Source: a virus. From it: a stretch of DNA of 40,561 nt. Both the position numbers and the translations under genes were made by a program. Location: the UHGV virus genome UHGV-0150809. One strand, written 5' to 3'. The notes below the pieces were generated by a model. It ran no database searches. It had not been told where the DNA came from and saw only the letters and a list, made by a program, of their open reading frames with translations. This document shows positions 1-40,561 of this stretch, in pieces. Numbering within the stretch: position 1 is the first letter of the stretch; each line of letters starts with the position of its first letter.

Positions 1-49
1 ATGTTTGCAGTTTCAAGGCATTTCCTTAAATCTGCTGGTGATGCCCTGT

Positions 50-712
50 TCATGCTGCACGCTCCCGCCCCTGGTTGTCTGTTGGTGACAGCGGAGAATT
101 GCTGAATGCATTTGTTAATCCGCCAATATCCAACGCGTATCCAGGGTGTAGTTGCACTGCCGGGTCTTCGCACTGATTACCCCAAACATCGAAGCCATGA
201 GACGACTGGCGGGCGAACAGTTCAATGCGAGAAACATCGCCTAACAATTGCACAAGTTTTTCACGAACGACATCTGGTTTTCTTGAATGCTCAAGCCGCG
301 GTGCGGTAAATGATTGAACGATCCCTGCATTAATGCGCGGAGGTAGTTTTCCCTTTACTGCAAACAGGCAATATTCACTATTTGCGCGAGTCATGTGTCC
401 CATACCCATAACCAGTTTATCTGGTTGTCGACTACCACATTTTATCCACGTGAAGCCCTTCATGGTCATCAGACGGAATCCCCAGGCTTCAACAACTTTT
501 AGCGCTTCGAGTGGTTGTGTTGGCACCCACCACATTGCCAACAGACAGTTTTCATCGGCCAAATCCCACACAGGAAGGCGGCAGATATCCAGCACACTCA
601 TAACCGGATATTTAAAACCGGCACCGCGATTACCATCTGCGGCTTTGTCCCGGTATACCCAGGGGGGATCTGCATAGATTAGTGTGTATTTCTTAGTCAT
701 AAACCACCCCAC
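50..712 (-). CDS. Phage DNA N6-adenine methyltransferase (MT-A70/Dam-like), orphan, no cognate nuclease nearby
   Basis: N-terminal LIYADPPW motif (DPPW catalytic motif IV) in the 220-aa ORF; the true start may be the internal ATG at 700 (MTKKY) preceded by GGGGTGG. Lies at the distal end of the leftward early operon. Confidence 0.7.
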   Translation of the reverse strand: MGWFMTKKYTLIYADPPWVYRDKAADGNRGAGFKYPVMSVLDICRLPVWDLADENCLLAMWWVPTQPLEALKVVEAWGFRLMTMKGFTWIKCGSRQPDKLVMGMGHMTRANSEYCLFAVKGKLPPRINAGIVQSFTAPRLEHSRKPDVVREKLVQLLGDVSRIELFARQSSHGFDVWGNQCEDPAVQLHPGYALDIGGLTNAFSNSPLSPTDNQGRERAA

Positions 713-992
713 AACATCCTATGCCGCTATAGTCGCCACGGCGAAGGCCGTTACCTTTTGTGATACATTGGTCCCTGCGAACCGCGATCCTTGCACGCTC
801 AACATCACCAGAAGCAACATCCATACACTGAAGCCAAAGGTGGGCGGCAATGCGGAACTGCCCTTTTTTCTCTCTTTCAATCGCGCGTTTTTCGATCTCT
901 ATCGCCGCAGGAGTAACGGCAACAACCTTTGAAGGGCTGCGCATTGAAACCTTGTTCATGTGATATTTTTCAAGTCGGCTTAACTTTCTCAC
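693..992 (-). CDS. Hypothetical small early protein
   Basis: 99-codon ORF co-oriented with the early-left operon; stop overlaps the methyltransferase start region; reported start is GTG; no recognisable motif. Confidence 0.4.
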   Translation of the reverse strand: MRKLSRLEKYHMNKVSMRSPSKVVAVTPAAIEIEKRAIEREKKGQFRIAAHLWLQCMDVASGDVERARIAVRRDQCITKGNGLRRGDYSGIGCCGVVYD

Positions 993-1101
993 TTAATCCA
1001 ACCCTCTCTGAAAATTAATGCCAGCAGATAAAGCCATGCTGAAACAGAGGTCAGGAATAAGTACCATCCTGACCATTTGCTCCAGTGCCTTAGCAGCACA
1101 C

Positions 1102-1350
1102 TCATGCCGCGTTGCTCACAGGACGATATACACGTTGCTGAACAGGAGGTTTTTTACCCTGGAACTCTGCCGGGCTTGCTGCCTGACGTTCATCAAGCCA
1201 ACGCTCAACTTCGTCACGGTTCCATGCGCAGCGTTTGTCAGTGATATACCAGCGTTTAGGAAATTCACCTGCGCGCTCCATACGGTCGATAGTGCTCCAT
1301 GACAGTGGCACCACCGCCAGGAGTTCCTTCTTACCTAATGCACCTTTCAT
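1102..1350 (-). CDS. AlpA-family HTH regulator / excisionase-like protein
   Basis: 82 aa; segment LSWSTIDRMERAGEFPKRWYI matches the AlpA/Vis-type helix-turn-helix; GAGAGG RBS upstream of the ATG. Confidence 0.6.
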   Translation of the reverse strand: MKGALGKKELLAVVPLSWSTIDRMERAGEFPKRWYITDKRCAWNRDEVERWLDERQAASPAEFQGKKPPVQQRVYRPVSNAA

Positions 1351-1399
1351 AAATACCTCTCTTGGTTGCAGTGCGGCGCGTGTGGCGCCGCGGTGGTGG

Positions 1400-2422
1400 T
1401 TACTCGAATTCTGGACGCATATCGTTAAGCGTCATCATGAATTTTTGGTGATATTCATCACCGAGCTTGTCAGCCATGGTGTTAATTTCATTTTCAGCGC
1501 GCTTGAACATCGTTTTTGCATCTTCAGCAGATGGATCCAGGCTATTAAGTATCGCGATGATATATTCTCGAGCTTCTTCTCGTTCTGAATCTGAAATTGG
1601 CGATAGGTGTTGACGCTCATCGTCAACTACGGAATATTCACCAGTGATAACAGCTGCGTTATCTTGGCTAAGTCCAGCTTCAGCGCGCTCATCCATAACA
1701 ACAGCCTTCTGCATTTCAATAGAAACAGGAAGATATTTGAACAGTCGGCGAATTACTGTTTTTTTAGCCATCTCATCGAAGTGATCAACCCATGGGCCAC
1801 TGCTACCGGCTTTGCTCAGTGCACGAACTTTCTCAACGTCTGCCCGGCTCATAACTTCAAATTGGACACCGCCATCTTTCAGTCGGGCAACGGCGTAAAC
1901 GTGCGTTAGTTCTCCGCGGTCACCTGTTTCGCAAGGTAAATGCTCGAGCGTTTCTTCCAGGCCGTATGAGTAGCTGAATTTGTCGTTTGTATGTACGGTA
2001 CGAGCCGAGATGCTCAGGATCTGCCCTGAGCGGCGGGCAAGGTCAATCATTCCGCGATAGCCGATAATCAGCTGTGCTTCTGTAGATACGGTTTCCCATC
2101 TTCCATTTACTTTCTGGCGTTTGTCGAACGGTATCAGGTAAGCGTGTCCAAGAGCTCCGCCTGGTTCAAGACCCAATTGGGCACATTGCATAATTGCCCC
2201 CAGGAAGCTGGCTTGGTCGCATGATGCAAGTTTTGGAACCTTTCGGATCTCTGTGGTTGCTATGCGCGCCAGACGGTCTGCTGTCATGTGCTTTGGAAGT
2301 GCCAAAGCCATCTGAGCTTTAATTTTTGGGTCTGCCAGAAGTCCGGCCAGAGTTGTTGGTTTCTCATTATGATGTGCAACTTGGTTACCGGTAGCCGCTG
2401 CCTTAAGTGCATTGATAGACAT
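1400..2422 (-). CDS. recT: RecT-family single-strand annealing recombinase
   Basis: 340-aa ORF with the RecT-like core (GYRGMIDLARRSG, acidic C-terminal tail); AAGGAG RBS; immediately downstream of a YqaJ-type exonuclease, the canonical pairing. Confidence 0.8.
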   Translation of the reverse strand: MSINALKAAATGNQVAHHNEKPTTLAGLLADPKIKAQMALALPKHMTADRLARIATTEIRKVPKLASCDQASFLGAIMQCAQLGLEPGGALGHAYLIPFDKRQKVNGRWETVSTEAQLIIGYRGMIDLARRSGQILSISARTVHTNDKFSYSYGLEETLEHLPCETGDRGELTHVYAVARLKDGGVQFEVMSRADVEKVRALSKAGSSGPWVDHFDEMAKKTVIRRLFKYLPVSIEMQKAVVMDERAEAGLSQDNAAVITGEYSVVDDERQHLSPISDSEREEAREYIIAILNSLDPSAEDAKTMFKRAENEINTMADKLGDEYHQKFMMTLNDMRPEFE

Positions 2423-2431
2423 TTTTTCTCC

Positions 2432-3331
2432 TTACTTCATTCTGAAGACGCGTTGTGTCGTTGTTGTTTTGAATTTTTCGAATAACTCAGGGTGTACTGA
2501 CTGGAATAGCTTCTGGTCGAATCTGTTGCTGATCTGAGATTTCCATGTGCAGAGCGGCTTTCCGTCCAGGGTCAGGACTGAATGCTCTTGCATGTACATC
2601 TTCAGCTTCTCTTCTGATATAGCTATTTCTTCTTCCAGTGATTTTCTGCGTGACTTCATGTCTCGTAGATCGTTGAATAGTGCGAGTGCCTTTCCGTCAG
2701 CCTCGATACTTGTCCCGGCATCTTTCTCAAACATCAGCGATACATCGCTTACGCTGGTAGCTTCCGGCGGGTTAAGATTTTTCACTCGGTCCCAGAAAGC
2801 GATTTCTTTTTCTAAGATCGCCTGGATAGTTTCTTCATCACGCTCAACCCGATAGATTCGGAAGTCGTCGCCACCGATAAGCACACCGAAAACGCATACC
2901 TGTTTGTTTGTAACCATCAACCCATGCATGGCCTGGGCCGTGTAATGCACAGGAATTGCATCTGTCTGGATTTCTCCCCATTCTTTGGCTTTGAACGGGC
3001 TAACTGTTTTGATCTCAATGTTCTCTCCTGACGCTGCTTCTGCATCGATCTCAGCTGCAATAAAATCGTAATCACGGTGGATATAGCGGTTTCCGCGATG
3101 AACGATTTCCATCCCTGTTTCCTCAGAAAGCAGGTCTATTACGTATGGCTCCATACGCTGGCCACGCGTGAAAACTTTCTGCTTGCTTGGGTCTACTGGT
3201 TTGACACGTGGCTGGACCTTATCCAGATAAACCTCAAGCGGGGTGCGCCATGGGCTAATTCCAAGAATCCCTGCAACATCGCTTCCTCCGATGTATTTTC
3301 TTCTATCCATGATTCCAGCGTTCCGCATCAT
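2432..3331 (-). CDS. YqaJ/lambda-Exo-like phage recombination exonuclease
   Basis: 299 aa; N-terminal IGGSDVAGILGISPWRTPLEVY resembles the YqaJ viral recombinase nuclease domain; start ATGATG overlaps the stop of the upstream ORF (translational coupling). Confidence 0.75.
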   Translation of the reverse strand: MMRNAGIMDRRKYIGGSDVAGILGISPWRTPLEVYLDKVQPRVKPVDPSKQKVFTRGQRMEPYVIDLLSEETGMEIVHRGNRYIHRDYDFIAAEIDAEAASGENIEIKTVSPFKAKEWGEIQTDAIPVHYTAQAMHGLMVTNKQVCVFGVLIGGDDFRIYRVERDEETIQAILEKEIAFWDRVKNLNPPEATSVSDVSLMFEKDAGTSIEADGKALALFNDLRDMKSRRKSLEEEIAISEEKLKMYMQEHSVLTLDGKPLCTWKSQISNRFDQKLFQSVHPELFEKFKTTTTQRVFRMK

Positions 3332-3627
3332 GCCGCGTCCCTCTGCCCATCAATCCGATCCGCCAGATCCCAGCGGGCGATAATTGCCATTGCCTCGCGC
3401 CGGTAGGCATCCATTAGTTCTTCGAACTCAGGGCTGTCTTTAGCGGCCTCCAGTACTTCCTGGCGAACGCCTTTGCCTGTTACAACGTCGAAAGTTGAGG
3501 CCAGTTGATGAAGCCGGATACTCTCAATCAGTTCAACTTGTCGGTCATATAGCTGTTCTGACAGGCAGTAGTCCTTGTCGAATGCCAGCATGATTTTTTG
3601 AAGATTTTTCTGCTGATTAACGTTCAT
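3328..3627 (-). CDS. Hypothetical early-left protein
   Basis: ORF track 3328..3642; preferred start is the ATG at 3627 (MNVNQQ) with GGGAGGG RBS; no family assignment. Confidence 0.45.
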   Translation of the reverse strand: MNVNQQKNLQKIMLAFDKDYCLSEQLYDRQVELIESIRLHQLASTFDVVTGKGVRQEVLEAAKDSPEFEELMDAYRREAMAIIARWDLADRIDGQRDAA

Positions 3628-3629
3628 TA

Positions 3630-3781
3630 TCAGCCCTCCCATATCTCGTTATCGTTGGCCACATCGCGAGCTTCTTTGCTGACGAAAGCCCACTTAATGC
3701 CTTCCTGTAAGGTGCGGAACTTCCAGCTCATGAATCCGCATGCAGTAACGCAGTACCAACCGTTGATGATTTTCCACTGCA
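3630..3781 (-). CDS. Small 49-aa ORF, first gene after the leftward early promoter (not in ORF track)
   Basis: Hand-translated: ATG at 3781 preceded by GAGGTAAC RBS; MQWKIINGWYCVTACGFMSWKFRTLQEGIKWAFVSKEARDVANDNEIWEG; TGA stop overlaps the next gene's RBS. Confidence 0.3.
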
Positions 3782-3862
3782 TAATTTGTTACCTCGGTCT
3801 GTTACCGTTGAGGTAATGATTATGCGTATTTGGTTTGATGTCAATAGATATGAGTTAAAAAA

Positions 3863-3877
3863 ATTACCCATAAGGTA
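3863..3877. promoter_or_regulatory. Operator-like palindrome TTACCCATAAGGTAA at the leftward early promoter (OL-like)
   Basis: Perfect TTACC-N5-GGTAA inverted repeat between the repressor gene end and the first leftward early ORF. Confidence 0.45.
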
Positions 3878-3888
3878 ATCTTGATGGC

Positions 3889-3914
3889 AATAAAAAAGCC
3901 GCCATGAGGCGGCT
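3889..3914 (-). terminator. Rho-independent terminator downstream of the repressor gene
   Basis: On the minus strand a GCCGCC-tcat-GGCGGC hairpin followed by a T-run; approximate coordinates. Confidence 0.45.
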
Positions 3915-3935
3915 TACTTGCTGAAAACTATAGTT

Positions 3936-4520
3936 TTATTGTTTATTTTTTTCGTTCTGGTTGATGACAAATTCAATGTAACTTTCGATCTTTGCTTTCT
4001 CGGTTTCGGGTAACAATGCGTAGCGCGAGCGGTCATAGTTGATGGTCGCAGGGTCGTGCGGGTGAATCAGTAATTCATAGCCGTGACGCCCGAATGCGGA
4101 TGCAACATTCTCCAGGGTGGAAATGGAAACGCTGACTTCATTGTTTAACAGGCGGCTGATTGTCACCTGGGCGACGCCGGATGCGCGGTGAAGTTTTCCT
4201 TGTGTTGAAAGGTCGCGGCTTTCGCTCATCCAGCGTTCCAGGTTGTGAGCCGCCAGCTGACCAATGTCGCTTGGTCCGACAGGCTGAAAACCCTCCTGAG
4301 AAAGCGAGCGATCGATATCAAGCCAGTTACGTGGTTTATTGGCGGCAGCTTCAATTTTTCGCGCAACCTGGTCGCCGATAACCTTCTTGCCAAGAGCCCA
4401 GCGGTTTACCAGATTTGCCTGAGTTCCAAGTTTTTCTGCCATCCGCGTCTGAACACCATTGAATTCACGGTCGATCAAGTCGTTGAGATTTTGCCTGCGG
4501 ACGTCCTGGATACTTTTCAT
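3936..4520 (-). CDS. Phage repressor (CI-like) with two tandem HTH domains and no S24/LexA-like autopeptidase domain
   Basis: 194 aa; N-terminal HTH (GVQTRMAEKLGTQANLVNRWALGKK) and second HTH (ASGVAQVTISRLLNNE); no Ala-Gly/Ser-Lys peptidase motifs; divergent from the cro-like gene with an operator cluster between. Confidence 0.7.
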   Translation of the reverse strand: MKSIQDVRRQNLNDLIDREFNGVQTRMAEKLGTQANLVNRWALGKKVIGDQVARKIEAAANKPRNWLDIDRSLSQEGFQPVGPSDIGQLAAHNLERWMSESRDLSTQGKLHRASGVAQVTISRLLNNEVSVSISTLENVASAFGRHGYELLIHPHDPATINYDRSRYALLPETEKAKIESYIEFVINQNEKNKQ

Positions 4521-4575
4521 TTTCTGGAAAATCGTCTCATATATGAATCAGTAGATGATTCAATTTAAAGCAATA

Positions 4576-4638
4576 TTACCCAACAGGTAAATGCACCTCA
4601 TAGGTAACTATCCTTGATTTTTGTTACCTTATGGGTGA
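4576..4638. promoter_or_regulatory. Tripartite operator cluster between repressor and cro (OR-like): 4576-4590 TTACCCAACAGGTAA, 4593-4607 GCACCTCATAGGTAA, 4624-4638 TTACCTTATGGGTGA
   Basis: Three adjacent copies of the palindrome seen directly in the divergent intergenic region; a TTGATT -35-like hexamer at 4614-4619 places the rightward promoter over the third site. Confidence 0.5.
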
Positions 4639-4674
4639 ATATTTATTATCTGAAATAAATATCAGGCAATAGCT

Positions 4675-4905
4675 ATGAGCGATAACGGACATTTCGATTT
4701 CAAAAAGCACTGGCTTGCACTTACTCCGGATGAGCGTGAAGCCTTCGCACAGGAAGCCGGAACGACGAGTCACTATATCCAGACTCACTTAACAGGTAAG
4801 CGCAAAATGCCAGGTAAAGTATTGATGAATGGGCTTTTTAAAGCCTGTAAAACAAGACAATGGCTGCGCTCAAAAGCAGAACTGGCATACTTCTTCTACT
4901 CATGA
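4675..4905 (+). CDS. Cro-like / YdaS-like HTH regulator
   Basis: 76 aa, divergent from the repressor; HTH-like segment LTPDEREAFAQEAGTTSHYIQTHLTGKR. Confidence 0.6.
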   Translation: MSDNGHFDFKKHWLALTPDEREAFAQEAGTTSHYIQTHLTGKRKMPGKVLMNGLFKACKTRQWLRSKAELAYFFYS

Positions 4906-4927
4906 TATCCAGCTACAACCCTCTGTA

Positions 4928-4950
4928 GACCGCCACCCGGCGGTCTTTTC
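4928..4950 (+). terminator. Rho-independent terminator after cro (tR1-like)
   Basis: GACCGCC-accc-GGCGGTC hairpin followed by TTTTC. Confidence 0.55.
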
Positions 4951-5055
4951 ATATCTATTCGTACCTCAAAGGTAATAAAAAACCAAATCTGGTTGATCTT
5001 TTTTTTGTGTCAGCACAAAATAACCGTAATCCCAATACTAATAACAGGGCTTACC

Positions 5056-5256
5056 ATGGAAATCATTACACGTATTGATGCCGCAAAGCGCGGACTTAAA
5101 CGCTATTACACCGGAAAACAATGTAAGCACGGACATGACAGTGAACGCTGGGTTTACAACGGACACTGTGTTGAGTGCACCATGGAATCAAACCGTCGCA
5201 TCAGGGCAGAGATTAAGCAGATCATGATTAATTCCTCCCCACAACATTCAAGCTGA
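5056..5256 (+). CDS. Small zinc-binding protein in the cII position
   Basis: ORF track 4993..5256; preferred start MEIITR at 5056; CKHGH...HCVEC spacing suggests a zinc ribbon; function unknown. Confidence 0.4.
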   Translation: MEIITRIDAAKRGLKRYYTGKQCKHGHDSERWVYNGHCVECTMESNRRIRAEIKQIMINSSPQHSS

Positions 5257-5271
5257 TAGCGGAGATTAATC

Positions 5272-6087
5272 ATGAGCAGACATGCAACAGATTGGGCCTG
5301 GGAGACAGATCCAGGTAGCTCGTCATTAAAGCTCATACTGCTCTCGATGGCTGACAGAGCCGATGAATATAACCTCTGCTACCCCAGCATAGAACGCCTC
5401 GTTAAAGACACTTGCCTGAATAAAAAAACCGTGCAGGCCGGGCTTATATCGCTCATGAAAATGGGTCTTATTTCAGATACCGGAGAGAGAAAGGGGGCGA
5501 CGAAAAGAGTACGGGTTTTCTCTCTTAATATAACCAAAAACGGGAACATTAAAGGCGACCGGGAGGGGGGTAATGAACCCGAAAACGGTAATGAACCCGA
5601 AAACGGGAATATACCCAAAAACGGGATGTTGAATGATCCCAAAAACGGGATGTTGAATGATCCCAAAAACGGGATCCAGAACCAGTCATATAACCAGTCA
5701 TTTAACCAAGAGAGGGAGAGCAGGACAAAAAACGGGGATTCTGTGCATCATGACCCCGGCGCAAACAACGCCGTGATGAATAACTTTGTTCCTCCTGGTG
5801 GGCCAGGGCAATTAGGCAAATTTGTCATGCATGAACAATGGCAACCATCAGATGACTTTCTTCGGAAAAGCTCATTGCAGGGGATCTACCTGGACAGTCT
5901 GCCAACGGCACAGGAACTTGCAGAGTTCAGAATTTACTGGATGGCTGAGGGTAAGGCATACCATCAGGCACAGTGGGAGCAGAAGCTGGCAAGGCGGCTG
6001 CAGATTAGCAGACAGAAGCAATCAACATTATCTGATAACAACGTTCCGCACTGGAACAGCCCTGAAGCATGGGAGGATTTCTTGTGA
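5272..6087 (+). CDS. Replication initiator, lambda O-like, with ori iterons embedded in the coding sequence
   Basis: GGAG RBS; N-terminal HTH-like region (SIERLVKDTCLNKKTVQAGL); internal peptide repeats GNEPENGNEPENG / MLNDPKNGMLNDPKNG encoded by DNA iterons; immediately followed by a lambda P homolog. Confidence 0.65.
   Translation: MSRHATDWAWETDPGSSSLKLILLSMADRADEYNLCYPSIERLVKDTCLNKKTVQAGLISLMKMGLISDTGERKGATKRVRVFSLNITKNGNIKGDREGGNEPENGNEPENGNIPKNGMLNDPKNGMLNDPKNGIQNQSYNQSFNQERESRTKNGDSVHHDPGANNAVMNNFVPPGGPGQLGKFVMHEQWQPSDDFLRKSSLQGIYLDSLPTAQELAEFRIYWMAEGKAYHQAQWEQKLARRLQISRQKQSTLSDNNVPHWNSPEAWEDFL
5534..5680. repeat. Replication-origin iterons (about six direct repeats, core AAAACGG(G/T)A) inside the O-like gene
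   Basis: Direct repeats visible in sequence (aacccgaaaacggtaatg x2, atcccaaaaacgggatgttgaatg x2, plus variants), followed by a short direct repeat accagtcat(a/t)taacca; matches the lambda ori-in-O arrangement. Confidence 0.6.
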
Positions 6088-6869
6088 ACAACGTTTTTAC
6101 CGCGATACAAAACCGTGACGGAGAAGCCCTTTCTCGCATGTCAGGTTATGAGCATCAGTACACCAACAATGACAACGTGGTGAACATGTCAGCAGAGAGG
6201 CTTGTTGATGCCCTTTTCAAACAGCTGAAACAACTGTTTCCGGCGGCAGTGGTAACCAACCTGAAGACGCCAGAGCAGGAAGTTGCTGCAAAACAGCAGT
6301 GGATTGCTGCGTTTGCCGAAGGGGGGATCCGAACCCGTGAACAGGTTTCTGCTGGTATGCGCCACGCCCGCGCCAGTGAATCTCCGTTCTGGCCGTCGCC
6401 AGGGCAATTCATCAAGTGGTGTAAAGACAGCAAGATGGTTCTTGGCGTCACCATTGACGATGTGATGGCGGAGTTTCACCGGTACAGCAAGGAAAAAAGT
6501 TTATATCCTGGTGGTCCCGAAAGATTCCCGTGGCGACATCCGGTTATGTACTGGGTCGTATGTGATACCCGCCGTGCAATGTATCAGCGCCAGCTTAGCG
6601 AGATTGAGGTTGAGAAACACGCGCGCAGGCTGCTCGATGATTGGGCGAAAAAGGTGGCTTCCGGACAGCAGATACCCGATCCGGTGATCAGCATACAGGC
6701 AAAGCCAGAACCCATGAGTACGCCTCCGGACACAGGGAGAGACGTTTACCATCCACCAGGGCGAAGTTTCGGGTGCATGCCTAACGCCGCCACCCTTGGG
6801 GGAATAACACCGGCGCAGTGGCTGATGGAGGAATACAGGCGGGGAAAGGCGTCAGGATTTATCAAGTAA
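6084..6869 (+). CDS. Replication protein P-like (helicase loader)
   Basis: Strong similarity by eye to lambda P (QQWIAAFAEGGIRTREQVSAGMRHARASESPFWPSPGQFIKWCK vs lambda RQWVLAFRENGITTMEQVNAGMRVARRQNRPFLPSPGQFVAWCR). Preferred start is GTG 6084 after GGAGGA, overlapping the O stop; the ATG at 6069 is the alternative. Confidence 0.8.
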   Translation: MNNVFTAIQNRDGEALSRMSGYEHQYTNNDNVVNMSAERLVDALFKQLKQLFPAAVVTNLKTPEQEVAAKQQWIAAFAEGGIRTREQVSAGMRHARASESPFWPSPGQFIKWCKDSKMVLGVTIDDVMAEFHRYSKEKSLYPGGPERFPWRHPVMYWVVCDTRRAMYQRQLSEIEVEKHARRLLDDWAKKVASGQQIPDPVISIQAKPEPMSTPPDTGRDVYHPPGRSFGCMPNAATLGGITPAQWLMEEYRRGKASGFIK

Positions 6870-6906
6870 TACCAGCGCGATAGCGCATTTTTTTACGTCT
6901 CGATAA

Positions 6907-6983
6907 TTACCTTAGAGGTAATAAAATATTCTAAAATCTATTGATTTCGTGTCTTATGTGGTTTTTAATTACCTAAGGGGTAA
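6907..6983. promoter_or_regulatory. Two operator-like palindromes (6907-6921 TTACCTTAGAGGTAA; 6969-6983 TTACCTAAGGGGTAA) upstream of the gene at 6987
   Basis: Perfect TTACC-N5-GGTAA copies in the P-to-next-gene gap; the second overlaps the RBS. Confidence 0.4.
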
Positions 6984-6986
6984 ATC

Positions 6987-7331
6987 ATGAGAAAACAGAT
7001 ACAGGCTCTTGGTCGACTCAAAACAGGCCAGATGAACAAAACAGAATCTGCGTATTGCCAGCACCTTGAGCTGCGTAAACGTGCAGGAGAAATCGTCTGG
7101 TATCGATTTGAGGGTATCAAGCTGCGGTTAGCTGACAACACGTTCTATACGCCCGATTTTGCTGTGATGCTCGCCACCGGCGAGATGGAACTGCACGAAG
7201 TGAAAGGTTTCTGGAGCGACGACGCCAGGGTGAAAACCAAAGTCGCCGCAGATCAGTATCCGTTCCGAATCATCGGGGTAACGGTTAAACCAAAGAAAGC
7301 AGGTGGTGGCTGGAACATCGAAAAGTTCTGA
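6987..7331 (+). CDS. DUF1064-like small phage protein (possible PD-(D/E)xK-fold nuclease)
   Basis: 114 aa; FYTPDF...ELHEVKG pattern recalled from DUF1064-type phage proteins; assignment from memory only. Confidence 0.45.
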   Translation: MRKQIQALGRLKTGQMNKTESAYCQHLELRKRAGEIVWYRFEGIKLRLADNTFYTPDFAVMLATGEMELHEVKGFWSDDARVKTKVAADQYPFRIIGVTVKPKKAGGGWNIEKF

Positions 7332-7392
7332 ATCGACGATCTTTTTAGTTATCAATGTAATCAATAAGTTATGTGGATAAGCGAGGGTAAAG

Positions 7393-8004
7393 ATGGAAAG
7401 TATGGCTGAAGGTATGATCAAAGATTTAGTGGCATCAGGGCATGCGTTAGCTGACGACATGACAGGCGCACCATCCGTGCTTGTTCGCTGTTTGGCAGCG
7501 CAACTGGAAGTTCAGTTGGTGCGTGCTAATGAGCTGGCCGAAGACCACCAGAGAGCGATTGAGTCAATTAAGCAGGCTGATGCAGCTGTTAAGTTGGCAC
7601 ACGAGAAGTTTTCGACGCTGGCAGCGGAGAATGCGGGGCTAAAGGCGATATGTGATGACCGTCGCAGATTCATCATGAATGGGGTGCAGATGGGTTATAT
7701 CAAGGTGCCAGCAGCGGAAACAGATCCAGACCTTGAGACAATTCGCATTGCTATATCACCACAAAAGCCCATTCCAGCCACCGATGCTTTCCTGTCTGAA
7801 GTGCGGGCGCAGGGGGTGGATGCTGCTATAGAAGCTGCAAAAAATCTGGTGGCCCAAGAATATGAGTATAAGGATTTCAAAGCGGCGCAGAGTGATTGCT
7901 GTATGCACCCTGGTTCAGACCTGGTAGGGAAGGTTGAAATGACTGAGTGGTTAGTTGACTTTGCTGCCCAGCTTCGCAAAGGAGGCACCAGTGAGCGAGA
8001 TTGA
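7393..8004 (+). CDS. Hypothetical protein
   Basis: 203-aa ORF with GAGGGTAAAG RBS; no recognised motif. Confidence 0.45.
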   Translation: MESMAEGMIKDLVASGHALADDMTGAPSVLVRCLAAQLEVQLVRANELAEDHQRAIESIKQADAAVKLAHEKFSTLAAENAGLKAICDDRRRFIMNGVQMGYIKVPAAETDPDLETIRIAISPQKPIPATDAFLSEVRAQGVDAAIEAAKNLVAQEYEYKDFKAAQSDCCMHPGSDLVGKVEMTEWLVDFAAQLRKGGTSERD

Positions 8005-8683
8005 CTATCAGGCGTTGCGTAAGGCAGCACAAAACTATCAATCGACTCTGGCGTGGTATCAGGAAAAGCCAGACAGTCCAAACGCTGAACAGGATTGTGA
8101 TGCAGCTTTAGCGGCGTTTAAGCGAGAAATCCGTCATCGGGAAGTGGACATTATCGCCGGGCTGTTGGATGAGCTGGACGAAAAACAGCAATACATCAAA
8201 CTCCGCGACCAGGAGAACGAGGATATTGCGCTAACGGTAGGGAAGCTGCGTGTTGAGCTGGAAGCAACAGAGAACAACCTTATTGATAGTGAATGCCATG
8301 TTGCTGAACTGGAAGAAGCGCTACGCGATAAGCAGGTGTTACTTGAAGCCTCAGAAAAGCGCAACGCAAAATTACAAAGCGAGAATGCATACATCCGCAA
8401 CCGGTTCAAAGAACTGGACCTGTTAATCGGGAAAAACATTCTGGTCATGCAGGCTGCCATTATCGAATGGCAGGCAACTGGCGACGCTAAGAGCGGACTG
8501 GCATGGATTTATAACACACTGTTTGGCCCAGGCGAATTGCCGGACGAATCTGAGCAAGATGCTCAGGCCTACTTTAATCGCAAATATGCACCGATTGACG
8601 AAAAGCTTATGGCGCTTCACAAGTGGTTTTGGGAACAAAGTGAAGCCGAGCGCGCCGCTGGCATCAAGGAGGAGTCTGAGTGA
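7991..8683 (+). CDS. Hypothetical coiled-coil protein
   Basis: ORF track 7955..8683; preferred start GTG 7991 after GGAGG, overlapping the upstream stop; central heptad-like Glu/Leu-rich segment. Confidence 0.45.
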   Translation: MSEIDYQALRKAAQNYQSTLAWYQEKPDSPNAEQDCDAALAAFKREIRHREVDIIAGLLDELDEKQQYIKLRDQENEDIALTVGKLRVELEATENNLIDSECHVAELEEALRDKQVLLEASEKRNAKLQSENAYIRNRFKELDLLIGKNILVMQAAIIEWQATGDAKSGLAWIYNTLFGPGELPDESEQDAQAYFNRKYAPIDEKLMALHKWFWEQSEAERAAGIKEESE

Positions 8684-9174
8684 TGGTCATTTCACCTATA
8701 ACGCTGAAAGCGGCGCAGGAATTTATCGCACAGCACCACCGACACAATAAACCACCAGTGGGGCATAAATTCAGCATTGGTCTGAGAAATAATGCCGGAG
8801 AATTGATAGGTGTGGCGACAGCTGGTCGACCTGTTGCACGACATTTCGACGATGGATTAACGCTTGAAGTAAATCGCACATGTACCACAGGAGAACGCAA
8901 CGCTAACAGCGCGCTTTATGGTGCTATCTGGCGGGCAGCAAAAGCTATGGGTTATCAACGTTGTATTACGTACACCCAGGCAGATGAATCAGGAGCATCT
9001 CTTCGCGCAGCTGGTTTTGTTCGTGTGAAAGAGCTTCCTCCAAGAAAAAGCTGGGCGGAATCAAGCGTCGCCCTGCGGAGTAAACGCGATCCGGTCGGAA
9101 ACGGTGGTATTCCTCGTGTGCTCTGGGAAATCAGGAGAATGAGTACCACTGGCATTCGCATCAAAGGAGAGTGA
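8683..9174 (+). CDS. Hypothetical protein, possible acyltransferase (GNAT)-like fold
   Basis: 163 aa from the ATG at 8683 (AGGAGG RBS); pattern of alternating strand/helix segments suggests a GNAT-like fold; weak, memory-based. Confidence 0.35.
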   Translation: MVISPITLKAAQEFIAQHHRHNKPPVGHKFSIGLRNNAGELIGVATAGRPVARHFDDGLTLEVNRTCTTGERNANSALYGAIWRAAKAMGYQRCITYTQADESGASLRAAGFVRVKELPPRKSWAESSVALRSKRDPVGNGGIPRVLWEIRRMSTTGIRIKGE

Positions 9175-9175
9175 T

Positions 9176-9463
9176 ATGGCAACTTTGCAGGAATTAATCG
9201 ACCTGACGCCAGAACAGGAAAAAGCGTGGAATCGCCTTGTGAAGGCTGTAAAGGATTTCAGGGCAGCCGGAGGAAAGTTTTATAGCGTCCTGGACACGCT
9301 GAGCGCATACAACGGCGAGCACGTTGCCAGCATTGATAACGATAAGGGCTACCACACTGCAAGCGTCTATATGCCTAGCATTGATGCGCCAGGGCTAACC
9401 AGTTGGGCTGATGATTGGCACGGCATCACGCTGAAAGATGGCGTTGAAGTGGATGAGGACTAA
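9176..9463 (+). CDS. Hypothetical protein
   Basis: 95-aa ORF with AAAGGAGAG RBS. Confidence 0.45.
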   Translation: MATLQELIDLTPEQEKAWNRLVKAVKDFRAAGGKFYSVLDTLSAYNGEHVASIDNDKGYHTASVYMPSIDAPGLTSWADDWHGITLKDGVEVDED

Positions 9464-9466
9464 CAC

Positions 9467-10153
9467 ATGACAACTTTCACCGACAAAGAACTGATTAAAG
9501 AAATCAGAGAGCGAATCGGCAGCCTGGACGTGCGAGACAATATTGAGCGCCTGGCTTATGAAATCGCACTGGCATCGCTGGCAGCAGTATCGGATGAACG
9601 AGCAGCCTATGAATTATTTATGGAGAAGCGTTTCGGGGAATCTGTAGATCGCCGTAGGGCAAAAAATGGCGATAGAGAATACATGGCATGGGATATGGCG
9701 CTTGGCTGGATTATCTGGTGTCACCGCGCCGCCATGCTTCAGGGTAGCCAACCTGTAAGCCAAACTTACAACTTGCCAGAATTAATCGAAGGCATGGAAG
9801 TTTCCATTGATGTAAGCACTTGTGATGCTGATTTAGGTAATCGCTATTTCGGCACCGTCACCGAGGCGTTAGAACTTGATACAGCCAAGAATGGTTACAT
9901 CCTCCTGGTTCAGGACGCAGAGCCAAACTTCGATGTAAATGGCAACTATCCGGTAATTCCGGATGGTTGGATAAGCTGTAGTGAGCGAATGCCCCCTCAA
10001 GATGATTGGATTTTAATTTATTCAAAGCACGGCGAGTATATGGCAGGACAGGTGCAAGGGGAATACGTGGAGTTGAGCGACGGCACTTTATCGTGGTTAG
10101 GGAACGTCTTGTTCTGGATGACGTTGCCAGAACCTCCGAAGGGGGCGAAATGA
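9467..10153 (+). CDS. Phage protein with C-terminal DUF551-like domain
   Basis: 228 aa; C-terminal WISCSERMPPQDDWILIY resembles the DUF551 signature common in enterobacterial prophage nin-region proteins. Confidence 0.5.
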   Translation: MTTFTDKELIKEIRERIGSLDVRDNIERLAYEIALASLAAVSDERAAYELFMEKRFGESVDRRRAKNGDREYMAWDMALGWIIWCHRAAMLQGSQPVSQTYNLPELIEGMEVSIDVSTCDADLGNRYFGTVTEALELDTAKNGYILLVQDAEPNFDVNGNYPVIPDGWISCSERMPPQDDWILIYSKHGEYMAGQVQGEYVELSDGTLSWLGNVLFWMTLPEPPKGAK

Positions 10154-10410
10154 TGGATGTAAAAGAGAAGGTTTTGCAGGTGATGCGTTCCCGGGCTGCC
10201 CTGCAAGATAAAGCTCTCGGCGGGGAATATCCATTCACGATAGCAACCTGGAATCTGCGGTTGGCAATGGAGAAGGAATTTCCTGATGAAGAATGGCGTT
10301 CGGCAGATTTGCGCAAAATTCTTATGGAGCTGGCTAAAGACGGAGCAGTATCCAAAGATACCTATGCCAGCCGGATTGGTCAGGCGGTATGGAGACTGGA
10401 GGTGCGGTAA
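10150..10410 (+). CDS. Hypothetical protein
   Basis: ATG overlapping the upstream stop (coupled); MMDVKEKVLQVMRS...; ORF track lists a longer out-of-context start at 10006. Confidence 0.4.
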   Translation: MMDVKEKVLQVMRSRAALQDKALGGEYPFTIATWNLRLAMEKEFPDEEWRSADLRKILMELAKDGAVSKDTYASRIGQAVWRLEVR

Positions 10411-10691
10411 TGGCTAACCTGCAACTTGCCGTCAAAGGTGAATACTTCGATGCCATGATTCGTGGAGAGAAAACGGAAGAGTATCGCCTGTGTAATGACT
10501 ACTGGAATAAGCGAATTATGTTCCGGGAGTATGACCGCCTGATTATCACAAAGGGATATCCGAAGCGCGACGATTCCAGCCGAAGAATTGACGTCCCGTA
10601 TGACGGATATGAAATCAAGACAATCACACATCCGCACTTCGGTGATAAACCGGTAAAGGTGTTCGCGATAAAGGTAAATATTGATGGCTAA
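10410..10691 (+). CDS. ASCH/PUA-like small protein
   Basis: Preferred start MANLQ at 10410 after GGAGG; KGEYFDAMIRGEKTEEYR resembles ASCH-domain N-termini; memory-based. Confidence 0.4.
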   Translation: MANLQLAVKGEYFDAMIRGEKTEEYRLCNDYWNKRIMFREYDRLIITKGYPKRDDSSRRIDVPYDGYEIKTITHPHFGDKPVKVFAIKVNIDG

Positions 10692-11022
10692 ATCAGCAGC
10701 AGAGCGCAAAGCCGCTCAGAGAGCCAGACAAGCTGCATCTGGTGTGCGTAAGCTGGAGATTGTGCTTGATGCTCAGGAAATTGAAATGCTGGAGCGTAAC
10801 TGTGCCACGCGTCGCCCCGGGCGTGCGCCTTACGAATTTGGTGAGTATATAGCGTTACTGATCCGCCAGGATGATGCACGCGTGCGCGGGCGTATAAAAT
10901 CGATCAGCAGAAAACGTTGCGGTAAGTGCGGCGAGAGAGTTCCAGTTAATTCATGCCCGTGTAATGGTGACTCGCAATGCTGGGTGACTAAAGGCTGGCA
11001 TGAAACGAAATTAATAGTGTGA
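10684..11022 (+). CDS. Ribbon-helix-helix plus C-terminal zinc-ribbon protein at the early/late junction (candidate late-gene regulator)
   Basis: 112 aa; RKLEIVLDAQEIEMLERN fits an RHH strand-helix; C-terminal CGKCGERVPVNSCPCNGDSQC cysteine cluster; last gene before the late promoter/terminator region. Confidence 0.45.
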   Translation: MAKSAAERKAAQRARQAASGVRKLEIVLDAQEIEMLERNCATRRPGRAPYEFGEYIALLIRQDDARVRGRIKSISRKRCGKCGERVPVNSCPCNGDSQCWVTKGWHETKLIV

Positions 11023-11030
11023 CATGTCAC
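11019..11030. repeat. 12-bp perfect palindrome GTGACATGTCAC, copy 1, overlapping the stop codon of the RHH-Zn gene
   Basis: Exact sequence read; identical copies at 13284-13295 and 30568-30579. Confidence 0.6.
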
Positions 11031-11071
11031 GAGTAGATTATGCATGATGAATTTGATGGATTTTGAATACT

Positions 11072-11097
11072 GCCGCCAACTATGGCGGCTTTATTTT
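11072..11097 (+). terminator. Rho-independent terminator immediately upstream of the terminase genes (tR'-like)
   Basis: GCCGCCA-acta-TGGCGGC hairpin followed by TTTATTTT, about 45 bp before the terminase small-subunit start. Confidence 0.5.
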
Positions 11098-11140
11098 GCA
11101 TGGTACTATTACCACAACGGTAACAATTACCACGGTGGTT

Positions 11141-11737
11141 ATGATGCCTGCTGAACCTAAAACCTATAAACGCAAATCAACGCAATTTAAGCCGCTCACA
11201 GCAATGCAGGAGGCTTATTGCCAGTCATACATCAAAACGCCTGAAAACCAGACTCAGGCTGCGATTAACGCAGGATTCTCCCCAAATACAGCGGCAGTTA
11301 AAGCCAGTGTCATGATGCGCGATGAACGCATTCAGAAACGGATTGCCGAGTTGATGGAGGAGCGCAACAAACGAATGCGTGTCAGTGCTGATTACGTTCT
11401 CATGCGCCTGGTGGAGATCGACCAGATGGACGTGATCGACATCCTCAACGACGATGGGAGCCTTAAACCAATCCGTGAGTGGCCGAAAATCTGGCGCACT
11501 ACGCTTAGTGGCTTTGATCTGTCATCGACCATCATGAACATGAACGAGGATTCAATAGAGACAATCCTCAAAAAAATTAAATGGCCTGACAAGGTGAAGA
11601 ACCTTGAGCTGATTGGTAAGCATGTTGATGTCAACGCATTCAAAGAACGTCTGGATGTTAATGTGAATGTGACAATTGCTGATCGCATAGCAGCAGCCAG
11701 GAAGCGACTCAAAGAACGTCAGGATGGTAATCAGTGA
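11141..11737 (+). CDS. Terminase small subunit
   Basis: Position immediately upstream of the large subunit with overlapping stop/start; ORF track 11063..11737 would begin inside the terminator hairpin, so the MMPAEPKTY start at 11141 is preferred. Confidence 0.55.
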   Translation: MMPAEPKTYKRKSTQFKPLTAMQEAYCQSYIKTPENQTQAAINAGFSPNTAAVKASVMMRDERIQKRIAELMEERNKRMRVSADYVLMRLVEIDQMDVIDILNDDGSLKPIREWPKIWRTTLSGFDLSSTIMNMNEDSIETILKKIKWPDKVKNLELIGKHVDVNAFKERLDVNVNVTIADRIAAARKRLKERQDGNQ

Positions 11738-13209
11738 CAGATACAGCGTTATCTCCTGAAGAGCAGTTAATCGAGGATATTGCAGGGTTCACTCACGATC
11801 CGCTTGGCTATGCCCTCTATGCGTTCCCGTGGGGGGAAGATGGGACTGAACTGGCACATGCCACCGGTCCACGTCAGTGGCAGGCTGATGCGTTCCGAGA
11901 GATACGTGATCACCTGCAGAATCCAGAGACGCGCTATCAGCCGCTTATGCTGGCACGCGCTTCGGGTCACGGTATTGGTAAATCCGCATTCATCTCAATG
12001 CTGATCAACTGGGGCATGTCCACTTGCGAGGATTGTAAGGTTGTGGTGACCGCCAACACCGACAACCAGCTACGAACGAAGACCTGGCCGGAAATTATCA
12101 AGTGGTCGAACCTTGCTATCACGAAAGACTGGTTTACCTGTACCGCTACCGCGATGTACAGCAATGATCCTGGACACGACAAGCGGTGGCGAGCTGACGC
12201 AATACCCTGGTCTGAGCACAACACTGAGGCATTCGCCGGACTACACAACGAGCGCAAACGCATCATCGTGGTATTCGATGAAGCGTCGAACATTGCGGAT
12301 CTGGTGTGGGAAGTTGCCGAGGGTGCGCTAACGGACGAAGACACTGAGATTATCTGGGTGGCGTTCGGAAACCCGACGCGTAATACCGGACGTTTCCGCG
12401 AATGTTTCCGCAAATATAAACACCGCTGGAAAACTGCGCAGATTGACAGCCGGACGGTGGAAGGCACCAACAAACAGCAGTTGCAGAAATGGGTTGATGA
12501 CTACGGGGAAGACAGCGACTTCGTTAAAATCCGTGTGCGCGGCATATTCCCGGATGCATCGGAATTGCAGTTTATCCCTACCGGACTTACTGACGAGGCA
12601 ATGAAACGGGTGGTCACCGCTGCGCAGGTTGCACATGCTCCGGTGATAATCGGCGTTGACCCGGCATACTCAGGCGTTGATGACGCTGTGATATACCTGC
12701 GGCAGGGGCTGCACAGTAAGGTGCTGTGGACTGGCAACAAGACCACTGACGATCTGATTATGGCAAAGCGTATCGCTGACTTTGAAGACCAGTATCAGGC
12801 TGACGCGGTGTTCATCGACTTCGGTTACGGAACCGGTTTGAAGTCAATCGGTGACGGATGGGGTCGTACATGGCAACTTGTTCCGTTCGGTGGCGCGTCT
12901 ACTGACCCGCAGATGCTCAACAAGCGTGGGGAGATGTTCAATTCATGCAAGACATGGCTGAGGCTGGGCGGCATGCTGGATGACCAGGAAACAGCGGACG
13001 ACCTGTCGGCGGCAGAGTACAAAGTTCGCGTGGACGGTAAAATCATTATCGAACAGAAGGAAGATATCAAGGAGCGGCTTGGGCGTTCTCCTGGTAAAGG
13101 CGATGCGCTACTGCTGACGTTTGCGTTCCCTGTGTCGAAGCGTCTGCGAATTCCCGGTCAGCAGAACCAGCAAGGCAAGGCCATCACAGATTACGATCCC
13201 TATGCTTAA
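11734..13209 (+). CDS. Terminase large subunit
   Basis: 491 aa; Walker-A-like ARASGHGIGKSAF, acidic ATPase motif IIVVFDEAS and C-terminal nuclease-like region; reported start is GTG overlapping the upstream stop. Confidence 0.8.
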   Translation: MTDTALSPEEQLIEDIAGFTHDPLGYALYAFPWGEDGTELAHATGPRQWQADAFREIRDHLQNPETRYQPLMLARASGHGIGKSAFISMLINWGMSTCEDCKVVVTANTDNQLRTKTWPEIIKWSNLAITKDWFTCTATAMYSNDPGHDKRWRADAIPWSEHNTEAFAGLHNERKRIIVVFDEASNIADLVWEVAEGALTDEDTEIIWVAFGNPTRNTGRFRECFRKYKHRWKTAQIDSRTVEGTNKQQLQKWVDDYGEDSDFVKIRVRGIFPDASELQFIPTGLTDEAMKRVVTAAQVAHAPVIIGVDPAYSGVDDAVIYLRQGLHSKVLWTGNKTTDDLIMAKRIADFEDQYQADAVFIDFGYGTGLKSIGDGWGRTWQLVPFGGASTDPQMLNKRGEMFNSCKTWLRLGGMLDDQETADDLSAAEYKVRVDGKIIIEQKEDIKERLGRSPGKGDALLLTFAFPVSKRLRIPGQQNQQGKAITDYDPYA

Positions 13210-13259
13210 TCCGCTGGTGGGGATAATGTCGTTGATATCCTCTGATGAGGATAAAACAA

Positions 13260-13295
13260 AGCCAGCTCATCGGCTGGCTGTTTGTGACATGTCAC
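13260..13295. repeat. Hairpin (AGCCAGC-tcatcg-GCTGGCT) plus GTGACATGTCAC palindrome copy 2 (13284-13295), between convergent genes
   Basis: Read directly from sequence. Confidence 0.55.
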
Positions 13296-13299
13296 TGCG

Positions 13300-13722
13300 T
13301 TAGAAGGTTATTTTATCGAATGCGGCGTTGATTGCCTTGGCGTCCTGCTCAGCACCAACCACATCAAGTAAAGATCTTTTACTAAGCACTTCAGCCAGGC
13401 ATTGTAACTTCATGTTGTATAAGTTTTCGCGCATGTAATCATCATCACTTTTTTCTTTGGCGTATACAGAGCGAGAAATATCAAACACATCGCCTTTTTC
13501 CATTTCAGAACGTTGTGCTGTTATCCAGTCATGGAACGTAACGCTAGTACCATGGTCTTCGCTAAGAGTTAACCCGGTCAGTCCCTCACTCTGAATTACT
13601 TCGTAATGCATTTCATTACCAGCAAAAACGCCATAAAAAACGCAGTCTTCAGCCTGAACGATACGAGAATATTTTAATGGCCATTCATTTAGATACTTAG
13701 CCAACATATCAATTGTCTTCAT
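13300..13722 (-). CDS. Hypothetical moron protein (140 aa), inverted inside the late operon
   Basis: Opposite strand to the flanking late genes; AAGGTGAGA RBS; visibly AT-richer than neighbours; no recognisable motif. Confidence 0.5.
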   Translation of the reverse strand: MKTIDMLAKYLNEWPLKYSRIVQAEDCVFYGVFAGNEMHYEVIQSEGLTGLTLSEDHGTSVTFHDWITAQRSEMEKGDVFDISRSVYAKEKSDDDYMRENLYNMKLQCLAEVLSKRSLLDVVGAEQDAKAINAAFDKITF

Positions 13723-13920
13723 AATCTCACCTTAAAAAAATGCCCGGCGAACCGGGCGAACTGGAAGCAATGAGTTATGCCTTCCGTGGCTGTACTGGTT
13801 TACAGCATGAAGTCATCGCAATGGCGTCCTGCTGTAAAAAGGGCGGTGATAGTCCTTCAAGGGAAACCATCACCGCCAAGCCCCTGGAACTTCTGGCATC
13901 ACGGTCCTTAGGCGTGATTC

Positions 13921-13997
13921 TGGCGTGGCATGCAGGATTCGAACCTGCGACCAACCGCTTAGAAGGCGGTTGCTCTGTCCAACTGAGCTAATGCCAC
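13921..13997 (-). tRNA. tRNA-Arg (anticodon UCU), argU-like
   Basis: Reverse complement folds as a 77-nt cloverleaf: acceptor GTGGCAT/ATGCCAC, D-arm GCTC-AGTTGGACA-GAGC, anticodon loop CTTCTAA, T-arm GCAGG-TTCGAAT-CCTGC, discriminator G and encoded CCA. Confidence 0.8.
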
Positions 13998-14319
13998 AAC
14001 GCTGAGAGCACTTAGCCTGTTAAGGCACCACACTTTGTCGCGGCTCCATAAATGCTCTCATCGTTGTACCCTCGTCTCTTCCGAGGCGTCACACCGAATC
14101 GCCGGGATGGTGAATCCCCGTGCGCGGAATAAAACCGCTCGACTTGCACATTCCGGCTACCTGGTTCGTTTGCCCGAGCAAGGGAGGGTGCCCCTTAAAC
14201 GTATCCAGACCGCTATCGTCGCATGTGCCATACGCCGTACTGCTCAAAATAAAAGCTCACTCCACCTGTTCAATTTAACGACAAGCCAGTCAGGTTAGTA
14301 ACCGGAATGAACTCTTTAG

Positions 14320-14334
14320 TTACCTGAAAGGTAA
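14320..14334. promoter_or_regulatory. Operator-like palindrome TTACCTGAAAGGTAA
   Basis: Perfect copy of the motif in the noncoding region between the tRNA and the connector gene. Confidence 0.4.
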
Positions 14335-14424
14335 TAATTCGCGCGTTAAATGTCAACTATCTACGATAAATAAATCATATGTGGTTAAATTGGTAATAAT
14401 TTAATTGCGTACGGAGTCATTGAT

Positions 14425-14631
14425 ATGTGCATGGGTAGCTCACCATCAGTGCCTGCAACACCAGAAGTTCAGGCAGCACCACAGGAGCAGGATGCTGCCG
14501 TTGTTGATGCCCGCGACGAAGAAACACGTCGCCGTCGCGCTGCTGCTGGTCGTAGTTCTACGCTGCTTACCGGTTCTCAGGGCGACACATCAACCGCTAA
14601 TACCAGCGGTAAAACGCTGCTTGGTCAGTAA
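14425..14631 (+). CDS. Small low-complexity ORF upstream of the connector gene
   Basis: 68 aa; ACGGAG RBS-like sequence 8 nt upstream; Ala/Arg/Thr-rich; an alternative overlapping frame (14405..14644) exists, so coding status is uncertain. Confidence 0.3.
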   Translation: MCMGSSPSVPATPEVQAAPQEQDAAVVDARDEETRRRRAAAGRSSTLLTGSQGDTSTANTSGKTLLGQ

Positions 14632-14645
14632 CCGGAGTCATTGAA

Positions 14646-16325
14646 ATGGCGGAAACAACTAAAGAGCGATTGAACAAACAGTTCGCACAACTTGAAAGCG
14701 AGCGTCAGTCGTTCGAGCCGCACTGGCGCGAGTTGAGTGATTACATCAACCCGCGTGGTTCCCGCTTTCTGACTTCTGAGGCCAACCGTAACGATCGGCG
14801 CAATACACGCATTATTGATTCGACCGGGACTATGGCGGCGCGCACTCTCGCCAGCGGCATGATGTCAGGCATCACAAGCCCCGCGCGTCCGTGGTTTCGC
14901 CTGGCTACGCCAGATCCTGAAATGATGGATTATGGCCCTGTTAAGTTGTGGCTTGAGGCAGTTCAGAACCGCATGAACGATATGTTCAATAAGTCGAATC
15001 TCTACCAGTCTCTTCCGCAGTTATACGGAAGCCTCGGCACATACAGCACTGGTGCAATGGCAGTGCTGGAGGATGACGAGGACATCATTCGCACAATGCC
15101 ATTCCCGATAGGCAGTTACTACCTGGCTAACTCACCTCGTGGCAGTGTTGACACCTGTTTTCGCAAGTTCTCTATGACTGTTCGTCAGCTTGTTCAGGAG
15201 TTCGGGCTAAATAACGTCAGCGAATCCGTAAAAAGCATGTGGGAAAGCGGCACCTACGAGAAGTGGATCGAAGTGAGGCATTCGGTTTACCCGAACATTG
15301 ACCGCGATACATCGAAGCTGGATAGCAAGAACAAGCCATTCAAATCGGTTTATTACGAGGTTGGTGGAGATAACGACAAGTTGTTGCGTGAGTCCGGATT
15401 CGATGAGTTTCCAATTATGGCTCCGCGCTGGGAAGTTAACGGCGAAGATGTTTATGGATCATCATGCCCGGGTATGCTGGCGCTTGGACCTGTTAAGGCA
15501 TTGCAGCTTCTCCAGAAGCGCAAGTCGCAGTTGATTGATAAAGCCACCAATCCGCCGATGGTTGCTCCGACTTCCCTCAAGAATCAGCGCGCCTCCCTTC
15601 TTCCTGGCGACATCACGTATATCGATCAGATTACTGGTCAGGATGGCTTCAGGCCTGCTTATCTGGTTAACCCCAGTACAGCAGATTTGGTGGCAGACAT
15701 TCAGGACACTCGTCAAATCATTAACAGCGCCTACTTTGTCGATCTGTTCATGATGTTGCAGAACATCAATACCCGCTCGATGCCTGTTGAAGCGGTGATC
15801 GAAATGAAAGAAGAAAAACTTCTGATGTTGGGGCCGGTTCTGGAGCGTCTGAACGACGAATGTCTTAATCCTCTCATTGACCGCGCTTTCTCGATGATGG
15901 TGCGCAAAAACATGCTGCCGCCACCGCCTGACGCGATGGAAGGCATGCCCCTGAAGGTCGAATACATTTCCGTCATGGCTCAGGCGCAGAAGTCTATCGG
16001 CCTGTCCAGTCTGGCGTCCACGGTTAACTTCATTGGTCAACTTGCGCAAGCGAAACCAGAAGCTCTCGACAAACTCAACGTTGATCAGGCGATCGATGCA
16101 TTCGCTGATATGTCCGGAGTGTCTCCAACCGTCATTGTTCCGCAGGAACAGGTTGAGCAGGCTCGCCAGCAACGGGCACAGCAACAACAGCAGCAACAAA
16201 TGATGGCGATGGGGATGGCGGCGGCACAGGGGGCCAAGACGCTAAGCGAAGCTAAAACTTCGGATCCGAGTGTGTTGTCAGCTATGGCGAATGCAGTTAG
16301 TGGTCAGGGTGGGCAATCACAATGA
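14646..16325 (+). CDS. Head-to-tail connector (portal), T7 gp8-like
   Basis: 559 aa; GGAG RBS; N-terminal ARTLASGMMSGITSPARPWFRLAT and Gln/Met/Ala-rich C-terminus (QQQQQQQMMAMGMAAAQGA) parallel T7 gp8 as recalled. Confidence 0.8.
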   Translation: MAETTKERLNKQFAQLESERQSFEPHWRELSDYINPRGSRFLTSEANRNDRRNTRIIDSTGTMAARTLASGMMSGITSPARPWFRLATPDPEMMDYGPVKLWLEAVQNRMNDMFNKSNLYQSLPQLYGSLGTYSTGAMAVLEDDEDIIRTMPFPIGSYYLANSPRGSVDTCFRKFSMTVRQLVQEFGLNNVSESVKSMWESGTYEKWIEVRHSVYPNIDRDTSKLDSKNKPFKSVYYEVGGDNDKLLRESGFDEFPIMAPRWEVNGEDVYGSSCPGMLALGPVKALQLLQKRKSQLIDKATNPPMVAPTSLKNQRASLLPGDITYIDQITGQDGFRPAYLVNPSTADLVADIQDTRQIINSAYFVDLFMMLQNINTRSMPVEAVIEMKEEKLLMLGPVLERLNDECLNPLIDRAFSMMVRKNMLPPPPDAMEGMPLKVEYISVMAQAQKSIGLSSLASTVNFIGQLAQAKPEALDKLNVDQAIDAFADMSGVSPTVIVPQEQVEQARQQRAQQQQQQQMMAMGMAAAQGAKTLSEAKTSDPSVLSAMANAVSGQGGQSQ

Positions 16326-16618
16326 CAGATTACGAAGACGATCAACTGAAAGAAGAAAACGCCCGTAAGCAACGTGACATGGCACAGCGTGAAATTGATG
16401 ACATTCGCTTTGTCATGAGCAGTGAACAGGGGCGTCGCGTTGTCTGGTCGGTGCTGGAGAAAGGCCGGGTGTTTTCCGCTATCTCTCCGATGGATGCTAT
16501 GGCAATGGCATTTAATGAGGGGCAACGCAATCTGGCGCTGGAACTGTTTCAGCGCGTTATGGCGCATTGCCCTGAACAGTATTTGAAGATGGCCAAAGAG
16601 GCCAGTGAACAGGAGTGA
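16322..16618 (+). CDS. Hypothetical head-assembly protein
   Basis: 98-aa ORF coupled to the connector stop. Confidence 0.45.
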   Translation: MTDYEDDQLKEENARKQRDMAQREIDDIRFVMSSEQGRRVVWSVLEKGRVFSAISPMDAMAMAFNEGQRNLALELFQRVMAHCPEQYLKMAKEASEQE

Positions 16619-16620
16619 TC

Positions 16621-17316
16621 ATGAGTTTATTTGAGCGTTTGCTGTATCGCCGTCTTTGCAATGAGCAACAAGTCGATGGTGGGGCAGCTCCGGCTGCGTC
16701 AGAACCGTCAGCGCATGCAGATGATAACCCTGCTCCAGTTGGTGATCCATCACAACAGGAAGGTGATAAGCCACAACCTGTTTCTGATGGCGATAAACCT
16801 GCTGATGACAAAAAGCCTGAAAACGATAAGCAGGATGAAAAAAAGGGCGGCGATAAACCAGAGGGTGCGCCTGAGAAGTACGAGTTTCAGGCTGCCGAAG
16901 GCGTAGAGCTGGATACAGAAGCGTTGAAGGAATTCGAGCCGGTGGCGCGAGAACTAAACCTGACCAACGAGCAAGCGCAAAAGCTGGTTGATGCTTATCC
17001 GAAGATTCTGGCAGGTGTTCAGCAGCGCCAGGCAGAAGCCTGGCAGAAAACAACCGAGCAGTGGGCTGCGGATGTAAAAGCTGACAAAGAAATCGGTGGC
17101 GACAAGTTGATTTCTAACCTTAGCGCCGCACAGCGTGCGCTTGACCAGTTCGGGACACCTGAACTCAAAGAATATCTGAACACCACCGGACTGGGTAATC
17201 ACCCTGACCTGGTCAAAACGTTCGTGAAAATCGGAAAGGCGATGTCTGAAGATGGCATGGTCACCGGTGGTAATGAAGGCCAGCGTAGTGCGGCCGAAGT
17301 GCTCTATGGCAAATAA
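16621..17316 (+). CDS. Scaffolding protein
   Basis: Acidic, Lys/Asp/Glu-rich low-complexity N-terminal half and helical C-terminal half; sits between connector and capsid genes; preferred start ATG 16621 after AGGAG. Confidence 0.55.
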   Translation: MSLFERLLYRRLCNEQQVDGGAAPAASEPSAHADDNPAPVGDPSQQEGDKPQPVSDGDKPADDKKPENDKQDEKKGGDKPEGAPEKYEFQAAEGVELDTEALKEFEPVARELNLTNEQAQKLVDAYPKILAGVQQRQAEAWQKTTEQWAADVKADKEIGGDKLISNLSAAQRALDQFGTPELKEYLNTTGLGNHPDLVKTFVKIGKAMSEDGMVTGGNEGQRSAAEVLYGK

Positions 17317-17324
17317 GAGAGGAA

Positions 17325-18317
17325 ATGACAATGGCTGTTAAAGGCTTAACTGCGCTAACGCTGGCTGACTGGGGTAAGCGCGTCGATCCAAACGGGAAAG
17401 TCGATAAGATTATCGAGCTTCTCGGTCAAACTAACCCGATCCTTCAGGATATGCCTTTTGTCGAAGGGAACCTTCCTACCGGACACCGAACCACCATTCG
17501 TTCTGGTTTACCTTCAGCTACCTGGCGTTTGCTGAACTATGGCGTACAGCCAAGCAAATCAACCACAGTGCAGGTAACCGATTCCGTTGGCATGCTGGAA
17601 ACCTATGCTGAAGTCGATAAGTCACTGGCTGATCTGAACGGCAATACCGCCGAATTCCGCCTGTCTGAAGACCGCGCATTTATTGAAGCGATGAATCAGC
17701 AGATGGCGCAGACGCTGTTTTATGGTGATTCCAGCGTTAACCCTCAGCAGTTTATGGGACTGTCCTCCCGCTATTCCAGCCTGTCTGCAGGTAATGCTCA
17801 GAACATCATTGATGCTGGTGGCACGGGCACAGATAACACCTCAATCTGGTTAGTGGTGTGGGGCGAAAACACCGTGCATGGCATCTTCCCGAAAGGGCAG
17901 AAGGCTGGCATTCAGATGGAAGATAAAGGCCAGGTGACACTGGAAGATGCTAATGGCGGCAAGTACGAAGGCTACCGTACCCATTACAAATGGGACAACG
18001 GACTTGCTCTGCGTGACTGGCGTTATGTTGTTCGCATTGCAAACATCGATGTCAGCAATCTTTCAGAACCTTCCTCTGCCGCAAATATTGCGAAGTTGAT
18101 GGTTAAAGCACTGCATCGCATTCCAAACCGTGGCATGGGTCGCCCGGTGTTCTACATGAACCGCACTGTAGGCCAGGCTCTTGATCTGCAGTCTCTGGAG
18201 AAAACATCTCTGGCGATTAGCGTAAAAGAGACTGAAGGCGAGTGGTGGACGTCATTCCGTGGTGTACCAATCCGTGAAACTGATGCGCTTCTGGAAACAG
18301 AAGCCCGCGTGGTGTAA
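17325..18317 (+). CDS. Major capsid protein
   Basis: 330 aa immediately after the scaffold gene; size and position typical; no specific family assigned. Confidence 0.65.
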   Translation: MTMAVKGLTALTLADWGKRVDPNGKVDKIIELLGQTNPILQDMPFVEGNLPTGHRTTIRSGLPSATWRLLNYGVQPSKSTTVQVTDSVGMLETYAEVDKSLADLNGNTAEFRLSEDRAFIEAMNQQMAQTLFYGDSSVNPQQFMGLSSRYSSLSAGNAQNIIDAGGTGTDNTSIWLVVWGENTVHGIFPKGQKAGIQMEDKGQVTLEDANGGKYEGYRTHYKWDNGLALRDWRYVVRIANIDVSNLSEPSSAANIAKLMVKALHRIPNRGMGRPVFYMNRTVGQALDLQSLEKTSLAISVKETEGEWWTSFRGVPIRETDALLETEARVV

Positions 18318-18368
18318 CGCCTGTTATTAACCTGTGGGTCGTAACAGACCCACTAATGGAGAAAGAAG

Positions 18369-18806
18369 ATGATCACCGACAAACTGTTGATGTTCTCCGA
18401 AGCTCAGGCGGTTACGAATACCGCGGCTTCTACTGACGTAATCGATCTCGGTCCAATTGATGGAAACCGTCGCGATATCGGTGTGGGTTACCCGCTTGAG
18501 TTTTGGGTGCTGGTTAACGAAGCCGCCACGGCAAGTGGTGAGGCAACTGTAAACATCCAGTTGCAGACGAGTGAGAATAACAGCTCTTGGACCACTATTT
18601 ATGATAGTGGTGCGTTGGCAAAGGCCACCCTGACAGCAGGTAAGCGAGTTGTTTCTGCAAAGGTGCCAGCCGGTGTTCAGCGATATCTGCGTGTTAACTA
18701 CTCCGTCGCAACTGGCCCACTAACGGCCGGCAAATTCACTGCGGGTATCAGTCTGGATGTTGATGCCAATACGCCGTACCCGATCCGCTCAAAAGTAACT
18801 GGTTAA
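18369..18806 (+). CDS. Virion protein (possible capsid decoration/minor capsid)
   Basis: 145-aa ORF with GGAG RBS directly after the capsid gene. Confidence 0.45.
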   Translation: MITDKLLMFSEAQAVTNTAASTDVIDLGPIDGNRRDIGVGYPLEFWVLVNEAATASGEATVNIQLQTSENNSSWTTIYDSGALAKATLTAGKRVVSAKVPAGVQRYLRVNYSVATGPLTAGKFTAGISLDVDANTPYPIRSKVTG

Positions 18807-18807
18807 G

Positions 18808-19152
18808 GTGATATCGATGTCAGGTGAGAAACCAAGATACCGCGTTCTGCGCCTCTCTCATATCCATAACACACTGTGGCCGGAGGGGGCAGAAATCGAA
18901 TACGAAGGTGAGCCTGGTAGCGCACTGGAACCTGTTAACGATGCAGCCAGACAGGCAAAAGCAAAGGTAGCAGGAAAGGTGTCTATGGCAGCAACCAGCA
19001 CCAAAATCATCAACGATGTGTCAGATGATGGTGAACTGGATAAGCTCCGTGAAGAGTACGAATTGCTCTTTAACGAGAAGCCACACCATAACGCTAAAGC
19101 CGAAACGCTCCGAGAGAAGATCGCAGATAAGCGTAAAGAACTGGGCGTGTAA
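18808..19152 (+). CDS. Hypothetical virion-module protein
   Basis: 114-aa ORF with AAGGTGA RBS. Confidence 0.45.
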   Translation: MISMSGEKPRYRVLRLSHIHNTLWPEGAEIEYEGEPGSALEPVNDAARQAKAKVAGKVSMAATSTKIINDVSDDGELDKLREEYELLFNEKPHHNAKAETLREKIADKRKELGV

Positions 19153-19168
19153 GCCTCGCGAATCCGAC

Positions 19169-19190
19169 AAGGGGCTTCGGCCCCTTTATT
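19169..19190 (+). terminator. Rho-independent terminator/attenuator within the structural operon
   Basis: GGGGC-ttcg-GCCCC hairpin followed by TTTATT. Confidence 0.5.
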
Positions 19191-19196
19191 GCAGGA

Positions 19197-19526
19197 GTGT
19201 ATATGGAACTCGTAAACCTCAAAACCGGCACTGACAGCTACCAGGATGAGAGCGGAGAAACCAGAACTCGCGATGAATACCCGTGGGAGCTGTGCATCAC
19301 TCTTAATAACGACACATTGAATAAGCTGAAGGCGCAACCTCAGGGCGTCGGAACAGAAGTGATGATAACTGCAAAGGCTGTTATTCGAGGCCTGTCTGCC
19401 AGAGAAACTGACGATGGTGTTAATCGCAGCGCCGATCTGCAGATCACTGATATGGCGATCGCTCCTGTTTCCAGGGATGTAGAAAAATCAGCGGCTGAAA
19501 CTCTGTACGGTAACGGAGGTGAGTGA
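19197..19526 (+). CDS. Hypothetical virion-module protein
   Basis: 109-aa ORF with AGGAG RBS. Confidence 0.45.
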   Translation: MYMELVNLKTGTDSYQDESGETRTRDEYPWELCITLNNDTLNKLKAQPQGVGTEVMITAKAVIRGLSARETDDGVNRSADLQITDMAIAPVSRDVEKSAAETLYGNGGE

Positions 19527-20131
19527 TGGCCTCTGTAGTAGAGATCTGTAATCGTGCGCTGTCCAATATTGGCAACAGCCGCAGTATTAACAGCCTGACG
19601 GAAGCCAGCAAGGAAGCGGGGGAATGTTCGCTGCACTTTGAGGCCTGCCGTGATGCTGTTCTTTCTGATTTTGACTGGAACTTTGCTACCAAACGCGTGG
19701 CGCTTGCAGATACGAGCAATCCACCGCCTGACTGGGAATATGCGTACCAGTACCCGTCCGATTGTCTGCGCATTACTGAAATTATGCTTCCTGGTGTACG
19801 CAATCCAACAGCAGCAATGCGCGTTCAGTACGAAGTTGGTGCAGACACCAACGGAACAGGAAAGTTGATCTACACAGACCAGCCGCAGGCATGGCTCAAG
19901 TATGTCTCTCGCGTTTCAGATGTGAACATGTTTGATGCCATTTTTATGGAGGCGTTGGCCTGGCGTCTTGCGGCAGCTATTAACATGGCGCTCACTGGGA
20001 ATGCAGACCTCGGTACGTTTGCCCTCAATATGTACAATCGCGTGATTCTTAGTGCTGGCTCGCATAGCCAGAATGAATCACAGGAACCACAGCCACCGGT
20101 TGACGAGTTTACCATTGCGAGGTTGTCCTGA
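19526..20131 (+). CDS. Tail tubular protein A (T7 gp11-like)
   Basis: About 200 aa; N-terminal CNRALSNIGNSRSINSL pattern resembles T7 gp11 (NDILASIGEPPVSTL); gene order as in T7; GGAGGT RBS. Confidence 0.55.
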   Translation: MASVVEICNRALSNIGNSRSINSLTEASKEAGECSLHFEACRDAVLSDFDWNFATKRVALADTSNPPPDWEYAYQYPSDCLRITEIMLPGVRNPTAAMRVQYEVGADTNGTGKLIYTDQPQAWLKYVSRVSDVNMFDAIFMEALAWRLAAAINMALTGNADLGTFALNMYNRVILSAGSHSQNESQEPQPPVDEFTIARLS

Positions 20132-22602
20132 TGGCTATCAGTTGGATCCAGCCCAGCTTTGCCGGTGGTGAGATTGGACCGTCGTTGTACGGTCGTATCG
20201 ACATGGCGAAGTACCAGGTGGCATTGCGCAAGTGCGATAACTTTATCGTGCGGCAGTATGGCGGCGTTGAGAATCGACCTGGTACGCGTTTTGTCGGTGC
20301 CGCCAAATACCCAAATCGGAAATGCCGCCTGATCCCGTTCCAGTTCTCGACGGTTCAGACTTATGCTCTGGAGTTCGGACACCAGTACATGCGCGTTATC
20401 AAAGATGGTGCGTTGGTGCTGAACAGCAGCAATGTTATTTATGAAATTGCCACGCCATATACTGAAGCCGATCTGTTCCGAATTAAATTCACGCAAAGCG
20501 CAGACGTGCTTACGCTGGTTCATCCGGCATACCCGCCGAAAGAGTTGCGCCGCTATGCGCATGACAACTGGCAACTGGTTGATGTGGTAACGAAGAACGG
20601 GCCATTTGAAGATATCAATATTGACGAGTCAGTGACGGTTTATGCCAGCGCCAGCACCGGGACAATTACGTTAACGGCAAGCGCCTCAATTTTTGGCGCG
20701 GAGCAGGTAGGCAAATTGTTCTATCTGGAACAGCCTGCAGTGGATTCTGTGCCGGTATGGGAAACCAGTAAGAGTACGTCGATTGGCGATATTCGCCGTG
20801 CAGACAGTAACTACTATCGCGCCGTTACAGCAGGCAAAACAGGCACTTTGCGCCCTTCGCATACAGAAGGCACATCATGGGATGGCTGGGGCGGATCCGG
20901 TGATGATGATACCGGCATTGAGTGGGAGTATCTGCACAGTGGTTTTGGCATTGCCCGTATCTCTGCTGCAAATGGAACTACTGCAACTGCCGAGGTGATT
21001 TCCTATATCCCTTCGCAGGTAGTTGGCGAGGATAATGCCAGCTATAAATGGGCTAAATATGCCTGGAACAGTATTAACGGTTATCCTGGCACTGTTGTTT
21101 ATTATCAACAACGCCTTTACTTCGCCGCATCGACTGCGTTCCCTCAGACTATCTGGGCCAGCCGTACCGGGGATTATAAGGATTTTGGCAAAAGCAATCC
21201 TACGCAGGATGACGACAGAATTATCTACACCTATGCCGGGCGTCAGGTTAATGAGATCCGTCACCTGATTGATGTTGGTTCGCTGGTGGCGCTGACTTCC
21301 GGAGGTGAGTACGTCATCACTGGCGACCAGAACAAAGTGCTTACCCCATCATCATTTGCATTCAGCTCTCAGGGATCAAATGGCTCGAGCAATGTCCCAC
21401 CAATTGCCGTGGCGAATATTGCTCTGTTCGTCCAGGAGAAAGGCAGTGTTGTCCGTGATCTGGCCTACTCATTCGATGTTGACGGCTATCAGGGGAACGA
21501 CCTGACCATCCTTGCCAATCATCTTTTTCAGAAGCACAGCATTGTTGACTGGTGCTTCTCGATTGTCCCTTACTCCAGCGCCTTCTGCATTCGTGATGAC
21601 GGTAAATTACTGGTGATGACCTATTTGCGTGATCAGCAGGTTTTTGCATGGGCACCACAATCCAGTACCGGAAAATATGAAAGCACATGCAGTATCAGCG
21701 AAGGCAATGAAGATGCGGTGTATTTCGTCGTTAACAGAACCGTTAACGGGCAAACAGTGAGATACATCGAGAGACTGTCCAGCCGTTTATTTACCAGCGA
21801 TGAAGATGCTTTCTTTGTTGATTCTGGCCTTAGCTATGATGGAAGAAATACGTCTGACAGAACGATGACCATCACTGGTGGTTCTGGTGAATGGGATTAC
21901 CGCGCGGAATATACAATCAGTGTTTCTGGTGGTGCGTACTTCACCAGTAGTGATGTTGGTGCGCAACTACAGTTCCCTTATACCGGAACTGATCCTGATA
22001 CTGGCGATGAAGTGTCAAAAGAATTACGTTGCGACATTATTTCTGTAACCAGCAATACCGCTGTAGTGGTTCGTGCTAACAGGAACGTCCCGCCATCCCT
22101 CAGGAATGCGGCCACCACGAACTGGCAGATGGCGCGCCGGACATTTGGAGGCATGTCTCATCTTGAAGGCCAGACCGTAAACATTCTCTCTGATGCGAAC
22201 GTGGAACCACAGAAAGTGGTTTCCGGAGGTGCCGTCACGCTGGAATCACCGGGGGCTGTTGTGCACATCGGCCTGCCAATAACTGCTGAATTCGAAACAC
22301 TGGATATCAACATTAGCGGACAGGAAACGCTGCTGGACAAAAAACAGGTGATCCCGTCCGTTACTCTGGTTGTGAATGCCAGTCGCGGCATCTGGGCGAC
22401 TACGCCCGGCGGTAAATGGTACGAATATCCACAGCGTGAATTCGAGTTCTACGATGATTCTGTTGATGATGCTACCGGAAAAGTAGAAGTGAAACTGGAC
22501 AGTAACTGGGGCAAAAACGGACGTGTAAGAATCCGTCAGCTTGACCCGTTGCCACTGTCTGTTCTTGCCGTTATTCCTCGCCTTACTGTTGGGGGATTCT
22601 GA
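20131..22602 (+). CDS. Tail tubular protein B (T7 gp12-like)
   Basis: 823 aa following the gp11-like gene; size and order consistent with T7 gp12. Confidence 0.6.
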   Translation: MAISWIQPSFAGGEIGPSLYGRIDMAKYQVALRKCDNFIVRQYGGVENRPGTRFVGAAKYPNRKCRLIPFQFSTVQTYALEFGHQYMRVIKDGALVLNSSNVIYEIATPYTEADLFRIKFTQSADVLTLVHPAYPPKELRRYAHDNWQLVDVVTKNGPFEDINIDESVTVYASASTGTITLTASASIFGAEQVGKLFYLEQPAVDSVPVWETSKSTSIGDIRRADSNYYRAVTAGKTGTLRPSHTEGTSWDGWGGSGDDDTGIEWEYLHSGFGIARISAANGTTATAEVISYIPSQVVGEDNASYKWAKYAWNSINGYPGTVVYYQQRLYFAASTAFPQTIWASRTGDYKDFGKSNPTQDDDRIIYTYAGRQVNEIRHLIDVGSLVALTSGGEYVITGDQNKVLTPSSFAFSSQGSNGSSNVPPIAVANIALFVQEKGSVVRDLAYSFDVDGYQGNDLTILANHLFQKHSIVDWCFSIVPYSSAFCIRDDGKLLVMTYLRDQQVFAWAPQSSTGKYESTCSISEGNEDAVYFVVNRTVNGQTVRYIERLSSRLFTSDEDAFFVDSGLSYDGRNTSDRTMTITGGSGEWDYRAEYTISVSGGAYFTSSDVGAQLQFPYTGTDPDTGDEVSKELRCDIISVTSNTAVVVRANRNVPPSLRNAATTNWQMARRTFGGMSHLEGQTVNILSDANVEPQKVVSGGAVTLESPGAVVHIGLPITAEFETLDINISGQETLLDKKQVIPSVTLVVNASRGIWATTPGGKWYEYPQREFEFYDDSVDDATGKVEVKLDSNWGKNGRVRIRQLDPLPLSVLAVIPRLTVGGF

Positions 22603-23066
22603 TGATCGATGTTCGAATTATTCCCGCTACCGAAGAGCATCTTCAGATGATTTTGCCGGATGTTCGTCAGGCTGATATTGACGAACTGTATGCGGTATCG
22701 CTGATGACTACCAAAGATGCGCTGCGCGTTGGTCTGCGCACTGCGACTATGGCCTGGTCAGGGTTCGCGAACGGAGAACTGGTAACCATGTTTGGTGTAT
22801 CTCCGGCGTCAATGATCGGTGGCAATGGTACGCCATGGCTGGTCGGAACCAGCCGTATTGAAAAATATCAGAAGACATTTCTTCGCCACTGCCGCCCTGT
22901 ATTGCAGCAGATGCTGGCAGTTTATCCGCGCCTGGAAAACTACGTCGACGAGCGAAACCATGTTGCCAAAGCATGGCTGCACTGGCTTGGATTCAGGCTT
23001 GAAGAAGCCGCGCCTTATGGTGCTCTTGGTCTTAATTTCCACAGATTTCACATGGAGAGAAAATAA
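22602..23066 (+). CDS. Internal virion protein (gp13-like position)
   Basis: 154-aa ORF coupled to the upstream stop; assigned by size and order only. Confidence 0.4.
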   Translation: MIDVRIIPATEEHLQMILPDVRQADIDELYAVSLMTTKDALRVGLRTATMAWSGFANGELVTMFGVSPASMIGGNGTPWLVGTSRIEKYQKTFLRHCRPVLQQMLAVYPRLENYVDERNHVAKAWLHWLGFRLEEAAPYGALGLNFHRFHMERK

Positions 23067-23605
23067 TGTGTAACCCAGCCATCGCTTTGGTTGCCGTCAC
23101 AGTGGCATCCACAGCCGCGTCAATGTACAGCCAGAGCAAGCAGGCAAAATACCAGTCAGCCATAGCTGATCGGAATGCTGAAATTGCTGAAGTTCAGGCA
23201 CAGGATTCAATCAATCGTGGGAATATTGAAGCGGATCAGCGTCGTCGTGAAATGCGTCAACGCTCAGGCACTGCGGCGGCCACTATGGGGGCTACCGGTG
23301 CGGAATTAAGTAGCGGAACAGCTCTTGACGTTTTTGCGGATAATGCTCAGTTCGGCACTCTTGATGCGTTAACGACAGTGAATAATGCTCAGCGTGAGGC
23401 ATATGGGTATCAGGTTCAGGGAATGAATGCTCAGGCACAGGGGGCTGCTGCTCAGTCGGCTGCTAAATCATCGATGACCAGCACTTTGTTAACGGCACCA
23501 CTAAAAGCATACGGTGCATACCAGATGGGCGGCGGAACGTGGAGCCCGTTCTCTCAGAAGGCTGCGCCGATTTCTGCTGCTGTTGGCACTCCAACCGGTC
23601 GATAA
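23066..23605 (+). CDS. Internal virion protein B-like (gp14 position)
   Basis: 179 aa, Ala/Gln-rich with an N-terminal hydrophobic segment; assigned by order. Confidence 0.45.
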   Translation: MCNPAIALVAVTVASTAASMYSQSKQAKYQSAIADRNAEIAEVQAQDSINRGNIEADQRRREMRQRSGTAAATMGATGAELSSGTALDVFADNAQFGTLDALTTVNNAQREAYGYQVQGMNAQAQGAAAQSAAKSSMTSTLLTAPLKAYGAYQMGGGTWSPFSQKAAPISAAVGTPTGR

Positions 23606-23617
23606 GGGGATAATAAG

Positions 23618-26131
23618 ATGCCAGTTGTACCAACAACATCGGGCCGTCAGGTTCAGAGCAGAGGGATTTCGACGCAGGGATTCTCATCGTTTCAGACACC
23701 AAATGTCGGTGATGTACTTGGCGATGTTGCAGAGCAATATGCAGGTATTATTGCGCAGGCAAAACAGCGCGCGAATGTTGCTATGGCTCAGGATGCTTCT
23801 CTTAGCTTAAGCCAGATAAGCAGCGATCTGCTGAATAACCCTGAAACAGGTTTGCTTAACCTGAAAGGGAAAAATGCTATTGGAAAAGGTCAGGAGTATA
23901 CGCAGCAGTTTGATGCTCAGGTCGAACAACTGGCTATGTCGCTGCCGGATGAACAGGCTCGTAATGCTTTCATGCAGCAGGCGCAGCAGCAGCGTATTCA
24001 GTTCACTACGCAGGCCGGGCGGCACGAGATAGGGCAAATAAATGCCTACGAAGAAGGTCAGTTTCAGGCTACGCTGCTGAACAATGGTAAAAATGCCGCA
24101 GCATTGTATGGCGACAACGCCGCATACGTATTGGCTAATAAGCAAACTTTCCAGCAAATTGAGGATTACGGCATTGCGCATGGCTGGAGCGACGAGCAAA
24201 TCCAGGCCAAGAAAATCGAGTTTAAAGAGAAGGTTGCTGATGCCGCATTGTCCCAGTGGTCGGCAAACAATGCGACCGCATTCATCCAAAGTAATGGCGA
24301 GTTAAGTGATACTGCTGCTGGAGCTCGCCGTGCTGTAGCCGATAGTGACTCTTCCGATCGTGCCCGTGGCATACGCAACAATAACCCAGGAAATCTCGAA
24401 TACAGCAAAACTAATCCGTGGGTAGGCCAGACCGGTGATGATGGTCGATTTGCTAAATTCGAAACACCTGAACACGGGATTCGTGCATTAGGGCGGAACC
24501 TGATGTCGTATCATAGGCAGGGTATTGATACCGTCAGCGAGATAATTAATCGCTGGGCACCGCCCACTGATAAAAATGACACTATGTCGTATATCAAAGC
24601 AGTGTGCGAACAACTTGGCGTTTCTGCTGATGAGCCTCTCGATGCATCAAATCCTGATACCCTGAAGGCGCTTTGTGCAGCCATTATCCATCATGAGAAC
24701 GGTAGCCATCCATACAGTGATCAGCAGTTAACTGCTGGTGTCAGTGCAGCACTTGGTTTATCAACAATTCCAACCAACACCAAACGCTATACCGGTAATG
24801 CAGCATTCGATGCGGCATCTTCTGAGGCGCAGGCAAGTTTTATGCGACAGGCGGATCAACTGCGTCGGCAGCAGCAGGATGAATATAAAACGATGATTGA
24901 CAGCCAGGTTCGCGATGCGACAGCTGCGTATATGCGTGGCGTTGAATTTCCTAACCCACCTGGTGAGGATGATTTTATTGCAGCTTATGGAGTCAGAGAA
25001 GGAAACCTGCGATATACCGAGTTTAAGAATACGCAGATCGCCGGACAGTATATAGGCTCTTTCCGCAACATGCCGACAAGCAGCATTACAGCATATGTTG
25101 AGCAATTACGCCCGGATACTGGTGAGACAGGGGAGGGTTATGCGTCTCGCGCAGCTCTTTATGACAACGTTGTTTCGGCTGCAAATCAGGTGATAAAGCA
25201 GCGGCAGTCGGATCCTGTGCAGTTCTCTCTTGCCTCCGGACAGGCAAAGCCTATCGACATGAGCAATAAGGATAACTTTGGACATAGCGTTGCCTTGCGT
25301 GCCGCTCAGGTCAGTGACCTTGCTAAGTCATATGGCACTCCACTGACGTTCTTTTCCAAAGACGAGGCCAATCAGATCGGTGTTTTCTTTCGTGATGCTC
25401 CAGTTTCTCAACAGGCAGCATATCTCGATACCATCAGGCAGAGCACTGGTGGTGGGCAGGTGTATATGTCAGCACTACAGCAGATCAGTGCCAACGCTCC
25501 ATCTGCTGCCGTTGCCGGGATACTGATGGACAAGCCTGGTGGTATTTTGGCAGAAAAAAACTGGTTTAATCCGGATGTTTCCGTGTCTCCTGAAACCGCT
25601 GCGCAGACAATTCTTGCTGGCGCGGCGGCTCGTAAAGGTACTGATGATGCGAAAGGTATTCCGATGCCTAAAGATGCTGATCTTCGCCTTGAGTTTTCTG
25701 ACATGGTGAAGGATGCATTTGCTGGTGATGCTCAGGGGGCATCAATGGCATACGAGATCGCAAAGGACTATTACGCTGGTGTGATGGCGAAAAAAGGCGT
25801 GATATCAGGCGAAATTGACACTGATATCTGGAAACAGGCTGTTAACGTAGCTACAGGTGGCGTGCATGACTATAACGGAATGGGGAATGTCCTTTTGCCG
25901 TGGGGAATGTCTGCAGAGCAATTCGATAAGCAGGTTAATCAGGCTTGGAATGAACAAGTTGTCGGCACCGGGATAAAAACACCGCCTGGTCAGTATGGTT
26001 TGCAAAGTTACGGCGATAGTCAGTACCTGGTGAAACTTGGTACTGGTTATCTGCTGAAAGATGATGGTTCTCCTGTTGTTCTTGATCTGACACAGAAGCG
26101 TCAGAGATTCTCCGGAGATATTCCGCAATGA
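23618..26131 (+). CDS. Internal core/ejection protein (gp15 position) with a possible cell-wall-active insert
   Basis: 837 aa; segment RGIRNNNPGNLEYSKTNPWVGQ...FAKFETPEHGIRA is enzyme-like; assigned by order. Confidence 0.5.
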   Translation: MPVVPTTSGRQVQSRGISTQGFSSFQTPNVGDVLGDVAEQYAGIIAQAKQRANVAMAQDASLSLSQISSDLLNNPETGLLNLKGKNAIGKGQEYTQQFDAQVEQLAMSLPDEQARNAFMQQAQQQRIQFTTQAGRHEIGQINAYEEGQFQATLLNNGKNAAALYGDNAAYVLANKQTFQQIEDYGIAHGWSDEQIQAKKIEFKEKVADAALSQWSANNATAFIQSNGELSDTAAGARRAVADSDSSDRARGIRNNNPGNLEYSKTNPWVGQTGDDGRFAKFETPEHGIRALGRNLMSYHRQGIDTVSEIINRWAPPTDKNDTMSYIKAVCEQLGVSADEPLDASNPDTLKALCAAIIHHENGSHPYSDQQLTAGVSAALGLSTIPTNTKRYTGNAAFDAASSEAQASFMRQADQLRRQQQDEYKTMIDSQVRDATAAYMRGVEFPNPPGEDDFIAAYGVREGNLRYTEFKNTQIAGQYIGSFRNMPTSSITAYVEQLRPDTGETGEGYASRAALYDNVVSAANQVIKQRQSDPVQFSLASGQAKPIDMSNKDNFGHSVALRAAQVSDLAKSYGTPLTFFSKDEANQIGVFFRDAPVSQQAAYLDTIRQSTGGGQVYMSALQQISANAPSAAVAGILMDKPGGILAEKNWFNPDVSVSPETAAQTILAGAAARKGTDDAKGIPMPKDADLRLEFSDMVKDAFAGDAQGASMAYEIAKDYYAGVMAKKGVISGEIDTDIWKQAVNVATGGVHDYNGMGNVLLPWGMSAEQFDKQVNQAWNEQVVGTGIKTPPGQYGLQSYGDSQYLVKLGTGYLLKDDGSPVVLDLTQKRQRFSGDIPQ

Positions 26132-27930
26132 GTTACTTTGGCCTTAATCCAGTAAACCAGAATCAGCAACTTGACGAAGCAGCATCAAATCCAGCGGGCT
26201 TTAACAGCGATGTTGGTTTTTTCGACAATGCTGTAGGAGCGGCATTGTCTGGTTTGTACTCCGGGCTGGTGGCAAAGCCAGATCAGTTGCTATGGGCTGG
26301 GATGGATAAAATCGTATCCCCGATTGCTCAGTTTATTAACGAAAACACCTCGCTCAATGATACTTCAGTTTCATACATTGCCGAGCAGAGAAAACTAGCA
26401 GAGCAGCAGGTTAAGCGGCTGACTCCTGATGCCGCGACAACCGGAACCGCCGGGCAGGTTCTTTATGGGTTGTTCGATATGGGCGGGCAGGCTGTTGTCG
26501 GTACAACGCTCGGTGGTCCTGTCGGAGGTGCAGCGGCGGTAACTTCGCTACAGGGTTTTTCTGAGTTTGAACGGCTGATAGCACAGGGTGTTGATTTCAG
26601 GACGGCGCAGGAAGCGGGATTAGTGCAGGGCATTACTGCTGGTGCCGGAACACTGATCCCTATGAGCCTCGGGTTACGTGCTGGTGGTGCGCTGGCGGAA
26701 GGTGTGGCGGCTCAGCTTGCGCGGACGGGTGAGAGTTCAGTGCGACGCGCCGCAGCAACAGCAGTACGTGCAACGCCAGATATTGCCTATGCCGCAGGTA
26801 CAAATATTGCGTTCGGTATGGCACAGCGTGGGCTTACTGCAAAAACGCTTCGTGATGGTGGCTATAGCGAAATGGCTAACCAGTATGATGTGTTGGATCG
26901 ACAGGCAATTGCTATTGATGCTGTTCTTGGGGTGGCGTTTGGTGGTGTCGGCAGATTTATTAACTCTCGCGGCGAGTCTACAAGCGCACCAAATTTTTCA
27001 CCAGTTGATATCGATGCTGCACTGGCGGCGAATGCCGCTCATCATGCTGAAATTGATATTGCTCCTGGCGTGCCGATCAACGTGCTTTCGCGTAATTCTC
27101 ACATTCAGGCTCTGCGAAAAGCCATGTCTGATGTTAGCCAGGGGAGACCTGTAGACGTTGCCAGCATTGTTGAGTCTGCATCTTTCAGTGAAATCCCTGG
27201 GCACAAGAGTCTGCTTTCTCAGGCAGTTAATGAGGCTCTGTCATCTGTAGATGATGGAAAAACGGCGCGCGCTATAGAAAATCGGTTGCTTGAAGAACAG
27301 GCCGCGCAGCTTTTGTCGCGTGGCGATAGACAGGTTTACCAGTCTGAAATCGCTAATAGCCAACGAATTATCGACAATCTCACTGAACAGCGCGCACAAA
27401 TTCTTGCAGAAGAGCCAACTGGTAGCGGTAAAGCTTTGTCTCGTGCTCGATCAGATAAACAGGCCAGAATTCGCGATATTGACCAACGAATCCGGCAGGC
27501 ACAAGAACGCCTGGAATTTTCCCGTAACGCGTTGGCACCGCATGAGCCTGGCGGTCAGTTTTTTGAAGCTCGAGCAGAACTGGCACGGAGACAGCAGGCT
27601 GAAAGTGAACTTAATGCTCAGGCTGTTTCATTCTATAAAACAGCAGAGGTCAGGACGCCAGACGAAGTAGCTCCTTTTGAGCCCGGTAAGATATTGCAAC
27701 AGACAGAACAAAAAATGATGGCAGATCCGGCAGGAGATATTGATCTGCGTATAGCTGAAGACTCGCTGCTTGAATCTCCGGACATGATAATCACCGTGCT
27801 GGATGATGATGGTAATCCACAATCGCGCAGTGCGCGTGAAGTACTGGATGAAGCGAACAGGGAAAGTGAGCAGGCAATACAGGATTCCAGCCTGTTTGAT
27901 GTTGCTGTGGCGTGTTTCTTGAGAGGTTAA
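26128..27930 (+). CDS. Internal core/ejection protein
   Basis: 600-aa ORF coupled to the upstream gene; Gly/Ala-rich N-terminus, coiled-coil C-terminus. Confidence 0.5.
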   Translation: MSYFGLNPVNQNQQLDEAASNPAGFNSDVGFFDNAVGAALSGLYSGLVAKPDQLLWAGMDKIVSPIAQFINENTSLNDTSVSYIAEQRKLAEQQVKRLTPDAATTGTAGQVLYGLFDMGGQAVVGTTLGGPVGGAAAVTSLQGFSEFERLIAQGVDFRTAQEAGLVQGITAGAGTLIPMSLGLRAGGALAEGVAAQLARTGESSVRRAAATAVRATPDIAYAAGTNIAFGMAQRGLTAKTLRDGGYSEMANQYDVLDRQAIAIDAVLGVAFGGVGRFINSRGESTSAPNFSPVDIDAALAANAAHHAEIDIAPGVPINVLSRNSHIQALRKAMSDVSQGRPVDVASIVESASFSEIPGHKSLLSQAVNEALSSVDDGKTARAIENRLLEEQAAQLLSRGDRQVYQSEIANSQRIIDNLTEQRAQILAEEPTGSGKALSRARSDKQARIRDIDQRIRQAQERLEFSRNALAPHEPGGQFFEARAELARRQQAESELNAQAVSFYKTAEVRTPDEVAPFEPGKILQQTEQKMMADPAGDIDLRIAEDSLLESPDMIITVLDDDGNPQSRSAREVLDEANRESEQAIQDSSLFDVAVACFLRG

Positions 27931-27935
27931 ATTAA

Positions 27936-30410
27936 ATGAGACAGGAATGTATACAAGCGGTCCAGCAGGCGGCGCAGCGCACGTTAACGGCGCGAGAAAT
28001 ACAGAACATTGAAGACCGCATTTATCGAAATATGCGCTCCATTGCTCGTGATGATCCGATGTCGTGGCGACAACTTTCCGAATCAGAACGGTTGTATCGT
28101 GCAGCACAATTGGCATCTGAAGAATTACAGCGAGAAGCGGCATTAAAGAAACGTCGTGTGGCTCTCACTATAGCCGCACGTCAGAGATTGGATAAATTTA
28201 TCAATAGCTATCAAGGGGCTGATGGGAAACTTGGCGCTCTTAACCGTACTATTGCTTTTAATGCAGACGGTAAATCGAATTTCCTCTCTGTTGAATCCAG
28301 AACAAAAGCCACTCGTGATTATGCATTGAGTCAATTGCAGGAGGCATTTGAAGCAGTTGATCCTCGCTTTTTTGGCCTGTTTGAAGATGAAGCTGGCGTG
28401 CGTGACCTGGTATATGAAATGCGAGGGCAAAATACTGGCAATGCTAAAGCAAGAAAAGGTGCTAAGGCGTGGAGAGAAGTGACAGAGCTACTGCGCCGCC
28501 GGTTTAATGATGCTGGTGGGGACATTGGCTATCTCGAAAACTGGGGGATCCCTCAACATCATTCTATGGAAAAGGTTGGGGCGGTATCAAAGGATAAGTG
28601 GGTTAGCGATGTTATAGGTAAGCTGGATCGCAAATATTATACCCGAGTCGATGGACAACTGATGAACGATGCCGAGTTGTCTGCATTTCTTGGAGAGGCT
28701 TATAACACGATCGCTACTGGTGGGCTGAATAAGCTTACTGATACCGGAATGCGAATTTCCGGCGCACGTGCTAACCGGGGTAATGCATCACGACAGATAC
28801 ATTTCAAAGATGCAGATTCCTATCTGCAATATCAGCAACTTTATGGCGATCGCTCTCTATGGGAAATCATGGTCGGTCACCTGGAAGGTATCAGTAAAGA
28901 TATTGCACTGGTGGAAACATATGGCCCAAACCCCGATCATGTTTTCCGCTCTCTTCTTGATCAGGTGAAGGCAGAAACGGCAACAGCTAACCCGAGTAAA
29001 ACCGGTAAAGTCGAGCGGCTGGCGAACAACACAGAGAATCTGTACAACTTTATTTCCGGAAAGACACAGCCTGTAGCGAATCCGCACATCGCGCGCTGGT
29101 CTGACAATATCCGCAACTGGCTGGTTGCCAGCCGACTAGGATCCGCGTTGCTGTCATCGTTCTCTGATCTTGGAACCATGTATCTGTCTGCGAAGGTGAC
29201 CAACCTTCCAATGAACCAGTTATTCCGCAACCAGCTTGAAGCTATGGACCCAACGAACCGTACTGAGCTTGCGCGGGCGCGCCGCGCTGGTCTGGCGATG
29301 GAATCTCTACTTGGCAGTGTTAACCGCTGGGCAATGGATAATATGGGGCCGTCTGTGTCTCGTTGGGCGGCAACGGCGGTAATGCGTGCCAGTGGGCTTA
29401 CAGCATGGTCAGATGCGCACAAGCGCGCCTATGGCGTAACAATGATGGGAAGCCTGGGAGAGGTAGTGTCACGGACACCAGACCTTCGTAGCCTCGATGA
29501 CTCTGATTTTCGTATCCTGAAAAGCAAAGGGATTACTGAAACAGACTGGAGCGTATGGAAGCTGGCGCAACAGGAGGACTGGGGGAACGGCAATAATACG
29601 ATGCTGACACCGGAAAGCATTATGCGTATCCCTGATTCAGCAGTTAAACATCTTGGTGAGCCTGAACGCGTGAAATTTGAGGCAATGCGTAAACTTCTCG
29701 GTGCCGTAACTGAAGAAGTTGATATGGCTGTTATTACACCGGGAGCACGTGAGCAACTGATAACCGGTTCTGGTATTCAGCGTGGAACATGGAAAGGTGA
29801 ATTAACGAGAAGTGTTTTCCTGTTTAAATCGTTCCCTATCTCGGTAGTTATGCGTCACTGGTCACGCGCTATGGGTATGCCGTCTGCTGGTGGGCGTGCG
29901 GCATATATTGCGACGTTTATTGCCAGTACGACCATTCTTGGCGCTTTGTCGCAGCAACTTAACGACCTTGCGTCTGGTCGTAATCCTCGCGAGATGACAG
30001 GAGAAGATGCTGCTAAATTTTGGCTTGGTGCTCTACTGAAAGGTGGTGGTCTTGGCCTTTACGGTGACTTTTTATTGTCAGATCACACTAGGTACGGAAG
30101 CGGCGCGCTGGCGTCGATGCTTGGCCCGGTAGCTGGTCTGGTTGATGACGTAGTGAAGATTGCTCAGGGCATACCGTTAAATGCTGTGGAAGGGAAGAGT
30201 GAGCAGACTGGTGGTGATCTGGTGAAGCTGGGGAAAGGTTTGATGCCAGGTGCGAATCTCTGGTACTTAAAGGCGGCTCTCGATCACATGATCTTTAACC
30301 AGATGCAGGAGTATTTTTCACCAGGCTATTTGCGTAAAATGGAGCAACGTTCGAAGAAAGAGTTTAACCAGACATACTGGTGGCGACCACAGGATGTCAC
30401 TCCGCAATAA
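27936..30410 (+). CDS. Internal core/ejection protein (gp16-like)
   Basis: 824 aa, last large gene of the structural block; assigned by order and size. Confidence 0.5.
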   Translation: MRQECIQAVQQAAQRTLTAREIQNIEDRIYRNMRSIARDDPMSWRQLSESERLYRAAQLASEELQREAALKKRRVALTIAARQRLDKFINSYQGADGKLGALNRTIAFNADGKSNFLSVESRTKATRDYALSQLQEAFEAVDPRFFGLFEDEAGVRDLVYEMRGQNTGNAKARKGAKAWREVTELLRRRFNDAGGDIGYLENWGIPQHHSMEKVGAVSKDKWVSDVIGKLDRKYYTRVDGQLMNDAELSAFLGEAYNTIATGGLNKLTDTGMRISGARANRGNASRQIHFKDADSYLQYQQLYGDRSLWEIMVGHLEGISKDIALVETYGPNPDHVFRSLLDQVKAETATANPSKTGKVERLANNTENLYNFISGKTQPVANPHIARWSDNIRNWLVASRLGSALLSSFSDLGTMYLSAKVTNLPMNQLFRNQLEAMDPTNRTELARARRAGLAMESLLGSVNRWAMDNMGPSVSRWAATAVMRASGLTAWSDAHKRAYGVTMMGSLGEVVSRTPDLRSLDDSDFRILKSKGITETDWSVWKLAQQEDWGNGNNTMLTPESIMRIPDSAVKHLGEPERVKFEAMRKLLGAVTEEVDMAVITPGAREQLITGSGIQRGTWKGELTRSVFLFKSFPISVVMRHWSRAMGMPSAGGRAAYIATFIASTTILGALSQQLNDLASGRNPREMTGEDAAKFWLGALLKGGGLGLYGDFLLSDHTRYGSGALASMLGPVAGLVDDVVKIAQGIPLNAVEGKSEQTGGDLVKLGKGLMPGANLWYLKAALDHMIFNQMQEYFSPGYLRKMEQRSKKEFNQTYWWRPQDVTPQ

Positions 30411-30419
30411 GGATGAGAA

Positions 30420-30560
30420 ATGATTGCTTTTATTCTTGTTGTGTTTGCGCTTGTTGCACTTGGCGTTATGAACCGTAAATGTATCATTGACGATGGCGAA
30501 TTTGCTGTTGCAGTTATTTTGATATTATCTGGTGTAGCAGGGTACATAGGCTTGTCATAA
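30420..30560 (+). CDS. Small hydrophobic protein (46 aa; not in ORF track)
   Basis: Hand-translated MIAFILVVFALVALGVMNRKCIIDDGEFAVAVILILSGVAGYIGLS; AAGGATGAG RBS; two predicted transmembrane helices. Confidence 0.3.
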   Translation: MIAFILVVFALVALGVMNRKCIIDDGEFAVAVILILSGVAGYIGLS

Positions 30561-30567
30561 CGTGAGC

Positions 30568-30604
30568 GTGACATGTCACAGGCCGCTTTCGCGGCCTTGT
30601 TTTT
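30568..30604 (+). terminator. GTGACATGTCAC palindrome copy 3 (30568-30579) followed by a rho-independent terminator (GGCCGC-tttc-GCGGCC plus T-run) ending the structural operon
   Basis: Read directly from sequence. Confidence 0.6.
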
Positions 30605-30665
30605 AACGAATGCCACCGCCGCCCGGGCGGGAATCCGCAGACACAAAAAAGCCCGCAACGCGGGC

Positions 30666-31211
30666 TTATTCCTTCCATTTATCAGAAAAAAGATCTTCTT
30701 CTAAAGGCATTGGTTCTGTTTTTGTTTTCTCAAAGAATTGATAACTGATAGTGATTGCTGCCTCTTTAAACTCTTCTTGCTCAGTTATGTTGTGGGCATC
30801 TGCGTCAACAAAAAACATAACCAGCGCATCACGATTGTGATTTACCGAATAAACTAAAAAGCAATCACTTGTTGGTATGCATTTTACTTGCACAGACGCT
30901 ATATTTTTCCATGCATCCCAAGATGATTTTTTACCAGTGTGTTTTTTATCACTATCTTCTGGAATATAGTCTTGGTTATCGACATGAGTATGCCTGACAT
31001 TTAGTTTAAGCATTTCTGTCGGACGAGCAAATGCAGCATCTTTACCAAGAGATGGATGGTATCCCGTTTTCCAATACTGGGTAAAGGCATCAGATACTTT
31101 CTTCAGCTCAAGATCAGATGCACAAAGGGCCGAGAAATTTTGCGTATGCAATACTCGACCCTTATATCTGACAATTTGATTTTTATCATTCTGCGACGCA
31201 GACGAACTCAT
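30666..31211 (-). CDS. Hypothetical moron protein (181 aa), possible YafO-family toxin-like C-terminal region
   Basis: ORF track 30666..31238; preferred start MSSSASQ at 31211 after AAGGAAA; AT-rich; the pattern LKLNVRHTHV...TSDCFLVY...ADAHN parallels a recalled YafO pattern (RVAHIHL...LVY...PHK); tentative. Confidence 0.45.
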   Translation of the reverse strand: MSSSASQNDKNQIVRYKGRVLHTQNFSALCASDLELKKVSDAFTQYWKTGYHPSLGKDAAFARPTEMLKLNVRHTHVDNQDYIPEDSDKKHTGKKSSWDAWKNIASVQVKCIPTSDCFLVYSVNHNRDALVMFFVDADAHNITEQEEFKEAAITISYQFFEKTKTEPMPLEEDLFSDKWKE

Positions 31212-31365
31212 AATTTTCCTTATTGTTACGAGAATCAAAGAAAGCGCGGGATACGCGACTTGCGTGATCTTTTGTCATAGTAACTTTTACGCACTCTACG
31301 CTTCCATTGAAAGAACGTCTTGCGGCAGCTTGCGCTCTACGCATCTGCAATTTTTCGTTTCGCAT
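31186..31365 (-). CDS. Small basic 59-aa ORF upstream of and overlapping the 181-aa moron gene (not in ORF track)
   Basis: Hand-translated MRNEKLQMRRAQAAARRSFNGSVECVKVTMTKDHASRVSRAFFDSRNNKENYEFVCVAE; GAGGTAA RBS 6 nt upstream of the ATG; overlaps the downstream start by 26 nt. Confidence 0.3.
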   Translation of the reverse strand: MRNEKLQMRRAQAAARRSFNGSVECVKVTMTKDHASRVSRAFFDSRNNKENYEFVCVAE

Positions 31366-31425
31366 GACATTACCTCATATCTCATAAGTTCATTACACGG
31401 ATTAATAAAAATGAAACCAATCCGT

Positions 31426-31467
31426 TTACCCTTGAGGTAATAGTACGCTATTCACCAACAGTCTGCA
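31426..31467 (-). promoter_or_regulatory. Candidate sigma70 promoter (-35 TTGCAG, 17-bp spacer, -10 TACTAT on the minus strand) with operator TTACCCTTGAGGTAA (31426-31440) just downstream of the -10
   Basis: Hexamers and spacing read on the reverse complement; operator is a perfect copy of the recurring palindrome. Confidence 0.4.
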
Positions 31468-31513
31468 ATCTGTACAGAATTATTTAAAGGCACATCCATG
31501 TGCCGCCGTTCTG

Positions 31514-32200
31514 TCAGAAGAATCCTGCTTTGTCGTTGATGTACTCCGCGTGCGTCTGGATATCACGCAGGCATTTGCTCACACCGACGATGTAGCAGAA
31601 CATGGTGGTCAGCTCTGCCGCCGCGCCCGATACGTCGTGCCCGTCTTCCTGTAACTGGTTCAGCAGATTCATCAGCAGTGAGTTCTCCGTCAGGCCGAGA
31701 ACACCAGACGGCGAGTGAATCAGGCTGCGGTAGCCGGGCTTCAGCGGGGCACTGTAGGTTTTGTTCTCTATCTTCATCGCCTGCATTACTGCTGACGCCG
31801 TGGCGTTGGCTACCTGGTCGGCAACCATCTTTATGCGTTCTTCCTGCGGGAGCGAGTTTTTAATGTAACTTCCGGTGCGGCGGATCTGAGGAAGAACCTC
31901 ACCTGTAACCCATTTACGAAAGCGGTAGGGGATAGTGCCTGGTGTCACCGCATCGCGGCAGCGGAGGATCAGTGTGTAGAGGCCTGACTCGTTGATAATA
32001 TTGGTTTCGCCTTGACGGCCTAAGTTAAATTTAGCCCTTTCATCATCATCAAGAGATTTTATTGACATAGTGGGGTTTGTCAGTTGAAGAGCTTTAATAA
32101 CGTCTTTGGCAACAAACCAAGGATTTCCATCAATAACAATGGCTCGAATGGTTGCCTCTGATTCAAAATGAAAAACAGATGGGGTTACGTTAGCAGTCAT
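31514..32200 (-). CDS. Antirepressor, Bro-N domain family
   Basis: Preferred start MTANVTPSVFHFESE at 32200 after AAAGGTGA; N-terminal ATIRAIVIDGNPWFVAKDVIKAL matches the Bro-N/KilA-N antirepressor signature; ORF track extension to 32353 lacks an RBS and is likely leader. Confidence 0.7.
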   Translation of the reverse strand: MTANVTPSVFHFESEATIRAIVIDGNPWFVAKDVIKALQLTNPTMSIKSLDDDERAKFNLGRQGETNIINESGLYTLILRCRDAVTPGTIPYRFRKWVTGEVLPQIRRTGSYIKNSLPQEERIKMVADQVANATASAVMQAMKIENKTYSAPLKPGYRSLIHSPSGVLGLTENSLLMNLLNQLQEDGHDVSGAAAELTTMFCYIVGVSKCLRDIQTHAEYINDKAGFF

Positions 32201-32466
32201 AGTGATCACCTTTGTAGTTAGGTTAATCACCACTACCGACGCCAATCGGTTGGTGGTGAACTGTGCAGGGTTGGCGTAACCGGCTACAAAGGACCCGGCG
32301 CACCTTTCGGTGCCCCCACACAGCCCACCATAGAATAGGTGCGCTTTACACATAAAAAAACCGCTTATGCGGCATATGTGCCTCTGTAGTAACCCGGGAC
32401 GCCAATCCCGGCACTGGCAAAATCCAGTGCCCGATTACTATGGCACAAGAGGAGTGCGATGTAAAT

Positions 32467-32574
32467 TTACCGCAAAGGTAATGATAAACGCGAAGAAATA
32501 TTAAAATCAACCGTATTTGGTTGATTGCGTTTAACGCTTGATCACCTGAAAGCAAGATATTACCTTTAAGGTAA
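32467..32574. promoter_or_regulatory. Two operator-like palindromes (32467-32481 TTACCGCAAAGGTAA; 32560-32574 TTACCTTTAAGGTAA) in the divergent region between the antirepressor and the zinc-ribbon gene
   Basis: Perfect motif copies; a weaker copy TCACCTGAAAGCAAG lies between them. Confidence 0.45.
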
Positions 32575-32594
32575 TGTTATTGTGAGGAAAAGCA

Positions 32595-33323
32595 ATGGAA
32601 GTTTTCTGGATAGTTGTTGGTGTGGTTGCGGTGATTATTTACGTTATCAACCAGAACAAGACTAAGATCTCTGATCGTACGGTCGTTAATCATAACAAAA
32701 CGATAAAGACCGAAGATGGGGAGATAACGATTAATCGTACACAGGTGATAGAACACACCTCTACTCAGTTTCAAAAAACTGGAGGTAATGCGCCTAATAT
32801 TTCCGCACCTCCTGCTTATGATAGTGCGGTAATCCAGACATATTATAAACAGCAGGAGTTAGCAAAAGAGAGGCAACTGATTCAGCCAAAGCCGTTTACA
32901 GCTGAGCTTCCACCTGGAGTGTCAACGCGTCCGGCATATCATGGAAGATTCCCTGGTGATGACATATCGTCTCAGTCATCTAAAAAAGCACCTCAGGCAG
33001 TATCAGAGCCAGCAAGAATACCTTCTGCATCGCCGCCAAAAGAAGAATCAGCTAACAGAGTTTCAAGTGGTAGCAAGCAGTGCTTGCGATGCAGAATAAA
33101 CCTTCCATATGAAAAATTCAGGAAATCGTCAAAAAATCCAGATGGATTGACTAAGTGGTGTGCAAGGTGTCTCGATGGCCCAAAGAATACACGCCATATG
33201 AAGTGGTGCCCAATTTGTAATGTCCGCAGAAAACGAACCAGCTTTTACCCTAATAATCAAAATGCGGACGGCTTAATGGCATGGTGCAAAACGTGCTGGG
33301 ATGAGCACAAAGCGAAACGATAG
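32595..33323 (+). CDS. Membrane-anchored protein with tandem C-terminal zinc ribbons
   Basis: 242 aa; N-terminal TM helix (VFWIVVGVVAVIIYVI), Pro/Ser-rich linker, then two repeats of C-x2-C ... DGL-x2-WC-x2-C (CLRCRINLPYEKFRKSSKNPDGLTKWCARC; CPICNVRRKRTSFYPNNQNADGLMAWCKTC). Confidence 0.5.
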   Translation: MEVFWIVVGVVAVIIYVINQNKTKISDRTVVNHNKTIKTEDGEITINRTQVIEHTSTQFQKTGGNAPNISAPPAYDSAVIQTYYKQQELAKERQLIQPKPFTAELPPGVSTRPAYHGRFPGDDISSQSSKKAPQAVSEPARIPSASPPKEESANRVSSGSKQCLRCRINLPYEKFRKSSKNPDGLTKWCARCLDGPKNTRHMKWCPICNVRRKRTSFYPNNQNADGLMAWCKTCWDEHKAKR

Positions 33324-33345
33324 GCCGCTCTTGCGGCCTTTAAAT

Positions 33346-33603
33346 TTACCGGGTTTGTTTTCGTAATTGTTCGGCACAATAGTCGAGATGTGTTTGCAGA
33401 TCCTGCATAGACATCTGTGAGCTGGTGACGTAGTTAATCAGTGCAGTCAGTTCGGCAAGTGGGCCATCGACATTAAATCCATCCTTATCGAGATCCCGGA
33501 GTAATTTCATCAAGTGCGATCCCTCCACCAGTGACCTGACGCCTCCCGGCGTGTGAATCCTTTCGGTAAATCCGTCTTCCAGTGGATAGTGATACTGCTG
33601 CAT
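33346..33603 (-). CDS. Short antirepressor-like protein, paralog of the C-terminal domain of the Bro-N antirepressor; candidate SOS-induced antirepressor
   Basis: Preferred start MQQYHY at 33603 after GGAGAAG; RIHTPGGVRSLVEGSHLMKLLRDLDKDGFNVDGPLAELTALINYV aligns by eye with SLIHSPSGVLGLTENSLLMNLLNQLQEDGHDVSGAAAELTTMFCYI of the 31514-32200 product; LexA box 22 bp upstream. Confidence 0.55.
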   Translation of the reverse strand: MQQYHYPLEDGFTERIHTPGGVRSLVEGSHLMKLLRDLDKDGFNVDGPLAELTALINYVTSSQMSMQDLQTHLDYCAEQLRKQTR

Positions 33604-33624
33604 CTTATCTTCTCCATGCAATAA

Positions 33625-33640
33625 CTGTATAAATATACAG
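33625..33640. promoter_or_regulatory. LexA (SOS) box CTGTATAAATATACAG
   Basis: Perfect CTGT-N8-ACAG with AT-rich spacer, overlapping a TATATT -10-like hexamer for the leftward gene starting at 33603. Confidence 0.6.
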
Positions 33641-33679
33641 TATCAAATAATTTGTTTGCTATCCAGCACGTTTTGCAAA

Positions 33680-33694
33680 TCACCTGAAAGGTAA
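33680..33694. promoter_or_regulatory. Operator-like palindrome TCACCTGAAAGGTAA
   Basis: One-mismatch copy of the motif about 40 bp from the LexA box, between the small antirepressor and the tail-fibre gene. Confidence 0.4.
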
Positions 33695-33798
33695 TATCTT
33701 TTCGTATTTATGGGTTATCTATCCATATATGGTTTTTCAGGTAATAGAATAACCAGATATGCGGCGCAACGGGTGCTGCGACTATCTGGAGATTTAAC

Positions 33799-36555
33799 AT
33801 GACGGTCTCAACCGAAGTTGACCACAACGAATACACTGGTAACGGCGCTACGACATCATTTCCGTATACCTTCCGTATTTTCAAAAAATCCGACCTGGTT
33901 GTTCAGGTGTCTGACCTGAACGGGAACGTAACAGAATTGGTTCTGGATACCGGTTATACGGTAACTGGGGCGGGCACTTATAGTGGCGGTTCTGTTGTTC
34001 TTCCGTCTCCGCTTGCTGCTGGATGGCGAATTACGATAGATCGTGTGCTTGATGTAGTGCAGGAGACAGACCTTCGCAATCAGGGTAAATTTTTCCCCGA
34101 AGTGCATGAAGATGCTTTTGACTACCTGACGATGCTGATCCAGCAATGTTTTGGGTGGTTCAGACGTGCATTGATGAAACCATCTTTGCTTGCAAAATAT
34201 TACGATGCAAAGCAAAACAGAATATCTAACCTTGCTGATCCATCACTTGAGCAGGACGCTGTAAATAATCGCTCAATGCGTAATTATGTCGATGCTGCAA
34301 TCGCCGGAGTTATTGGTGGTTTTGGTTGGTTTATTCAGTATGGTTCTGGAGCAGTATACCGAACGTTCCAGGATAAGATGCGGGATAACGTTAACGCTCT
34401 TGATTTTGTTCCGTTTGAGCAAAGATATGCTGCATTAAATTTTGAAGTTGATGCGTCTGAATGGTTAATTAATGCGATAAATTCTGGTGCAAGTGTCGTT
34501 AGAATACCTGCAGGTAAATGGATGATTTCTAAGAATATAGATGTGCCTCCTGGAGTTTCATTAATTGGTGATGGAATTGATTACTGGGATACATATAGAC
34601 CAGCGCCTGAAAGATTATTAAAAAGTTGGAGTAAAGGAACCCATCTTGTATTTACTGGTGATGGAGAAAAAAACAAATATTTTTTTAACATCTCTAATGA
34701 AAGACCAGTTAAAATTGTTGAAGGGATATCTTGTAAGTTCACTGAGTTTACAAATGAAGATTCTGTAGGTGTTACTCCTGCTACACCAAAAGCCATGAGC
34801 GTAGCTGTTAGTATCAACAGGGCATCACAGTTACGCAATCTGAGAATAATGGTAAGTAAAAATGGTATTGAAGGATACAATAACCCTGATTCTTATTCAT
34901 TGGGTGATAACTGGGATATAGGGTTGCATGTATACGATAGCTGTGATTCAGTTATTGATAACGTACAGATTGTCGGCTATTGGAGGGTAAAAGGACTACT
35001 ACTGACAGAAAATGACGGGAGCCTTTCAATGAAGGGAAATCCTGAAAAAACGCACTTTAATAACGTTTATGTCCAGTCAGGGATCGCGATAAGGAATAGC
35101 CCTCAGATTGATCTTGTAAGTAATACTGAAAGCTCAGTGACATTTAAACATAAAAAGTCGATGAGAATAACTTCAGTTAAACAGTTTAAAATTGCTGGCA
35201 GTGAATCAGTATATACGTATTCAGATGCATCATTTGATGGAGCTAACATCACACTATCTGGTATTTCTCCTGAAATACAAGGTACAATAAGTGTAATCAG
35301 GTTTCCGTCAATTGGTAATAATTTTAGCGGGACTGTTTTTGAGAATACAGTAGCCACTACTCTTGATCATACATCAGGTAAGCCATCAGAATACTTTGGC
35401 CTTCCTGCATCCTTTGCATTAGAGGTTGATGGTTTCCCTGTTCGTAATTTAAGGTTTGATAAATTCAAAGCTCAAACAACATTTGATAAAGGAAATTGCA
35501 TTTTTGGTGATTGCCGTGATGTTAAAATAACATCATCTGAGTTTGAAAATGGAATTATGATTGCGTATAACCAGACCGAGACTCAGGGTTATACAGGAAA
35601 TCTTAGATTTTTTGCTTCTGATCTTCAGAGCAGCGTTAACACAAGTGAGTTTAAACCAAGAGACGCATTTGTAGACAATAGACAAATAAAAACGGAGTTT
35701 ACTGATGGTTCGTTCATTATAAAGAACTGGAGGCCTACAGATACAAAAATACAATGGTCGTCTGGAGCAGATGCTATTGTTCTTAGAGAGTCACCTGACG
35801 AACAATCAGACGGAAATATTTACGGGTATCACATTGATGGTAAAAGATGGATTAATGTTAGTGGATATAACAAAGATATAAATATTTCATCAAGAAACTT
35901 AAGCGTAAAAAACCATGGTGATGACTCTGCAGTTATTAATATATTCGGCGACTCTGGAAATATTGCCATTAAAGGTAATTTTTCACCAATTATTGATAAC
36001 AGCAAATCTCTTGGTGCACCATCATTTAGATGGGCACAGGTTTATTCTGCGAACGGTTCGATAAACACATCAGATGGTAGAGAAAAAAGTGAACCGATTA
36101 GTACAAGTGAGCTCAGCTTGTATATGTCTCGTGGTTATGAAGGTGATGCAATTCTGGATGCATGGGGAGATATCAGGATTGTAGCTTTTCGCTGGCTTGA
36201 TGCCGTCAGGGAAAAGGGAGATGGTGCCCGCTGGCATTTTGGTGTTATAGCACAACAAGTGAGAGACACTTTCCTCGCGCATGGGATTGATGGAACCAGA
36301 TTTGGCCTTCTCTGTTACGATGAATGGGATGATAAATACGCGCCAGTGATGGCGGTAAGGATGATCACTAAAGTTGTGGATGGCGTCGAAATTGAGATGG
36401 AAGAAGAATACGAAACAGAAGAGCGAACTCTGGTTTGCAAGGCTGGAAATAGGTGGGGTATCCGTACTGACCAGTGTTTATGGCTTGAGTCAGCTTATTT
36501 GCGTAGAAGAATCGAAAAAATAGAATCACGTCTTGCAATGCTTGAAAGTAGCTAA
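33799..36555 (+). CDS. Tail fibre/tailspike: T7 gp17-like N-terminal adaptor, AT-rich central receptor-binding/enzymatic region, C-terminal S74 intramolecular chaperone domain
   Basis: 918 aa; N-terminus NEYTGNGATTSFPYTFRIFKKSDLVV parallels the T7 fibre N-terminus; C-terminus contains the SDGREKS cleavage-site-like motif and following chaperone domain; central part visibly AT-richer. Confidence 0.75.
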   Translation: MTVSTEVDHNEYTGNGATTSFPYTFRIFKKSDLVVQVSDLNGNVTELVLDTGYTVTGAGTYSGGSVVLPSPLAAGWRITIDRVLDVVQETDLRNQGKFFPEVHEDAFDYLTMLIQQCFGWFRRALMKPSLLAKYYDAKQNRISNLADPSLEQDAVNNRSMRNYVDAAIAGVIGGFGWFIQYGSGAVYRTFQDKMRDNVNALDFVPFEQRYAALNFEVDASEWLINAINSGASVVRIPAGKWMISKNIDVPPGVSLIGDGIDYWDTYRPAPERLLKSWSKGTHLVFTGDGEKNKYFFNISNERPVKIVEGISCKFTEFTNEDSVGVTPATPKAMSVAVSINRASQLRNLRIMVSKNGIEGYNNPDSYSLGDNWDIGLHVYDSCDSVIDNVQIVGYWRVKGLLLTENDGSLSMKGNPEKTHFNNVYVQSGIAIRNSPQIDLVSNTESSVTFKHKKSMRITSVKQFKIAGSESVYTYSDASFDGANITLSGISPEIQGTISVIRFPSIGNNFSGTVFENTVATTLDHTSGKPSEYFGLPASFALEVDGFPVRNLRFDKFKAQTTFDKGNCIFGDCRDVKITSSEFENGIMIAYNQTETQGYTGNLRFFASDLQSSVNTSEFKPRDAFVDNRQIKTEFTDGSFIIKNWRPTDTKIQWSSGADAIVLRESPDEQSDGNIYGYHIDGKRWINVSGYNKDINISSRNLSVKNHGDDSAVINIFGDSGNIAIKGNFSPIIDNSKSLGAPSFRWAQVYSANGSINTSDGREKSEPISTSELSLYMSRGYEGDAILDAWGDIRIVAFRWLDAVREKGDGARWHFGVIAQQVRDTFLAHGIDGTRFGLLCYDEWDDKYAPVMAVRMITKVVDGVEIEMEEEYETEERTLVCKAGNRWGIRTDQCLWLESAYLRRRIEKIESRLAMLESS

Positions 36556-36784
36556 ATATTGAGGATTAATCTTAGTAGCCGGCTTGCTTATTACGAAGTA
36601 AGTTCGGCTTCTTTCTTCTTTAATTGTGACTGAGAGGTACACTAGACCATTTTCTGAACGAAATTTTCATTGCCGTAGAAGGTAGAAATACAGCGTTTTG
36701 AGGTAACTATTATCCTTAAATGGTTTATTATGTGTGAATCTTCAATAGTAAGGAGATTGTTATGCGTAATAAACGGTGTTCATT

Positions 36785-37189
36785 ATGTCAGCCCATCTAA
36801 CTACTGATTCTTTAAATCAATGGCTTAGTGTGAGCTCTCTTGCTGCAGTTATCGTAGGCGTTCCGCCAGAGGTGGCGCTCGGTGCTCTTGCTGGTGCGGT
36901 AATTTTTGTTACCTCTGCGGTAGAGTACCCAATTCATCGTCGCGTACTCTTATCGATGCTTAGCTTTCTCTGTGGACTTCTTTTCTACAAACCAGCAGCA
37001 TCAATTCTTATCGGCATAGCCAGCCTGATCCCTACCATCACGCAGGACTCTTTTGAAAAAGGGATTGTTTTCTCTGCTGGCGCATTCGTGTCAGCAATTG
37101 TCGCTGTGCGTATTGGTATATGGCTCTACCACCGTTCAGACAATCCACGCGATTTAATTCCGGGGAGAAAAGACGATGGTAACGCATGA
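36785..37189 (+). CDS. Holin-like membrane protein
   Basis: About 134 aa with 3-4 hydrophobic helices and a charged C-terminus, first gene of the lysis cassette; start uncertain (GTG 36776 or ATG 36785). Confidence 0.4.
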   Translation: MSAHLTTDSLNQWLSVSSLAAVIVGVPPEVALGALAGAVIFVTSAVEYPIHRRVLLSMLSFLCGLLFYKPAASILIGIASLIPTITQDSFEKGIVFSAGAFVSAIVAVRIGIWLYHRSDNPRDLIPGRKDDGNA

Positions 37190-37484
37190 GTTTTTTTTGC
37201 TTATCACCAATGCAGTTATTTGTACTGGCATAGCAATTCGCGTTGTCACATTCCGGCGTAACGGCTCTCAACATCGAAGATGGGGAGGGTGGCTTGCTTA
37301 TTTCCTTATTGTTGCTGCGGCCAGTATTCCTGTTCGTGTCGTCTATGCAATCTGGTTACGCACGCCAATGGCTGTGGATTTATCTGAGGTCATTATCAAC
37401 GCTGTCATGCTTGCCGCGGTTATTAAAACACGCGGTAACGTTGTTCAGATTTTCAAAATATCGAGGTCTAAACATGGAGATTAA
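37176..37484 (+). CDS. Second small membrane protein of the lysis cassette (holin/antiholin candidate)
   Basis: 102 aa, 2-3 hydrophobic helices, overlaps the endolysin start. Confidence 0.4.
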
Positions 37485-38103
37485 ACAATTCCAGCGAGCT
37501 GCTGGTATTAGCGAGGCGCTGGCCGCACGCTGGTTCTCGCATATAACTTCTGCGATGAAAGAGTTTGGTATCAGCAAAGCAGAAGATCAGGCAATGTTTA
37601 TTGCCCAAGTCGGGCATGAGTCTGGGGGCTTCACCAGGTTGCAGGAGAATTTCAACTACAGTGTCAGCGGACTGGCTAACTTCGTTCGGGCTGGGCGTCT
37701 CACTCAGGGGCAGGCTAATGCACTGGGTCGCCATGCTGGTGAACCACCATTGCCACTCGAGCGCCAGCGAGCGATTGCCAATCTGGTGTACAGCAAACGC
37801 ATGGGGAACAATGCCCCCGGCGATGGCTGGAATTACCGTGGCCGCGGACTTATCCAGATTACCGGTTTGAATAACTATCGTGATTGCGGAAACGGCCTGA
37901 AAGTGGACCTGCTGGAGAATCCTGAACTGCTGGCACAGGACGAATACGCGGCTCGTAGCGCGGCCTGGTTCTTCTCCAGCAAAGGCTGCATGAAGTATAC
38001 CGGAGATATTGTACGTGTAACTCTGATTATCAATGGTGGCCGGAACGGCATCGACGACCGGCGCGCGCGGTACGTCACTGCCAGTAAGGTGCTGGCTATA
38101 TGA
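37474..38103 (+). CDS. Endolysin, glycoside hydrolase family 19 (chitinase-like)
   Basis: Preferred start MEIKQFQ at 37474 after GAGGT; motif [12 protein letters not shown] and [12 protein letters not shown] typical of GH19 phage endolysins. Confidence 0.7.
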
Positions 38104-38582
38104 TCTGGGCATTCGTAAAAGCATATTGGAAACAACTGGTTATCGTGGTGATGCTTGCTGCTCTGTTCATCGTCGGAGTGGTTGCCTGGAATATACACGG
38201 TAGTCGCCAGTACGATGCCGGGTATGCGCAGGCGGAAGAAGACCGCAAAGACGAAGAAGACAAAGTTCGTCAGTACTACGAACAGGAGAAAGTGACCAAT
38301 GAACGTGAAGCGCAGCAAAGAATCGACCAGGCGCGCAATGATGCTCTTGATGCTGCCGCTCGCGCTGGCAGGTTGCAGCAACAACTCTTTGCCATCCGTG
38401 AGCAGCTCAGGCAGTATAACGCCATTGTCGGCGCTGGGACGTCAGCCGCAGACACCGGAGTTTTGCTTGCCGACGTGCTCAGCAAATCTCTCGAGAGAAA
38501 CAGACAACTGGCAGAGTATGCTGACCGGGCAGCCGAAGCCGGAAGAGTCTGCGAAAAACAGTATGACACCCTGACAAGATAG
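38100..38582 (+). CDS. i-spanin (Rz-like)
   Basis: 160 aa; N-terminal TM helix then long coiled-coil periplasmic domain; directly downstream of the endolysin. Confidence 0.65.
38338..38574 (+). CDS. o-spanin (Rz1-like lipoprotein) embedded in the +1 frame of the i-spanin gene
   Basis: ORF track 38299..38574; lipobox LALAGC after a short signal peptide (MMLLMLP), Pro-rich mature region; entirely inside the Rz-like ORF. Confidence 0.55.
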   Translation: MMLLMLPLALAGCSNNSLPSVSSSGSITPLSALGRQPQTPEFCLPTCSANLSRETDNWQSMLTGQPKPEESAKNSMTP

Positions 38583-38730
38583 CATGGCATTTTTCATGGT
38601 ACTGATTTCCGGTGACGGTATATAAAACGGTACGGTGAAAATTAGGTTGAGGAAAGTTGTTATCAGTCAATTGGTTATGGTTTTCGTAAATAATTGAGTG
38701 GGAATGATTTGAACCCTGCACTATGAATGA

Positions 38731-38763
38731 ACAAAACCCTCTGTTACTACAGAGGGTTTTTTA
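38731..38763. terminator. Bidirectional rho-independent terminator between the lysis cassette and the convergent gene
   Basis: AACCCTCTG-ttacta-CAGAGGGTT hairpin flanked by an A-run upstream and T-run downstream. Confidence 0.6.
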
Positions 38764-38800
38764 TACTCACGAATCATAGGCTTGAAGTTACTGACATCGC

Positions 38801-39340
38801 TTAGTTAAACCAGCTGTCCGATTTGTTCTCTTCTGCTTTACCCACGCTTTTCATCAGATCGCGACCGCCTTCAGTCATATTTCTGTTTGCGTCAGCTTCA
38901 GATTGCACCACATCGGTTTGCGCAGCTTTGTGCTTCAGTTCCTGATCGATAAATTCGTTTTCGCGCTTGACGCGGGCTTCTTCTTTCGCCAGCGCCAGTT
39001 TTTGTTTCTGAATCTCTAAGCTGCGTAGCTCATCTTCATAACTTTGATCGCGTTTTTTGTCCGCAGTGGCTTCGGCGTCCAGTTTATCCTGACGAGCTTT
39101 CTTATTCGCCGCTGCCGTTGCCGCTCTTTTATTAGCCGCGGCCTGGGCGTTTGCGCGACGTTGCTTCTCTTGCTGGATTTCCCTGTTGCGCTCCGCGACC
39201 CATTCGTCATGCTGCCTTTGCTCTTCATTTTTACCTTGCTGTTCCGCTTCTGCGACAGCCGAGAGTTGATCCTGCAATGATGAGGCGATAGCCGGATAGC
39301 TTAAGGAGGCTAAGATGGCGCAAAGAAAAACTTTCTTCAT
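38801..39340 (-). CDS. Secreted Lys/Glu/Ala-rich coiled-coil protein
   Basis: 179 aa; N-terminal signal peptide MKKVFLCAILASLSYPAIA; charged, low-complexity helical body. Confidence 0.5.
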   Translation of the reverse strand: MKKVFLCAILASLSYPAIASSLQDQLSAVAEAEQQGKNEEQRQHDEWVAERNREIQQEKQRRANAQAAANKRAATAAANKKARQDKLDAEATADKKRDQSYEDELRSLEIQKQKLALAKEEARVKRENEFIDQELKHKAAQTDVVQSEADANRNMTEGGRDLMKSVGKAEENKSDSWFN

Positions 39341-39355
39341 GACTCCTCCTGATTA

Positions 39356-39874
39356 TTAGCTCTTTTCAGGACATTTGGTATTTGGCTGAATACGCGTTTC
39401 GTTATACGTCGTGGTAATAACAACGGCTAAACCTGTCGTAAACTGGCACTCTTTACCCACCTGGGTGGAGGTATACACTTTGGTGCCTTCCTTATATGTT
39501 AAAGAAACACCTTCCACTAAGGTTTTATCATTCACCATCGAACCCGCTGCCGCGCCTACAGCTCCGCCGCCAACTGCACCTGCCGTCGTTCCGGAATTGC
39601 TGCCAGACCCGACGTTGTGGCCGATAACACCGCCAGCGACAGCGCCAATAAGCGCGCCGAAGGCTTGTGCGTTCCGTTTATTTTGGGCGTTGTCTACGGC
39701 AACTTTTGCGGGAAGAATGGAAATAATATTAACGGTTTTAGTTTCTTGTTTGGTATTCAGTTGATCGGTTTGATAAACATCGGCAGCATGATCATCAGCA
39801 TTTGACTGGCATCCTGCCAGAGTGAATGACGCTAACATTGCCACAGGCAGAAGACATTTTTTAAATTTCATCAC
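39356..39874 (-). CDS. Lipoprotein with glycine-zipper region
   Basis: 172 aa; lipobox LAGC after the signal peptide; Gly/Ala-rich GALIGAVAGGVIGHNVG...GAVGGGAVGAAAG segment. Confidence 0.55.
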   Translation of the reverse strand: MMKFKKCLLPVAMLASFTLAGCQSNADDHAADVYQTDQLNTKQETKTVNIISILPAKVAVDNAQNKRNAQAFGALIGAVAGGVIGHNVGSGSNSGTTAGAVGGGAVGAAAGSMVNDKTLVEGVSLTYKEGTKVYTSTQVGKECQFTTGLAVVITTTYNETRIQPNTKCPEKS

Positions 39875-40184
39875 TATTCCTTGTTATACACATTACGAAA
39901 AATGAGACATTTAAGATCATCAAAAGAGGAAAGTAAATGTATTGCGTATAAAGGAATAGATTAAATTTATTAAAATTCATGCGGGAAATAATTTATAAAA
40001 ATACATCATCACAACATATGTATTAATGATGTATTTATTTCGCAGCCGAACAGGATGAACTTCAGTCAGAACAAAGACGTAAAATTTAAGATGAAAGAAT
40101 ATCTGCCGCTTTGATAATCTCAAAGAGCAAAAGCATCCGACAGCGAGGTGCCGTTATGTTCTGTGAGAGTGGAGAAGGTAACCG

Positions 40185-40376
40185 CTAACGTTGTACCGGT
40201 GATTCGACGGAGAGTGTGGATTGCTGAGCTTCTTTTTTGCTCTGATGGTGCTGCCAGGCACCGACGGACGAGTAGATAAAACGGCCAAAGAAGAAGATAA
40301 AGCTGATGAGCAGTACGATACGGGTCATGCGACTGTTAAATCGGTGTCGTTTTCGCATACTGGTTGCCTGACTCAC
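40185..40376 (-). CDS. Small hydrophobic ORF in AT-rich terminal region
   Basis: 63-aa ORF with hydrophobic core IVLLISFIFFFGRFIY; weak RBS; coding status uncertain. Confidence 0.2.
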   Translation of the reverse strand: MSQATSMRKRHRFNSRMTRIVLLISFIFFFGRFIYSSVGAWQHHQSKKEAQQSTLSVESPVQR

Positions 40377-40561
40377 AAAAGGTTCCTTGAAGTATGTCCC
40401 ACGCCGTGGACGGTACTTACATTAAGGCACAACAGGACAAAATGGTCAATTCTTCGTTATGTAAAAAAGCGTCAGTGGATACATATTTTAATGTTATGGA
40501 AGTTAATTTAATTATTTACAATGATGATGTAATAATGATGAGTTAACATGATAAACGTAAT

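Follow-up and report, generated by a model that had tools for sequence, protein, structure and literature searches.

The closest described counterpart of the locus studied here is the induction switch of Salmonella phage SPC32H. According to PMC7380047, which cites Kim & Ryu 2013 (J Virol 87:11775), self-cleavage of LexA leads there to production of the antirepressor Ant and, through it, to inhibition of the phage repressor, and PMC9638917, which cites Kim et al. 2016 (PNAS 113:E2480), describes a tetrameric Ant that binds two dimers of the repressor Rep and breaks the Rep tetramer. For phage vB_EcoP_ZX5 (hereafter ZX5), mitomycin C was found to lift free phage from ~ 1e7 to 1e9 PFU/mL, and overexpression of ORF4 lowered the prophage/lysogen titre from 1e9 to 1e6 (~ 1000-fold down) and the repressor mRNA by 75%, in a study that is silent on LexA, SPC32H, the small Ant ORF and RNAs (PMC9782041). 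Another set of described systems places antirepressor genes behind RNA leaders. The C4 antisense principle comes from P1 c4-ant (Citron & Schuster 1990, as cited in PMC7313666), and the isrK-orf45-anrP layout of Gifsy-1 (PMC4825925) matches that of the Bro-N leader described below.

Focusing on the antirepressor region of virus genome UHGV-0150809, we analysed a stretch of 40,561 nucleotides, hereafter the window, which is a phiV10/epsilon15-like podovirus (Uetakevirus) prophage in an E. coli chromosome. Its segment 31400-33800 was 100% identical to two E. coli chromosomes, and at least 80% of this 2.4-kb segment was carried by 122 of 5,426 complete E. coli genomes. The prophage very probably uses an SPC32H-type LexA-Ant-Rep induction switch, beside which stands a second antirepressor gene preceded by its own RNA leader.

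The small antirepressor, its LexA box and the repressor

The core of the proposed switch is made of the following features:

33346..33603, minus strand: ant, encoding an 85-aa small antirepressor, orthologue of SPC32H Ant (PDB 5D50_E, PHROG 450)
33623..33642, no strand: LexA (SOS) box AACTGTATAAATATACAGTA, with the core CTGTATAAATATACAG (CTGT-N8-ACAG) at 33625-33640
33637..33665, minus strand: candidate ant promoter, with -35 TGGATA (33665-33660), a 17-nt spacer and -10 TACTGT (33642-33637)
33679..33695, no strand: operator-like palindrome ATCACCTGAAAGGTAAT of the ant-tailspike spacer, conserved in alignment A1 and separated by 14 bp from the candidate ant -35 downstream of it
3936..4520, minus strand: rep, encoding a 194-aa prophage repressor, orthologue of SPC32H Rep (5D50_A, E = 4e-42 over the full length; 5D4Z_A, 4e-20)

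The ant product matched the "Anti-repressor protein" chain of Salmonella phage SPC32H (PDB 5D50_E) over residues 2-84 with E = 4e-47. It was 86% identical to SPC32H Ant, 98-99% identical to ORFs of phiV10 and TL-2011b, and 100% identical to QZE12053.1 of ZX5, a protein labelled hypothetical in that record, as Ant also is in RefSeq and GenBank records of E. coli ("hypothetical protein"). PHROG 450 was matched both by Ant (9e-48) and by the Bro-N protein (4e-36), and no family model for Ant was found in Pfam and NCBIfam; DUF724, its sole Pfam match, fell below threshold and was set aside. An ant homologue divergent from the tailspike gene was recovered in SPC32H, SPC32N, epsilon15, phiV10, TL-2011b, Tyrion, ZX5 and a Klebsiella phage. 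The start codon of ant is the ATG at 33603, with GGAG before it, and an alternative TTG start located 6 codons further upstream would give a product of 91 aa.

The initial annotation had reported a perfect CTGT-N8-ACAG box ~ 22 bp upstream of this leftward ORF and a repressor with two helix-turn-helix (HTH) domains but no S24 peptidase, and both observations were confirmed. The distance from box to ant ATG is 21 nt. The 20-mer is near-consensus, agreeing with the LexA consensus TACTGTATATATATACAGTA at 18 of 20 positions, and it scored 28.7 bits with a position matrix derived from classic E. coli SOS boxes, all bit scores from this matrix being approximate. On the same scale, the second-best site of the 40.5-kb window reached 12.9 bits, and the best scores of 300 shuffles averaged 11.3 +/- 2.4 bits, with a highest value of 20.6. 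The bare CTGT-N8-ACAG pattern was seen 4 times in the window for 0.56 expected, a single copy (33625-33640) being LexA-like. As for the repressor, Pfam placed HTH_3 at residues 106-147 and a weaker, sub-threshold YdaS-type HTH at 21-61, and returned no match to Peptidase_S24.

When the ant-tailspike spacers of six phages were aligned (alignment A1), the LexA box was in register across all of them, TL-2011b, phiV10, SPC32H and epsilon15 carrying it at the same position, within intergenic DNA that is only ~ 77% identical among the phages sharing it. In this alignment, SPC32H (…TATACAGT) and SPC32N (…TATAAAGT) differ by a C-to-A change through which the ACAG half-site becomes AAAG. This substitution in the box is reportedly the single-base change of Kim & Ryu 2013 that renders Ant constitutive and results in a lytic phenotype. 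By analogy with promoter p95 of phage 186, the ant promoter would lie at TGGATA-N17-TACTGT and overlap the LexA box, the left half of which corresponds to the candidate -10 TACTGT. Both GCTGGATAG and TACTGT were unchanged across the relatives in alignment A1, leaving the two candidate promoter hexamers invariant, and a generic sigma-70 promoter scan of 33250-33850 found no promoter.

Rep was 43% identical to SPC32H Rep overall and just 39% identical in its C-terminal domain; since this is said to be the domain bound by Ant, the Ant-Rep interaction is here assumed from homology. The two partners thus display an asymmetry, with Ant at 86% and Rep at 43% identity to their SPC32H counterparts (39% for the Rep C-terminal domain), a pattern that fits antirepressors that would cross-react among heteroimmune relatives.

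The palindrome ATTACCT-N3-AGGTAAT was found at 14 sites of the window with up to 3 mismatches, for 1.14 expected, and the 11 sites with at most 2 mismatches all lay outside the main predicted genes, as judged by manual comparison with the ORF lists. These 11 sites were distributed over the interval separating rep from the cro-like gene, a position downstream of rep but before the leftward recombination genes, the region following the replication genes, the upstream regions of the portal-sized ORF (14646-16325), of the YafO-like ORF and of isrK (two sites in the latter case), and the ant-tailspike spacer (one site). The GenBank record of epsilon15 marks the same motif, by in silico annotation, as predicted repressor-binding sites at equivalent places, including the ant-tailspike spacer. 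Position, enrichment and this in silico GenBank annotation suggest that the palindromes are Rep operators; Cro or another protein could also be their binder.

The Bro-N antirepressor and its RNA leader

The second antirepressor gene and its upstream region comprise the following features:

31514..32200, minus strand: second antirepressor, with a Bro-N domain (residues 18-104) and an Ant-like C-terminal domain (~ 147-224) (Pfam, PHROG, 5D50_E)
32249..32335, minus strand: C4-type antisense RNA in the Bro-N leader (Rfam RF01695, 79.5 bits for a gathering score of 45)
32354..32430, minus strand: isrK-type sRNA with intrinsic terminator, first element of the leader (Rfam RF01394, 56.7 bits for a gathering score of 50)
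32431..32482, minus strand: candidate isrK promoter, with -35 TTTACA, N17 and extended -10 TGcCATAGT, hexamers read from the sequence
32466-32482: operator-like palindrome abutting the isrK -35 (alignment A4)
32559..32575, no strand: perfect operator-like palindrome ATTACCTTTAAGGTAAT, located where the isrK operon and a 242-aa ORF diverge

The N-terminal domain of this protein matched PF02498 (5.2e-20, residues 18-104), and the protein also matched PHROG 130, 245 and others labelled 'anti-repressor'. Its C-terminus had been aligned by eye with the 85-aa ORF in the initial annotation, and the pairwise check proved significant: stretch 2-79 of Ant and stretch 147-224 of the Bro-N protein form an ungapped alignment with 40% identity (E = 8e-16). 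The Bro-N protein also matched PDB 5D50_E directly (1.1e-13), and identity of its Ant-like C-terminal domain to the cognate Ant amounts to 36-40%.

By contrast, the description of Ant as a 'truncated paralog' of the Bro-N gene was not supported. A search of 1.84 billion representative proteins gave just 63 clusters matching the Ant domain at E<=1e-3, and the commonest class among these matches was a stand-alone protein of ~ 80-96 aa, ~ 86 aa being the experimentally characterised form; in these 63 clusters, the Ant domain, when fused, is always C-terminal. Close homologues of Ant were nearly all stand-alone in a word-indexed homologue search, which returned only close orthologues. The characterised form stands alone, and the Bro-N protein is a fusion with an Ant-like domain as its C-terminal part.

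Nor is the pairing of Ant with a full-length antirepressor 'unusual', as had also been stated. The Ant-like domain was detected in only 34 of 50,697 phage records, and all 34, mostly annotated as Uetakevirus, matched the ant region too. Phages of the E. coli group, Enterobacter phage Tyrion and Klebsiella phages carry the domain both on its own and as a fusion, and the pairing also recurs in the 122 of 5,426 E. coli genomes mentioned above. The fusion gene of phiV10 is split into two ORFs, and no isrK-C4-Bro-N module was found in SPC32H and epsilon15. Since the pairing recurs across the lineage, yet includes a split fusion in phiV10, it is a conserved but dispensable lineage feature and no oddity of this island. 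A DGHDVSGAAAE motif is common to the Klebsiella Ant and the fusions.

Control of the Bro-N gene is separate, a point overlooked in the initial annotation: isrK and C4 RNAs are located directly upstream of its ATG at 32200. This pair of RNAs was also recovered in TL-2011b, phiV10, Tyrion and a Klebsiella phage, and the fold of the Bro-N leader was unusually stable (z = -5.1). The C4 loop CCUUUGUAG is a perfect 9-nt complement of CUACAAAGG, which lies over the Bro-N Shine-Dalgarno, and ZX5 displays compensatory changes on both sides of this pairing (CCUUUUAG/CUAAAAGG). A second C4 pairing likewise covaries, from ACGCCAA/TTGGCGT in the window to AGACCAA/TTGGTCT in Tyrion and the Klebsiella phage.

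Upstream of isrK, the palindrome at 32466-32482 showed invariant arms and a variable centre across five phages from three genera (alignment A4). We rejected the reading in which this palindrome is a built-in part of the isrK cassette: VT2-Sakai carries isrK-C4 before an unrelated ant and has no such palindrome, and similarity to non-Uetakevirus phages starts within isrK, outside the promoter, which counts against this reading as well. Comparison of the Bro-N protein with this VT2-Sakai ant revealed no similarity (best E = 0.36). As the same isrK-C4 leader precedes this unrelated gene, the isrK-C4 unit is a portable control cassette, and the antirepressor cargo behind it is lineage specific here. 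The sequence context suggests that Rep may repress the isrK-C4-Bro-N operon.

Proposed circuit and alternative readings

In the lysogen, host LexA would sit on 33623-33642, over the predicted position of the ant promoter, and keep Ant silent, and Rep, presumably not cleavable through RecA, would keep the lytic promoters off via putative binding to the ATTACCT-N3-AGGTAAT operators. Upon DNA damage, LexA would be cleaved and Ant made; judging from the homologous Rep-Ant co-crystal of SPC32H (PDB 5D50), Ant would then bind Rep and free it from DNA, and the prophage would be induced. In this part of the circuit, the orthology of Ant and Rep and the conservation and strength of the LexA box are observed here, and the literature on close relatives provides LexA control, Rep inactivation by Ant and mitomycin C inducibility. 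The Bro-N protein would act as a second antirepressor under separate control, expressed from a candidate isrK promoter that abuts a Rep-type operator and would place the isrK-C4-Bro-N operon under Rep, and the C4 antisense RNA from the leader of the gene itself would block Bro-N translation, as in P1 c4-ant. The RNA elements and their covarying complementarity are observed in this case, and the pro-lytic effect of Bro-N is borrowed from work on relatives. Altogether, the central proposal of the initial annotation, a LexA-derepressed antirepressor acting against a non-cleavable two-HTH repressor, is supported by Ant and Rep being orthologous to their SPC32H counterparts and by the box being in register. 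The mechanism is already known, as the orthologue of a genetically and structurally solved switch, and because the SPC32H system was established beforehand, that proposal was right but not new.

It is highly improbable that the LexA-like box is instead a chance AT-rich palindrome or a site serving the divergent tailspike promoter, with an 85-aa ORF that would not be SOS regulated. The box does lie in the intergenic region common to ant and tailspike, 158 nt from the tailspike ATG, and the generic scan found no ant promoter, but its 28.7 bits exceed the shuffle maximum of 20.6, it is conserved in intergenic DNA of only ~ 77% identity, it differs between SPC32H and SPC32N, reportedly with a constitutive-Ant effect, and it is located 21 nt from the ant ATG. 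With the SPC32H-type switch retained, the role of the Bro-N fusion may be read in several ways. As an extension of the main explanation, which we consider possible albeit doubtful, the small Ant would be the SOS trigger only, Rep displacement would derepress the isrK-C4-Bro-N operon, and the fusion would titrate remaining or new Rep; induction would then become irreversible, the C4 RNA setting a threshold against leaky expression. Such a latch is consistent with the operator-like palindrome abutting the isrK -35 in five phages of three genera, with its conserved arms and variable centre, and with the lack of this palindrome where isrK-C4 precedes an unrelated ant (VT2-Sakai). It is also in line with the restriction of the Ant-like C-terminal domain to phage records, mostly Uetakevirus, that also encode a stand-alone Ant homologue, with the co-occurrence of both forms in E. 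coli, Enterobacter and Klebsiella phages, and with the effects of ZX5 ORF4 overexpression, which cuts the lysogen titre ~ 1000-fold and the repressor mRNA by 75% (PMC9782041). However, the latch assumes both Rep binding at the isrK site and silence of the operon in lysogens, SPC32H and epsilon15 are devoid of a second tier altogether, and the Bro-N gene of phiV10 is split in two ORFs, from which the second tier appears dispensable for a viable temperate phage. In lysogens of P1, moreover, there is some expression of the c4-ant operon and ant is held off by C4 alone, which also counts against the latch.

Alternatively, the Bro-N::Ant-like module could be a secondary immunity system resembling P1/P22 immI that would not serve SOS induction of its own prophage, a reading that we judge rather unlikely. 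The module would then act mainly at infection or superinfection, where it would bias the lysis-lysogeny decision or inactivate in trans the Rep of related resident prophages. Its C4 control and layout are those of P1 c4-ant and Gifsy-1 isrK-orf45-anrP (PMC4825925, PMC7313666); its C-terminal domain shares just 36-40% identity with the cognate Ant and so could favour another Rep variant; relatives have strongly divergent Rep proteins (43% identity); and trans-acting antirepressor crosstalk is established in Gifsy phages, according to PMC7380047, which cites Lemire 2011. Yet overexpressed ZX5 ORF4 acts on its own phage (PMC9782041), and the Ant-like domain always accompanies a cognate Rep/Ant-type phage. 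We put forward with low confidence a two-tier circuit for the Uetakevirus of E. coli, Enterobacter and Klebsiella, in which a LexA-gated Ant trigger would be combined with a Bro-N::Ant fusion gated by a Rep operator and C4, the latter serving as latch/amplifier or as trans-acting weapon. In the searchable literature, no description was found of the domain shared by both antirepressors, nor of such two-tier wiring.

As the core switch has already been solved genetically and structurally in SPC32H, the locus matters mainly for annotation. Recognising the small Ant, overlooked in the experimental paper on the near-identical phage ZX5 (PMC9782041), would explain why mitomycin C induces a prophage type whose local 2.4-kb arrangement occurs in 122 of 5,426 complete E. 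coli genomes. The residual interest lies in the double use of one putative repressor-binding domain under orthogonal controls, one copy being governed by LexA and the other by a predicted Rep operator and C4 RNA, and the division of labour between both antirepressors, once clear, would add an example of layered control to the prophage-induction literature.

Comparison with known systems

Like the window, SPC32H is a Uetakevirus with an Ant of ~ 86 aa (86% identical), an orthologous Rep with two HTH-type domains and without S24, a LexA box at the same position, an ant gene divergent from the tailspike gene and a palindrome in the ant-tailspike spacer. The window differs from it by its E. coli host, by a Rep that is just 43% identical, by the presence of the isrK-C4-Bro-N::Ant-like module, and by a YafO-like ORF and a 242-aa zinc-ribbon ORF located just downstream of ant, before a gp17-like gene.

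The locus is nearly unchanged in ZX5, phiV10 and TL-2011b, which share with the window an Ant that is 98-100% identical, the same LexA box (near-identical in ZX5) and the same isrK-C4-Bro-N module, and the small Ant is annotated just as a hypothetical protein in their records. ORF4 of ZX5, which behaves as an antirepressor (PMC9782041), is 82% identical overall to the Bro-N protein of the window and identical from residue 69 to the C-terminus, its N-terminal part being mosaic, whereas the Bro-N gene is split in phiV10. Only TL-2011b shares with the window the 242-aa ORF that lies between ant and isrK, in contrast to ZX5 and phiV10.

The comparators chosen in the initial annotation, 186 Tum and the Gifsy phages, follow the same circuit logic: in 186 Tum as in Gifsy/Fels-2, a LexA box lies over the promoter of a small antirepressor whose target is a non-cleavable repressor. 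The proper comparator is nevertheless SPC32H Ant. BLASTP of Ant against 186 Tum returned no meaningful alignment (E = 0.061), on which basis homology between them was rejected, and the likeness to 186 Tum is therefore functional only. In 186 p95, the annotated -10 TACTGT is inside the LexA box, with the same geometry as in the candidate ant promoter of the window, and the p95 box TACTGTATGTTTATACAGTA holds the entire 19-nt box of SPC32H, TACTGTATGTTTATACAGT. The systems of 186, Gifsy and Fels-2 differ from the window by another repressor family and another phage type (Myoviridae or Siphoviridae).

For the Bro-N leader, the counterparts are the immI region of P1/P7 (c4-icd-ant) and isrK-orf45-anrP of Gifsy-1, in which isrK and C4 leader RNAs also precede the antirepressor gene, complementarity links the C4 loop to the ribosome-binding region, and an upstream ORF runs through the leader. 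The window differs from these modules by the operator-like palindrome beside the isrK promoter, which is specific to the Uetakevirus lineage, and probably also by its cargo, a Bro-N domain joined to an SPC32H-Ant-like domain.

Ant conservation, Rep divergence and operator-like palindromes

Comparison with Salmonella phage SPC32H revealed contrasted conservation of the two orthologues, with 86% identity for the small antirepressor Ant (33346-33603) against 43% for the prophage repressor Rep (3936-4520; 52% in its N-domain and 39% in its C-domain). Because Ant is conserved while its presumed target Rep has diverged, these sequence comparisons suggest either a conserved interaction surface or cross-reactivity among heteroimmune phages.

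The palindrome ATTACCT-N3-AGGTAAT was enriched in the window (14 sites versus 1.14 expected), frequently in pairs spaced by ~62 bp. These sites, which probably represent operators of Rep (or Cro), share their motif with the predicted repressor sites annotated in the epsilon15 record, and include the following 17-mers located outside the main predicted genes:

3801, 3863, 4575, 4960, 6906, 6968, 14319, 31425, 32466, 32559, 33679: ATTACCT-N3-AGGTAAT, up to 2 mismatches

Genes around ant and further window features

Two additional ORFs were identified in the vicinity of ant and of the isrK sRNA:

32595-33323, (+): 242-aa ORF, phrog_6762, with two zinc-ribbon repeats at its C-terminus
30666-31238, (-): 190-aa ORF, phrog_1651, with a marginal Pfam match to the YafO toxin (25.8 bits for a cut-off of 25)

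The zinc-ribbon repeats of the former resemble endonuclease VII, Lar or Stc1 motifs, and its position between ant and isrK was found only in the window and in phage TL-2011b, whereas in phiV10, ZX5 and Tyrion isrK, C4 and the Bro-N antirepressor gene directly follow ant without it. Upstream of the YafO-like ORF lies one of the operator-like palindromes (31425-31441).

Elsewhere, the window comprised:

13924-13997, (-): tRNA gene (Rfam, 73 bits), located inside the prophage, with the terminase region on one side and the portal region on the other
33799-36555, (+): tailspike with a conserved, epsilon15-type N-terminus
38801-39874, (-): DUF5384 protein and glycine-zipper/TraT-like lipoprotein-type ORF, past the lysis genes and close to the window's right end

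Residues 758-829 of the tailspike form a Peptidase_S74 intramolecular chaperone domain, and the C-terminal part of the protein is unlike that of the relatives, a swap of the receptor-binding module. The DUF5384 protein and the TraT-like ORF probably represent either cargo for lysogenic conversion or exclusion, or genes flanking the prophage.

Bro-N antirepressor gene, its leader and its relatives

In the Klebsiella phage ST512-KPC3phi13.3 (L008, 1840-3770), the LexA box reads ATGT instead of CTGT, and two short ORFs, HicA/HicB-like on inspection, separate ant from isrK. Its stand-alone Ant harbours the DGHDVSGAAAE motif, elsewhere characteristic of the domain when fused to Bro-N; gene conversion between the paralogues may account for this. 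In phiV10 (L005, 3009-3688), a split leaves the Bro-N antirepressor in two pieces, p23 (194 aa) and p22 (30 aa), and the Ant-like C-domain is therefore disrupted in the type phage.

In the window, isrK and C4 make up the leader preceding the Bro-N antirepressor gene, and an upstream ORF overlaps part of it:

32249-32430, (-): isrK sRNA and C4 antisense RNA (Rfam)
32201-32353, (-): upstream ORF in frame with the Bro-N ORF, starting at ATG 32353 directly 3' of the isrK terminator

The Shine-Dalgarno sequence of the gene is complementary to the C4 loop, with compensatory changes in related phages. In TL-2011b (L001), Rfam also matched the sar RNA, the antisense RNA of P22 immI, in the cargo region (2114-2181, minus strand; 44.8 bits for a gathering score of 43); no Rfam equivalent of this match was found in the window. 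From ATG 32353, the upstream ORF extends across the stretch encoding C4 and continues as the Bro-N ORF, forming a potential reading frame of 279 aa, and is reminiscent of the coupling ORFs orf45 of Gifsy-1 and icd of P1.
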